This document shows positions 1-64,000 of a stretch of DNA of 64,000 nucleotides, one piece after another. This DNA is from an uncultured Nitrospiraceae bacterium (lineage in GTDB: Bacteria > Nitrospirota > Thermodesulfovibrionia > Thermodesulfovibrionales > UBA6898): the NCBI GenBank assembly GCA_963811165.1, contig CAWEQH010000001.1:32001-96000 (forward strand), read 5' to 3'. Position 1 is the stretch's first letter. Each line of letters starts with the position of its first letter. Position numbers and translations under genes: made by a program. The notes beneath the pieces are model-generated. The model was not told the DNA's origin. It saw nothing but the letters and a program-made list of their open reading frames with translations, and did no database searches.

Positions 1-204
1 CATACACCCTCCTCGTAAATTTATTATGGAAATATGTACGTCTCGGATTTGTCGGAAATTTATTTAGCTATTATACCCGTTTCCCGGCAACATTACGAAC
101 AGTTGATGCGATGATCACATGCCGAAAAAAACTGCCGGATGTCCCGGCCGAGGGGGAAACTTCTTTTCGCAGTTTTCCCCGAAGCGAATGAAAGACCTGC
201 CCCT

Positions 205-1041
205 TCACTCTCCCTTATTGAAATACCGGTTCAGCACTGTTTCCAGATTACGGACAATACTGTCTTTGGAATTTATTATAAATATTCTCTCCCTTACCTG
301 GAAGAGCTCTTTTTCGATTCGCGTTACACCCGGCCGAACTGATTCTCGTTTCCTGAGTTCCTCTTCGAACATCGGGACTATCTTGTCCTTCATCCGGAGC
401 TCCGTGTCCATAAAAAACACAGAAATCTGGGGCGCCAGGTCCGATACCCTGTCAAGGAAGGCCGCTATTTCGCTGTCATATATCTGCTTCGGAGGTGAAG
501 ACTTCACCTCCGCATACAATAACGCGGACCCGTCAAGCCTGGCGATCACATCATAATCGCCGCCGATATTGGGTCTTTTGAACTTTACTCCCCAGATGGC
601 CTCCGCCCCGAATTCCCTCTTAAAGACCTCTGCAACAAACCATTCGAGCGTCTCTCCGAAACTCTTAATGCGCCGGACGAGGGCAAATCCCGCATCAAGC
701 TTTTTTGCGAGGCAGAGCTGCAGGAGATATTCGATATATTCTCCGGTGACTCCGGCGGTGGCAAATCTTGCGACCTTTTCAGGGGTAAAAAAGGCCTGCT
801 GTTTTATCACGTCGCGAAGAAAAAGACGGAAGGAATACCTGTGAAGCATCCGGTAATAATCGTCAAGAAACTTCTCCGCCGGGACCAAAAGGTCGTCGCC
901 GGGCTCCTTCTTATACACAGGGAATCCGCGTCTTTTCAGGATAAGATCCAGCTTCGGGGTATGAACGTTCAGGGAACGTCTGAGGCGTTTGACCTCATTT
1001 CTAAGGTAGGAGAGCTCGTCAAAGGTCCTGTCTTCAGGCAT
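205..1041 (-). CDS. Hypothetical protein with C-terminal PD-(D/E)XK nuclease-like motif
   Basis: 278-aa ORF; GGDYDVIA...YAEVKSS resembles the D...ExK motif of the restriction-endonuclease fold. Confidence 0.6.
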   Translation of the reverse strand: MPEDRTFDELSYLRNEVKRLRRSLNVHTPKLDLILKRRGFPVYKKEPGDDLLVPAEKFLDDYYRMLHRYSFRLFLRDVIKQQAFFTPEKVARFATAGVTGEYIEYLLQLCLAKKLDAGFALVRRIKSFGETLEWFVAEVFKREFGAEAIWGVKFKRPNIGGDYDVIARLDGSALLYAEVKSSPPKQIYDSEIAAFLDRVSDLAPQISVFFMDTELRMKDKIVPMFEEELRKRESVRPGVTRIEKELFQVRERIFIINSKDSIVRNLETVLNRYFNKGE

Positions 1042-1092
1042 AATTCATACTGCTCCACCGGGCGTCGGGAATGGAAAAGGCGCTTCGTGTTA

Positions 1093-1503
1093 CTACGTGC
1101 TTTTTTTATCTCCTATGAATTTAAGGGCTACCCTCCTGTGCCGGGGGCCGTCAAACTCGCAGAAAAAAATCGCCTGCCATGTTCCGAGGACCAACCTCCC
1201 CTCGTCGACAAGAACATTTTCCGAAATACCTATAAGGGACGCCTTGATGTGGGCGGAGGAATTTCCTTCCCTGTGGTGGTAATCCCCTTCAAAAGGGACC
1301 AATCTGTTCAAAAGCGCCTGGATATCGCGCTGCACACTGGGATCGGCGCCCTCGTTTATCGTGACCGCAGCCGTAGTATGGGGGACATAGAGACAGCATA
1401 TTCCGCCGACCGCGCCCGCTTCATTTAAGACCTCCTGGACTTTTTCGGTAATGTCGATAAACTCAGTCCTTGCCCTGCTCTTGACGTTTATATACCTTAT
1501 CAC
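1093..1503 (-). CDS. yjbQ: YjbQ/UPF0047 family protein (secondary thiamine-phosphate synthase)
   Basis: Motifs HTTAAVTINE, HxEGNSxAHIK, LGTWQxIFFCEFDGPR. Confidence 0.92.
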   Translation of the reverse strand: MIRYINVKSRARTEFIDITEKVQEVLNEAGAVGGICCLYVPHTTAAVTINEGADPSVQRDIQALLNRLVPFEGDYHHREGNSSAHIKASLIGISENVLVDEGRLVLGTWQAIFFCEFDGPRHRRVALKFIGDKKST

Positions 1504-1530
1504 CGCTATCCTCCCGGGACAGACATTTGT

Positions 1531-2553
1531 CTATGGGCCGAACACCTTATTGAAAAAGCCTTCGTCCACGTCAAACACAACCTTTACCACCGCAATATTG
1601 CCGGGCAAATCAAGATTTCTGGCTTTTATTATATCCTTTTCCGTGGCAACAATCCACCCGGCCCCAGACTGCTGAGCTTCTGTTTTTATTCTGGACATGT
1701 CCTCCCGGGTATACTGATAATGGTCTCTGTAAGCGCGGAACCCTCGTATCTCGGCTCCTAACTCTCGCAGGGTCCTTCGAAACGCATCCGGTGAAGCGAG
1801 TGCGCAAAAGCCGAAGACCTTCTTCCCCGAAAGCCAGCCGGCCGGCTCTTCCTGACCTGAGCGGAGAGTGCATGACAAGGGAGTATGCCCTGCAAGAAAA
1901 AGGGCAGATCCCTGGTTATAATGCCTTACTACATTTATCACGTCATCTTCTTTGCCGCCTTTTTTTCCAATGTCTCCTCCGACCCTCGTCAACACGATAA
2001 TGTCTGCCCGCTTAAGAGACTTGATCGGCTCCCTCAGCCTCCCAAAAGGAAGAAGCATCCCGTTTCCGAAAGGGTTTCCCGCATCGATAAGGACAATATC
2101 CTTATCCCGGTAAAGGCCCCGATGCTGAAAACCGTCATCGAGGATAAAGAGATGGGTCTTTCGTTCCGGATCACCGATATGGAGTTCCCGAAGGGCAAAC
2201 ATGCCTGCCTCGAACCTATTGCTTCCCTTTACAATAGGTACCCCTTTTAGTCTCTCGGCCATGAGCACCGGTTCGTCCCCGGCATCTTTTACGGAAAGCA
2301 GCGGCCCTTCCCCCCTCGTCACTAAACAGGGACCTTTTGCCCTGCCCTTGTATCCGCGAGTTAGAATGACCGGCTTCATGCCCCTTTTTTGGGCCTCCTC
2401 TGCGACTGCGATCGTTGCAGGCGTTTTACCGGTCCCGCCGACAGTTATGTTGCCTATGCTGATCACCCTGCACGGCAGACGTTTTTGATGCGCCAGGGAA
2501 TAGCGCTGCTTAGCGGAAAAACCGAGATAATATAGGAATTCAAGAAGGTGCAT
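1531..2553 (-). CDS. lpxK: Tetraacyldisaccharide 4'-kinase
   Basis: ISIGNITVGGTGKTP, RGYKG, GDEP, ILDDGFQH, LLPFGRLRE, TEKD motifs. Confidence 0.96.
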   Translation of the reverse strand: MHLLEFLYYLGFSAKQRYSLAHQKRLPCRVISIGNITVGGTGKTPATIAVAEEAQKRGMKPVILTRGYKGRAKGPCLVTRGEGPLLSVKDAGDEPVLMAERLKGVPIVKGSNRFEAGMFALRELHIGDPERKTHLFILDDGFQHRGLYRDKDIVLIDAGNPFGNGMLLPFGRLREPIKSLKRADIIVLTRVGGDIGKKGGKEDDVINVVRHYNQGSALFLAGHTPLSCTLRSGQEEPAGWLSGKKVFGFCALASPDAFRRTLRELGAEIRGFRAYRDHYQYTREDMSRIKTEAQQSGAGWIVATEKDIIKARNLDLPGNIAVVKVVFDVDEGFFNKVFGP

Positions 2554-2596
2554 ATTTAGTCGGGAAGTTTCCCTGTCTGGCGGAGAGATGAACTTG

Positions 2597-2917
2597 TCAT
2601 AGAAACTCGATATGGTTCCTCATGTCTTTATTGGTCAAAACATTGACAATCAGTTCTACCCCTCTTATGCATTGCCCAATTGAAACATTTTTCGAGTGCG
2701 AAAATATTATCCCGCTGTGGTCAAATCTGTCGGCCATTATCAGAAAATCGTTATCGTGGGTTAATATTACGGCTTTCATCTCCGATGCCTTTCTGACATG
2801 AAATTCATCAGGCTTGCCATAAAGCCCAAGTTCGCCGGCAGATATTACTTCTATGCCTCGTCTGCGCAACCCCTCAATAACGGAACGCTCTATATTCTCA
2901 TCTGCATAAATCTTCAT
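2597..2917 (-). CDS. DUF5615 PIN-like toxin (VapC45/Mut7-C-like)
   Basis: MKIYADENI...ILTHDNDF...HSGII; start overlaps the stop of the upstream DUF433 gene. Confidence 0.85.
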   Translation of the reverse strand: MKIYADENIERSVIEGLRRRGIEVISAGELGLYGKPDEFHVRKASEMKAVILTHDNDFLIMADRFDHSGIIFSHSKNVSIGQCIRGVELIVNVLTNKDMRNHIEFL

Positions 2918-3225
2918 CCAAGCTTTGCTCTCAGCTTGGAAGGATATTTTTTCTTAAGCTGGGCGAGAATGGTCTGATCTTCCCGGTATTTTTTATCAAA
3001 CAAGGTCTTGTGCTCATAATAGTACGACAACGCATCGTGGACCTGTTCGAGTTTCAGGTGGGGGTATTCATCAACAATACTATCGGCGCTCATACCCATA
3101 AGCTCGTATCTGACTGCAATATCCAATACCTTTATGCGTGTGCCGCTGATCACAGGCTGCCCGCCTGCAATTTTTAGGTCCGTGGATATATATGGGTGTT
3201 TAGTCCTCTTAACTGCGACCGGCAT
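2914..3225 (-). CDS. DUF433 family antitoxin
   Basis: IAGGQPVISGTRIKV...IVDEYPHLKLEQVHDALSYYY, typical of DUF433. Confidence 0.9.
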   Translation of the reverse strand: MPVAVKRTKHPYISTDLKIAGGQPVISGTRIKVLDIAVRYELMGMSADSIVDEYPHLKLEQVHDALSYYYEHKTLFDKKYREDQTILAQLKKKYPSKLRAKLG

Positions 3226-3277
3226 ATAAGACCTCCTTTTATGACTTTATTTTAACTAAATACCTACCTAAAATCAT

Positions 3278-3404
3278 TTGCGTCCTTTCTTAATGTAGCC
3301 TGTCCCCCCATTTATTCCCTATACTATTCTATCCTAACAAAGCTTAATCATCCCAAAAATGTGCCTGTCCCTTTTTCTTTTAAAGTTTGGTGTCTGACCC
3401 CATA
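3278..3404. repeat. Cluster of short GCCTGTCCC / GTCTGACCCC-type motifs in AT-rich spacers
   Basis: AATGTAGCCTGTCCCCC (~3292), AATGTGCCTGTCCCTT (~3358), GGTGTCTGACCCC (~3389) and a weaker GCGTCCT copy (~3280). Confidence 0.45.
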
Positions 3405-3417
3405 AAATGACTTCCCC

Positions 3418-3456
3418 AGTAACGCCCCCCAACCCCCTCTTACGCTAAGAGGGGGG
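3418..3456 (-). repeat. Palindromic repeat family A, left flank of DUF559 gene
   Basis: CCCCCTCTTA-CGC-TAAGAGGGGG hairpin (3433-3455) preceded by a GTAACGCCCCCC tail. Confidence 0.85.
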
Positions 3457-3807
3457 CATCTTAACTGCCATCCTGGCTATAACGTCGTCTGTATTGCTAA
3501 GCACTTCATGATTCCAGAACCGCAATATTTCGATCCCCAAGGCTTCCAGATAGTCTGTACGGGCATCATCATATTCCCTATTTTCATCGCAGGCATGCTG
3601 TCCGCCGTCCAATTCTACTGCGAGTTTCATTTGCGGACAGTAGAAGTCAAGTATATAAGGACCGGCGCTGTACTGGCGATAGAATTTCTTTCCGTAAAAT
3701 TGTTTGTTCCGTAAATGCAGCCACAGAGCCTTTTCAGCCTCTGTCTGATTACGTCTCAATTCCTTTCTCCGTTGTTTTTGCAACGGATCGTTCAATGTGA
3801 ATTTCAT
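3445..3807 (-). CDS. DUF559 (Vsr-like) endonuclease domain protein
   Basis: RRKELRRNQTEAEKALW...KFYRQY...YILDFYCP...VELDGGQH...D..RT.YL...G..ILRFWN. Confidence 0.92.
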   Translation of the reverse strand: MKFTLNDPLQKQRRKELRRNQTEAEKALWLHLRNKQFYGKKFYRQYSAGPYILDFYCPQMKLAVELDGGQHACDENREYDDARTDYLEALGIEILRFWNHEVLSNTDDVIARMAVKMPPS

Positions 3808-3831
3808 TCTATTTGCAGTAGGCCCTCACAA

Positions 3832-3868
3832 CCCCCTCTTAGGTTAAGAGGGGGGAAGGGGGAGTTAT
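3832..3868 (+). repeat. Palindromic repeat family A, right flank of DUF559 gene
   Basis: CCCCCTCTTA-GGT-TAAGAGGGGG hairpin followed by a GGAAGGGGGAGTTA tail; inverted relative to the 3418-3456 copy. Confidence 0.85.
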
Positions 3869-3878
3869 TTTATCAATT

Positions 3879-6800
3879 TCATCCGCCCTCAATAATTACC
3901 CTCTCCTCCTCCGTCATCCCATAAAGCCCATAAACAATCTCATCTATCTTCTCATCCGTAATTGTAATCTCCCGCTCAATCTTTTCACGCTCTGCCGAGG
4001 GAGGAAGGGCATTTTTCTTTTTGTGAAGTTCGAGCATGCTGTCGACGAGAGAGACGAGTTTGTCGTGGGCAGCTTTTTCCGAGGGGTTCTTGATGTCGAT
4101 GGTGCGGATAGGAAGTTTTTCTATAAATTGCGTCCAGAAACGGACGTAGCCACCACGAAGCAACGTTCCGATGGAAAGCAGATACTTAAACAACAGCGAA
4201 GAGTTAAGAAGCCCAAGAACATAGCGAGGCGAAAGAGCTACGTCTTCCAAAATAATTCCGTAACCGGTCTTATAAAAGTGACCACTAATGTCGAGTGTAA
4301 AAGAGGCCACATTATTGTAATCCGGCACGATGATTTTCTGCCTCTGAAATAGTGTCATGCTCTTCGGATAACCAAAGGCGTACCAATTCGGACCCTTAAA
4401 TCTTCCTTTTTCGCGTGCAATTAGAGCTGATCTGTTTTCTTTTAGAAAGGCAAAAGCCAAAGGGAACTTGGTGTCCATCTCCGTAGTGGTCAGAAGTCGA
4501 AAACTGTTGTCCAAGTATCTCGTACGGGCAAATCAGATACGAGTTTGTTTCCGGCTCATCGAATCTGCGGATCTGTTTCCCACGCAGAAATGGTCTGGCA
4601 ATGCCAGCTTCCATACTTACTTGAGTACTCTAATGATTTTGACATGCCTGTAATGGTTGTTCCAGTAATTTTGCATTCGTCTAAAACAAAAACCTCAACT
4701 GCGCTTGTCTGAGTACCCACAAAGATATGAGCAATATTGAACCAAGCTTTACAGGCATCTTAGCCAAGCGTTTAAACATACCAGAGAGGAACCGGCATCA
4801 ATGTTCCATCTGCGGCGTTAATGTCGTAATAAGCGATAGTTGCCCGTCCATAGCTTGGCTCCTTTCGTGCGCCATGCATTGAAGTAACGTCAACCTTCCT
4901 AAAATCACCTGTTTGCGCGGCGCTTTATTCAAAAGAGAAGACACGTATAAGTTTTACCCCGTCGAAATATTTCTTGACAACCGAAATGGATCTATCTCAG
5001 AGAGAATTTGCCCTTAGAAATAATACCTCTGAGTGGTTCCCCAATTTCACTGGGATTGAAAGAACTTATGCGGTAAGATAAAACCTAGACGGCCTTTTAC
5101 ATTCAGAAAGACTCAATCCTTTTCGACAAAAATACATAAATATCATAGTTACCTTTACCGGCAGAGGTCATAGTGTTTCTAATAGAATTCAACTTCAACA
5201 GGCACCCATTCCTTCATATGCTGAAATCCAGCCATACGGCGGATTGCCAATCACGACATCGAACCCGCCGTTCGCCATAATCTCGCCAAAGCCGGTAGAC
5301 TTTGAATTCCAGTCAAAGGGTTGATGCTGCTTTTTGTATCATCATCGAACAATTGCCCGTCCAAAATATCATATCTAATAAGGCTGTTGCCGCATTTCAC
5401 GTTATCGCCCAGCGACGGCAAAAGGTGCTGCTTCTTCGGAAGCATTCCCCGCTCGCCTTCCAATGCCTTCAGATAAAGGCTCATCATTGTGATCTCGACA
5501 GCCTGGGGGTCGATATCCACACCGAAGATGTTATTTCTGAGGATCTTTGCCTTCTCGTGTAGCGGAAGACTTAACTCCTCAGGGGAAATCTTCCAGTAAG
5601 GGAATAAATGCAGCGTCTGCGCCTCTTTCTGATGTTCGCGATAATACTTGAGGTGATAATCGATGAGAAACTGATATGCGCCAAGAAGGAACGAGCCTGA
5701 CCCACAGGCAGGATCGAGTATCTTTATCTTTTCGATCTGCTTAGGTGTCTTGCCTTCGATGATCTTGCCGACGGTATTTTTGACGATGTATTCGACGATA
5801 TATTTAGGCGTATAATAGACGCCGCCTGCCTTTCTGACTTCCGGCTTCTCCTCGACCTTTACACGCTGAGGCGTGACGCGTATCGTGCTTCCTAAGTATC
5901 TCTCATATATGCTTCCAAGGAGTTCAACACCAATTGCGTCAAACCGATATCTGCTCTTGGGGAAATAGAGGTTCTCAATAATCTCCGCAAGCAGGCCGGA
6001 ATCCACCTCTGCTTTTTCGCAGGCATGGGGCTTAAAAATATCTCCGTTCAGGTCGTCGTTGATGTCATGGAAAAGGTCTACGAGATGAATCATGATGGAT
6101 TTACGTTTGCCTTCTTCTTTCCATTGGGCGACGATCTCCCACAATTCCCTGTCGGGCCTGATCCTTCTGTCTTCGGCGATGCGGATAAAGATGATCCTGT
6201 CAAGGAGCCTCTGGACAACGTCGTTCAAAAGCTTCACATCGAATTCAGGGTTCCGTTTATGGATGTCTTTAGCAAGTTCTGTCCGCCACAATGTAAGGTC
6301 TTCGAGAAACGACTTGTCAGGAGGGATCCTGAGCCTTTTGCTCTTTATGTCTTTCGGAAGAAGCGCCTCCAGGGAACCCTGCTCAACTCTTTCCTTCGAC
6401 AGTTCCCAAAGTTTTTCGGCATTGTCCAGATAGGTCGGATATTTGAAATCAAAGATCAGCCCTTCGTTCGGGTGGCGAGGGATCGGGCTTTAATGACGCG
6501 TCAAAGAGTTTGAATTCCTCAAAGTCGGTAAGCACCACAAAGTAGACCTCTTTGGTCGACCATGCGTAGCTTTTCGCCTGAAGGATATGGTTAATATCGT
6601 CGAGGGCTACGGAAGGCGCTTTCGCTTCGATAAAGAACTTTGTTGCGCCGCTTATCCTGAAATTATAATCGGGCCTGCCGCTTGTTTCCGGCGAAAGCTC
6701 GACAATTACATCCCTTTCATGGGGCGGCTTCTGTGCCTTGTTCTCTATGTCCCAGCCGAGCGCTTCAAAGAGCGGATTAAGAAAATCGATCCTAACTTGG

Positions 6801-6898
6801 GCCTCGGGATATCCTTTTGAGAGATAGTGGTGCTTGTCCTTCTCGAACTTGGAGACCAGGACCTGAAGTTTTTCTCTGAATGCATCAATGCCGCTCAT
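3879..6898 (-). CDS. Type IIG (Eco57I-like) fused restriction endonuclease / N6-adenine methyltransferase with TaqI-C-like target recognition domain; broken by several frameshifts
   Basis: Fragments 6449-6898 (RPDY...FIEAK nuclease), 5251-6291 (GGVYYTP, LDPACGSGSFL, GVDID), GFDVVIGNPPY at ~5235-5268 in another frame, and 3879-4514 (LGLLNS...QFIEKLPI...IDEIVYGLYG). Confidence 0.88.
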
Positions 6899-6995
6899 AT
6901 ATCTTCATCCCCTCAGAATTGTGGAGAGTTTGGGAGGCTTCTGTCAAGAAGAAATTCAAATCTTCCCAGCCCCTATTCCGGGATCACCATAATTG

Positions 6996-7051
6996 CCCCT
7001 CCCCCGGCTTCCTATCTTAAGAGGGGGGAACGAAGGCCGGGGGCGTTACTG
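6996..7051 (+). repeat. Degenerate palindromic repeat family A copy at the waaA-side edge of the insert
   Basis: ...TAAGAGGGGGGAACGAAGGCCGGGGGCGTTAC has the same hairpin half and GGGGG-GTTAC tail. Confidence 0.55.
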
Positions 7052-7074
7052 AGAAAAGGGAAAAAGAATATCCC

Positions 7075-8308
7075 TTACCCAAGATATTTCCGTATTATCT
7101 CCATCGCCCGGTCGACCGCTCCGGAGTTCCTTAGGAACAGCTCTCTTGCCTTTTGGCCTGCTGCTTTCGCCTTGTCAGGTGTAAGCAGCAATTCCTTTAT
7201 CTTTTGCGGAAGGGCTGCTGCTTCGACCTCGAAGGCAGCGCCTTCCCGGTAGAAGTCTTTTATAAAGGGGAAATTCTCCATATGAGGGCCGCAGACAATA
7301 GGTTTCGCCCAAAAAGCCGGTTCAAGGGGGTTCTGGCCCCCCGCCTCTTCAAAGCTTTTTCCGATAATTGCGATATCCGAAGCGCCATACACGGAAGACA
7401 GCTCACCGACCGTGTCAAGAAGCACGACACATGAGGCCGGCTGATTGAGACCGCTGATTTCAGTCCGCTTCACGATAGGGGATCCCGCTTTTTTTAAGAA
7501 TGCCCGCCACTTCCTCGAACCTTCTGGGGTGCCTGGGCGCCAGTATCAATTTCAGCTCAGGAAAAATCTTTCTGTTTTCTGCGAAGGCGGCCAGGATGAG
7601 TTCTTCCTCTCCTTTGTGGGTGCTCCCTGCAACGATGACAGGCCCGCCGACGGCCTTGGCCCATGCGGGTATCTTCTCCGCCACATCGATGTCGAACTTG
7701 AAATTCCCCAGCACGGAGATCTTCGACTCCTCTGCCCCGATCGAGCGTATTCTGTCTGCATCGACCTGCCCTTGCATACCAAATACGCTGACATAAGAAA
7801 AGACCTTTTTCATAAAAAATGATATCTTTTTGTACCCTCTGGCGGACCTCTCCGATATCCTGCCGTTAAGGACCAACACAGGAACTGCGTTTCGGGCCAG
7901 CGCCCTGAAAATATTAGGCCAGAGCTCGGTCTCCATAACCAGGAATGCCCGGGGCTTTGTCCTTTTGAGACAGCGGTCCAGTATATAATTCAGATCAAAG
8001 GGGAGATATACCACAGTTGTCCCTTCGGGCGCCTTTTCGAAAGCGACCTTCTGCCCGGTATCCGTAATCGTCGAAAGTATCAGGGGTAATTGCGGATATT
8101 CCGCCCTTAATTTCTTAAGAAGCCGGATAGAGGCCCCGACCTCCCCCACGGAAACGGCATGGACCCAGATGGAGGAATCACGCTCCGGTACATACCCGAA
8201 CTTTTCCCTCAGCCACTTTCGTCTTAATTCCTTCGGCCTTCCGAGATATTCGGGGACGAATAAAATCAAAACCGTAACTGCGTAAAGCAGACTATACACG
8301 AGGAACAT
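7075..8308 (-). CDS. waaA: 3-deoxy-D-manno-octulosonic acid (Kdo) transferase; +1 frameshift in a C run near 7480
   Basis: WVHAVSVGE, ETELWPN, NGRIS, GNFKFD, AGSTH.GEE, APRHP in 7460-8308; LDTVGEL...GGQNPLEPA..GPHMENF in 7075-7473. Confidence 0.95.
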
Positions 8309-8320
8309 GTCAGACCGTAC

Positions 8321-9460
8321 TTATTTCCATCCTGCCATCCGGATTGCGATATCCGCCACCCTATCGGAGGCATTCTTGCCCGAAAACATTTTTCTGACTG
8401 CGCCGAAGGTCTCGACCATTTTTTCTCTGTACGCACCGTCGGCCGTTATCCTCCTAAGCTCATGTATGATATTTTCCGGGGAGGCATCAGCCTGCAGAAG
8501 CTCTTTGACGACCTCACGTCCGGAGAGAATATTCACAAGGGAAATATGTTTCACTTTCAAGATCATCTTTCCCAGCCAGTAAGTCAAAGGGAAGAGCTTA
8601 TACATCACCACAAAAGGGATACCAAGCAGCACAGCCTGCAACGTTGCGGTCCCGGAAGCGATCACCGCCATGTCGGATGCCGCCAGCACCTTCAATGATT
8701 CCCCCTTATTGATAACGACGCCTTCCCCTCTCAGCTCATCTATCACCTTGCCGTATGCAGCGGAATCCGTGTTGGGCGCCAGGGGGATACAAAACTGAAA
8801 AGACCCAAATTCTTTCTTGGACCTTCTTACCACCTCAAGTGTCAAGGGCAAAAGCCTTTCGAGTTCGTGCGGCCTGCTGCCCGGCAGCAACGCAAGCAGG
8901 GGGCGTTCTCTCTGCAGCCCAAGGGCGTCCTTCAGCTCATCCTTATCGGTCCTCATCCCCTGTATCTCGTCAAAGGCCGGGTGACCTACAAATTCACATT
9001 CGACTCCGGCGTCTTTGTATATCTCCTCTTCGAAGGGAAGTATTACCGCCATCTTATCGACGAGCCGGGCTATTTTTTTTATCCTGTTTCTTCTCCACGC
9101 CCAGACCTGCGGGCTCACATAGTAGAGGACCTTTATTTTTTCTCTTTTTGCCAGCGACGCGAGCTTCAGATTAAAATCGGGATAGTCTATCAGCACAAGC
9201 ACACCCGGACGCTCTTTAATGAGGGTTTGTGAGGCGCTGGCGAGGGTCCTTCGTATCGCCCGCAATGAGGAAACGGCCTCGGCGATCCCAAACGCGCTCG
9301 CAATCCCCGAAACGAGTTCGACCCCCGCCTCCTTCATCTTTTCACCGCCGATACCGAGTATCCTGATCCCCGGGACCCTGTTCCTCAGCGAAACCGCAAG
9401 CAGCGAGCCGTATAACTCGCCGGATGTCTCACCGGTCACAATCATGACAGTCTCAGGCAT
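8321..9460 (-). CDS. lpxB: Lipid-A-disaccharide synthase
   Basis: GETSG, IDYPDFN, YYVSPQVWAWR, ILPFE, FVGHP, LLPGSR, SGTATL. Confidence 0.97.
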   Translation of the reverse strand: MPETVMIVTGETSGELYGSLLAVSLRNRVPGIRILGIGGEKMKEAGVELVSGIASAFGIAEAVSSLRAIRRTLASASQTLIKERPGVLVLIDYPDFNLKLASLAKREKIKVLYYVSPQVWAWRRNRIKKIARLVDKMAVILPFEEEIYKDAGVECEFVGHPAFDEIQGMRTDKDELKDALGLQRERPLLALLPGSRPHELERLLPLTLEVVRRSKKEFGSFQFCIPLAPNTDSAAYGKVIDELRGEGVVINKGESLKVLAASDMAVIASGTATLQAVLLGIPFVVMYKLFPLTYWLGKMILKVKHISLVNILSGREVVKELLQADASPENIIHELRRITADGAYREKMVETFGAVRKMFSGKNASDRVADIAIRMAGWK

Positions 9461-10544
9461 TATTTATGATGTCGGCAATCCTTGCGATCGACGCTTCTTC
9501 CAGTTCCGGATACATGGGAAGGGAGAGGACCTTTTCAGAAGTCTCCTCCGCAACGGGAAAGTCCCCTTTCTTATATCCCAGGAAATTCACCGCCTCCTGC
9601 ATATGCAGCGGGGTAGGGTAATAAACAACTGACGAGATATTGCCTTCGCGAAGACGTTTCTGTATTTCATCTCTCTTGCCGCTTCTGATGGTGTACTGAT
9701 GATACACATGGGTGCAGCCCGGTCTTTCCACCGGACGTTCCACCCTGTCTGAGAGAAGTTCTCCATAAAGAGCGGCCTTCTGTCTCCTTCTCCTATTATA
9801 TTCTTCTATCCGCTTCATCTTGACCAAAAGCACCCCGGCCTGGATCTCATCGAGCCTGCTGTTAAATCCGACCGACTCATGCTTATAAGAGCCTCTTGAT
9901 CCGTGGTTTCGGAGCTTCCGTATATCACCGGCCACAGAGGGATCGTTCAAAAGCACCATACCCCCGTCTCCGAAGGCGCCGAGGTTTTTGGAGGGATAAA
10001 AGCTGAAGCATCCGGCGTCTCCGAGACTGCCGGTCTTCCTTCCGTGTATCGAGGCGCCGAATGACTGGGCGCAGTCTTCGATTATTTTCAACTTGTGCTT
10101 CTTCGCAACCGCAGCGATTTTTTCCATCTCCGCCGGATGTCCGAAGATATGGACGGGAAGGACCGCCTTTGTCCGCTTCGTAATCGCCGGTTCGATTTTT
10201 TCCGGATCGATGTTCATGGTCTCACGCTCGATGTCTACGAACACCGGGGTCGCGCCGGTATAGAGGATCGCCTCGGCCGTCGCAAAAAAAGTAAACGGGG
10301 TAGTGATCACTTCATCGCCTTCCCCAATGCCCAGGGCCTCTATCGAAAGATGGAGCGCGTCCGTTCCCGAAGCCACGCCTACCGCCTCGGTCACTCCGTG
10401 ATAGCGTGCGATCTGTTTCTCAAGTTCGAGGACCTTTGGGCCCAGAATATACTGCGAGCTTTCGAGTATCTCAGTAAGCATCACGAACAGTTCATCCTTT
10501 ATGTCGCTAAACTGCTTTTTAAGGTCTACCATCGGAACGATCAT
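9453..10544 (-). CDS. gnnB: DegT/DnrJ/EryC1/StrS PLP aminotransferase, probable GnnB
   Basis: SGTDAL, IEDCAQS, FSFYPSKNLGAFGDGG, NSRLDEIQA; lies between an oxidoreductase and lpxB. Confidence 0.8.
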   Translation of the reverse strand: MIVPMVDLKKQFSDIKDELFVMLTEILESSQYILGPKVLELEKQIARYHGVTEAVGVASGTDALHLSIEALGIGEGDEVITTPFTFFATAEAILYTGATPVFVDIERETMNIDPEKIEPAITKRTKAVLPVHIFGHPAEMEKIAAVAKKHKLKIIEDCAQSFGASIHGRKTGSLGDAGCFSFYPSKNLGAFGDGGMVLLNDPSVAGDIRKLRNHGSRGSYKHESVGFNSRLDEIQAGVLLVKMKRIEEYNRRRRQKAALYGELLSDRVERPVERPGCTHVYHQYTIRSGKRDEIQKRLREGNISSVVYYPTPLHMQEAVNFLGYKKGDFPVAEETSEKVLSLPMYPELEEASIARIADIINNA

Positions 10545-11500
10545 GACAATTTATCTCCATTATACGTTTTATTAAAATCCGGTCGCTTTCGATTACTCAC
10601 CATTTCATTTATCTTCAGTATCACCTGTAACGCATCAAGCGCCTCGCGGCCCGACACCTTTGGTCTGCTCCTTGTCTCAACGCAGCGGATGAAGTCCTTC
10701 AGTTCCTCCTTAAGGGGTTCCTTTCCTTCCGGTCTCACGGTATCGACGGACATATCCGGGCCGTTCTTAAAGTAACGCCTGACTTCATGGTTTTGGTAAT
10801 CGACGGAGATGAATGAATCTTTCTGAAATACCATCAGCCTTCTTCGTTTCTCGGGAGAAAGTCTGCTTGCTGTAATCATGGCCTTGCATCCGTTTTCGAA
10901 CTCGAGCCAGACCTTTGCCAGGTCGATCTTCTCCGTAAGGACACTTTCTCCCACCGCCCTGATATCGGTCAATTTTGACCGCACGATGCTCAACACGATA
11001 TCCACATCGTGGATCATGAGATCAAGCGTAACGTCCACGTCGGTCCCTCTTCCCAAAAAAGGTGAGAGACGCTCCGACTCCACAAACCAGGGCTCCCCTA
11101 TCATCCCTGAGGCCGCGATAATGCCGGGGTTATATCTTTCGAGATGTCCCACCTGAAGAATGAGGCTTCTCTTGGCCGCCTCCCGAATAAGGTCCTCACC
11201 CTCACCCAGGCCCTCTGTGATGGGCTTTTCGAGCAGTACGTCCTTGCCCGCCCTAAGACAATCCATGGCTATCGCATAGTGCGTTATTGTCGGGGTCACG
11301 ATACTCACTGCATCGCAGAGGGGAAAAAGGTCCGTATATTTTGAAAAAGACCTGCCCCCATACAAATTCGCGATCTCAGCGGCTTTGCCTTCCCCGGTAT
11401 CGGCAACGGCCGTAAGCTCGGCCCCTTCGAGTTCCGAATATATCCTTGCGTGGTGTCGTCCGAGGTACCCTACCCCGATTACTCCTATGCGTACAGACAT
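10541..11500 (-). CDS. gnnA: Gfo/Idh/MocA oxidoreductase, probable GnnA (UDP-GlcNAc 3-dehydrogenase)
   Basis: GVIGVGYLG, EKP, GHLERYNP, DLMIHD; start chosen at ATG 11500 after an AGGAG RBS. Confidence 0.8.
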   Translation of the reverse strand: MSVRIGVIGVGYLGRHHARIYSELEGAELTAVADTGEGKAAEIANLYGGRSFSKYTDLFPLCDAVSIVTPTITHYAIAMDCLRAGKDVLLEKPITEGLGEGEDLIREAAKRSLILQVGHLERYNPGIIAASGMIGEPWFVESERLSPFLGRGTDVDVTLDLMIHDVDIVLSIVRSKLTDIRAVGESVLTEKIDLAKVWLEFENGCKAMITASRLSPEKRRRLMVFQKDSFISVDYQNHEVRRYFKNGPDMSVDTVRPEGKEPLKEELKDFIRCVETRSRPKVSGREALDALQVILKINEMVSNRKRPDFNKTYNGDKLS

Positions 11501-11602
11501 TCTTCTCCTATTGTAAAATTGACTGATATTTTGCACTATCGGGCGTTCTTTCAGCAAGAATTTAACGCGTGAAGAGAAAAATTGGCAATCAACAATTTGA
11601 TA

Positions 11603-11632
11603 TTGACAAACGTTTCTGTCTGCTGCTAATTT
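11603..11632 (+). promoter_or_regulatory. Putative sigma70 promoter of the secreted-protein operon
   Basis: TTGACA-N18-TAATTT with TG extension, ~90 nt upstream of the GTG at 11721. Confidence 0.4.
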
Positions 11633-11720
11633 ATTAGCGTGCCTCCCGGGGTTGGGGAATACCGGGGATAAATCACTATAATGGAGCGTGCGACAACGTG
11701 CGTTCATTTGGAGGGGGTTA

Positions 11721-14700
11721 GTGACAAAGGGAATTGTTAAGCTTCTGGTCCTGATGATTGCTATTGTGCTTTCGCCGTCCTCACGGAGTTTCGCAGCTGA
11801 TAACGACATAGAGAAAGACCTCCAGGAGAAACTCAAACAAAGCAGAGCGCTTCTTGAGAGGGCTGGGGAGAAACTCAAGGCCGGGGATTCCGCTCAAAAA
11901 GAGATGAGTACGCTTGTGGCCCTCTCTGAAAACATCAAGGCGTCTCATCTGCTGCTTAAGGAGAAGTTCAGGATCGGGGAGGAAGACATAAAGACGAGGG
12001 GGGCCAAGGCACTGGAGAGGCACAGGGTCATGGAAGAGGGTTATCAAAAGGCCCTTGCGGAATATCTGACTCTGATGGAAAGCCTACAATCCTCGGCAAG
12101 CACTGTAGGGGCGTATGGCAATACGTCCGATCGGGCTTCCCCCCCTGATAAGGGGGGAATGAGGGGGGTTACCGAAGACCTCAAAACGCTTCTTGATCAA
12201 ATCCTTCCTAAAACCAAAAGACCTATCATCGGCAGCCTCCCATACAGAAACCTCAATTACCCATCGAAAGAGCCCTACGCAGGGCCTTCCATCAGACCCG
12301 CATACAAGGGCGGCAACAAGACCGTAAGCCCCGACGACACAAAAGAGACTGCTGAGGCCCCGATATCCCAAGAGATCGCTACCCTTGCACAGTCCCTCAA
12401 CTGGAAGCCCGGTGCTTATCTATGAATACGTCAAAAAACAATATAGATACGAATGGTACTGGGGGTGCATGAAAGGGGCGGAGGAGACATTAAGGCAGAA
12501 GTCCGGAAACGATTGTGACCAGGCAACCCTGTTTGCGGCCCTTCTTCGCGCATCGGGGTTCCCGACAAGATACGTAAGGGGGACGATTGAGTTCTTTCCT
12601 GATATAAACAGCCATGAAAAGGAACAACCTTAGGCATAGACGACCCGGCAAGGATAGCAGAATATTTTCAGAAGGCCGGTATCCCCTATAAGCCTTCATA
12701 GCAGGGGGAAAGATAACGAACTTCCAGATCGAGCACATCTGGATCGAAAGCCAGATACCCTATGGAAACTACCGTGGGGCGATCATAGACGACAGCGACA
12801 AGACCTGGCTCGGGCTTGATACCAGCATAAAGGTGAAGGGCTATACCCATAAACACCCCGATGGATATCTTCGAGCAATCAGCCATGGGCAATCAGCTCT
12901 TAGTAATCAGGGATGAATATATGGGCACTATTCGAACACAAACACCGCTGGAATATGTAAAGGGCTCCATCGATAATTATCTTGCCCAAAGTCACCCGGG
13001 CATGACCTATAGTGATCTTCTCAGAACAAGGACATCGGTACCGCAAGTACTGGGCCTTCTCCCCAACAGCATGCAGTTTCAGCAGAGGAGGATAACGAAT
13101 GAATACACCGAGATACCGGATGAACTCAAGCACAAAGTAAGATTTACGGCAGTCGATAAAAATAACAACAGAACTCTTCAGCATCACAGTGGATACCATG
13201 AAACTTCCAATCAACAGATATGCGTTAAGCTATGAGCCCGAGACAGTTGAAGACCAAGAGACAATAGATTCCTACGGAGGACTGGACAATACACCGGCGT
13301 ATCTTGTGAGATTGAGGCCGGTTCTCAAAGTAGACGGAGATATGATCAGTGGCAGGCAAGGATGGACTGCCAATGGGAGAGGAGCATTCCCTGAAGATCG
13401 AACTCATATCCCCAAACGGAACAGAAACGATAACTAATACCCATATAACAGGCAATGTAGTTGCCATAGGGATAGTAGCGGGAAAAGTAACCCCCTCGCG
13501 CTCCCCCTTACCCCAAGGGGGAGACAATACAGGAGCGCCTGCTGAAAATAGGATGCGGAGACGATACTTTATAAAGAGGCGATCAATTACATCGACAGAT
13601 GGACAAGGCGGAGGATGAGCTTGCATCTCTTCTGCATCTGGACGATCACAAGACCAATACCCACGGTGGTAACAGTCGGCGGAGTATAGACGTCACCTAT
13701 CTCCTGGACATGCCGCATGGGTTTCAGTGGAAAGGGGTGTTTATCGATGCAAGTCTAAGGGCGATCAGACACTGTAGGGGCGCATGGCGATGCGCCCCCT
13801 GCAAGGTGAACAGGAAAAAGACATTCATGCAGCTTCGGCCTTCAGGGGTCGATCCTTGAAAACAGGATATTCGAGGATGATTTCCGGGTGGATTCCATAT
13901 CGACGGCAAAACTGTTTGAGATAGCCAACTCAAACCAGATACCCGATATTGTACGATAGACAAGTCGAATATTGCGTCAGTTCTTCCAACTCTTCCCTTT
14001 GATACAAACATTAAGGAAGACATATCGAACAGTGTAAACCAAAACCTGAAGGTCCGCATTCCACAGTCAGAAATAACCTATGACGACTGGACGGGAATCG
14101 GCTATATAAAGGAAAATCCTGAAACAGGTGAAGCAGGCTATATGCTCACGGGCATGATAGCAGGGGGAATGACGGCTGTATCGCCCGACAAATGGCTATC
14201 CGGAGATTTAAGGAACACATTGAAGAAACCTTATTCGGCAAACTTGTGATAACTCCTGTAATGGTAAATATAATCTTCCCGTATGATGGGGCAACTCTGG
14301 CTGTTTCGCCAATAGACGTTGAGGGGATTGTGAGCGATCCATTGCAAAGGTGGATGTAAACGGAATCAAGGCGGAAGTGTCTAAAGACTGGGAGGTTTAT
14401 CGCAAGGGGAGTATCTCTAGCAACAGGCGTAAACCAGATAACAGCCATTGCAACGTCGTTGATAGGGAAGAATGATTCACAGACCATCAAGTGTCAATTA
14501 TCAGCCAGCGCAGGTATACACCCATGAATATCTCCATAACGTATCCGGCTGACGGAGCATGCGATCAGCAGACCACGACGATGGTAAGAGGGACCTTTAC
14601 GTCTGATGCAAACGAGATATCGATCAAGATAAATGGAATGGCCGCCGACATATACGGCAACCAGTTTGTGATCAATAACTGTGCCTCTTGTGGATGGAAG

Positions 14701-15356
14701 ACAATGTGATTATAGCCAATGGGGTAGACAGCAACGGCGCAGTGGGAAGGGCGGAGGTTGCGGTGAAGGCTGACACAACGAAGCCATATATCACCCTCAG
14801 CGCAAACATCACAAGCGGAATCCCGCCGCTTACAACTTACTTCCAGATATCCACAGCGACACCAAATCCGATAGTGAGTTACCAGATGGATTTCGATGGA
14901 GATGGGGATATCGATTATACTGGGGATACATTTGACAATATAACTTACACATATACGACAGAGGGGATATATTACCCGACTGTTACGGTCACGGATGATC
15001 AGGGGAATACGTATACTGATTCGATTGCGATAACGGTGTTGAATAAAGACGCAGATTGATGCATTCTTAAAGGGAAGTGGGAGGGGATGAAGACAGCTTT
15101 AATGGACCGAGACATAGAAAAATCACTCGCCTATTTTATAGAACCAACCAGAGAAAGATACAGGACAGTACTTACCGGTCTCTCTGCTGAACAAGTCAGT
15201 TCAATTTTTTTAAGAATTATAAACATTCAAACCGATAGCGTAACTGAAAGAACTGCCGAATGTGGCGCCATGAGGGAAGAAACCGATGGGATATACTCAT
15301 ATCCCGTTACCTTCGTTAAGGATGAAGACGGTAAATGGTTGATAATGGGATTCTGA
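11721..15356 (+). CDS. Giant secreted transglutaminase-like domain protein with Ig-like, PKD and small C-terminal domains (~1200 aa), fragmented by many indels
   Basis: Signal peptide; GAEETLRQKSGNDCDQATLFAALLRASGFPTRYV, EHIWIE, WLGLD; YIKENPETGEAGYMLTGMIAGG; Ig-like ISITYP repeats; PKD-like SYQMDFDGDG...YTYTTEGIYYPTVTVTD; C-terminal KWEGMKTAL...YPVTFVKDEDGKWLI; the fragments join by single-base shifts. Confidence 0.75.
12105..12128 (+). repeat. GTAG-headed REP-like hairpin inside CDS
   Basis: GTAGGGGCGTAT-GGCA-ATACGTCC, read in frame as VGAYGNTS. Confidence 0.7.
12139..12172 (+). repeat. Palindromic repeat family A inside CDS
   Basis: CCCCCCCTGATAAGGGGGGAATGAGGGGGGTTAC, read in frame as PPDKGGMRGVT. 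Confidence 0.8.
13487..13523 (-). repeat. Palindromic repeat family A inside CDS
   Basis: GTAACCCCCTCGCG-CTCCCCCTT-ACCCC-AAGGGGGAG, read as VTPSRSPLPQGGD. Confidence 0.75.
13774..13800 (+). repeat. GTAG-headed REP-like hairpin inside CDS
   Basis: GTAGGGGCGCAT-GGCG-ATGCGCCCC, near-identical to the 12105 copy. Confidence 0.75.
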
Positions 15357-15394
15357 ATAATTTTTCGATTTATGGATAGAAAAGGAGAGATCGT

Positions 15395-16006
15395 ATGATT
15401 CGCTTTCTATATGTAATACTCATATTCGGCATGTTTGTCCTGAACTCTGGTTGTTCCGCCGGAATATCCGGCACCGTCGTTGATGCCGAAACCGGAAAAC
15501 CAATCGAGGGGGCTGTTATTCATGCGGACTGGGCAATGAGAAAAGGGGTTCCCGGTCTGCAATATAGTCAAGATTATGCAGTTGCCGAGGCAGTGACTAC
15601 TAAGAATGGAAACTTCAGGGTCTCAGGTGTAATGAATCCATTCGTCAGCCCTCCTACTGTAGTCATTTATAAAAAAGGATATGTTGCATGGAGAAATGAT
15701 TATATATTCCCTGACTATCAGCACAGAACAGGCTTTGAATGGAAAGGCAATAATGTAATTAAACTCGAACCATTTAAGAGATATTCACATTCGCGTCATG
15801 TCCTTTTTTTGGGAGGTGGACTCAGTATGAATGCATCTTTCAAGCTTGCACAAGCTTATGCATGGGAGGATAGCTTGGCTAGCAAGGAAGAAGAGATAGC
15901 GAGAGAAAAAAGAAAGGAAAAAAAACCAGGTGAATATACCGAAAAGGAGTTTTGGCAGGAGGTTGTTGATGAAGTATATTCACAAAAGGAAGCTGATAAA
16001 AAATGA
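15395..16006 (+). CDS. Lipoprotein with carboxypeptidase-regulatory-like (beta-sandwich) domain
   Basis: Signal peptide ending LNSGC (lipobox-like); ISGTVVDAETGKPIEGAVI...IYKKGY. Confidence 0.75.
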   Translation: MIRFLYVILIFGMFVLNSGCSAGISGTVVDAETGKPIEGAVIHADWAMRKGVPGLQYSQDYAVAEAVTTKNGNFRVSGVMNPFVSPPTVVIYKKGYVAWRNDYIFPDYQHRTGFEWKGNNVIKLEPFKRYSHSRHVLFLGGGLSMNASFKLAQAYAWEDSLASKEEEIAREKRKEKKPGEYTEKEFWQEVVDEVYSQKEADKK

Positions 16007-18415
16007 ACAGGCTATGTATTGGTATTAGTTTTCTTACATTTTTCACAATAGTATCTATTACAAATGCGTATGACAACAAGGATACCCACAGGAGAATAAC
16101 AGAGAACGCGGTACCGGGAGCAAAGCTCGATAATTATCTGAAGAATAGTCTAGGACTTGTTAGTGGAATTAAGGAGTATATAAGAGAAAAGCAAATAATT
16201 GAATGGCTGAAAGAAGGCTCCTACCTCGAAGACGTTCCCGCTTGTCGAGCTGTGAATCATTTTCACGATCCCACAAAACTGTGGAATGCCTCACAGATGA
16301 GTGATCAGCCTCCGTGGTTGGACGCATGGTGTATTGATTGGAAGCCTTTCTATTCAAACGTCACCTGGGCGACTGGATATTCGGACAGATCACTTGATGG
16401 CCTGAAAGTCGCGCTTCCCAAAACTGTTAACGCGCCCGTCAACTGGGACAGCGCCAGAGACTATTATTACAAGGCGCTGACCATGAAGGCAAAAGACAAC
16501 CGAGAAATCTATTTCACATGGACATTAGGAGCTGTAGGACAGGTCTTGCATCTTCTTCAGGACACGACCGTTCCTGCTCATGTCAGAAACGATTTCCAGT
16601 CACACCTTTTTAAGAATCAAAGCAGCATTCTTGGCGGATTGTTTGATCGGTATCAGCCTTATGAGCTTTATGTGCAAATCAACCCGGGACTTGTTACCAC
16701 TGCTGTCCCAGTGACGCCGTCATTTAGTGTTCCAGTACGACTCACGGATTATTGGGATACAAAAGATCTGTATAACAACAAACAGCCCTCTATCAGTGCT
16801 TCCATTGGGGCGTCTGAATTCACCAATGCAAATTACTTTAGTGATTTCACAATTGGGAATAATGCTCCGACACCAGAGCACACCTTTGATTATCCTTCGA
16901 TCGGTGGATCTGGTTATCAGATATGTACGGACTATGCACACGATTCATTAACCAAAAGAAAGTATGTCAGCAGAAAACCTTGTACACAGCTATCAGAAGG
17001 AAGAACTGCCGATCACTTTGCTGTGGCAAGTCTCATTAATCCAGAGTCGGCGATAGCCGCTGCGACAGCTAGCGGAAACCTGTCCTCTCTAAAATTGTGG
17101 CTCGATAACAACGTGCACAACACATATGCTAAAGACCTTCTTCCCCGCGCCGTCGGCTACTCGGCGGGTCTCTCTAAACTACTTCTTCCGAGGTGACATC
17201 CGACTAAGCTATGAGACAAGCGGCACATCCGGCTATGTCTTTATGAACAAGACCGGTGAGCGGGTGGAGGGGGACTTCACGATCTATTACGACACTGCGA
17301 AAGATGAGCGGTATCCCGTCTGGATAGGGAAAGGATATCTTGAGTCGACTATGGACGACAAGACAAACACAATCGATTTCATCCCTCCTGTCGACGCAAA
17401 GGAACCGGGCAAGTATATCGTCGTCTTCAAAGGAAAAATGGGCAATGAAGAGGGAGCAGTCGCCGGGTATGTATATCAAGGACGCTTGAAATAACCCCGC
17501 CTTCCCAGTTCATCTACTCCATGGTGGACGGGAGCGCGACCGACCCTAACTTCACGAGAATCAGAGCGAAAGTGAAGAACTCAAATACAAGCGAACAGAT
17601 GCGAAACGGAACGGTCCAGGCAGTGGCAAAATATAAAGCGGACACCAACGATACCGATTTCATTTATTCAGTGTCCGACTCTAAGGCGATAGACTTGAGC
17701 AACAATGCACAGGTGGAGGTTGAATTCAACTTCGATAATGACCCCATCCCTGTTGACGTAACCGACCTATACCTTCAGGTCATATTCAAAGGAAATATAG
17801 GGAACCGAAGACAACGCCGTTGCCATCGGCATAAAAGACATCAGCGAACCCACACCCATAGGCATCTTTAACAACATGGACAGGATCTGCATCAATGGGA
17901 AATGGTATGCGGCAGGCAGTTCAGAAGCGCATGATGCGTTGCCGGCCCCGGTAACGTGGGATTACTGGCCGCACGATTTGGAGAATGTGTTCATCAAGAT
18001 ATCCCCTGTCAATGCTCCAAGTGATGCATCGCAGACCAACTCTACTTTCTCTACGGCAAACATTGAACCAGGCGCCCTTTATCAAATGTTTATCCTGAGC
18101 GATTATGACTTTGTGTATAGCGACTATGGGTTTACGGTCGGGACAGACCCTGATGATTATTTTATACATGACGCTGCAATCAAGAAAGCAAGGACACAGG
18201 GGGCTGGGGTCCGAAACCAGACAGAATACAGTAACGACCCGGCATTTTGCTCACCGGCCATTACGCCGTGCCTTGTTACGCGCAGGCCGTCCTACTACTT
18301 TTTTAGGGGAGTGAAGATGTGGGGATCGGGCAGCTTTATAGTCGACGGGGTGTCGTATCCGAACTACACAGATCCCGGCTATATCCCGTGTTCATGGGAT
18401 GACCTGAAGCAATAA
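16003..18415 (+). CDS. Secreted protein with N-terminal Zn-dependent phospholipase C/P1 nuclease-like domain (~800 aa); three frameshifts
   Basis: Signal peptide then YDxxxTH, GSYLED, NHFHDP, GQVLHLLQDTTVPAH, YE; fragments 16003-17196, 17126-17494, 17521-17871 and 17876-18415 join into LEITPPSQFIYSMVDG and LQVIFKGNIGTEDNAVAIGIKDISEPTP. Confidence 0.72.
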
Positions 18416-18527
18416 GGCGCCGAAGTGCGAAAAGAGAATGGGGAAAGAAGAAATAGAAATGTCGATTTACGACATATGCGAAGTCGGCCAATAGCTGATC
18501 GCCAAAAGTAGTCACAGGAGGGATGTA

Positions 18528-18593
18528 ATGATCTCGATAACATATCCGTCGAACAACGCAGCGATCAACAGACCGGCGACGATGGTAAGAGGA
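18528..18593 (+). pseudogene. Truncated orphan copy of an internal Ig-like module of the giant protein
   Basis: AGGAGG RBS + ATG, encodes MISITYPSNNAAINRPATMVRG, matching 14524-14592; similarity stops just before the end of dgt. Confidence 0.7.
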
Positions 18594-18603
18594 ATGGCAG
18601 AGG

Positions 18604-19641
18604 CTATAGGACCGTCCACTGCTGGGGGAGAAAGATCCTTTCGTAGGTCATCAGGGCAAAACTGTCGGTCATGCCGGCGATAAAGTCGCAGACCATGCGA
18701 CCCTTGTTCGCTTTTTTTAACGGGGGGATGTCCTCGAAAACCTCCTCCGGGTGCTCCAAGTAATATTCATAGAGGTCCTTTAATATCTTTTTTGCCTTTC
18801 TAAATTCCCTCCTGATCACTTGACTTTCATATACCCGCTCATAAAGGAAATCCCTGAGCATATAGGCAGCTTCGGAGACCTCTTCACTCATCTTGAGCGC
18901 CTCGAGGTCTCGTTTGCGGGAGCTATAGATAAAGTCCTTCACCATTGAATCTATCCTTGCGGCGTGCGTTCCCCCAAGCACCTTTATGATCTTCCGCGGA
19001 ATGTCCGCCTCCCTGATCACCTCAGCCCTGAGTGCGTCGTCGAGGTCGTGATTGACATATGCGATGAGGTCAGAAACCCTCACTACCTGACCCTCAAGCG
19101 TCTTCGCCCGCTCCGCCTTCTTTTCAGGCATTATGAGCCCCTTGCCTTTTGAATGTTTCACAATGCCGTTTCTCACTTCGAAGGTAAGGTTCAACCCCTG
19201 CCCATCCCTCTCAAGGAAATCAACCACCCTCAGGCTCTGCTTATAATGGTCGAATCCGCCCGGGTGTATATCCCTCAGGATGTCTTCTCCTGCATGGCCA
19301 AACGGGGTATGGCCGAGATCGTGGCCAAGGGCGACCGCCTCGGTCAGGTCTTCATTGAGCCTCATGGCCCTCGCGATGGTCCGTGCGATCTGGGAGACCT
19401 CCAGCACATGCGTCAGACGAGTTCTGTAGTGGTCTCCCCTGGGGGCAAGAAATACCTGCGTTTTATGCTTCAGCCTCCGAAACGCCTTTGAATGAATAAT
19501 TCTGTCCCTGTCGCGCTGAAAACAAGTCCTTATCTCACCTTCTTTTTCAGGCCTTGTGCGGCCCTTGCTCCCTGAGCTGAGACACGCCTTGGGATGCAGG
19601 ACTTTGCCCTCAAGATCTTCTGTCTGTTCCCGAATGGTCAT
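18604..19641 (-). CDS. dgt: Deoxyguanosinetriphosphate triphosphohydrolase (HD domain)
   Basis: [52 protein letters not shown]. Confidence 0.95.
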
Positions 19642-19682
19642 AGAGGTTATTGTACCTCAATCCCCGACTTCTTTTTCACACA

Positions 19683-20078
19683 TTATCCGGAGAAAGTGAG
19701 ATAAAGATCAGCGGCTATCGCGATTAAGGAAAGAAGAAAGATGATCGCATAATTGAGGTCCTCAGGAGAGGACTTGATGGAAGAAAGAAGGTAAAGGACC
19801 ACGTCCCTGTCCTCTTCCTCCAGACACCTATTGTCCCTTAATTTTTCCATCAGCCCAAAATCCTCTACCGCCTTTTTTCTTTTCTTAGAGATGCGGTAGC
19901 GGTAAAGGAAAAAGAAGGAGTACCCCAGGGCACCTATATACCAGGCCGGCCTGACCCACGAAGGTTCGAGATGCTGCAATATTATGACTGCCCTGAAAGC
20001 AATGGCCGAGATGAGACCGAGGATAAAGAAACCCACGATAATATATCTGGGCACCGTATGTGGTCTGCCGTTTGCCAT
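19683..20078 (-). CDS. Hypothetical membrane protein
   Basis: Three hydrophobic segments; co-oriented within the gene run. Confidence 0.7.
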   Translation of the reverse strand: MANGRPHTVPRYIIVGFFILGLISAIAFRAVIILQHLEPSWVRPAWYIGALGYSFFFLYRYRISKKRKKAVEDFGLMEKLRDNRCLEEEDRDVVLYLLSSIKSSPEDLNYAIIFLLSLIAIAADLYLTFSG

Positions 20079-20132
20079 CGAGATCAAGCCGTTTCAGTCC
20101 GAGCACTGCATACGCGCTTCAGCAGTTCCCCG

Positions 20133-21596
20133 CTACTCTTTGGTCTGTTCGAATCCCTGTTTCGCCTTTTCATTGGCGGGATCGATCTTCAGCGCTTTTT
20201 CGAAATTGCTGTGGGCCCTTTTCTTTATGCCGGCCTTCGTGTAAAGGAGTCCGAGGTTGGCATAATGGTCCGCATTGAAAGGCTCAAGCTTGACCGCAGC
20301 AAGGAGGGCCTCTTCGGCATCCTTGAGCTTTCCCGGCATCTTCGAAAGAGCAAGGGAAAGGTAACTCCAGTGCTGGGCGCTATTGGGCGCCAGTTTGGTT
20401 GCCCACGTAAAATTCTCGACCGCCCCCCGGAAATTTCCCTTCTTGAACTCATCAACTCCCCTCTTAAACTGGTCCTCAGCCTTCATGTCTCCGGAGGGTC
20501 CTTCTCCTCGTCCGAGGCTGACCGCCGTAAGTAAATATTCCTCACGGGTTTTTTCATCCTTTAGCGAGTCATAGGCCCTGGTAACCGCATCAAAGATTTC
20601 GGTAAGTTTTGCCTTCATAGAATTGTCGGCGACTGTAAAATTCCGATCGGGGTGGAATTCCTTGGCGAGCCGGTAATAATTTTTCTTTATCGTTTCTTCG
20701 TCCGCCTTTGAATCTATTTCGAGCAATTCATATTCGCTCATAACGCCCAGCTTTGCATAAATCGATTCCACCCTCCTAAGAAGCGACGCCTCCTCTTCAG
20801 AATGGGGCCTTAATATCTCATCCAGCAGCTCCGGTTCTTCCGGGGTCCCCAAGGCCTCTTCAACGAATGCGTCGGCCTTAATAGCGGTCGTCTGCTCGAC
20901 GATCCCTATCGCCCAAAGAACGTAGAGTATCTTTAATGCCTCGAAAGAACCAAGCCATGAATTCTCGATGACCTCCTTGATGGTTTTTTTTCCGTCGATA
21001 AGGGAGAGTATCTTTCCGTCCTGGGAACTGAGTTCGATGCCCTGAAAAAGGCTGAGAGGGTCGCCGCTCAACCGTAAAACGGAATCCGTCTCCGGCATTT
21101 CATTGCGGATCTTCGTCCAGTTGTCGATTTTTTTCACGCCCTCATATATCAGGTTGCCCATGCTCATCTTGAGGGTGATGACCTCCTGCGTAGGTATTTG
21201 CCCTTCCCTGAATTCATACTCCGCCTCCTCCAGGAGGAACATGCTGTGGATGATCTCTTTTACCTGATACTTTACCCCCCAAAAAAGGTCCTTTGGGGTC
21301 AAATAGCCGAGTTCCACAAGGATCGCTCCCAGCCTTTTCTTCGAGGCCTTCAGGATCTCTACAGCCCTGTCGTACTGTTCCACCGTAATTTTGTCTGCTT
21401 TGAGCAGCATCTCCCCGAGTCTGTCGTCCTCGTACGTGGAGGAGGCAAAAATGGCGTCCCCGGCATTGAGATATATTTCCTTCGTAAAAACAGGTGTCCT
21501 AAGAGAAAGCGTACCGGTCTTCCTGTTTCGGTTGAGGTAGACCAGCAATTTTACGAGACTCACATCCTTAACGTTGCCCGTCAGCGGTATTTCCAT
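20133..21596 (-). CDS. DUF4388 (GYF_2/PATAN-like) + DnaJ + TPR protein
   Basis: N-terminal LxGxxxxxxxxxLL...KTGTL; J-domain YYRLAKEFHPD; C-terminal TPRs. Confidence 0.85.
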   Translation of the reverse strand: MEIPLTGNVKDVSLVKLLVYLNRNRKTGTLSLRTPVFTKEIYLNAGDAIFASSTYEDDRLGEMLLKADKITVEQYDRAVEILKASKKRLGAILVELGYLTPKDLFWGVKYQVKEIIHSMFLLEEAEYEFREGQIPTQEVITLKMSMGNLIYEGVKKIDNWTKIRNEMPETDSVLRLSGDPLSLFQGIELSSQDGKILSLIDGKKTIKEVIENSWLGSFEALKILYVLWAIGIVEQTTAIKADAFVEEALGTPEEPELLDEILRPHSEEEASLLRRVESIYAKLGVMSEYELLEIDSKADEETIKKNYYRLAKEFHPDRNFTVADNSMKAKLTEIFDAVTRAYDSLKDEKTREEYLLTAVSLGRGEGPSGDMKAEDQFKRGVDEFKKGNFRGAVENFTWATKLAPNSAQHWSYLSLALSKMPGKLKDAEEALLAAVKLEPFNADHYANLGLLYTKAGIKKRAHSNFEKALKIDPANEKAKQGFEQTKE

Positions 21597-21867
21597 CTTT
21601 CCCCTCTCCAGCCATTTTTTTCATCGAAGACAGTTCTTCGCGAAGGTCGGTACCCTCGTTCTTCGAAGACTGCAACTGTATCGAGATCGTTCTGAGTTCT
21701 TCAGTCTGCCTGTCTATCTTATCCCGTAAGACAAAAATATAGTATCCCTCGACGGCCACTGCCGCCATCAGGAGGAGAACAGCCAAAAGCCTAAGCGCGA
21801 TGCGTCTTCCATCTGAGGACCCCCCGGGGGCGGGTTCTTTATGACAGGCGCCCGAGCCGTGCTTCAT
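21568..21867 (-). CDS. Small membrane-anchored coiled-coil protein
   Basis: One TM helix then a coiled coil; overlaps both neighbours. Confidence 0.65.
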
Positions 21868-22370
21868 TGATACCTTTTGATCCTGAACTTGAAAACGTCC
21901 ACATCTTCACCAGGCAGTATTCCCGCCTTCATCCTGGTTATCCGCAACTGCTCTTCAACGGAATCCACACCTTCGAGGTCCGGCAGAAGAAGCCCCCGCC
22001 TCTGTCCCGACGTGACAATCACCCCGTACTCTTTCGGATCGAGTTCTTTCATATCTCCCACTTTTTCGGGAGCGGAAAGCACATCAACGGTATAATGCAG
22101 CTGCTCCAGCTCCTCCTCCCCGACCGGCGAAAAACGCGGGTCCTGGGTGGCGGCCGAAATTGCGTTTCGCAAGGTTTCCTCTGCGAGGTTTTCGCGGCAG
22201 GGCAGAAAGGTCCCGACGCAGCCCCTCAGCTGCCCGTCTTTTTTTATACATACAAAAACGCCGGCCTTTTCGCGCATTTCAGGGGAAAGCGGCTCAGGAG
22301 GTTGTATTACTTTCCGGTATCTGACAAACTCTTCGACGCTCTTTTTGGCTAGTTCCACGAGGCCGTGCAT
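21864..22370 (-). CDS. amrA: AmmeMemoRadiSam system protein A (AMMECR1 domain)
   Basis: GVFVCI...[26 protein letters not shown]. Confidence 0.92.
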
Positions 22371-23341
22371 CACTTCCCTCTTGACAGCGAGTAATCGGCG
22401 ATTGCAAGGAGGGCCTCCTTCCAAGGACTATCGGAAAAGATCGCAAGCTCTGATTTGGCCTCCTCAACAAGCAGACGGGCTTTTTTGAGAGATTCGTCGA
22501 TTGAGCGGTACTTTTTCAGAAGTGCAAGCACCCTATCGACGCCGTCACCCGTGAAGTTGTCCCCGATTATTTTTTTGATCTCAAGAATCTCTTCCCCGCC
22601 GGCCGACCTGAGGAGATAAAGGAGAGGAAGCGTTATCTTTCCTTCTTCAAGGTCCTTGCAGAGTTTCTTCCCGAGTTCGCCTTCTTCGGCCATGTAGTCT
22701 AAAATATCATCGGCCATCTGAAACACAATCCCTGTCTTCATTCCGAACGCCGCAAGGGCAAGTTCCTTGTCGCGGGGAAGACCGCCCAGTATCGCAGCGG
22801 CCCTGCAGGCCGCGGAAATCAGGGCTCCGGTCTTGGCCGATATAATCTCTATGTAGTCCTCCTCGGTTATATCGGGGTCGCCGATTCTGTTGAGCTGAAG
22901 CAATTCCCCTTCCGTCATCCTGGTCGTCGCCTCTGAGAGGGTCTCCATTATCCTTTGGTTATTCTGGGCCACCGCTGTTTTAAGGGCATTTGAATAGAGA
23001 AAATCACCCACAAGGACTACGACCTGATTGCCCCAGACTGAATTTGCGGTAGGTTTGCCTCTTCTGATCTCCGCCATATCAACGATATCATCATGCAGTA
23101 GCGAAGCGGTATGGATCGATTCTATAATGCCGGCTATCTCGATATGGGCATTCCCTTCGTACCCCGCCATGTCCGCGCAGATCAGATGGAAGAGCGGTCT
23201 GAGCCTTTTGCCTCCGCTTGAGGTAATATAACTGCCTATCAAAGGAATTACCGGTGCCTTGTTTCTGAAAAGCTCCATGATCTTAAGCTCCACCAGGTGG
23301 AGCTTGTTTTCGTAAAGGTCAAAGACATCCTGTAAATTCAT
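22370..23341 (-). CDS. ispB: Polyprenyl (octaprenyl-type) diphosphate synthase
   Basis: [15 protein letters not shown]...[21 protein letters not shown]. Confidence 0.9.
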
Positions 23342-23367
23342 TTTTTGATGATAGGATAAAGGTCCCT

Positions 23368-24438
23368 TCATTTCTCCCTCTTGATGCGGAGTTTTTCGAT
23401 GTCCGCATCACCCCTCGCAAGGTCTTTCAGATCTCCCGGCCTGAAGGCCCCCTTTTCGGTGATGATCGCAGTTACATATTTGGCCGGGGTCACATCGAAG
23501 GCAAGGTTTCTTACCCTCACACCCTCCGGCGCTATCCTGCAGGTGCCGAATATGTAGGTCACCTCTTCAGGGCTTCTCTCTTCAATCGGAATAAGGTCAC
23601 CCGAAGGTATGGAAAAATCTATGCTGCTTAGCGGCGCAGCGACAAAAAAAGGAATGTTATGTTCCTTGCACATGACCGCCACCGTATACGTTCCGATCTT
23701 GTTGGCGACATCCCCGTTTAGGACGGTCCTGTCCGTGCCGACAATCGCAAGACTTATCTCTCCCCTTTTCATCAGGGCTCCGGCAGCATTGTCCGTTATC
23801 AAGGTGACCGGGATCCCCTCCTGCATAAGCTCCCAGGCCGTAAGCCTGGCGCCCTGGAGCACCGGTCTCGTCTCATCGGCAACGACAGTGAACTTCTTGC
23901 CCTGTTCCCTGGCAACCAGCATCGGCGCGGTGGCCGTGCCGTAGCCCCCGGTGGCAAGGGACCCGGCATTACAGTGTGTAAGGACCGCGTCACCGTTGTG
24001 GATAAACTGGGCCCCCCACTCGCCGATCGCCCTGTTGATCCTGATGTCTTCCTCCAGTACCTTCTTTGACTCCTCGATCAGGAGTTCCCTGAGCTTCTGG
24101 ACCTTTTCATCTCTGTTTCTTTCGAGAAAGGCCCTCATCCTTTCAACGGCCCAGCGGATATTGACCGCGGTCGGCCTCGTGGCAAGCAGGGTCTCAAAGA
24201 CAGGCCCAAGTTTTCTCACGAAGCTGTCGTAATCGTCTGCGTCTATCTCCTGGGCGGCAAGGGCGATCCCCATGGCCGTGGCTATCCCGATGGCCGGGGC
24301 GCCTCTTATCCAGAGCCTCTTTATCCCCTCTGCCACCTTGAGATAATTTTCACATTCTATATATGCGACTTCGATGGGAAGCTTCGACTGGTCAAGCATA
24401 ACGACTTTGCCGTCGGCCCATTCGATCGTCTTTACCAT
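23368..24438 (-). CDS. mtnA: S-methyl-5-thioribose-1-phosphate isomerase
   Basis: IRGAPAIG, TRPTAVN, THCNAGSLATGGYGTA, DETRPVLQGARLTAWEL, ANKIGTY. Confidence 0.96.
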   Translation of the reverse strand: MVKTIEWADGKVVMLDQSKLPIEVAYIECENYLKVAEGIKRLWIRGAPAIGIATAMGIALAAQEIDADDYDSFVRKLGPVFETLLATRPTAVNIRWAVERMRAFLERNRDEKVQKLRELLIEESKKVLEEDIRINRAIGEWGAQFIHNGDAVLTHCNAGSLATGGYGTATAPMLVAREQGKKFTVVADETRPVLQGARLTAWELMQEGIPVTLITDNAAGALMKRGEISLAIVGTDRTVLNGDVANKIGTYTVAVMCKEHNIPFFVAAPLSSIDFSIPSGDLIPIEERSPEEVTYIFGTCRIAPEGVRVRNLAFDVTPAKYVTAIITEKGAFRPGDLKDLARGDADIEKLRIKREK

Positions 24439-24534
24439 TTGTCCTCCGTAAGCACTCATTAATTATAAACTAATCATCTGCATCTTACACAGCTGTTCCT
24501 GCCGGAAGAAAATCCTCTGTCATAAGCCCTTATC

Positions 24535-25770
24535 TCATCCCTGCAGAGGATATATGGTAGTTACGATCAAAAACCCTGTAAGAATGATTATCGTTACCAC
24601 CGTCCCCCACGAGATGTAATTAAATGCAGTCGGATTAATGTATTCTCCCATCAACTTTTTGTTGTTTACGAGTAAGAGCGCATATACGAGGACAAAGGGG
24701 AGCAGTAGTCCGTTGATGACCGCCGACAAGACCATAAGAGATACCAGCGGAGCCCCCGGGACAAGGATCACCACAGACGAAAGGGCTATGGTCATCGTAT
24801 AAATCCACATAAACTGCGGGGCCTCCTTGAAAGACTTATTCACCCCTGCCTCCCAACCCATGGCTTCGCAGATATAGTAAGCCGTTGCCAGGGGCACAAT
24901 GATTGCCCCAAGCAGCGAGGCGTTGGCAAGACTCAGGGAGAAGATGAGATACGCATATTTCCCTGCAAGCGGTTTCAGGGCAAGGGCAGCCTCTGACGCC
25001 TCGTTGACCCTCAGCCCGTGGGGAAACAAAAGCGCTCCGCAGGTAACGATAATGAAAAAACTTATAACGTCTGTTATCAAACATCCAATGACGACATCCA
25101 GTCGCGACGCCTTGTACTGCTCCTTCTTTATCCCTTTTTCGGCAATGGACGACTGAAGATAGAACTGCATCCAGGGGGTTATCGTTGTCCCTATTATGGC
25201 TATGCTCAGCATCATGTATTCCGAATTCCAGCGGACCCTGGGGATGAACGTGCTCTTCATCACCGGGCCCCAGTCCGGCTTTGCCATAAGCCCGGAGATC
25301 ACGTACCCTATATATATAAGGCAAGCTACCAGGAGTATTTTTTCAACAAAGCGGTAACTTCCCTTCGTAACAAGTATCCAGATCGACAGCGCACCAATAG
25401 GCACCATGACATACTTGCTCAACCCCAGTATCTCCATGCTGGCGGCCCAGCCTGCGAGATCGGCCACGGTGTTGCCGAAGTTGGCCAAAAGCAGGCCCAG
25501 CATCATAAAAAAAGTGGTTTTGACCCCATAGTTTTCGCGTATCAGGTCGGAAAGCCCTTTACCGGTAACAACACCCATGCGCGCGATCATCTCCTGGACA
25601 ACGACAAGCGCCACGGTGGTTGGTATGAGCGTCCATAACAGTTCGTAGCCGAACCTCGCCCCTGCAACGGAATAGGTGGTGATGCCAGGGGCATCGTTAT
25701 CGATGTTGGCGGTGATAATCCCCGGCCCCATGACCGAAAGGAAAAGGAGAAATTTCTTCCAGCGGGTCAC
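24535..25770 (-). CDS. NRAMP-family divalent cation transporter (NRAMP-related Mg2+ transporter type)
   Basis: GPGIITANIDNDAPGI, QEMIARMGVVTGKG, GTTITPWMQF; about 11 TM helices. Confidence 0.88.
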   Translation of the reverse strand: MTRWKKFLLFLSVMGPGIITANIDNDAPGITTYSVAGARFGYELLWTLIPTTVALVVVQEMIARMGVVTGKGLSDLIRENYGVKTTFFMMLGLLLANFGNTVADLAGWAASMEILGLSKYVMVPIGALSIWILVTKGSYRFVEKILLVACLIYIGYVISGLMAKPDWGPVMKSTFIPRVRWNSEYMMLSIAIIGTTITPWMQFYLQSSIAEKGIKKEQYKASRLDVVIGCLITDVISFFIIVTCGALLFPHGLRVNEASEAALALKPLAGKYAYLIFSLSLANASLLGAIIVPLATAYYICEAMGWEAGVNKSFKEAPQFMWIYTMTIALSSVVILVPGAPLVSLMVLSAVINGLLLPFVLVYALLLVNNKKLMGEYINPTAFNYISWGTVVTIIILTGFLIVTTIYPLQG

Positions 25771-27028
25771 ACCTTCCTCCTTTTTTTCTTGGCCGCCGGC
25801 GGAAGCAGCATGTCGACTACGTCATCTACCGTGATGACCCCGTGCATATAGCCTTCCTGGTCCACAACCGGCAGGGCCAGGAGATTGTATTTTGAGATGA
25901 TCTCCGCCACAACCATTTCGTCTTCGCCCGGTCTAACAGTCTTTAGGGTCGTCTCCATCATATCGGCGAGGATGCAGTCTTTCTCGGCGAGGAGCACCTC
26001 CCTAAGTGATATGACGCCTACGAGTTTTTCATCCTTGTCGAGAACGTAGATGTAGTAGACCGTCTCCACTTCCTTTGCCTCGGCCTTGAACCGTTCCAGC
26101 GCCTCCTGGACCGTCATGTCCGGAGAATAGGCGATATATTCATTGGTCATAAGGCCGCCGGCGGTGTCCTCCTCGTGTCCAAGGAGTTCCTGGATGTCTT
26201 CCGCATCTTCCTTTTCGATGTTTTCGAGTATCTCCTTGGCCTTTTCAGTGGGCAGGTCGCTCAGTATGTCGGCCGCCTCGTCAGGGGGCATCTCTTCAAT
26301 GATGTCGGCTGCCTTTTCCGTCGTCATCGAACTGATAAGGTCCGCCTGCATTTCGGGTTTCAGTTCCGACAATGCCTCAGCAGCGGTTTCGATGTCGAGG
26401 TTGTTAAAGAAACTGCTCCCTTCTTTCTGCGAGACACTGCTGATTATGTCGGCGATGTCGGCAGGGTGCAGTTCGGAAAGCATCTGCCTTGGCACAGTAA
26501 GGGATATTGATGTCAGCTTCGGTTCGAGGGGCTGCAGATAATCCCAGCTTATCAGGGTAAAGGGGAGTGTCTTTTTGAACAACTTCAGGAAATCCTCTCC
26601 CCCCTTTCGACACCAAGCCTCCTTAGGATGCCCCTCATCCCCACGTCGACGGCGATCAGGATCGCGTCGTTTTTATACCCCTCGAGCTTGACGTCGTTCA
26701 CCCTCACCACTTTGGCGCCGTTGGCATCCACGATCTGCTTGTCGAGAATGTCCCTGAGGATCAAAAGGTCGTTGTCATCAAATTCATACGGCTTCAGGCT
26801 GTCTTTAAAGACATTCGAGGATATGATCTTCTTGTTGAAGATGTTAAGGTCTGCCCAGGCAAGCCAGAAGAGCTTTTTTTTCCTCTCTATAATGAGCGCC
26901 GATACCCTCGGGAGCGGGTCTCCTTTTATGATTACCATGTCCTTTACCCTCCCGAGGTCTTCCCCTTTGGGGTCAAGGACCGGTTTCTTGATTATCTCGC
27001 TTGAAAAAACTTCTCCAAAAAAAGGCAT
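25767..27028 (-). CDS. MgtE intracellular-domain protein (PRC-barrel + MgtE_N + CBS pair, no membrane domain); frameshift in a G run at ~26600
   Basis: DKQIVDANGAKVVRVNDV, LHPADIADI, EDTAGGLM, KYNLLALPVVD...GVITVDD; adding one G restores ERGGEDFLKLFKK. Confidence 0.88.
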
Positions 27029-27272
27029 TTTCGCTCCCGGATTCTCTTTGAAAATGAAGGCGTTACTAAAGTATAGCCGCAGCAGGCTCCTTTGGGCAAC
27101 AGTTTTGTGGCGGTCCTTGGGCGGGTTCGGCCGGCCCTGTCAAAAACATCAGGAGAGATGCGTAGAATTCCGGTATTATAGAGTGAAAAGCTACTGTCTG
27201 AACTGCGCACGAGCCGGGTTGTCCGGGCATATCTTGCGTTTCATACTCGCCAAAGTATAAAGTAAAAATCTT

Positions 27273-27584
27273 ATGGACACCTATAGTGGAAAAACAGATT
27301 TCGTTGATTCACAGAGGCCCCCTGTAAAGGCAGGGTGGATCTGCCTTTTTGTTGCGTGGGCGCTTTTTCTTATACCGATACCGGGACTCGGGTTAATAGG
27401 ATGGGCACTCAACCTGGCTGCCTTTGTTATTTCCATTATTGTGATGGTAAAAGGCCGCATTGGTGCCGGTGTCGCACAGATGGTATGCGCCCTTGCCGTT
27501 TCCCCGATCATTTATTTTGCGGGCCTTGGGATATTGGGGCATTTTTTGTTGCCTCCCCCGGGGATTCACCGTTTATGGCTTTAA
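27273..27584 (+). CDS. Hypothetical small membrane protein
   Basis: 103 aa with three hydrophobic segments. Confidence 0.6.
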   Translation: MDTYSGKTDFVDSQRPPVKAGWICLFVAWALFLIPIPGLGLIGWALNLAAFVISIIVMVKGRIGAGVAQMVCALAVSPIIYFAGLGILGHFLLPPPGIHRLWL

Positions 27585-27656
27585 AACTCCTCGGGCGGAC
27601 CGCATGAGCGACTGGTATCCTTTCGGAAAGTGGTGTAAAGATGGAAAAGGTGTGAA

Positions 27657-28229
27657 TTGAGTCACAGAGTCTGTCCCTGGTGGTTAGGGTATCTGCTTGC
27701 GAGTCCGTTGAGGCGACTTTTACAGGACCCGGAGGAGATTGTAAGCCCTTACGTAGAGGAAGGCATGAGTGTCTTGGATATCGGCTCCGGCATGGGATTT
27801 TTTTCCTTACCTCTGGCTAAACTGGTGGGCGAAAAAGGCAGGGTCGTCTGTATCGATCTGCAGGAAAAAATGATTAAGGGTCTCTTGGCGAGGGCGAAGG
27901 AGGCGGGGCTGACCGAAAGGATAGACGCGCGGGTATGCAGCCTACGCACGTTTGGGATAAGTGACCTCGCCGGCAAAATCGATTTTGCGCTTGCCTTTGC
28001 GTTAGTCCATGAGGTCCCTGATAAGGAACGCTTGTTCGGCGAAATACACGCCGCGATGAAGCTGTCCGGAAAAGTACTGATGGCGGAGCCTAAGGGACAT
28101 GTATCAAGGCCGGATTTTGAGAGGACCGTTTCCCTCGCGCAAGGTTGTGGATTTGAAGTAACCAGTGACCTCAAAATAAGGCGAAGTCACGCGGCCTTGT
28201 TGCGGGCACTTCCACCCGGAGCCAACTGA
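27657..28229 (+). CDS. Class I SAM-dependent methyltransferase
   Basis: VCPWW...SPLRRL, VLDIGSGMGFF, DLQEKM, HEVPD. Confidence 0.9.
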   Translation: MSHRVCPWWLGYLLASPLRRLLQDPEEIVSPYVEEGMSVLDIGSGMGFFSLPLAKLVGEKGRVVCIDLQEKMIKGLLARAKEAGLTERIDARVCSLRTFGISDLAGKIDFALAFALVHEVPDKERLFGEIHAAMKLSGKVLMAEPKGHVSRPDFERTVSLAQGCGFEVTSDLKIRRSHAALLRALPPGAN

Positions 28230-28281
28230 TGCCGCAACGGTGCACCGGTGTTTGGGAAGATGCTTCTCAACAATGAAAGGT

Positions 28282-29286
28282 TCAATCGGCGACCTCGAGT
28301 ATTATCTTGCCGATATGCTCGCTGCTTTCCATAAGCCTGTGCGCATCAGCAGCTTCAGATAAGGGGAATACCCGGTAGATCACCGGGCCACAGCGCCCGG
28401 CATCAAGCACTGGCCAGACCTTCTCTCGAAGCGCCTCTGCGATCATGCCCTTCTCGGCAGTGCTACGGGGCCTCATGGTAGACCCGGTGACTGTCAGCCG
28501 CCTCATCATTACAAGCATAAGATCGAAGTCTGATACCTTCGCCCCGTGCATCACGGCAATCTGGACCAGCCGTCCCTCCGCAGCCAGGCAGTCCAAATTT
28601 CGCTTCGTGTAGGGCGCACCGACCATATCTAACACCACGTTCACCCCTTTGCCCCCGGTAATCTCCATGATGCGTTTTACAAAATCCGTCTCGCGGTAAT
28701 TCACGGCGGCATCGGCGCCCAGTTTCAGGCACGCATCGCATTTTATCCGGCTCCCGGCGGTCACATATGCGCGGCTGCCGAATTCCCGCGCAAGCTGGAT
28801 TGCGGTCGTGCCGATGCCGCTGCTGCCTCCGTGTACAAGCACCGACTCTCCAGGGGCGAGGTGCCCGAGTCCGAAGAGGTTCGCCCAGACAGTGAAATAT
28901 GTCTCCGGCAGTCCGGCCGCGCGTATGGAGTCATAGCCTTTGGGCCAGCGCAGGCATTGCAGCGCCGGGACCGTGCAATACTCCGCATAGCCACCGCCAT
29001 TTGCCAGGGCACAGACACGGTCGCCTGCCTTCCACCCGGAAACCTTCTCTCCTAAGGCCACTACTTCACCCGCGATCTCGAGGCCGAGGACCGGGCTTGC
29101 GTTGGCAGGCGGCGGGTAGAGGCCTTTACGCTGAAGCACGTCGGGCCGGTTCACGCCTGCGGCAAGCACCCGGATCAGGACTTCGTCGGATTTTAGGTTG
29201 GGCAAAGGGCCGGTGGCAACCCGCAACACCTCGGGGCCGCCCGGCGTTACCGCCTCGACATATCTCATGCTCTCAGGCAATTTCAC
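28282..29286 (-). CDS. NAD(P)H-quinone oxidoreductase, PIG3 family
   Basis: AAGVNRPD..QR.G.YPPP, GGGYAEY, LVHGGSSGIGTTAIQ, HIGKI. Confidence 0.93.
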   Translation of the reverse strand: MKLPESMRYVEAVTPGGPEVLRVATGPLPNLKSDEVLIRVLAAGVNRPDVLQRKGLYPPPANASPVLGLEIAGEVVALGEKVSGWKAGDRVCALANGGGYAEYCTVPALQCLRWPKGYDSIRAAGLPETYFTVWANLFGLGHLAPGESVLVHGGSSGIGTTAIQLAREFGSRAYVTAGSRIKCDACLKLGADAAVNYRETDFVKRIMEITGGKGVNVVLDMVGAPYTKRNLDCLAAEGRLVQIAVMHGAKVSDFDLMLVMMRRLTVTGSTMRPRSTAEKGMIAEALREKVWPVLDAGRCGPVIYRVFPLSEAADAHRLMESSEHIGKIILEVAD

Positions 29287-29337
29287 GATCGGCCTTCGCC
29301 TCCTTCAGCCAATTCTCGGATCCCTTTCTTGTTCGTT

Positions 29338-29706
29338 TCATTCCAGCAAACAAGCCACAAGCGGAGCAGGCATGGCTACCGAATCAGCATAAAGTCGCTT
29401 GTCTCGCTCGTGGTAGCTTACGGTGATTTCCTGACCGGCCTTGATGTCCTTTAGGGGCCTCTCCTGGTTGCACATTGTTACCCTTGTAATTTCATTCATA
29501 GAGAATGTAAATTCACCAAGGGGTCCGCTAATAAGGGCCGGGATTTTATCAATAGACTTCACGATCAGTTTCCCCGCCAGAAAATCGACAGATACCACCT
29601 TGCCTTTGACGGAATACTCTGTTTCCGCGGCAAATGCTGCCCCTGAGAGGCAGAACACGAAAAACACGGCAATGCTTCCCGCAAGGATATTTCTCAAGCC
29701 AACCAT
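29338..29706 (-). CDS. Hypothetical secreted protein (small beta/OB-like fold)
   Basis: Signal peptide ending AFA; VKGKVVSVD...LKDIKAGQEITVSY; GGAGG RBS. Confidence 0.7.
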   Translation of the reverse strand: MVGLRNILAGSIAVFFVFCLSGAAFAAETEYSVKGKVVSVDFLAGKLIVKSIDKIPALISGPLGEFTFSMNEITRVTMCNQERPLKDIKAGQEITVSYHERDKRLYADSVAMPAPLVACLLE

Positions 29707-29950
29707 GGTAACCTCCTTCCTACCAAAAGGTAAAAAGCAATCCGCACATCAACTCTTATGCCTTCTACTTTAGAGATACCTTGAATCGCGTACGATTTGC
29801 AAACTCGACTCTCTTTAAAAAGAGGTGAATTTAGAACTTTTTTAAATTAAACGAAGGAAAAGGCCGCTTCGTTGCTTTTAGCGGTCGTTATGGGGCCACT
29901 TTAAGAATATTTTGGGAAGTGGGGTGACCCACTGCCATATCAAACCGCTT

Positions 29951-31132
29951 TTAGATCGCCTGGGGATTGCGAATAAATTCAAGAAGGTCGGCCATCTCTC
30001 CTTTTTTTAGCGTAGGCCAGGGAATGCCCTTCTTGGCCACAGCCTTTCTCATCGGAATGGTGTGGTTCCAGATACCAGCGACGATTTCAGTCTTGGCAGC
30101 GTTTTGATATTTGGATAAATTGATATATTCCACTGGAGCGTTTTGCCCACCTTTCGTGTGACACCCTGCACAGGACAACGCGGAAAATAGTTTTTTCCCT
30201 TTCACCGCATTCCCGGGCTCGTCAAGGTAATGCAGAAAATAAAGGTAAGCAAGCAGGTCCGCCATCTCGCCGGATGAGAATTTAGGGCCACAGCACTGTG
30301 TCTGGGCCATCCTTACTATAACGACAGGCCCTTTGTTCCACATGCTCGAAACGATCCGGGTCAGACTTGTATAGAACTCCCGGGCCCTCTTTGCCAGATC
30401 GATGCCTCCCTTTGCTCCTTCGCCATGAATTGAGTGACATTCGTTACATTTCCTGCTATCGTAGACAATCCTGCCTTTTTTAGGATTACCAGCTCTGAAA
30501 AAAGCAGGCCCTGTTGGTCCCTTTGCCTGCGTTTTTATATATTCTAATATGTCCATCATTTCTTGGCCCTCGAAATTTGGCCATTTCATTCCTATTTGGG
30601 CCATAAGTGCGATCATAGGTATACTATGGTTCCAGATCGCCTCGCCTAAGAAGACGGGCGACAGGTTGCCCGGAAAGGAAAGCAGCTCAGGCCCCGTTCC
30701 TTTTTCCCTGCCTGATGAGGCGTGACAAGACGAGCACCCCTTCTGCTCAAATACATTTGCCCCCTTCAAAGGATCTCCAGGCTCGTCAAAAAATCTGAGA
30801 AAATAAAGATAAGAGGTGATTTCAATAAATTCCTGACCGGTCAGGACAGCCCCCGTGATTCCTGACTGCTCCATCTCCGCAATCATTGCAGGGGTGTGGT
30901 TCCAAATCTGCGCCGCCAGGTCTAGTTGTGTGTCGGCCAAATCTATCTTGCTCAGATCAGGACCTATACTGCTTCCTGTTCCCTTAAAGGCATGGCACCT
31001 TGCGCATCCCTTGGTAACAAACAATCGCCCTCCTCCTGTGGGGTCCTCGGGTAGGCCCTGGGCAGAGGCGAAGGAAATCAGCAAGAGAAAAATCCCGGCG
31101 GTTTGAACTGATATGCGGGTCATTGTCTTCAT
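29951..31132 (-). CDS. Periplasmic tetraheme c-type cytochrome built from four class-I-like repeats
   Basis: Signal peptide; CARCH, CSSCH, CNECH, CAGCH, each in a repeat carrying WNH/WNK and EMxD motifs. Confidence 0.88.
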   Translation of the reverse strand: MKTMTRISVQTAGIFLLLISFASAQGLPEDPTGGGRLFVTKGCARCHAFKGTGSSIGPDLSKIDLADTQLDLAAQIWNHTPAMIAEMEQSGITGAVLTGQEFIEITSYLYFLRFFDEPGDPLKGANVFEQKGCSSCHASSGREKGTGPELLSFPGNLSPVFLGEAIWNHSIPMIALMAQIGMKWPNFEGQEMMDILEYIKTQAKGPTGPAFFRAGNPKKGRIVYDSRKCNECHSIHGEGAKGGIDLAKRAREFYTSLTRIVSSMWNKGPVVIVRMAQTQCCGPKFSSGEMADLLAYLYFLHYLDEPGNAVKGKKLFSALSCAGCHTKGGQNAPVEYINLSKYQNAAKTEIVAGIWNHTIPMRKAVAKKGIPWPTLKKGEMADLLEFIRNPQAI

Positions 31133-31388
31133 TGAAATCCCTTTCCCATTCCCGGTATTTTTTTTATCATATGCCGTAATGATTCCATTATAGCACTCAG
31201 ATATCTGCATTCAAGTCGTTGCGGGATCATGCGCTCGCCCCGGATGGTTCTCGTGGCGCACGTACGGTTGGAATAAAACACCATGGGCAAAAGCTGAAAG
31301 TCTGTTTCCGGCGGATGGTGGACCTTGATATATCACATGCTTTTTTTTAATATAAAAATACAAACATTTAATATTATATAAGTGAATC

Positions 31389-31763
31389 ATGAAAATACTT
31401 ATTGTGGATGATGAACAACTCGTCCGATGGTTTCTCGACAGGGCGTTCCGAAGGGAAGGGCATGAAGTCATAACCGCCGAGAATGTCGAGGATGCATCGA
31501 TAAAACTCAGTTCAAATACAATAGATGTTCTTCTTATCGATCTCAGAATGCCGGGAGCCAACGGGAGGGAACTCATCGGGAAGGTGGATATAAGGGGGGA
31601 AAAACCAAAAGTGATAGTTTGTTCGGCATTTATCACTGCCGAACTCGAAGAGGAACTCAGGCAGAAGGGTGTATGCATACTAAGAAAGCCCGTCATGCTG
31701 GATGAGTTGAATGACGCCATCCAGATTTGTCTGGAGAAAGACCCTCCTTTCAAACACCGCTAA
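31389..31763 (+). CDS. Single-domain response regulator
   Basis: KILIVDDE, DLRMPG, SA, KP. Confidence 0.92.
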   Translation: MKILIVDDEQLVRWFLDRAFRREGHEVITAENVEDASIKLSSNTIDVLLIDLRMPGANGRELIGKVDIRGEKPKVIVCSAFITAELEEELRQKGVCILRKPVMLDELNDAIQICLEKDPPFKHR

Positions 31764-31963
31764 TGGGAAATAGATTTTTGTATACTTTCTGAAGTCCGCT
31801 TTATTTTAGTTACTTCTTCACACTATGGGATAACATTATTCACTGCTTTTTCAGGAAAAAATATAGGGGGCGATACATCGCCTCGCCCCTCGGCTTATTC
31901 CGGTAGAGTCTCGGTTTTTTTAAAGAGATCGGGGGGTACAGGGCTTTTTTAAGAATCAGCAGG

Positions 31964-32350
31964 TCAATGGCTTTCGTAAAGCCATTTCTTGGCATCTTCT
32001 AGAGAATCAAAGAGTTCAATCTTAAAGCCGACCTCCGGTGCCGTCATGACCTTCCACATTGCTACCTTGGTAAATTCGGCATCGTCGGATAAAATAATAG
32101 CACAACGTCCCCCTGAGCCAAGGTAGTTTTTCAACTCTTTTACCGAAAGTGATACTAATTGGATGTCATGCAGCGTGGTAGTGGAGAGCGATGCGGCCCG
32201 ATGGTCCACGAGGACATCCATGCCGGCCTTCCATTTGGGATGTGTAATCAATTCTCTAAGAAGAAGCCGATGACCTTCGCCGTTCAATTCTCCAGACGTG
32301 TGAATGGTAACAAAGGATTCGTTCTTATCAAACGTTATTTCATAACGCAT
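31964..32350 (-). CDS. STAS/SEC14 (SpoIIAA-like) domain protein
   Basis: VLVDHR...RCAII...FDSLEDAKKWL. Confidence 0.7.
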   Translation of the reverse strand: MRYEITFDKNESFVTIHTSGELNGEGHRLLLRELITHPKWKAGMDVLVDHRAASLSTTTLHDIQLVSLSVKELKNYLGSGGRCAIILSDDAEFTKVAMWKVMTAPEVGFKIELFDSLEDAKKWLYESH

Positions 32351-32765
32351 TCTTAGGCCAGCTTCCCATGAGACACAGGTTCATCGATTGGATCCCTCGG
32401 CCACTATAGATCGTCGGTCCTATCGCTCCTTAATTCCGCGATTTCGTCCTGAAGTGTTGATCTTAATTTATAACTTACACCTTTTTGCAGATTTTAAATA
32501 GTGAGACTTTGAGGAAGTACGCCGAACTTTCTCCCCGGCCTTCCTGAGGTAATCAGGGAGGTGGCGCAAGGGGCGGGGTTGTTGCGTATGTCGGCGGCGG
32601 TAAGCTTCCTCGCAGGCCATATCACGGGGGTAAGCATAGCCTGACCGTCCTGCGACCCCGGTGACCGGGGCATATTCGATAAACTTTTATCGGAATATTG
32701 ACATCACCAGGTGAGAGCATGTCAGAATCACTTAAAGTCATTTTAGGGTAAGGGAGGATTTTGCA

Positions 32766-33209
32766 ATGAACGGCATGCGGCATATTTATGTAACCATTTC
32801 CGTTTTTTTTCTTCTTTTCAGCATTGCTCCTCGTGCTGACAGCGACGATTACACCGGAGCCAGCGTAACCCTGATCAAGAAAGCCACGATTACTGCAGAC
32901 GGCCGGAAGATGGAGTATCTTAAGACCGACAAGCCCGAGGTCACCGCGCTTTTAGTCGAGCTCCCGCCCGGCGGCGAGACAGGCTGGCACCTCCATCCCG
33001 TGCCGGTTTACGCCTATGTCCTTTCAGGTGTCCTCACCGCAGAAACGGAAAATGGGCAGAGGCGGGACTACAAGGAAGGCGAAGCGATTTTCGAAACGGT
33101 CGATACGCCCCATAACGGAAGAAATCTTGGAAAAATACCCGTCAAACTCATAGTCTTTTATACCGGAGAAGAAGGGAAGCCGGTCACTGTAAGGGTACAA
33201 CATCAATAA
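32766..33209 (+). CDS. Secreted cupin domain protein
   Basis: Signal peptide; GWHLHP...YVLSG...E...PHNGRN. Confidence 0.9.
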   Translation: MNGMRHIYVTISVFFLLFSIAPRADSDDYTGASVTLIKKATITADGRKMEYLKTDKPEVTALLVELPPGGETGWHLHPVPVYAYVLSGVLTAETENGQRRDYKEGEAIFETVDTPHNGRNLGKIPVKLIVFYTGEEGKPVTVRVQHQ

Positions 33210-33231
33210 GATGAGGGAGCGTAACCCGTCT

Positions 33232-34917
33232 TTACTTCCAGGAGACAACGCTGTGTGAGGAGAGGTGGTTCCCGGCCGCTTTACTGTCCATAGGCCGAAA
33301 CAGATAAAACCCCTGTGCGTATTCACCCTTCATATCCTTAAATACATCGAGCTGCTCTACTGTTTCTATCGCTTCGGCAATTACATCGAGGCCCAGGTCG
33401 CGTCCGAGCGCAATTATCGTTTTCACGATTGCCGCATTATTTTTGTCAAAGGTCAGGGCATTGATAAAGGAGCCGTCTATCTTCAGCCCCTTTATGGGAA
33501 AGTGACGCAGGTAATTTAATGCCGAGTATCCGGTGCCGAAGTCGTCGATGTCGAAGCGGACCTTTAGGTCCTCGAATCGCTTCATCACCGCGGCGGCCGG
33601 CTCGGCGTTTTCTATCAGGGTCCTTTCCACTATTTCAAGTCGCAGGCAGCTTCCCTCCAGGCCGGTTTCCTCAAGGACATTCTTGACGAAGTCGAAGAAA
33701 TGGGGCTGAGAGAAGACCTTGCCCGAAACATTTACGCTGACCGTTAAGTCGCGGCAAGCCGGGAACTCTTCCCGCCACTCCTTCAATTGCCGGCATGACT
33801 CCCGGATCGCCCTTTCCCCAAGGGGGATGATAAGGCCGGTTTCTTCTGCGACCGTGATAAACTCCGAAGGGGTAATGATGCCGCGTTCCTCATGCCGCCA
33901 GCGAAGAAGCGCTTCAAATCCGGTGATCTTGTTCTCCTCTACCGATATGATGGGCTGATAATAGACGACAAAATCATTCTGTTCCACGGCCCTTCTCAAC
34001 TCTGTCTCGACCCAGAGTGCCGCGGTCGCCTTGGCATGCATCGCCGGGTCAAAGACCACGTGACATGCCTTGCCCCGCTCCTTCGCATGATACATTGCCG
34101 TGTCGGCGTCGCGAAGAAGCTCCTCGGGTGCTGTATAATCCCCCGCATTGCTCATCACTATCCCTATGCTCATCGTCGTAAATATTTCGCGCCCGAATAT
34201 CGAAAAGGGCGATCTCATTTCAGCGTGGAACCGCTCGGCGATTTCATGGACAACGGATATTTCCCCGGTATCTTCCATGAGAACGGCGAACTCGTCACCG
34301 CCGAAACGGGCGATCGTGTCGACTGACCGGAGGTGTTTCCTAAGCCGCTGAGACAGCAAAACCAATAGCTGGTCCCCGATCACATGTCCCAGGCTGTTGT
34401 TGATGACCTTGAAGCGGTCCAAGTCGAGAAAGAGAATGGCAAAGGAGTAATCCGGATGCCGCTTCCTCCGTGCAAGCGAACTATGCAGATGGTCTATAAA
34501 AAGGGACCGGTTAGGCAGATTCGTCAGGGAATCGTAAAAGGCCTGGCGGGTGAGCAGGTCCCCGGCCTCTTTCCGCTCCCTATTTTCCCGGCTCAGAAGC
34601 TCATTGACCCCCTCCAGCTCGATATTCCGCTGCCGCAGTTCCTTTTCCGCAGCGAGGGCATTCCTGAAAAGTTCCGCCCTCTCGTTGACGAGATAGCCAA
34701 GCGCGGTCAAAATAAATGGAACGAGCAGTGTCAAGGCCCGGAATTTGATGCCCGCATGGTCTACCGACAGGAAATGCCTTAAGAGGCCTTCGTTGAACCC
34801 ATCGTATACGGAAAAGATATCAAGGCCAAGGATAAGTAGTGCAAGAATGACGGCATAAAGCGCCAGCCTGGATAAAACCTTATATTCAGACTCGTCGCTT
34901 ATGGCCCTGTCTCGCAC
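33232..34917 (-). CDS. Membrane-bound diguanylate cyclase/phosphodiesterase (GGDEF-EAL)
   Basis: Two TM helices; DSLTNLPNR, RFGGDEF, EALLRW, DDFGTGYS. Confidence 0.95.
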   Translation of the reverse strand: MRDRAISDESEYKVLSRLALYAVILALLILGLDIFSVYDGFNEGLLRHFLSVDHAGIKFRALTLLVPFILTALGYLVNERAELFRNALAAEKELRQRNIELEGVNELLSRENRERKEAGDLLTRQAFYDSLTNLPNRSLFIDHLHSSLARRKRHPDYSFAILFLDLDRFKVINNSLGHVIGDQLLVLLSQRLRKHLRSVDTIARFGGDEFAVLMEDTGEISVVHEIAERFHAEMRSPFSIFGREIFTTMSIGIVMSNAGDYTAPEELLRDADTAMYHAKERGKACHVVFDPAMHAKATAALWVETELRRAVEQNDFVVYYQPIISVEENKITGFEALLRWRHEERGIITPSEFITVAEETGLIIPLGERAIRESCRQLKEWREEFPACRDLTVSVNVSGKVFSQPHFFDFVKNVLEETGLEGSCLRLEIVERTLIENAEPAAAVMKRFEDLKVRFDIDDFGTGYSALNYLRHFPIKGLKIDGSFINALTFDKNNAAIVKTIIALGRDLGLDVIAEAIETVEQLDVFKDMKGEYAQGFYLFRPMDSKAAGNHLSSHSVVSWK

Positions 34918-35554
34918 GAACCTCTTTCATCCTCTCCCCGTTGCCCTATAACGATCTCAAACAAGGCGCTTCCTCATATGAATGACAGCCCTTTCTTCTC
35001 ATCCCTCATGAAAACAATACATAAATTCAAGTACAATAATTCCAGCGGACGCCCGATAAGTCAAATTAAGTTTTTTTAATGATTCTCAGAAATTCAGGCG
35101 ACCCACTTGCGAAGGTATTTAAAGAATTCTGAGGAATATGTTTTGTCACGTCTTTGCCTGCACTACCTTTGTCCCGACACGGACCATCCAATGTTTGAAG
35201 CACCGACTACTTCTCAGGTATTGCGAATCGAAACTGTATCGAAGTTACATTCGGAAAAAAACACAGTCCGGATTGATTCCAAAATGTCACTTTCTTCCTA
35301 AACATCGCACCTAAGGTCAGACCTCCAAAATGATAGCTTCCAATCAGAAAAAAACAGCCCGACCACAACAAATTCATCCAGAAATAAACGCCTGTCAGCG
35401 CCATCTTCCTTTGGGCTGTTCATCACGAAGTTGCACCTTTCTGGAAGTCCAACAAATTACCAGTAATTCCCGTAGCCCTATCTGAGTGTGATACAATGAG
35501 ATCGGGAAATGACGTGGGGAGCTATCGTGATGAAAGGTTGAAAGAAGATGGGTT

Positions 35555-38263
35555 ATGAAGATAAACAAAACAGATATTCCTGAAGTCATAAGAGTCATAC
35601 TGAAAGACGGACATACCTTTAAGGTCAGACCCATCGGATCTGACGACCGGGAAAAACTCAGAACATTTTTCTACCGGCTGAGCCCTCAGTCCCGGTATTT
35701 ACGGTTCGGCTATACTAAGGAATACATTACCGAGCAGGAGCTTGTTCATTTTACGCAGCTGAATCCCCCCGATACTTATGCGTATGTCGGGCTCGGCGGC
35801 GAGGGAGATGCCGAAGTTATCCGCGCGGTCGGTCGATGGTTCCTTGAGTCGGACAAAAAATCTGCTGAAATAGCATTTGCGGTTGAAGACAACATCCAGA
35901 CACAAGGCATCGGGACTGCACTGCTCGAAAAACTCGCGGAAGCCGCAGCCAGATATAAGATCAGGAAATTTGTGGCCTACGTGCTTCCAGAAAACACCCG
36001 TATGCTCAGTTTGTTTGAAGAGAGCGGATTCCTGCTGACGAAGAGGATTAACGAAGGCAGATATGAGATCATCTTGGACCTGGAGGAACAGGAAGAGTTT
36101 TCAAAAAGGCAGGAGCGCCGTGAACATACAGCCCGTTCATCCGGTATGCGGCGCGTCGTGTACCCCAAGAGTGTCGCAGTAGTCGGCGCATCCCGCGACC
36201 CCGAGAGCATCGGGGGTAAGGTCTTTCGCAATCTTCTCTACAGCAACTTCAACGGTACAATTTTTCCGGTCAACCCGAAAGCAGCTTCCATCAATGGTGT
36301 GCTATGCTATCCGACGATTGCTGAGGTTCCGGGGAATATTGATCTTGTCGTCATCGTCGTTCCCGCAAATATGGTGCTTGATGTCATTGATCAGTGCGGC
36401 AAAAGGGGGGTCTGGGGGGTACTTGTAATATCTTCAGGTTTTTCAGAGGTAGGAGATGAGGGCAAAGAGCGACAGAGACTTCTCAGGGAAAAAGTACTTT
36501 CATACGGTATGCGCTGCATTGGTCCTAATTGCTTGGGCATTATGAATACAGATCCCCAGGTGAATTTAAATGCAACCTTTGCTCCCACGTATCCACCCCG
36601 CGGGGTCATGAGCATCGGGACCCACAGCGGGGCTCTGGGCCTGGCGCTGCTGGACTACGCAAAAAACAACAACCTTGGCATTGCCCACTTTGCAAGCATC
36701 GGTAATCGTGTCGACATCTCGTCTAACGACCTGCTGGAGTTCTGGGAGGACGATGAAAATACCAAGGTCATACTCCTCTACCTTGAAACCTTTGGCAATA
36801 CGAGAAAGTTCAGCCGCATATCACGACGCATTTCAGGCAAAAAACCGATCATCGCCGTGAAATCCGGGCGAAGTGAGGCGGGCAGCAGAGCAGCCAGTTC
36901 TCATACGGGGGCTCTTGCCGCATCGGATGTTGCGGCGGATGTTTTGTTCAGAAAAGCAGGCGTCATAAGGGTCGACACTATAGAGGAAATGTTCAATGTC
37001 GCAAAGGGATTGGCCAGTCAACCTCTCCCTCTCGGACCTAACGTGGCAATTCTCACCAATGCAGGGGGACCGGGGGTCCTCACGGCTGATGCGGCGATAG
37101 GATGGGGGCTTGCAGTCCCGCCGCTTTCTGCGCAGACTCAGCAGAGGCTTTCCACCTTTTTGCCAAGGGAAGCGGCAGTCGCTAACCCTGTTGACATGAT
37201 CTCATCCGCCCCCGGCGAACACTTTAAAAAGGCCCTGAAAGTACTCCTTGATGCAGAAGAGATAGACAGCATCATTGTTGTTAATATCCCGCTGAGATCA
37301 CCGGAGGAGGTGGCCGCAGGAATAAGAGGAGCCCTGGAAGACTACCGGGGAGATAAGCCTGTGCTCGCATGTTTCATGATGTCGGATACCACCGCTGTCA
37401 GGTTAACGCTTGACAATGGCATGAACATCCCCCTGTATGTGTTTCCGGAGGATGCGGTAAAGGCTCTTTCACGTGCATGGCCTTATGCCCAGTACAGAAA
37501 GCTTGATATTGGCAGATTTGTTGCATTTGCAGATATCGATGAAGAGAGTGCCCGACGTTATCTCATCAGTCAGAATGTTGCCACGAATCACGGCGGCTGG
37601 CTCCCGCAGGAAGTTGCTTCCGGCCTGCTGAAAGAATATGGCATTCCGGTTGTGGAGACACGATATGCAAAGAGTGTATTGGAAGCAGCGGAAGCTGCCA
37701 GCGATATTGGCTTCCCCATCGCCATGAAACTCCGCTCGTCAACAATTACGCACAAAACTGATGTTGGCGGAATTGTCTTGAATATTCAGAATAAGGCGGA
37801 GGCTGAACAGGCTTTTACGACTATCAGAACCCGTCTTGATAAGGCCGGTCACATCGCTGATTTTGAAGGGGTCGTTGTACAGCCTATGCTTCCGGGCGGG
37901 CAGGAGGTTATTGTCGGCATGTCTAGTGATTCGGTATTCGGGCCGCTTATCATGATTGGCATGGGGGGAGTGTACGTCGAGCTGAACAAGGATGTCGCCT
38001 TTGCGCTTCATCCTCTGACCGATAGGGATCCGGATGTCATGCTCTCGCAGCTTAAGAGCCTTCCTCTTCTGACGGGTTGGCGGGGGAGCGCACCAAAGGA
38101 TCTGGATGCTCTCAGAGAAATTCTACTCAGATTTTCCGCAATGATAGAAGATTTTCCTGAGATTTCAGAAATGGAAATAAATCCGCTCATGGTTTTTGAT
38201 AACCAGAATGGGTGTGCTGTTGTTGACGCGCGCATTTTATTTACAAGCCAAGACTTCGTTTGA
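35555..38263 (+). CDS. GNAT + CoA-binding/ATP-grasp fusion (protein lysine acetyltransferase Pat / NDP-forming acyl-CoA synthetase family)
   Basis: N-terminal GNAT (AEIAFAVED..Q.QGIGT), VAVVGAS, GPNCLG, SHTGAL, TNAGG, HKTDVGG, EINPL. Confidence 0.9.
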   Translation: MKINKTDIPEVIRVILKDGHTFKVRPIGSDDREKLRTFFYRLSPQSRYLRFGYTKEYITEQELVHFTQLNPPDTYAYVGLGGEGDAEVIRAVGRWFLESDKKSAEIAFAVEDNIQTQGIGTALLEKLAEAAARYKIRKFVAYVLPENTRMLSLFEESGFLLTKRINEGRYEIILDLEEQEEFSKRQERREHTARSSGMRRVVYPKSVAVVGASRDPESIGGKVFRNLLYSNFNGTIFPVNPKAASINGVLCYPTIAEVPGNIDLVVIVVPANMVLDVIDQCGKRGVWGVLVISSGFSEVGDEGKERQRLLREKVLSYGMRCIGPNCLGIMNTDPQVNLNATFAPTYPPRGVMSIGTHSGALGLALLDYAKNNNLGIAHFASIGNRVDISSNDLLEFWEDDENTKVILLYLETFGNTRKFSRISRRISGKKPIIAVKSGRSEAGSRAASSHTGALAASDVAADVLFRKAGVIRVDTIEEMFNVAKGLASQPLPLGPNVAILTNAGGPGVLTADAAIGWGLAVPPLSAQTQQRLSTFLPREAAVANPVDMISSAPGEHFKKALKVLLDAEEIDSIIVVNIPLRSPEEVAAGIRGALEDYRGDKPVLACFMMSDTTAVRLTLDNGMNIPLYVFPEDAVKALSRAWPYAQYRKLDIGRFVAFADIDEESARRYLISQNVATNHGGWLPQEVASGLLKEYGIPVVETRYAKSVLEAAEAASDIGFPIAMKLRSSTITHKTDVGGIVLNIQNKAEAEQAFTTIRTRLDKAGHIADFEGVVVQPMLPGGQEVIVGMSSDSVFGPLIMIGMGGVYVELNKDVAFALHPLTDRDPDVMLSQLKSLPLLTGWRGSAPKDLDALREILLRFSAMIEDFPEISEMEINPLMVFDNQNGCAVVDARILFTSQDFV

Positions 38264-38715
38264 AAAGGGCCTTTTGGAATCGGTTATTGGAATATCAAGA
38301 GCGGGAGGTAACAAATATTTTCAGGTTCGTATGGTTCATTCCATAATCGGGAGCCACGGGCCTGCGAGGAAAAAACAAGAGTAGCTGAGACAAACGTTCT
38401 CACGTCGTCTGAAAGGTTTCATATTCCATTCGTAATCTTCATTGAGTTTCGTCCGTGTGAAACTAAGGACTCGGTGAACTAAACAATCGAGGGGATCACG
38501 CCCTGTTTAAATGACTGTTATCAACACTCTGTCGGCATGCTCTAATGGTGCGTAATACTTCTGGAATAAGACATCGGGGATATTGAATGGTTATGGCGGA
38601 GCTTATAACAAGAAATACACCCAAGATCTGTCCGGTCCCCAATATTGATTTGTAAGCCCGGCAGTACTATGATGTAATTAGAGCCAAACAACAAAGTCAT
38701 CGGCAGGAGGAAGTT

Positions 38716-39153
38716 ATGGGAGTTAAGGTCTTGTTTGCAGGTCCGGCAGTTGAGATTGACGGAGTTAAATACCACCATCATCCCAACGGTGGCGGTCTGG
38801 TCGCTGAGACAGCGGATGTTGCAGTAACAGCTTTCATAGGCCCTTTTGCAAAAATATGCGGCAAGGCAAGGGTATCTGATGAGGCATTTGTATTCGGCAC
38901 CGCCTGGATCTTCGATAACGCTGAGGTAAGGGATAATGCCCAGGTTTTTGGTAACGCAAAAGTTTTTGGAGATGCGAGGATATGTGATGATGCAAAAGTT
39001 TATGGCTTTTCTTCAGTTTTTGGAGATGCAAAGGTTTCAGGCTTTGCAGAGGTTTTTGATTTCGCGGAAGTCTCAGATGACTCCAGAGTTTGCTGGAAAG
39101 CTAAGGTCTCAGGCGGGGCAAAGATAACCGGAGAGGCCATAGTAGAAAAGTAG
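38716..39153 (+). CDS. Hexapeptide-repeat (left-handed beta-helix) protein
   Basis: HPNGGG motif followed by many [DN]AxVxG repeats; AGGAGG RBS. Confidence 0.8.
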   Translation: MGVKVLFAGPAVEIDGVKYHHHPNGGGLVAETADVAVTAFIGPFAKICGKARVSDEAFVFGTAWIFDNAEVRDNAQVFGNAKVFGDARICDDAKVYGFSSVFGDAKVSGFAEVFDFAEVSDDSRVCWKAKVSGGAKITGEAIVEK

Positions 39154-39267
39154 GGATGGAACCTGGGATATGGTCATCATTCAGAAATAGCGGGGCCTGA
39201 ACTCTGGACTTGCTCGGCAAAAAGGATCCCTTAGCCGGGAAAAATAAGTTTACCCAGGCTTCGTTAT

Positions 39268-39300
39268 AAAAGCCCCTTGAAGTGATTATGAGGGGCTTTT
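39268..39300. terminator. Bidirectional intrinsic terminator
   Basis: AAAAGCCCCT...AGGGGCTTTT. Confidence 0.7.
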
Positions 39301-39388
39301 GCTTTGGACAGCATTTACCTCTTACTGACCATCCATCATGAGCTTAAAACGAACGAAAAGATTCTCTTGAAAGATAGTATAAAGAAGA

Positions 39389-39631
39389 TTGTTGGACAAC
39401 TTCAGATCTGACCCAAATCACCTTCTTGCTTTAGGAATATTTTTCACTATAGTTGGCGTCATTACTACTGGAGCCGGTACTATTCGTTCCTCTAGAATTC
39501 AGGCCGAAAGAGCCGATGCTGAGGCAGAGTCACAGCTGCGTCTTAGAGAGAAAAGTGATGAAATAGCAGCATTAAATCGTCAGATTGCGGATAGTCAGAG
39601 GAGCGGATTCTTCTTGGTAAGCTGTCGCTGA
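39389..39631 (+). CDS. Short hypothetical TM + coiled-coil ORF, possibly a truncated remnant
   Basis: TTG start, AT-rich, ends abruptly near the fumC stop. Confidence 0.35.
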   Translation: MLDNFRSDPNHLLALGIFFTIVGVITTGAGTIRSSRIQAERADAEAESQLRLREKSDEIAALNRQIADSQRSGFFLVSCR

Positions 39632-39643
39632 AGACTGCTTTTC

Positions 39644-41035
39644 TTAATCGCCCTGACCCGTCATCGTCTGCGGGTCGAGCAGCTTTTCAATCTCTCTTGC
39701 TGAAAGGCCGGTCATCTCTACGGCGACTTCCTTGATCGGTCTTCGCTCAGCATATGCCTTCTTCGCGATCTCCGCTGCCTTATCATAGCCGATGATGGGG
39801 ACGAGCGCGGTCACTAAGATAGGGTTATGACCGAGGACCTCCGCTATCCGCTCCCTGTTGACCGAAAAACCCGAGACCGCTTTTTCAGCGAGCAGCCTGG
39901 CGGCGTTCCCCAAAAGGGTAATGGACTGAAGAAGATTATGGCCGATAAGAGGAAGCATGATGTTTAGCTCAAACTCACTCCGGCTGTTGCCGATCGTCAC
40001 CGCGCTGTCGTTTGCGATCACCTGAACACATGCCATGATCACCGCCTCAGGGACAACAGGGTTTGTCTTGCCGGGCATGATGCTCGACCCAGGCTGAAGA
40101 GGCGGCAGCAGGATCTCTGAGAAGCCTGCGTAAGGGCCGCTGTTCATCAGCCTGAGATCGTTTGCGATCTTCATTAACGATGAGGCCGATGTCTTCAGCC
40201 GTCCGCTGAATTCCGCCGCCGTATCCATCGTAGCCTGGCCGGCAAAGTGGTTCTCCGTCTCCGAAAAAGACAGCCCGGTTCGTTCGGTCAGTTTGGCCGC
40301 CATTTTCCTTCCGAATGCCGGATGGCTGTTTACCCCTGTCCCCACCGCTGTCCCCCCGATCGCAAGTTTTCCCATACCCGGGAGGGCAGAACGTATCCTT
40401 TCTTCACTCTGCCTCACTTGATAGGCCCACCCGCCGATCTCCTGCCCAAGGGTCAGGGGCATCGCATCCATCAGGTGCGTACGCCCGGTCTTGACTACTC
40501 GCGACAACTCCTCCGCCCGGACCCGCAATGCTGCAGCGAGACCGGCCAATGCAGGCAGAAGGTTCTCGACGGTCTCCAAATACGCGCTGATATGTATAGC
40601 GGCCGGAATCACGTCATTTGACGACTGGCCGAGGTTTACGTGGTCGTTCGGATGGACCGCTCCGGAGCCTACCCCTTTTCCCATAAGCTCCGAGGCACGG
40701 TTGGCGATCACCTCATTGGCGTTCATGTTCGTGGAGGTGCCTGATCCGGTCTGAAAGATATCTACCGGGAAGTCTTCGTCCCATCGGCCTGCCGCGACCT
40801 CGTCTGCCGCCTGCCGGACAGCACAGGCCCTGCCGCCGTCGAGCAGGCCAAGCTCGGAATTCACGTCGGCCGCACAGCCCTTTATAAGCCCTAGTGAACG
40901 GATAAATATCCGGGGAAAACGTATCCCGCTTACCGTAAAATTATCGACGGCGCGCTGGGTCTGCGGCCCGTACATCGCACCTGCGGGGACCCTCACCTCG
41001 CCCAGGGAGTCCCTCTCCACGCGGAAATCAGCCAT
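39644..41035 (-). CDS. fumC: Class II fumarate hydratase
   Basis: FRVERDSLGEV, QTGSGTSTNMNANEV, HPNDHVNLGQSSND, GRTHLMDA, GSSIMPGKTNP. Confidence 0.93.
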   Translation of the reverse strand: MADFRVERDSLGEVRVPAGAMYGPQTQRAVDNFTVSGIRFPRIFIRSLGLIKGCAADVNSELGLLDGGRACAVRQAADEVAAGRWDEDFPVDIFQTGSGTSTNMNANEVIANRASELMGKGVGSGAVHPNDHVNLGQSSNDVIPAAIHISAYLETVENLLPALAGLAAALRVRAEELSRVVKTGRTHLMDAMPLTLGQEIGGWAYQVRQSEERIRSALPGMGKLAIGGTAVGTGVNSHPAFGRKMAAKLTERTGLSFSETENHFAGQATMDTAAEFSGRLKTSASSLMKIANDLRLMNSGPYAGFSEILLPPLQPGSSIMPGKTNPVVPEAVIMACVQVIANDSAVTIGNSRSEFELNIMLPLIGHNLLQSITLLGNAARLLAEKAVSGFSVNRERIAEVLGHNPILVTALVPIIGYDKAAEIAKKAYAERRPIKEVAVEMTGLSAREIEKLLDPQTMTGQGD

Positions 41036-41297
41036 AACGATTTCTCCGGCGGCCGACAGGACCGGGGCCGACAATGACGGGAATAAGATCATGATTCATA
41101 AATCCATTATACAGGAAGAGCCCGATTCTGCAATCGAATATGCTGTCCTCACGCGCACATGTTTGATCAGGCCCCCCTGCATTTTAGGATTAAGTAAAAA
41201 AAGCTTACGACTAGTAATGGGCAGCCCGCAATATTTCGGATGAATTACGAAGCATGCTGTGGGATAATAGCGTTATACCACTAATGAGGAGACAACC

Positions 41298-42704
41298 ATG
41301 GCACAGGTTCCAAGTCCCAGTTACAGCATCACGATCAGGGCCGAGATAGAAAACCGCATCGGCATGTTTGCGCAGATAGCCACGGCCATAAGTCAGGCCG
41401 GGGGAGACCTCGGGTCCGTTGACATAGTCCGCGCGGAAAAGGGAAAGATCGTCAGGGACATCACGGTCAACGCGCGAAACGAAGAGCATGAAAAGGCCAT
41501 CGTAAAATCGATAAAAAAAATTGCCGGGATGCAAGTCATCAGGGTAATGGACCGGACCTTTTCCGCCCATCGAGGCGGCAAGATCGAGATACACAGCAAG
41601 CTGGCGATAAGGGACAGGAATGATCTTTCGATGGTGTACACCCCGGGCGTGGCAAGGGTCTGCATGGACATCCATGATAATAAGGAACACGCGTACCGCT
41701 ACACCATAAAGGGCAATTCGGTCGCGATAGTGACCGACGGGTCGGCCGTGCTCGGGCTTGGGGACATCGGTCCCGAGGCGGCGATGCCGGTCATGGAGGG
41801 AAAGTCGATGATCTTCAAGGAATTCGCGGACATCGACGCCTTTCCTATCGCGCTTGGGACAAAGGACCCCGAAGAGATCATCGCTGCCGTCAGGAGCATC
41901 TCTCCTTCTTTCGGAGGGATAAACCTCGAAGATATCTCGGCGCCGCGATGCTTCGAGGTCGAAAGCAGGTTAAGGAAGATGCTCGATATTCCGGTTTTCC
42001 ACGATGACCAGCACGGCACTGCCGTAGTAGTCCTTGCCGCGCTCATCAACGTCGGCAGGCTCCTGAAAAAAGATATAACAAAACTCCGGATCGTCATCTC
42101 AGGGGCCGGCGCAGCCGGCGCTGCAAATGCCTTTATGCTCTCGTCTTACGGAGTGAAGGATATTGTCGTATGTGACAGGACAGGCGCGATATATACGGGA
42201 AGAAAAAATAATATGACCGTATACAAGAAAATCCTGGCCAGCAAAACCAACCTCAAAAAGATAAGGGGCTGCATCTCCGAGGCGGTCACCGGGGCGGACG
42301 TCTTCGTCGGTCTGTCCGCCCCCAATGTCTTCACGCCGGATGATGTGAAGAAGATGGCAAAGGACAGGGTCGTCTTTGCGCTTGCAAACCCGGAACCCGA
42401 GATATCTCCTGAGGAGGCCTTGCCTTTAGTCAGGGTACTTGCCACGGGCAGGTCCGACTACCCCAACCAGATCAACAACATGCTCGGCTTTCCCGGGATA
42501 TTCAGAGGGCTTTTAGATGTGCGGGCGACAGGGGTCAACGAGGAGATAAAGTTTGCCGCTGCCAAGGCCATCGCCCATACGGTCAAAAATGACGAACTGC
42601 ATGAGGATTACATCATCCCGAGTATCTTCGACAAAAGCGTGGTCTCCGCCGTTGCCCACGCGGTCGCTGAAGTCGCAAAAAAGACGGGGCTTGCGAGGCA
42701 GTAA
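41298..42704 (+). CDS. NAD(P)-dependent malic enzyme with N-terminal ACT domain
   Basis: YTPGVA, TDGSAVLGLGDIG, INLEDISAPRCF, FHDDQHGTA, ATGRSDYPNQINN. Confidence 0.93.
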   Translation: MAQVPSPSYSITIRAEIENRIGMFAQIATAISQAGGDLGSVDIVRAEKGKIVRDITVNARNEEHEKAIVKSIKKIAGMQVIRVMDRTFSAHRGGKIEIHSKLAIRDRNDLSMVYTPGVARVCMDIHDNKEHAYRYTIKGNSVAIVTDGSAVLGLGDIGPEAAMPVMEGKSMIFKEFADIDAFPIALGTKDPEEIIAAVRSISPSFGGINLEDISAPRCFEVESRLRKMLDIPVFHDDQHGTAVVVLAALINVGRLLKKDITKLRIVISGAGAAGAANAFMLSSYGVKDIVVCDRTGAIYTGRKNNMTVYKKILASKTNLKKIRGCISEAVTGADVFVGLSAPNVFTPDDVKKMAKDRVVFALANPEPEISPEEALPLVRVLATGRSDYPNQINNMLGFPGIFRGLLDVRATGVNEEIKFAAAKAIAHTVKNDELHEDYIIPSIFDKSVVSAVAHAVAEVAKKTGLARQ

Positions 42705-42779
42705 GCGGTCTCATATCTTCTTTTACTCAGACCGCTCCAGAGGGATTTTTGGACTCATGTCATCCCGCTCACTATCCAT

Positions 42780-45700
42780 TCACTCAAGCGTGAAATACAC
42801 CACGGTCCCCTTCCCGACTTCTCCTTCCGCCCACACCTTCCCGCCGTGGCGGCGGATGATCAGCTCCACAAGGCTAAGACCTATCCCTGTTCCCTCGAAC
42901 TCCTGAGAGGAATGGAGCCGATGGAACGGCTTGAAAAGTTTGCCTGAATATTTCATGTCAAAACCCGCTCCGTCGTCGCTAACGAAATAGGCATCTCTGT
43001 CTTCTCTCCTGACAACACCAAATTCGATCTTTGCGCTGGGGTGTTTGCTCGTGAATTTCCAGGCATTTTCAAACAGATTCTGAAGCACTACCTGAAGCAA
43101 AGGCATATCTCCTTTCACTTTCAGTCCGTCGGCTATGATAAAAGCAGCTTCTCTTTTGGGGTCTTTCTTCTTGAGTTCATAGGCTATTTGTTCCGCCATC
43201 GAGCTGAGGTCGACCGTCCTTTCATGCAAGTCCTGTCGGGTCACCCGCGAAAGGCCCAAAAGTGCGTCGATGAGCTGCGACATCCTCTTGCTTGCCGAAA
43301 CCACCCTATGGAAATAGTCCTTTGCGGTTTCATCCAGCTTCTCCAGATAGTCTTCCAGAATAATCTTCGTGAATCCCTCAATGCTCCTCAGGGGCGCCTT
43401 CAGGTCATGCGAAACCGAATAGGTATATGCTTCAAGCTCTTTGTTTACGGACTCAAGTTCCATGGCACGCCTCTTGAGTTCCTCTTCGGCCTTCTTACGG
43501 TCGGTGATGTCGCGTTCGGTTGTGGCAATCGACTCTACCGTCTTCCCGGTTTCGTCATAGCACGGCAGTTGCCGTCAGCCATATATCCAGTACGCGGCCG
43601 TCCTTTGTTTTGCGCCGGGTCTCGCAAGAAGAGACGATCTCCCCCGCAGTAAGCCTCCTGATCAGCCCAGCGACTTCGTCGGTCTTTTCGGAGGGTGTCA
43701 TGTCATATATGGTCATCTGCAATGCCTCGGCTTCGCTCCATCCATACATACTCTGCGCGCCTCGGTTCCACGTACGAATGCTGCCGGCCGGATTAAACAA
43801 GATGACCGCATCGTTAGAGTCCGTCAAGACCGTGGCCAGCCGACGGACCTGCACATCCGCCATCTTTAGCCGGGTTACGTCGCTAAAGGTAATAACTACG
43901 CCGTCAAGCAGGCCCTTTTGAGTCCGGTAGGGCATGAGGCGCACCAGGTAATACGAGCCGTCGGCATGCCTCACTTCCCGTTCAATGACGTCCGCGCCTC
44001 CGGCGACTTTGCGGGCATCGGCCGTCAGATCGAAATTTGTGAAATTCATCGACAGGTCGCTGATTGCCCGGCTCGTGTCGGAGGGGATCAGTTTCAGGAC
44101 CCGCGTGGTCGCCGGAGTGAAGAACTTGATTCGCAACCCGCCGTCCAGAAACAGCGTGGCGATCTCCGTTGACTTCATGAAGTTGTCCAGGTCGCTGTTG
44201 GCCGCATCCAGCCTCTCGACCTTGTCCCGAAGCTCGCTGTTGACGGTAATCAGTTCCTCATTTACCGACTGCAATTCCTCCTTGGAGGTCTCCAGCTCCT
44301 CGATCGTGGACTGGAGCTCTTCATTTGTGGAGACCACCTCCTCGTTGGCGACCCTGAGTTCCTCATTTGATGCCTGGAGGTCCTCTATAGTGGCCTGCAG
44401 TTCCTGTTGCGTCCCCCTTAATTCATCTTCAAGTTGCTTCACTGCTGTTTCGCTCTCGCCGCTTTGGGCCTGATGGGAAATCGGCGCCGACGACCGGAGA
44501 ACATCCTCGAAGATAACGGCCAATAGCGGCTCTGCGTGGGCCTTCTGCAATGCCGGAGTAATGGTGACGCGAACGAACGGGCTATCTTTGTCCCGCGTGA
44601 CCGGAACGCTGTCAAGCGTGACTGTCCTGCCGTCCTCAATCGCCTTATGCATCGCCACCCGCAGTTTGGTGGATAATCCTCCCTTGGCTATTTGTAACAG
44701 GTTCAAGTTGGGTTCTGCAGTCGGCATGTCCAGATACTTACCGGTCTGCCCGTGGAATTGAAGGATCTGTCCTTTTCTGTCAGTCAGTACGACGCTTGCG
44801 GAAAAATGACCCAGGAGCACCTGCCGGATTACGTCCGCCAAGGCGGCCACCGTAGGCTTGATCGCTACAGGTCCGGCGTGCAGCATCACCCTCTTTTTTC
44901 CCGGCAGAATCGGTGAATCCAGGACGATCGGACGGGCAGGGGTAAGGCGGCGGTAAATCCTCGCCTTCTTCGAGACAATATCGAACAGGTCGTTTTGGCC
45001 GCTGATCCCCTCCGATTTTCCCAGAAACAGATATCCTCCGGGGTTAAGAGCAAAGTTGAAAAGCGGCATCAGCCTCGTCTGTGTGTCTGTATCCAGATAG
45101 ATCAGCAGATTGCGGCAGCTGATGAGGTCCATTTTGGAAAAAGGGGGATCGGTAATAAGGTTATGCACGGCAAAGACGACCGCCTTTCGGAGCAACTCGC
45201 TGATCTGGTAGCCCCGCTCATTCCTGATAAAAAAACGCGACAGGCGTTCGGGCGGCACGTCTATGGCAATGCTTTCCGGGTAGATGCCCTGTCGGGCGAA
45301 TTCCAGTGCGTCCTCATCAGCGTCCGTCGCAAATATCTGTAAGAGACGGTCTTTGCGGGCCGTCCCGAGTTCTTCCATCAGGATCATGGCCACGGAATAC
45401 GCCTCCTCGCCTGAGGCGCAGCCCGGGACCCAGACCCTCAACGGCTCGCCGGCCTTTTTGGCCTGGACCAGAGGAACAACCGCCTCCTTACGGAGGTCCT
45501 CGAACGCCTCGCCATCCCTAAAGAAAGAGGTGACGTTGATGAGCAAATCCTTGAATAACTGGGTCACCTCGTCGGTGTCCTGCCAGAGCAATTGGTAATA
45601 CCGGGCAAAGTCGGAGATGCGGTGAACGCCCATGCGGCGTTCTATCCGCCGCACGATGGTGCTCTTTTTGTAGCATCTGAAATCGGCTCCCCGTTGGCTG

Positions 45701-46467
45701 AGAATAAGTGCCAGAATGTCCTGAAGGCCCCCGGGTTTTCCTTCGGCCTCGAGGACGGCCGTCGGCACTCCTCCCCTTACATAGGGATGCCGGAGATAGT
45801 TCAGGAGAGTTTCAGCCATACGGTCCGGCGAGAGGACGAGGTCCACCAGCCCCGTGGAGATCGCGCTTCGGGGCATGTCGCCGAATTGGGCCGTCTGCGG
45901 GTCCTGTGTAATAGCCAGTCCTCCGGCGCCACGGACCGCCCGAACTCCCAGTGTCCCGTCCGAGCCGGCCCCTGAAAAGACGATGCAGATCGCCCGCTCC
46001 TGCCGGTCCTCCGCCAGGGAACGAAAGAAAAAGTCGATGGGCATCCGAATGCCGTCGCGTTTGTTCTGCCCGACAAGATACAGAACTCCCGCCCGTACCG
46101 CCAGATACTGATTGGGTGGTATTACATAGACGCAGTTTGGTTCAACGGTCATCGCATTTATGGCCTGAAAGACCCTCATTTGCGTCTGCTGGGCCAGGAG
46201 TTCGGTCATGAGGCTCTCATGGGTGGGGGCCAGATGCTGGATAACGACAAAGGCGGCCCCGCTGTCGGGGGGCATTGTAGTGAAGAAAGTCTTTAAGGGG
46301 TCCAGGGAGCCGGCCGACCCGCCAATACCGACTACAGGGATGCCCGAGGAGATTTGGGCCGAACCGGCGGCTTCTTTGTCAGGCCCGGCCGGTTTATCCG
46401 CGTCTTTGGATGTGGGTGACTGACCCCGCTTCTTGCTATGCTGCCGTTTTATTTTTTTGTCATTCAT
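42780..46467 (-). CDS. CheB-CheR-PAS-histidine kinase fusion; +1 frameshift at ~43560
   Basis: CheB (GGSAG, QHL, GSDG), CheR (INVTSFFRD, GCASGEEAYS, SCRNLLIY), EELQS coiled coil, PAS domains, then SHDLKAPL...GTGIGL; removing one C gives TAVYDETGKTVESIATTERDITDRKKAEEE. Confidence 0.9.
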
Positions 46468-46588
46468 TTATTCTGCCATTAGTTCAAACAAAAGAGACCG
46501 TCGATAGCACATCTTATCACAAAAATTTATTTTTATTACTTGGGCAATTAAATAGAAGTCTTAGTGGCTGTCATTATATCTTGTCCGA

Positions 46589-46663
46589 TAACCCCTCCCC
46601 GCCTCCCCTTATCAGGGGAGGATCCGCCCCTTCCCCCTTGATAAGGGGGGATAGAGGGGGGTT
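46589..46663. repeat. Inverted pair of palindromic repeat family A with no intervening gene (REPIN/MITE-like)
   Basis: TAACCCCTCCCCG-CCTCCCCT-TATC-AGGGGAGG, ~11-nt spacer, then CCCCCTT-GAT-AAGGGGG-GATAGAGGGGGGTT. Confidence 0.85.
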
Positions 46664-46723
46664 GGTTTCCCGACCTGTTGTCATTATCCCTCTTGAGATA
46701 TATACTTCAGACATGGACATAGT

Positions 46724-47266
46724 ATGGAGCAGATAAAGATATTTAAGGCAAGAAACGGGGAGGAGATCACCCTCAGACCGGCCGAGCTCGGTGACTCCTG
46801 TGAAATCATTGATACCGTGCGGTCTGGAGCGCTTGAACGCAGTTATGTCCTTATGGAGCAATATGGCAAGAACATCGAGACTGAGAGGGAGTATATCGGC
46901 CGACTGGACCGTGACAAAAACCTTCTCATGGTCGCGGCCGCCGGGATTAATGTCGTAGGCTGCCTGGCAGCGCTCCAGTCTGACGCCGGCAGGAGGGAGG
47001 CAACGGCCCACATCCTCCATGTCGGACTCCACCTCAGAGAGGCCTACAGGGGGCTGGGCATAGGCTCCGAGATGCTCGCCTATGCGGAGGAATGGGCAAA
47101 GGGACGAGGTTTCAAGAAATTGGAGGCGAGCATCTTTACAGGGAACAAGCGTTCTCTCCACCTCTTTGACCGCGCCGGCTTTAAAGAGGAAGGGGTAAGG
47201 AAGTTGCGGGTAAGGGTGGGCAGGGACTACCTCGACGAAGTGCTGGTCGGCAAAATACTGCCGTAG
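46724..47266 (+). CDS. GNAT family N-acetyltransferase
   Basis: YRGLGIGSEML...N.RSLHLF.RAGF.EEG. Confidence 0.9.
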   Translation: MEQIKIFKARNGEEITLRPAELGDSCEIIDTVRSGALERSYVLMEQYGKNIETEREYIGRLDRDKNLLMVAAAGINVVGCLAALQSDAGRREATAHILHVGLHLREAYRGLGIGSEMLAYAEEWAKGRGFKKLEASIFTGNKRSLHLFDRAGFKEEGVRKLRVRVGRDYLDEVLVGKILP

Positions 47267-47297
47267 ATCACCCCCCGAGGCCGCCTGGAAAGATCAT

Positions 47298-47810
47298 TTA
47301 TTCCAGGACCTTTCTCAGCTGTTTCGTAATATCCTCCTGGACGCCTCTTTCCCGGTATCTAATCACTCCTTCCCTGTCGATAAGGATATTCGTTTCGATC
47401 AACGCGCCGAAGGCCGACGATACCTTATTGTCCTCATCATAGGCGACCGGGAAGCTTATGTGGTTATCCCTGACGTAGTCCGCTATATACCCCTTGATGC
47501 CGAGGTTTACGCCGAGGAACTCAATGCGGTCTCCAAACTCCTTATATAGCTTCTCCACACGGGGAAGCTCATTCTTGCAGTATGGTCACCAGGTTGTCCA
47601 GAAGAAAAGGTAGACCGGTTTTTTCCCTTTAATGTCTCGCTCGTAGGAAATTTCCTTCCCCTGGAGGGTGACAACATGAAAATCGGGCGCCTTGTCCCCG
47701 GCCCCAAGTGCATACGTCTTCGAAGGAAGAAAGACCAGCGATAATAAAAAAATACCCCATACTGCAAAGGCTATATTTTGTCCGACAAAAAAAGAAATTT
47801 TCTTTACCAT
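47298..47810 (-). CDS. TlpA/redoxin-family thiol-disulfide oxidoreductase, probable selenoprotein (UxxC)
   Basis: ORFs 47586-47810 and 47298-47558 share a frame; read-through gives APDF...FFWTTW-U-PYC-KNELP...FPVAYD...ILIDREGVIRY. Confidence 0.88.
47548..47569 (-). promoter_or_regulatory. Putative bacterial SECIS hairpin
   Basis: AGCTTCCCC-GTGT-GGAGAAGCT (8 of 9 pairs, GU-initial tetraloop), starting 16 nt after the TGA. Confidence 0.7.
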
Positions 47811-47888
47811 ATATTCGTCTTCCTCATTAAGAAACTGGGTTATTCCCTTTTTTGCTCTTGGTGAAGTTCCGCCTCAGTGAGTGCACTA

Positions 47889-48188
47889 TTAGCCCCCCGC
47901 CTCGGACATATTTTTCTCGCACACCAGCGCCTTACACTCGGAAAGGGCACTCGCTACTTTCCTTCTCGCACTGGCAAGGATCCTTTGGACGGTCCCCCGC
48001 GATATCCTCATCATTTTGCCGGCCTCTTCCTGTGTCAAGCCGTCAAGATCGCAGAGCTTCAAGGCCTCAAGTTCATCCCTGTAGAGGATTATCTTTTCGA
48101 TTTCCGACATCGGGACCCCTGACGGTTTAAACGCATTACCCCTGAACTTGCAGCCGCAAAGCCTTGGTTTTTTATATCTCGGCGACAT
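47889..48188 (-). CDS. DUF134 (UPF0251) HTH protein
   Basis: MSPRYKKPRLC...FKP.G...DELEALKLCDLDGLTQEEAG..M.ISRGTVQRIL.SAR.KVA. Confidence 0.92.
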   Translation of the reverse strand: MSPRYKKPRLCGCKFRGNAFKPSGVPMSEIEKIILYRDELEALKLCDLDGLTQEEAGKMMRISRGTVQRILASARRKVASALSECKALVCEKNMSEAGG

Positions 48189-48205
48189 CCCAGATATCCC
48201 TTATT

Positions 48206-48249
48206 ATGTGCATATGCACATTATACTAATCGCGGGCTATCTCTGTCAA
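48206..48249 (-). promoter_or_regulatory. Consensus sigma70 promoter with overlapping 16-bp palindromic operator
   Basis: Minus strand TTGACA (48249-48244), N18, TATAAT (48225-48220); perfect palindrome ATGTGCATATGCACAT at 48206-48221. Confidence 0.75.
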
Positions 48250-48395
48250 CAAAACCGATAGCGGCGCGGTCATTTTTTTCCAAATCAACACCTTCGATCT
48301 TTTTTATCCCCGCACTGCAGACCGCACCGTCATAAGGGGTGATTTTGATTAATGTCGATTTACCTACGAGAACTCCAATGAGAGCCGGGTGCCGT

Positions 48396-49328
48396 CTACG
48401 GAGATTCGGAAACAAACAGCCCTGTGCTAAGATAGCGCTCCCCCCGGTCTGGGAATATCACCACGACTTTCTTCCCCTTGCCGAGTTTGCGCGCTACTTT
48501 CATTGCGGCCCACATCGCTGCTCCAGAGGATATTCCCGCAAGTATTCCTTCATTTTTTGCAAGGGCACGCGCAGTCTCGGCAGCATCGCCGTCGGAAACG
48601 GGTATGACTTCATTATAGATCTTTGTATTCAATACCCCCGGGACAAAGCCTGCGCCAATGCCTGCGATCTTGTGAGGCCCGGGGCTGCCGCCCGATAATA
48701 CAGGGGATGCTGCGGGCTCGACTGCCGCGATCCAGATCCCCGGATTACGGTCTTTAAGCACTTCTCCTACCCCGGTGATGGTGCCGCCCGTGCCTATGCC
48801 TGCAACGAACCCCTCCGGCGCACTGCCAAGGTCGTTAAGGATCTCCAGTGCGGTAGTCCTTCGGTGCACCTCGGGATTTGCCGGATTTTCGAACTGCTGC
48901 GGCATAAAGTAATAGTCGGGATGACCCTGATGGATCTCCACTGCCTTGTCTACTGCGCCTTTCATTCCCTTCTTGCCTTCGCTCAGGACTAATTCTGCGC
49001 CATACGCCTGCAGGAGTTGCCGCCTCTCCATCGACATCGTATCCGGCATGGTGAGGACCAGCTTATATCCCTTGATCGCCGCCACCATGGCAAGCCCGAT
49101 GCCCGTGTTGCCGCTCGTGGGCTCGATTATCGTTCCGCCGGGTTTTAGCTTCCCTTCTTTCTCTGCAGAGTCAATCATCGAAAGCGCGATCCTGTCCTTG
49201 ACGGAGCCGGCCGGGTTACCTCCCTCGAGTTTCGCCCATACCTCGGCGTCCCCGGAACCGGTCATACGGTTTACCCGGACGAGGGGCGTATTGCCGATCA
49301 GCCTTAAGATATCCTCATACAATTGCAT
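48396..49328 (-). CDS. cysK: Cysteine synthase A
   Basis: [61 protein letters not shown]. Confidence 0.95.
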
Positions 49329-49443
49329 AAAACCTCCCCTTAGCCGGCAGGTACGGCCAAAAATGCTGTTTGTTCAGCAAATTATAGCACAGGGGCAAAG
49401 AAGTGTTCCTAATAAAAAATGGAATAGTGTAAAATCGAAGGTG

Positions 49444-50283
49444 ATGGCTATCATGATCACAAAATCATCCGGCCGGCGGGAGGAATTTCTTGCGGAGAAG
49501 CTTGCCGAATCACTCATGCGCTCGGGCGCCTCACCGGAGGTGGCACTCGATATCGCAAGGCAGGTCGAAAGACAGATATCCCCTGCATCTCATACCAAAA
49601 ATATCTTTAGACTCGCCAAGAGGATGCTGCGGAAGCATAACGCCGCCTCCGGGATGAGATATTCTTTGAAGAGCGCCCTCTCGGCACTCGGACCCTCCGG
49701 CTACCCCTTCGAAAAATATGTCGCCAGAATACTGCGGGTCTATGGCTATGAGGTCGAGGTCGACAAGATTTTAGAAGGTTACTGCGTGGGTCACGAGGTC
49801 GATGTCTACGGGAGAAAAGGGAACGAACATTGCGTCATCGAGTGCAAGTACCACAGCGACGGCGGAAACGCTACCGATGTGAAGGTCGCCCTTTATGTCC
49901 ATGCAAGATTTGAAGATATACGAAAGGCGTTTGTCGCAAAGTCGGACCAGGGGGCCGTCCTTCGCGGATGGCTGGTCACAAATACCCGCTGTACGGCCGA
50001 CGCGATAAAATACGCGGAATGCGCCGGTCTCAAGATCGTAAGCTGGAGGTATCCGGCAAAAGAGAGCCTCGAAAAGATTATCGAAGAAAAGAGGCTATAT
50101 CCTGTCACCCTTCTTCCCTCGGCAAGGAAAAAAGCCCTTGCCTTCCTCTTTAGAAACAACATAATACTTGCCCAGGAAATAGCTGACATGGACGAGCGGA
50201 CCTTCTTGAAAAAAAGCGGCCTCGACTCGGAATCCGGCCGTCTCATAAAAAAAGAGGCGGATGACCTTTGCCCCTGCACGTAG
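49444..50283 (+). CDS. ATP-cone + Mrr-like restriction endonuclease domain protein
   Basis: ITKSSGRREEF..EKL..SL..SGA (ATP cone); GPSGYPFEKYV, HEVDV, IECKYH, LVTNT. Confidence 0.85.
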   Translation: MAIMITKSSGRREEFLAEKLAESLMRSGASPEVALDIARQVERQISPASHTKNIFRLAKRMLRKHNAASGMRYSLKSALSALGPSGYPFEKYVARILRVYGYEVEVDKILEGYCVGHEVDVYGRKGNEHCVIECKYHSDGGNATDVKVALYVHARFEDIRKAFVAKSDQGAVLRGWLVTNTRCTADAIKYAECAGLKIVSWRYPAKESLEKIIEEKRLYPVTLLPSARKKALAFLFRNNIILAQEIADMDERTFLKKSGLDSESGRLIKKEADDLCPCT

Positions 50284-50376
50284 GTTTTCCATTTGCCCGG
50301 ATTTATGCTATCTTACCATATCGACTCTGCTTAATAAGTCAGCCTGAACAATATAAAAAAGACCCAGGAGGCAATT

Positions 50377-51729
50377 ATGAGAGAGACCAAGATCGTGCTC
50401 CCCGACAGGGATATCCCGAAGCAGTGGTATAACATCATGGCAGACATGCCGAACCTTCCGAAACCGCCACTCCATCCGGCAACTAAGCAGCCCGTCGGCC
50501 CCGATGACCTGAAGGCCATCTTCCCCATGTCGCTGATTGAACAGGAAGTGTCGACCGAGCGCTGGATAGACATCCCTGAAGAAGTCTTGGATATCTACAC
50601 CCTCTGGAGACCTTCGCCGCTTTACAGGGCACACAGGCTCGAAGCAGCGCTCAAGACCCCTGCGAAGATCTACTACAAGCATGAAGGCGTGAGTCCTGTC
50701 GGCAGCCATAAGCCCAACACATCTATCCCACAGGCCTATTACAACAAAAAGGCCGGGGTAAAAAGGATAGCTACCGAGACAGGCGCCGGGCAGTGGGGCT
50801 CCGCACTCGCACTGGCGGGCAGTCTTTTCGGGATCGATGTAACGGTTTACATGGTCAAAGTCAGTTTTAGCCAGAAGCCCTACCGGAGAATTGCTATGGA
50901 GACTTGGGGGGCAACGGTCCACGCCAGCCCGTCGACACTTACGAATTCAGGTAGAAAGATAATCGAGGCAGACCCGGACAGTCCGGGGAGTCTCGGCATC
51001 GCCATATCCGAGGCGGTCGAGGACGCCGCAACGCATAGTGATACTAATTATGCGCTCGGCTCTGTCTTGAACCATGTCCTGCTCCACCAGACAGTAATCG
51101 GCCTTGAGGCCAAAAAACAGTTCGAACTCGCAGGGGATTATCCTGACGTCATCATAGGATGCTGCGGCGGGGGCAGCAATCTCGGAGGCGTAAGCTTTCC
51201 GTTTCTGCAGGACAAGATCAACGGCAAAAAAATGAGGGTCATTGCGGCCGAGCCGATATCCTGCCCGACGCTTACAAAGGGCGAATTCAGATACGATTTC
51301 GGAGATACGGCAGGGCTCACTCCCCTGATGATGATGTATACCCTCGGCCATGACTTTATGCCGCCCGGTATCCACGCAGGCGGACTGCGGTACCATGCGG
51401 ATGCGCCGCTGGTATGTCAGCTTTACAACGACAAACTAATCGAGGCGGTCGCCTTCGGCCAGACAGCCTGCTTCGAGGCGGCCATCCAGTTCGCAAAGAC
51501 GGAGGGCATAATCCCTGCCCCTGAAAGCTCGCACGCCATCAGGGGGGCGATTGACGAGGCACTGAAAGCCAAAGAAGAGGGCAAAGAGAAGACCATATTT
51601 TTCAACCTAAGCGGTCACGGTTATCTCGATATGACCGCATACGAGGCCTATCTTGCCGGCAAACTCATCGACTATTCCTATCCCGATGAGAAAATTAAGG
51701 AAGCACTGGCAAAGCTGCCGGTGATTTAG
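50377..51729 (+). CDS. trpB2: TrpB-like PLP enzyme (type 2 tryptophan synthase beta)
   Basis: [57 protein letters not shown]. Confidence 0.93.
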
Positions 51730-51741
51730 ATTTATATACTT

Positions 51742-51775
51742 GTAAGGGCGAACCCCTGTTCGCCCTGTATTTTTT
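51742..51775 (+). repeat. REP-like hairpin / possible terminator between trpB2 and trpF
   Basis: GTAAGGGCGAAC-CCCT-GTTCGCCCT followed by GTATTTTTT. Confidence 0.55.
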
Positions 51776-52393
51776 ATGGTCAAGGTTAAAATCTGCGGCA
51801 TAACGAATCTTGAAGACGCGATGGCCGCCGTCGATTTCGGGGCCGATGCCCTCGGGTTTGTCTTTTTCAGGGAGAGTCCAAGACATATTACCCCGACAGA
51901 AGCGGCCGCCATCATCAGGTACCTCCCTCCCTTTATTCAGTCCGTCGGTGTCTTCGTCGATGAGACTGCCGAGACCATCGAACGAACAATCTCTTCATGC
52001 TGCATAGATATAATTCAGATGCACGGCAGTGAACCTCCTGAAAAATGCGGATCCTCCCGGCGCGTGATAAAGGCGATCCGGATCAAGAACCTGGACAGTC
52101 TTGCCCCCCTTGCCGGCTACCGGGGAATGGTTTCCGCCTTCCTCCTTGATGCCTACGCATCCGATGCCTTGGGCGGGACCGGCCGCGTATTCAACTGGGA
52201 TATCGCCGTCGAGGCTAAACAATTCGGCAACGTGATACTTGCAGGGGGACTGACTCCTGAGAACGTTTCGGATGCGGTACGGCATGTTCGTCCCTATGCA
52301 GTGGATGTCAGCAGCGGGGTCGAAAAGGCGAAGGGGAAAAAAAACCTTGCCAAGATGAGGTTGTTTATCGAGAGGGCAAAAGGGGCGATTTAG
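51776..52393 (+). CDS. trpF: Phosphoribosylanthranilate isomerase
   Basis: VKICGIT, GADALGFVF..SPR, QMHGSE, GGTG..FNW, LAGGL.PENV, VDVSSGVE. Confidence 0.96.
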   Translation: MVKVKICGITNLEDAMAAVDFGADALGFVFFRESPRHITPTEAAAIIRYLPPFIQSVGVFVDETAETIERTISSCCIDIIQMHGSEPPEKCGSSRRVIKAIRIKNLDSLAPLAGYRGMVSAFLLDAYASDALGGTGRVFNWDIAVEAKQFGNVILAGGLTPENVSDAVRHVRPYAVDVSSGVEKAKGKKNLAKMRLFIERAKGAI

Positions 52394-52507
52394 AGATTAC
52401 GCTACCGCAGTCATGAAGCGTTCTTATTTAAGATTTCTCCCCGCCTTACTTTTTCTCTTATCTGTTTTTCCTTCCTGCCCAAGAAAAGTTCGTTGAACTT
52501 AAAAAAT

Positions 52508-52583
52508 TGGTGGCGGTGCAGGGATTCGAACCCCGGACACTGCGAATATGAGTCGCATGCTCTACCACCTGAGCTACACCGCC
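52508..52583 (-). tRNA. tRNA-Met (CAT), elongator-type
   Basis: GGCGGTGTAGCTCAG...TGCGA-CTCATAT-TCGCA...GGTTCGAATCC...GCCACCA; 76 nt with encoded CCA; G1-C72 pair argues against an initiator (tRNA-Ile2 not excluded). Confidence 0.93.
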
Positions 52584-52668
52584 GTTGAGGGTAAACAGTG
52601 AATAGTCTAAAGGCAACTGCAAAGAAAATTCAATAAATCCGACCTAAATTATACCAAAAACAGCTCTA

Positions 52669-53790
52669 CTAATAAAAGAGGGAGAACCTGCGGGTGCGGA
52701 TGTTTATGAGGACCCCGGCCGAGATGAAATTAGAAAGCAGCGCGGTGCCGCCGTAACTCATAAACGGAAGGGGGATCCCTACGACCGGCATAATGCCAAG
52801 GGTCATTCCGATGTTTACGATGAAGTAGACGGAGAACATGAAGGTGATCCCTGCGGCCAGCATCATCCCGAATTCGTCTTTCGCCTTCCGCACGGTGTCA
52901 AGCCCCCGCATGATAAGGAGGAGGTAAAGTGAGAGCAGGATGAGTGACCCGCCGAACCCCCACTCCTCCGCAAATACCGCGAAGATAAAATCGGTATGCC
53001 TTTCAGGAAGGAACTTGAACGGCCCCTGGGTCCCCTTGAGGAAACCCTTTCCGAAAATTTCTCCGGACCCTACCGCAACCTTCGACTGGTTGATATGGTA
53101 CCCTATGCCTGAAGGGTCCGCTTCGGGGTCGACAAAGGCGATCAGCCTGTTTTTCTGGTAGTCTTTGAGCCCGGTCCACATGATGTTCCCAAGGAAAGGC
53201 AGGGAGACGAGCCCTATTATTACCACAAGGGCGACGGCCCTGCGCTGAAGCCCCTTTGTCAGGAGCATCGAAAAAAAGATGATAAATACCACGATGGCGG
53301 TCCCGAGATCAGGCTGTTTGACGAGAAGGACAAAAGGGAGAAACGCAATTACGAAAAATACCCTGAGCAACTGGACTATGTCCACCTCGCCGTGGAGAAG
53401 GCTCAAATATTGCGAGAGCATGATGATGAAGATCAATTTGAAAAATTCCGACGGCTGAAACGCCACAGGCCCCAGACTTATCCAGCGCTGGGCACCCATG
53501 CCTGTCTTGCCTGAGACAAGGACGATAAGGAGGAAAATTAATCCGGTCACATAGGCGGGGACCGAAATGCGGCTGAGCCATATATAATCGAAGCTCACAG
53601 AGGCGATCAGGCCGATCAGACCGATTAAAAGCCATATCGACTGTTTGATGAAAAGGGGAGATTGGGCAGTCTCGCCCGGCGGGCGCGTTGCGCTAAAGAC
53701 TGTCATAATGCCGATGAGCGATATAATGATTACTGTCGCGAAGGTCACCCAGTCGAAATTCTGTATCAGTCTCCTGTCAATTTTGAACAT
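52669..53790 (-). CDS. rodA: Rod shape-determining protein RodA
   Basis: GAQRWI, FQPSEF, QPDLGT, FLPERHTDFIF, GIPLPFMSYGG. Confidence 0.96.
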   Translation of the reverse strand: MFKIDRRLIQNFDWVTFATVIIISLIGIMTVFSATRPPGETAQSPLFIKQSIWLLIGLIGLIASVSFDYIWLSRISVPAYVTGLIFLLIVLVSGKTGMGAQRWISLGPVAFQPSEFFKLIFIIMLSQYLSLLHGEVDIVQLLRVFFVIAFLPFVLLVKQPDLGTAIVVFIIFFSMLLTKGLQRRAVALVVIIGLVSLPFLGNIMWTGLKDYQKNRLIAFVDPEADPSGIGYHINQSKVAVGSGEIFGKGFLKGTQGPFKFLPERHTDFIFAVFAEEWGFGGSLILLSLYLLLIMRGLDTVRKAKDEFGMMLAAGITFMFSVYFIVNIGMTLGIMPVVGIPLPFMSYGGTALLSNFISAGVLINIRTRRFSLFY

Positions 53791-55558
53791 GTATCAGTTC
53801 CCTCTTTTTCTCGAGTGGAAGCATGTATGCCTCAATCGCCTTTTTTGCGATCGGCGCCGCTGCAGTCCCTCCATGGCCGCCATGTTCGACAAGCACCGAC
53901 ATCGCGACTTCGGGCTTATCAACCGGAGCAAATGCGACGAACCAGGCGTGGTCCCTGAATTGTTCCGAAAGGAATTTAGGTCCCTTGCGGTTCGCCACCA
54001 CCTGTGCGGTCCCGGTCTTGCCGCCTATCGTTGTTACGTTAGATTTCGCAACCCAGCCGGTCCCGCCGGGTTCGTTGACGACCCCCCTCAGGGCGTCTTT
54101 TACCTTTTCGAGCGTATCGGGTCTTATGCCCGCCTCCATGACGAGTTCAGGACGTGCGCCCTTGAGGATCGTCGGTTTGTATACCTTTCCGCCGTTAGAG
54201 ACCGCCGACATCATCACCGCCATCTGCACCGGGGTGGCCGAGACATAGCCCTGGCCGATAGAGTTGACGAAGGTCTCGCCAAGAAACCACGGTGCCTTTT
54301 TCGTCTCCATCTTCCACTTCGTGTTGGGGATCAACCCCTTCTTTTCCACGCCCAGAGGGACGCCGGTCTCTTTCCCGAGGCCGAACTTCGATGCGTAGGC
54401 GTAGATCTTGTCTATGCCCAGGCGTCTTCCGACGTCATAGAAATAGACATCGCAAGACTCCACAAGTGCCCTGTGCAAAGAGATGCTGCCGTGGCCGGTT
54501 TTCCGCCAGCAACCGAAATGCCATTTGCCGTAGCTGATGCCTCCCCTGCAATCGACCTTTGTTGAGTCATTGATGACGCCCTCTTCGAGCCCCGCTATAG
54601 CCATGATGATCTTGAAGGTGGAACCCGGGGGGTACTGGCTCTGTATGGCCCTGTTCAGCATCGGCAGGTTCTTGTCTTTGCTGAGGGACTCCCACTCGTC
54701 GTAGGCGATCCCCTTAGCGAATTTGTTCGGATCGAATGAAGGGGAACTTACATACCCGAGTATCTCTCCGGTATCGGGCTTGATTGCGACGAGTGCGCCG
54801 GTCCTGCCACCGAAGGCTTTTTCAGCCTCACTCTGCAGAGCGACATCAATACTGAGGGTAAGGTCTTCCCCTTTTACCGGGGGCTTTTCCAACAGCAACC
54901 GGATCTCCCTTCCGAGGGCGTCCACTTCGATTACCCTCTGACCGGCGGTGCCCCTGAGTGACTTGTCGAAGAGCTTTTCAACTCCCCACTGGCCGATAAA
55001 TGCGTTAAGGGGGACGTCCCTGTTTTCAGGGTTCTTCGCTTGTTTCGGCGTCATCTTGCCCAGGTATCCGACAAGATGTGCGCCCGCCGTCCCGAAGAGA
55101 TACCCCCTGCTGACCCCGATCTCTACCAAAAGACCGGGGAAATCGGACCTGCGCGCCTCGATATAGCCCACCTCTTTGGCGGAAAGCCCCTCCTTTAGTC
55201 TTACCGGTGTAAATGGGCTCTGCTCAGTCCTGTGTATTTTGTTCTCCAACTCGGCTTCGGTGATGCCCAATAGGTTGGAGAGTGAGGACAGGTTATTGCT
55301 GGTAAATTCCGCGGGTATGATAGATGCGCAGAAATAAGGGACATTTTTTACGAGAGGGATCCCGTTTCTGTCGAATATAATTCCCCGCGGAGCAGGCACT
55401 CCGATGACCCTCAGCCGGTTGGATTCGGATATCTTTCTGAAAGCGCTTCCCTGAATTACCTGCAGCTGCCAGAGCCGGACCAGGATTATCGAAAATCCTG
55501 CGATGAGCAGGTACCCGATAATTCGTACCTTCCCCTGGATTTTATTTTCAGTCGACAT
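53777..55558 (-). CDS. mrdA: Penicillin-binding protein 2
   Basis: APRGIIFDRNG, YPPGSTFK, SCD, KTGTAQ, DHAWF. Confidence 0.96.
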   Translation of the reverse strand: MSTENKIQGKVRIIGYLLIAGFSIILVRLWQLQVIQGSAFRKISESNRLRVIGVPAPRGIIFDRNGIPLVKNVPYFCASIIPAEFTSNNLSSLSNLLGITEAELENKIHRTEQSPFTPVRLKEGLSAKEVGYIEARRSDFPGLLVEIGVSRGYLFGTAGAHLVGYLGKMTPKQAKNPENRDVPLNAFIGQWGVEKLFDKSLRGTAGQRVIEVDALGREIRLLLEKPPVKGEDLTLSIDVALQSEAEKAFGGRTGALVAIKPDTGEILGYVSSPSFDPNKFAKGIAYDEWESLSKDKNLPMLNRAIQSQYPPGSTFKIIMAIAGLEEGVINDSTKVDCRGGISYGKWHFGCWRKTGHGSISLHRALVESCDVYFYDVGRRLGIDKIYAYASKFGLGKETGVPLGVEKKGLIPNTKWKMETKKAPWFLGETFVNSIGQGYVSATPVQMAVMMSAVSNGGKVYKPTILKGARPELVMEAGIRPDTLEKVKDALRGVVNEPGGTGWVAKSNVTTIGGKTGTAQVVANRKGPKFLSEQFRDHAWFVAFAPVDKPEVAMSVLVEHGGHGGTAAAPIAKKAIEAYMLPLEKKRELIHVQN

Positions 55559-56003
55559 GTCTGGGCCCCATGAATATGCCCGCGGGCGAGTTCAGAAGCG
55601 CCTGCATGACCGTCACGAAAAGCGCCTCAGGAAGTGTCGCGGGCATCTTGTCGAAGATGGTCCTGGTCCAAAAAACAATGAAGTTGTCCGAGGCGGTCAG
55701 GAGCGCCACGGCAATAGCACCCACTACAGGGGTCCATCTGAAAAATCCGCCGGAGATAAAAAAGTAGGAAGAAAAACCGATAATGCCCTTGCTTAGCATG
55801 CGGGGCCCGATAAAGGACCCCGAGAGCGCATCTTCGAGGGCGCCGGTGAGGGCACCGAGCAAAAGACCTTTGGTCTCTCCATACTTCATCCCTATATAGA
55901 AGATCAGCAAGGCGGTCAAATCCGGTGAGATCCCGAGAACGGATATCCTGCCCTGCAGGAAGAAAGTGAGGAATACCGTAGCCGCAAGAAACAGATATTT
56001 CAC
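55548..56003 (-). CDS. mreD: Rod shape-determining protein MreD
   Basis: Hydrophobic ORF between mreC and mrdA. Confidence 0.85.
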   Translation of the reverse strand: MKYLFLAATVFLTFFLQGRISVLGISPDLTALLIFYIGMKYGETKGLLLGALTGALEDALSGSFIGPRMLSKGIIGFSSYFFISGGFFRWTPVVGAIAVALLTASDNFIVFWTRTIFDKMPATLPEALFVTVMQALLNSPAGIFMGPRHVD

Positions 56004-56782
56004 TTTACTATTGCTACTTCCTCTATTTTTGTGGTGTCCTGAAACGGCAGGACCTCTATATACTGGAAATAGCCTCCTCCGGTCTTGCTGTCAACTTTCG
56101 TCACGTACCCCACCGGAATGCCCGGGGGAAAAAGCATGTCTAATCCGGAGGTGATCACGATATCGCCCGTTTTCACCGTTTCCTCAAAGGGGACATATTT
56201 CAAGATGCAGCTTCTCGATCCGGTACCGGAAAGTACACCTTCTGCCCTGCTTCCCTGAAGCCTGACCGAAGCGGAGAAATTGATATCATTAAGCAAAAGC
56301 AGATAGGCGAAGGAGTCAGACGCGCTTGCGACTTTTCCCGCAAGCCCCTTCGGCGTTATGGCGGTCATGTCTTTGGCCACGCCGTCCTTTGCCCCTTTAT
56401 CGATGAGGAGTGTGTGCGTCCAGTTGTCGGTCCCTCTGGCGATGACCCTGGCGGAGGCTATATAATTTTTTTTGTATTCCCGGAGGGAGAGAAGTTCCCT
56501 AAGCCGTTTGTTTTCCAGGACGACCTCCCGGTATCTTTCCTCTTCAAGCTCCAGTTCTGCAACCTTTTTTTTCAGTTCAACATTCTCTTTCTCCCTCAAG
56601 GCTATCATCTGAAACGGTCTTTTTACCGCTTCCGTCAGCGATTGCGACAACGCATGCAGACGGTTGAGAGGCCCGCTTATGAAGTGCACCGATAAGGAAG
56701 GGCCATTTTTACTTTGATACGTCATGAGGACAAAGGAAAAAATGACTAAGATAAAAAAAAGAAGGGTCTTTTTCCTGGGCAT
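56000..56782 (-). CDS. mreC: Rod shape-determining protein MreC
   Basis: EN.RLRELL, IDKG..DGV, GD.VITSGL...FPPGIPVG. Confidence 0.94.
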   Translation of the reverse strand: MPRKKTLLFFILVIFSFVLMTYQSKNGPSLSVHFISGPLNRLHALSQSLTEAVKRPFQMIALREKENVELKKKVAELELEEERYREVVLENKRLRELLSLREYKKNYIASARVIARGTDNWTHTLLIDKGAKDGVAKDMTAITPKGLAGKVASASDSFAYLLLLNDINFSASVRLQGSRAEGVLSGTGSRSCILKYVPFEETVKTGDIVITSGLDMLFPPGIPVGYVTKVDSKTGGGYFQYIEVLPFQDTTKIEEVAIVK

Positions 56783-56786
56783 TACA

Positions 56787-58243
<1,457 letters not shown>

Positions 58244-58426
58244 CTGAAATTCTAACAAATGCCTTTACTTTTTTCAATAAAACCATAAAATCAACAAAAG
58301 CCAAAAGAGCTGTTATAATGTACGTAACCAAGTGAGCATATAGGATAATCCAGGTCTCTTTCCGGGGTAAAATCGGATATTTTCAGACGTGGAGGAATGT
58401 TTCCTAAGAAAGGAATACGTAGGAGC

Positions 58427-60150
58427 ATGAGCGGAGTACTTGATCAATTAGAAGAGCTGACTAAGGAGCCGAAGATCGCCTACTTTTCTATGGAGATAGG
58501 CGTACATAACGATATCCCGACTTATAGCGGGGGCCTGGGCGTGCTGGCCGGCGACACCATAAGGTCCGCAGCGGACCTCAGGCTTCCGATGGTGGCGGTC
58601 ACACTCCTCTGTAAGAAAGGATATTTTACACAGGACATCGACGATACCGGATGGCAGACCGAACTCCCCTTTCTATGGTCGCCTTCGCAGTATATGGAGC
58701 TTTTGCCGCAAAGGGCGACGGTCCAGATCGAGGGCCGTGAAGTCTCTGTCCAGGCATGGTTTTACAATGTGAAGAGTCTTACGGGTGGAAACATCCCTGT
58801 TTTTTTCTTGATACCGACATCGTCGAAAATCAGGCCCAGGACCGAGAAGTCACGGCCTATCTCTACGGCGGAGACAAGACCTACAGGCTCAAGCAGGAGA
58901 TAGTGCTTGGCCTCGGGGGCGTAAGGATGCTCCATGAGATGGGGTTTGAGATAAAGAAGTATCATATGAATGAGGGCCATGCAAGCTTTCTGACCCTCGA
59001 ACTTCTCCAAAGGTCCAAGAGGCCTATCGAGGACGTATGGGACGAAAAGCTTGTATGGGACAGACGCAGCGTGAAGAACCTCTGCGTCTTCACGACGCAT
59101 ACGCCTGTTGAGGCAGGGCATGATAAATTCCCTTACGACCTTGTCTCGCGGGTGATGGGAGAGATAATCCCTGTCCCTGTTTTGAAGGAACTTGCCGGCA
59201 AAGATTATCTCAACATGACCATGCTCGCGCTAAATCTAAGCCGCTACATCAATGGGGTTGCCAAGAAACACGGCGAGGTCTCGCAGAGCATGTTCCCCGG
59301 CTATGAGATACATGCGATTACCAACGGGGTCCATTCCTATACCTGGACATGCGACAGCTTCAAGAAGGTGTTTGACGAATATCTCCCCGGATGGGCCAAC
59401 GAGCCGGAGCTTTTCGTAAGGGTGGGGCGTGTCCCCGACGAGAGGTTGTGGGGGGCTCATATGGAGGCAAAAAAACTCCTCGTCGGTCTCGCGAGGGAGA
59501 AAACAGGTGTTGAACTGTCCACGGATCTCCTTACGATAGGCTTTGCCAGGCGGGCAACGGCGTATAAGAGGGCCGACCTGCTCTTCAGGGATATCGCCCG
59601 TCTCGAAAGGATAGGCGCCGGCAAGATACAGCTTGTGTATGCGGGGAAGGCGCATCCCCAGGACGAGGCCGGCAAGAAACTGATTCAGAATATCTTCAGG
59701 TATAAGGAACTTCTCAAGGACAAGATCAAGATCGTGTACCTGAAGAATTATGACATGAAGACGGCGCTTAAGATTATCTCAGGGGTAGACATTTGGATGA
59801 ATACCCCGCTTAGGCCTCTTGAAGCGTCAGGGACCAGCGGGATGAAGGCGACCCATAACGGGGTCATGAACTTCAGCGTGCTCGACGGCTGGTGGATAGA
59901 GGGACATATCGAAGGGTTCACCGGCTGGTCCATCGGGCCTGCGCCGCAGGAGCTCACGCCGGGGGCCGATGCGGATGCGCGTGATTCCGAGGACCTCTAT
60001 GATAAACTCGAAAACACAATTATCCCCATCTATTACCATGACAGGCATACCTGGATAAGGATGATGCAAAACGCGATCGGGAAGAACGCCTATTATTTCA
60101 ACAGCCATCGTATGATGCGCAGGTATGTCACAGAGGCGTATATAAGATAG
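58427..60150 (+). CDS. glgP: Alpha-glucan (glycogen/starch) phosphorylase; frameshift in a T run at ~58800
   Basis: AYFSMEIG...PTYSGGLGVLAGD; HMNEGH, FTTHTP, TNGVH, GFARRATAYKR, EASGTSGMK, LDGWW. Confidence 0.93.
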
Positions 60151-60180
60151 CAGGAAATCAGCCGGGTACGTATCGCTTGC

Positions 60181-60501
60181 TTACCTTAGCTTCCTGTTGC
60201 AGTGCATGCAGTATTCCTTATCAGGGACGAAACTCCCGCAGGTGGTGCACTGGATCATTTCGATAGGCAGTTCCTTCTTACAAAACTTGCATGAGGTATC
60301 ATTGAGTGGAATGATATGCGCACAATACGCACACCTCTTCGTCTTGCCCTTGGCTACTACAGGCGGCAGAAAGAAAAGGAGGAAGACAAGCGGGGGCAGG
60401 AAAAAACAGAGCAATCCCCACGTCAGTTTGTCCCTGCCGTTCTTATCTGCGATCAAAGCCCCGGCCAGGCCGGCGATGACGAAGATGAATAACCTATTCA
60501 T
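60181..60501 (-). CDS. Membrane protein with zinc-ribbon motifs
   Basis: Two TM segments then four CxxC motifs. Confidence 0.75.
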   Translation of the reverse strand: MNRLFIFVIAGLAGALIADKNGRDKLTWGLLCFFLPPLVFLLFFLPPVVAKGKTKRCAYCAHIIPLNDTSCKFCKKELPIEMIQCTTCGSFVPDKEYCMHCNRKLR

Positions 60502-61297
60502 CTTTTCTCTTCTCAGCAAGAAGGGTGAGCGCCTTGCGAAAGAGCTCCTCGTTTCCCGCAGCAAGGAGCGGAGAACTCTTTTTGAGTCCAAGCCGGATGC
60601 CGCCTATGTCTTCACCTTCGGTATTCGTAATGATTCCGCCGGCCTCTTTCACAAGGAGCCAACCGCCGGCGAAATCGAAGCTCCTCGAAGGAGAGGGGCA
60701 TACGAAAACGCTGACTGAACCCGAGGCAAGATAGGCAAGGTCGAGGGCGGTCGACCCCAGACACCTTGTTTTACGCGACCGGGAAAGAAGGGGCATGATT
60801 GCAGGAATGTCCCTGCCCGGTGACTGGGCCTCGTATGCGGCAAGGTTCAATTCGTCGTCACGCTGGGTAAGAAGTCTTTTCCCGTTCATGAATGCACCCT
60901 TGCCTTTTTCCGCCCAGAATTCATCTCCGGAGACAAGGTCGATAACATAAGAAAGGGTCACTCCGGACAAATTTTCCCCCGATGAAACCGCGATTGAAGT
61001 GCAATAGATCGGGATCCCCGATATCGCGTTTTTACTTCCGTCAACAGGATCTATGACCACCCTTATCCCGCCGCCGCCCAGCTCCTGGGCCCCAAGTTCT
61101 TCAGATATAACGGTAATGGGCTCCTTCAATGAGGCGAGTCCGGCGAGGACTATCTCTTCGGCCCTTTTATCGATCGGGAAAGTCTTGTCGCCACCGGCCC
61201 CGATACCGAGCGGGATTTTTATGTCGGGCGAATTTCTGAGCCCGGAGATTTCCTTTATAAGGCTCTTTCCTATTTTTCTGAGGTCAGCGATACGCAT
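60494..61297 (-). CDS. Inositol monophosphatase / fructose-1,6-bisphosphatase (FIG family)
   Basis: GAGGDKT..ID, SEE, IDPVDGS.N, R.LGS.AL, D.AGG.L. Confidence 0.88.
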   Translation of the reverse strand: MRIADLRKIGKSLIKEISGLRNSPDIKIPLGIGAGGDKTFPIDKRAEEIVLAGLASLKEPITVISEELGAQELGGGGIRVVIDPVDGSKNAISGIPIYCTSIAVSSGENLSGVTLSYVIDLVSGDEFWAEKGKGAFMNGKRLLTQRDDELNLAAYEAQSPGRDIPAIMPLLSRSRKTRCLGSTALDLAYLASGSVSVFVCPSPSRSFDFAGGWLLVKEAGGIITNTEGEDIGGIRLGLKKSSPLLAAGNEELFRKALTLLAEKRKDE

Positions 61298-61418
61298 ATC
61301 TCAAGTATTTTACGCGAACCGTTACATTCCGGCAACCGCGTCTGACGGAAATTCACTCATGACAGAGGGAGAAAGCAAAAAAGTTGTCCGGGTTAGAGAA
61401 AAGTTTTACTATAAAGGC

Positions 61419-62735
61419 ATGAAGATATGGAAGCTGTTTTTCATTTTAGTGATGGTCCTTTCTCCGGTTGCGGCCGATGCGGTAGACGTAAAGGAGTATA
61501 ATCTCGAAAACGGGCTGAAGGTCCTCATTGTCGAAGATCATAAGGCCCCTACTGCGACGTTTCAGGTATGGTACAGGGTCGGTTCGGTTAACGAAAAGAT
61601 CGGGAAGACCGGCCTGAGTCATTTCCTTGAACATATGATGTTCAGGGGCACATCCAAGTATGGTCCGAAGACCTTTTCCCAAACGATTCAGAGGGCCGGC
61701 GGAATGGACAATGCCTTTACCACCCGCGATTATACCGCCTATTTCGAGCTCCTCGCTTCAGACCGTATCGGGCCTCCTATGGATATGGAGGCAGACAGGA
61801 TGAAGAACCTTGCCCTCACTCCGGCATCGGTTATGTCGGAGCTGGCTGTGGTAATGGAGGAGCGGAGGATGCGCTATGAAGACGACCCCCAGAATCTCGT
61901 CCATGAAGAGGTATTGGCAGCGGCCTTCAAGAACCATCCCTACCGGTGGCCCGTCATCGGGTGGATGTCGGACTTAAAGACGCTGGACCCGGAAGACCTC
62001 ATTGCCCACTATAAGACTTATTATGCGCCGAATAACGCCGTAGTCATTGTGGTCGGCGATGTCGACCCTGAGGATATTTTATTAAAGATAAAGGAATACT
62101 TCGGAAAGATCCAAAAAGGCCCTGCAATAAAAGAGGCAAAGGCCGGAGAGGACACTCAGTACGGCGAAAAGAGGATATACGTAAAGAAAGAGGCTGAATT
62201 GCCTTATATCCTTTCCGCCTACAAGGTCCCGGACATCAGGGATGAAGACGGCTGCGCACTTGAAGTGCTAGCCGGCGTCCTTTCGGGCGGCAAGAGTTCG
62301 CGGCTCTATAATTCTCTCGTGTACGAAAAGCAGCTTGCGCTCTCCGCCTGGGCGAGCTATGACGGAATGCACAGGGACCCTTTTCTCTTTTATGCCGGCG
62401 CGACTGCGTCTCACGGCAGGAAGATCGAAGACCTGGAAAATGCGCTTCTCGATGAGTTGGAAAAGATAAAGAAAGCGGCGCCTTCCGAGCGGGAAGTCCA
62501 GAAGGCAAAAAACCAGATTGCGGCATCCTTTATCATGGAACAGGACTCCGTATATATGCAGGCAAGGACCATCGGCACTTTCGAAATGATAGGGGGATGG
62601 AGGTTTATCGACAAGTACCTCGCCGGAATCAGTCAGGTGACTCCCGAAGACGTGAGGCGCGTGGCCGCAAAGTACCTTGTGGCAGACAGGAAGACAACGG
62701 GGATCCTTATCCCTCAAGAGGGGGAGAGAAGATAA
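61419..62735 (+). CDS. M16 family Zn-peptidase, catalytic subunit (secreted)
   Basis: Signal peptide; HFLEHMMFRGT (HxxEH), NAFT. Confidence 0.93.
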   Translation: MKIWKLFFILVMVLSPVAADAVDVKEYNLENGLKVLIVEDHKAPTATFQVWYRVGSVNEKIGKTGLSHFLEHMMFRGTSKYGPKTFSQTIQRAGGMDNAFTTRDYTAYFELLASDRIGPPMDMEADRMKNLALTPASVMSELAVVMEERRMRYEDDPQNLVHEEVLAAAFKNHPYRWPVIGWMSDLKTLDPEDLIAHYKTYYAPNNAVVIVVGDVDPEDILLKIKEYFGKIQKGPAIKEAKAGEDTQYGEKRIYVKKEAELPYILSAYKVPDIRDEDGCALEVLAGVLSGGKSSRLYNSLVYEKQLALSAWASYDGMHRDPFLFYAGATASHGRKIEDLENALLDELEKIKKAAPSEREVQKAKNQIAASFIMEQDSVYMQARTIGTFEMIGGWRFIDKYLAGISQVTPEDVRRVAAKYLVADRKTTGILIPQEGERR

Positions 62736-64000
62736 TGGGTAAAAACGAAAGAGAGCCGATGAAGCGCCTCTGCCTGCTTTTCTTGTGTTTTGTTTTTTTC
62801 AGTCCGGCTGCGGCATATGCCGCCGGGATGGCCGAAAGGGAGGCCCTTCCGGACGGATTGATCCTCCTTCATGCGCAAAGGAGCGCGCTCCCTGTCGTCA
62901 GAGTGGTCCTCGCGATCAAAGCGGGAAGCATTACCGAGCCCCCTGAAAAGGCGGGGCTCGCAAACCTGACCGCGGACCTTCTCAGTGAAGGGACTGCAAG
63001 GCGTTCTTCCAAGGAGATCAGCGACGCGATTGAATTTGTCGGAGGCGAACTCGGCACCTCAGGCGGCGCGGATTATATTACGGTGACCCTTTCCATCCTT
63101 AAAAAAGATGTGGAGCTCGGATTTGACCTTCTTTCGGACATTGTCATGAACCCCGTCTTCAGCGATGACGAGATAAAGAGGAGAAAGGCAGTAATAAAAA
63201 GCTCCATCATACAGCAAAAAGAAGAGCCTGGCATTGTCGCCTCCAAGGCCTTCAATAAGGCTGTTTTCGGCGACCATCCTTATGGGAGGCCGGTGGAAGG
63301 GACGGAAGAATCGCTCGATGCGATCGCCCGTGAGGACATAATTGCTTTTCACAGGGAATATTACGTGCCGAACAACGCCATTTTGTCCGTTGCGGGCGAC
63401 ATCACGAGGGGCGAACTCCGGTCGCTGCTCGACAAATATTTTAAAGACTGGGCAAAGAAGGGCATTGCCGAAAAAACGCTCCCGGCCATTAAGCCTGTCG
63501 TGGGGCCCAAGGTCATCAAGATCGACAAAGACCTGACCCAGGCCAATATCGTCCTCGGTCATCTCGGAATCAAAAGGGAAAATCCCGATTTCTACGCAGT
63601 ATCTGTGATGAATTACATACTGGGCGGCGGGGGATTTGCGTCTCGGATGATGGACAACATACGCGACAACAAAGGTCTATCGTACGACGTGCACAGTTTT
63701 TTCCTGGCCAACAAGTATGGGGGGAGTTTTCAGGCCGGCCTTCAGACAAAGAACCGCACTGCTCATATTGCCGTCGCTGAAATACTGAAGGAGATGGAGA
63801 GGATGCGTAGTGAACCTGTGACCGACAAGGAACTGAGCGATGCCAAATCATACCTGACCGGGAGTTTCCCCTTGAGGATTGATTCCAACAGCAAGATAGC
63901 AAGCTTTTTGGTCGCGGTGGAGTTTTATGGCCTGGGGCTCGACTATGTTGACCGATATAAGGAGCTCATCGAGTCTGTTACAAGAGACGACGTGCTGAGG
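62735..64000 (+). CDS. M16 family peptidase, non-catalytic partner subunit (runs off the window end)
   Basis: Open frame from ATG 62735; signal peptide, GLANLTADLL (no HxxEH), HPYGRP, LGGGGFASR...IRDNKGLSY. Confidence 0.9.
   Translation, partial: MGKNEREPMKRLCLLFLCFVFFSPAAAYAAGMAEREALPDGLILLHAQRSALPVVRVVLAIKAGSITEPPEKAGLANLTADLLSEGTARRSSKEISDAIEFVGGELGTSGGADYITVTLSILKKDVELGFDLLSDIVMNPVFSDDEIKRRKAVIKSSIIQQKEEPGIVASKAFNKAVFGDHPYGRPVEGTEESLDAIAREDIIAFHREYYVPNNAILSVAGDITRGELRSLLDKYFKDWAKKGIAEKTLPAIKPVVGPKVIKIDKDLTQANIVLGHLGIKRENPDFYAVSVMNYILGGGGFASRMMDNIRDNKGLSYDVHSFFLANKYGGSFQAGLQTKNRTAHIAVAEILKEMERMRSEPVTDKELSDAKSYLTGSFPLRIDSNSKIASFLVAVEFYGLGLDYVDRYKELIESVTRDDVLR

Follow-up and report, generated by a model that had tools for sequence, protein, structure and literature searches.

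The window analysed here, a stretch of 64,000 nt from the genome of an uncultured Nitrospiraceae bacterium (G000; 3.66 Mb, 95% complete), carries a small DUF559 gene enclosed by two palindromic repeats, and the question raised by this locus is whether the encoded nuclease is the partner of a dispersed repeat family and perhaps also its mobiliser. A sequence-only reading had suggested as much, with the nuclease in place of an HUH transposase. The pairing of gene and repeat proves to be real and general, and it is probably a third nuclease–repeat partnership beside RAYT/REP and Ssn/SRM.

The gene (3445..3807, minus strand) is intact and free-standing, and specifies a YcjD-like protein of 120 aa, belonging to what is called clade A below. 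It matches PF04480 with an E-value of 1e-36 (125.5 bits, gathering cut-off 20.6), and scores 88.5 against the narrower NCBIfam equivalog PRK09767, below the cut-off of 218. Its closest named relatives share 91% (Thermodesulfovibrionales) and 81% (Nitrospirae) identity. Six acidic or histidine residues (E25, D54, E65, D67, H71 and D80), taken to be catalytic by comparison with Vsr, are all present, and are kept in 97–99% of 125 DUF559 genes. Among six clade A genes dN/dS is 0.08–0.18 (measurable in 12 of 15 pairs), and the gene is under purifying selection. The predicted structure (pLDDT 85) matches NGO0050 (3HRL, 48% identity), the catalytic domain of I-Bth0305I (3R3P; TM 0.63, E 4.5e-4) and Vsr (1VSR), which agrees with the fold proposed earlier, and the protein is a predicted Vsr-like PD-(D/E)xK nuclease. 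YcjD had itself been predicted to be a PD-(D/E)xK nuclease, in a passage that draws no link to repeats (PMC1189080). Profile and fold matching gave no Y1/HUH domain, GIY-YIG domain or DDE transposase in the window protein, and a single-protein query of viral contigs, an insensitive search, gave no relative; nor was any RNA data set listed as containing the locus. Rfam has nothing at E<=1 in 2500-7500, and a structured RNA was rejected there; an intron- or intein-borne homing endonuclease was likewise rejected, as the ORF is free-standing.

Both ends of the gene carry perfect 10-bp hairpins, CCCCCTCTTA-CGC-TAAGAGGGGG at 3433-3455 and CCCCCTCTTA-GGT-TAAGAGGGGG at 3832-3854, together the longest among the 786 inverted-repeat pairs listed for the window. 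With their purine tails, which point outward, they form a gene-3' unit on the minus strand (3420..3455, the tail beginning at 3420) and a gene-5' unit on the plus strand (3832..3867, the tail ending at 3867). The left hairpin encodes the last codons and stop of the gene (P-P-S-TAG), as the sequence-only reading had recognised, and P0001-P0004 end in the same way, so this hairpin-encoded stop is no assembly slip. The description of the flanks as two inverted hairpin-and-tail copies with outward tails is accurate for the window but incomplete, since the two flanks can be read equally as direct repeats and tails elsewhere usually point inward. They form a 40-nt direct repeat (D3, 83%), and alignment scores for the direct and inverted arrangements are 48 vs 42 in the window and 129 vs 51 in the relative L032. 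The reason is that the gene-5' copy has two tails, of which the inner (3816..3831, minus strand) has decayed in the window but is intact in L032 and L045; in both of these relatives the copy is a whole two-tailed solo, and in L046 the older hairpin has a more recent solo nested inside it. The window copy is thus atypical in its tails, rearranged and, as discussed below, vertically inherited.

The earlier reading was modelled on this atypical copy, and missed both the nature of the tail and the kind of repeat. Each unit begins with a pyrimidine stem, a loop and a purine stem; after a short linker comes the tail, a mirror image of the purine stem. A strict detector for a hairpin plus third strand, which replaced a first, loose pattern rejected as unspecific (63 matches vs 22–33), accepts both window units and finds 84 matches in G000 vs 2 and 1 in two shuffled versions, so the repeats are not chance; ViennaRNA folds only the hairpin part. 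A triad test was applied to 139 perfect 8-bp hairpins at DUF559 gene ends, chosen without regard to their tails. All eight positions gave allowed triads in 121 of the 139 when each hairpin was read with its own tail, compared with a mean of 17 and a maximum of 32 over 1000 tail swaps, the loci being related and the events not independent. Opposite stem G the tail has G at 782 of 810 positions; opposite stem A it has A or T at 285 of 302 (A 158, T 127, G 11, C 6). T opposite A fits a T.AT triad and is not predicted by a plain mirror repeat. The tail can thus be read as supplying the third strand in a predicted purine-motif intrastrand triplex (G.GC, A.AT and T.AT triads). The window repeat has the architecture of the BoxC/PIT/TM motifs. 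BoxC/PIT/TMECO motifs fold as triplexes in vitro, and Holder et al. 2015 found no support for a stable triplex in vivo; they describe TM motifs as stalling polymerases in vitro and marking unstable loci, report no transposase or integrase remnant near them, and name no enzyme (PMC4666352). The stem of the window repeats, called type A, departs from the TMECO consensus, which is met by the flanks of clade D genes and beside ycjD; the corresponding type D pattern has no match in G000. To our knowledge, BoxC/PIT/TM repeats have been recognised since the 1990s with neither an enzyme nor a function attached to them.

The 84 matches in G000 group into 54 elements (15 of type A, 24 of type B, 6 of type C and 9 others), some of which will be chance. 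A second DUF559 gene in this genome (C8:182115-182432) belongs to clade B and has a type B flank. The list of dispersed copies given by the earlier reading must therefore be divided: those at ~7000 and 13487 belong to flank type A, the first as a degenerate two-tailed solo upstream of the type IIG restriction–modification (R–M) gene (6994..7048) and the second as a single type A-like hairpin and tail (13487..13523, minus strand), but those at 12139 and 46589-46663 are of type B, cognate to the second DUF559 gene. The former of these is a single unit inside ORF 11688-12425 (12137..12171, plus strand), and the latter a tails-outward doublet inside the remnants of a CGTC/SRM-type hairpin repeat (46586..46665). 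Gene-less elements have their tails outward. Type A solos carry the gene start context at one end and the last codons at the other, and may represent head-to-tail junctions of the cassette, as the gene with its two flanking repeats is called here. Among 10 close element pairs in G000, end-to-end bracketing occurs only around the DUF559 gene.

Several other repeats were seen in this genome. Of 18 type B elements examined, 15 sit inside CGTC/SRM repeat pairs with the spacer replaced (window 46545-46700 and 14 other sites), with empty versions at C8:146772 and C10:1163339; this is a composite of two repeat families multiplied as a unit, so another enzyme may have multiplied type B. CGTC-type repeats occur by the dozen in G000 (49 matches of a 10-mer), and at C7:6270-6625 (L238) a small GIY-YIG gene is bracketed by inverted hairpins of this type and looks like an ordinary Ssn/SRM member. 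GTAG-tagged, REP-like hairpins lie at 13774-13800 and 51742-51768, yet G000 has no Y1_Tnp/RAYT match. The elements at C4:417275 and C5:8874 are identical along with their 70-nt flanks, a duplicated segment or an assembly duplicate, and the short imperfect direct repeats at window 38853-39058, in multiples of 18 nt, are probably a hexapeptide-type protein repeat.

How general the pairing is was examined in 201 genomes of the class, incomplete assemblies of related organisms and so not independent. DUF559 has a match in 94 of them, strong (E<1e-20) in 75, with up to 11 matches per genome but mostly 1–3 copies. Flanks were recovered in full for 69 of 70 loci fetched at the outset and for 55 of 61 held-out loci; five further partial DUF559 matches below 1e-19 were left out. 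The motif lies within 150 nt of a gene end at 65 of the 69 and 50 of the 55 (115 of 124 in total), and at both ends at 43 and 34 (77 of 124), as against 1 of 63 per side in control windows 400–590 nt from the DUF559 gene. It might have been that homologues generally lack such flanks; this survey, which the sequence-only reading had proposed, settles the point in its favour. Both tails point inward at 34 of the 69 loci and only outward at 3. Inward tails overlap the start and last codons, at a spacing that is fixed across clades despite differing repeat sequences. Inspected by eye, loci titled Omnitrophica, Planctomycetia and Chlamydiae share this layout, a locus titled Pseudomonadota carries the 3' hairpin alone, and two of five distant metagenome loci had no clear flank.

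The total number of repeats in a genome also follows the nuclease. DUF559-positive genomes have a median of 85 overlapping matches vs 5 in negative genomes, and 15 vs 3 within genera. For Y1_Tnp the figures are 28 vs 4 overall and 8 vs 5 within genera (p 0.58), with a t of 2.9 in a joint model. The motif adjoins 1 of 20 Y1_Tnp loci in one set and 0 of 30 in another (1 of 50 together), the 20 'RAYT-like' loci being picked by ORF length (about 225–250 aa) rather than by a RAYT profile. The proposed correlation of repeat load with DUF559 is thus borne out, whereas the opposing expectation, that load tracks a RAYT/IS200-type transposase, fails within genera and in G000 itself, where Y1_Tnp has no match. 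The correspondence with DUF559 has its exceptions: a strong DUF559 match is lacking in 14 of the 44 genomes where repeat matches exceed 100, and repeat matches number <=20 in 13 of the 75 genomes that do have one.

A more discriminating view is given by the repeat types. A tree of 72 DUF559 proteins, built by a quick method on 110 columns and leaving many forks open, has clades that carry distinct stem types. The cognate type lies near the gene at 13 of 19 loci in clade A (type A), 19 of 21 in clade C (type C) and 22 of 34 in clades D/H/Y (type D), with a single cross-match among the 74. The definitions of clades and stem patterns were drawn up once 70 of the loci had been inspected; in held-out loci assigned to a clade by protein similarity alone, the cognate type was found at 3 of 6 (A), 9 of 10 (C) and 4 of 6 (D), with no cross-match, five loci of ambiguous clade being left out. 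In clade A, flanks that form direct repeats outnumber those that form inverted ones (12 vs 4 of 19), and in clades C and D most are inverted. Linkage alone could give clade-specific flanks, so the stronger test is in trans: matches to each of the three stem patterns were tallied across the 201 genomes, less the copies <=300 nt from a fetched DUF559 gene. More than one DUF559 clade is carried by 30 genomes. Within the 75 DUF559-positive genomes, medians with and without the cognate clade were 5 vs 1 for type A (p 6e-5), 35 vs 7 for type C (p 9e-4) and 6 vs 1 for type D (p 2e-3), and none of the six non-cognate tests was significant. With family fixed effects over all 201 genomes the cognate terms had t of 5.9, 6.6 and 5.5 and the non-cognate terms 0.3–2.5; with family effects left out, several off-diagonal terms were positive, with t as high as 4.2. 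In the DUF559-positive set, then, dispersed copies of each type track the cognate clade only.

A related arrangement is found in Escherichia coli K-12, where ycjD ends in a BoxC-like hairpin and a TMECO copy lies 168 nt further on. Of four E. coli chromosomes searched, the two that carry ycjD have TMECO counts of 23 and 29, and the two that lack it have 2 and 11. The gene sits at a single, constant position in 3378 of the 5426 genomes of this species. We know of YcjD only as an uncharacterised E. coli protein. It has been noted between sapF and fabI, in a passage with no link to repeats (PMC12817139).

Whether the cassette moves is a separate matter. In the window it belongs to an island between waaA and lpxK (2554..7074, minus strand) that also contains pieces of the type IIG R–M gene (3879-6898) and a DUF433/DUF5615 pair (2597-3225), and that is absent in the relative G205. 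The cassette lies behind the same R–M gene end in L032, L033, L045 and L046, relatives in the genus and family, and is absent in L049-L051, where that gene end is present; the window cassette has been inherited with its island. The stretch 3228-3899 is missing from contigs of two sequencing runs, X1 (with 13 differences over 828 nt) and X5, and runs X3 and X6 hold parts of the cassette. The gap in X1/X5 suggested excision at first sight, and was then set aside as evidence for a precise event, since the breakpoints lie 190 nt to the left and 31 nt to the right of the cassette, outside the repeats, with 107 other letters between them. L032, L046 and L045 have a second copy of the R–M 3' end behind the cassette, and these duplicated ends, together with the position of the breakpoints, mean that ordinary recombination can explain the loss. 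The empty sites foreseen by the sequence-only reading were accordingly not obtained in precise form, this being the sole absence observed.

Other features of the island and its counterparts deserve mention. The R–M 3' end (window 3879-4120) is present in 2–3 copies in L032, L046, L050 and L051, and small genes (toxin–antitoxin pairs, DUF559) lie between the copies, possibly a cassette-shuffling array. The R–M gene (3879-6898), waaA (7075-8308) and a long gene (from 11688 on, 11688-14500) are in pieces, and so many frameshifts in one window suggest assembly indel errors or decay. At L032:825-859 a type A solo stands apparently in frame in the same R–M gene, with extra bases and no duplication at its junctions; the window has none there.

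Over a wider set of 42 loci (Pfam matches for 82 of 127 neighbouring ORFs) the neighbours are unrelated, e.g., cas6/csm1, gltX/glnS, lysA/dapF and guaB/guaA, and only four loci have R–M-related neighbours. Clade A cassettes adjoin cas6 in genomes of different families (L021, between cas6 and csm1, and L123), and the L119 cassette lies beside another CRISPR-associated gene. In G053 the guaB-guaA spacer is 494 nt and contains the cassette; of 13 other guaB-guaA loci, two have 22–25 nt, seven have 82–231 nt of other DNA and in four the genes are not adjacent, with no solo repeat seen by eye in the nine adjacent empty loci. In one clade, with tails outward as in the window, the gene is in frame inside HsdM, HsdR and HsdS-like genes (HsdS being a reading of the sequence), such fusions into R–M genes amounting to seven among the loci listed. 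The HsdM insert of 147 aa falls between adjacent residues 392|393 of a homologue, and the tails lie only a few codons from its ends. The HsdR case has 182 aa in place of 9, and all five listed homologues match in two pieces. No target duplication was seen in 16 type A contexts, the CGTC hosts or guaB-guaA, and the empty sites were too diverged or imprecise. Of the earlier proposal, then, the partnership with dispersed palindromes in place of an HUH enzyme is well supported; the terms 'mobiliser' and 'autonomous element' remain inferences, relatives having the window cassette at the same site.

Taken together, DUF559 is likely, judging from these patterns, the missing partner enzyme of BoxC-type repeats. 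The preferred mechanism, to which a probability of roughly 0.6 is given, is that the cognate nuclease binds the folded single-stranded repeat and nicks it, and that host repair copies repeats or the cassette elsewhere. The protein would be a sequence-specific nuclease for which the cognate repeat becomes recognisable once single-stranded DNA has adopted the predicted triplex fold. The nick would be placed in that folded, cognate repeat, and host break repair would then spread gene-less repeats and, more rarely, the whole cassette. A hydrolytic PD-(D/E)xK enzyme is unable to reseal the DNA it cuts, in contrast to an HUH enzyme with its tyrosine, so movement would be by nick-and-repair. Such movement would be homing-like and imprecise and would not leave a fixed target duplication, in keeping with the ragged junctions observed. 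We infer folding in the cell, binding, cutting and spread caused by cutting, binding and cutting from the co-specificity and from the precedent of SsnA, which cleaves single-stranded DNA close to the hairpin that flanks its own gene (PMC11893778); the least secure step is that cutting causes spread. The in-trans match would also be expected if repeats arrived with a cassette and then spread by another route, and G000 has about six type C elements although it lacks a clade C gene. Repeat-rich genomes with no strong DUF559 match, positive genomes poor in repeats, the overall correlation with Y1_Tnp, the want of a clean empty site or target duplication, the type B elements lodged in CGTC/SRM repeats and the want of support for a stable triplex in vivo (PMC4666352) also count against the mechanism. 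The broader idea that DUF559/YcjD proteins are widespread triplex-targeting nucleases, the engine of a third repeat-spreading class of selfish elements that would move by nick-and-repair with no transposase and have solos and doublets as cassette junctions, is tentative, and on balance we lean against it.

It is also conceivable, though rather unlikely, that DUF559 cuts its own repeat in the service of the host, as a domesticated control on incoming or recombining single-stranded DNA, and is no agent of spread. SsnA modulates transformation (PMC11893778), most genomes have 1–3 copies under purifying selection, ycjD keeps its one site in E. coli and the window copy has stayed with its island; but purifying selection is equally expected of an active selfish gene, and a host function sits poorly with a scattered distribution (matches in 94 of the 201 genomes, as many as 11 in one), neighbours that differ at almost every locus, in-frame insertion into R–M genes and 30 genomes with several clades. 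Less probable again is that the repeats propagate themselves or are moved by the host, through replication stalling and template switching, and that DUF559 was captured once between two copies and co-diverged through linkage, with no contact of enzyme and repeat. The stalling of polymerases by TM motifs in vitro and their marking of unstable loci (PMC4666352) would suit such a passenger, as would linkage, which alone explains clade-specific flanks, and the many repeat-rich genomes without the gene. Tails that overlap start and last codons at a fixed spacing across clades with differing repeats do not suit it, nor do residues kept in 97–99% of genes, dispersed copies that track the cognate clade, or the end-to-end bracketing of the DUF559 gene alone among the 10 close pairs.

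The position of the window gene directly after a type IIG gene, the seven in-frame R–M fusions and a weak PADLOC match to mREase_II (E 2e-7) recommend a further possibility, a Vsr-like mismatch- or methyl-directed nuclease travelling with R–M islands where repeats pile up. With R–M neighbours at only 4 of 42 stand-alone loci, flanking repeats present whatever the neighbours and no C5 methyltransferase seen beside a DUF559 gene, this is very improbable. Spread by a RAYT/IS200-type HUH transposase is hardly credible and was rejected as largely refuted: Y1_Tnp presence does correlate weakly with repeat load, but it is unmatched in G000 (95% complete), the motif is near only 1 of 50 Y1 loci, the within-genus comparison is null, and eight genomes negative for Y1 and positive for DUF559 have a median of 78 repeat matches.

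The pairing opens BoxC-type repeats and YcjD to experiment with one 120-aa protein and short oligonucleotides, and a matrix of specificities is predicted by the clade-by-type table. Should the reading hold, bacteria would have an enzyme able to recognise non-B DNA, and triplex motifs in genomes would gain a biological explanation, as would the instability around them; new cutters of single-stranded DNA might also follow. The literature searched contained no earlier report of a pairing of DUF559 with triplex repeats; older CIR and BoxC papers may mention an ORF. Similar G/C-rich inverted repeats are reportedly present in Caulobacter (the CIR repeats of Chen and Shapiro 2003) and among the short dispersed repeats of cyanobacteria (Elhai 2008). 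Caulobacter, included as a control, has matches to the DUF559 profile.

Among known systems the repeats come closest to BoxC/PIT/TMECO, with which they share the pyrimidine stem, loop, purine stem, linker and G-rich third strand of a class II purine motif, as well as doublets in which two types of unit stand inverted, a clade D stem that fits TMECO and a K-12 copy adjoining ycjD; they differ in the type A stem of the window, which is outside the TMECO consensus, and in having a candidate enzyme, where Holder et al. name none (PMC4666352). I-Bth0305I (3R3P) and NGO0050 (3HRL) have the fold modelled for the window protein, but DUF559 is a stand-alone domain of 120 aa, in no intron or intein, and would presumably need the repeat, rather than an additional domain, for targeting. 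An insertion sequence with its MITE differs in that the cassette has no DDE transposase. REPtrons, as described by Di Nocera et al. 2013 (PMC3733652), likewise have a gene bracketed by cognate, dispersed palindromes, repeat-specific enzyme lineages and gene-less inverted doublets; unlike them, DUF559 has no HUH/Y1 domain or catalytic tyrosine, its repeats have no GTAG tag and overlap coding sequence, and the cassette is found at many sites, also in frame inside genes. Another close parallel is Ssn/SRM, where the gene of a small hydrolytic nuclease with a single domain lies beside copies of a hairpin repeat that is also dispersed, each homologue being paired with its own repeat variant; 71% of Ssn homologues have a flank and 42% both, compared with 115 and 77 of 124 for DUF559, windows and detector being different, and Chenal et al. 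2025 mention neither Vsr nor DUF559 (PMC11893778). DUF559 differs in being a Vsr-like PD-(D/E)xK and not a GIY-YIG protein, its repeat has a triplex third strand and no CGTC/NTS-like hairpin, and G000 has an SRM-flanked GIY-YIG gene separate from DUF559. The DUF559 system works like both Ssn/SRM and RAYT/REP, and is a member of neither.
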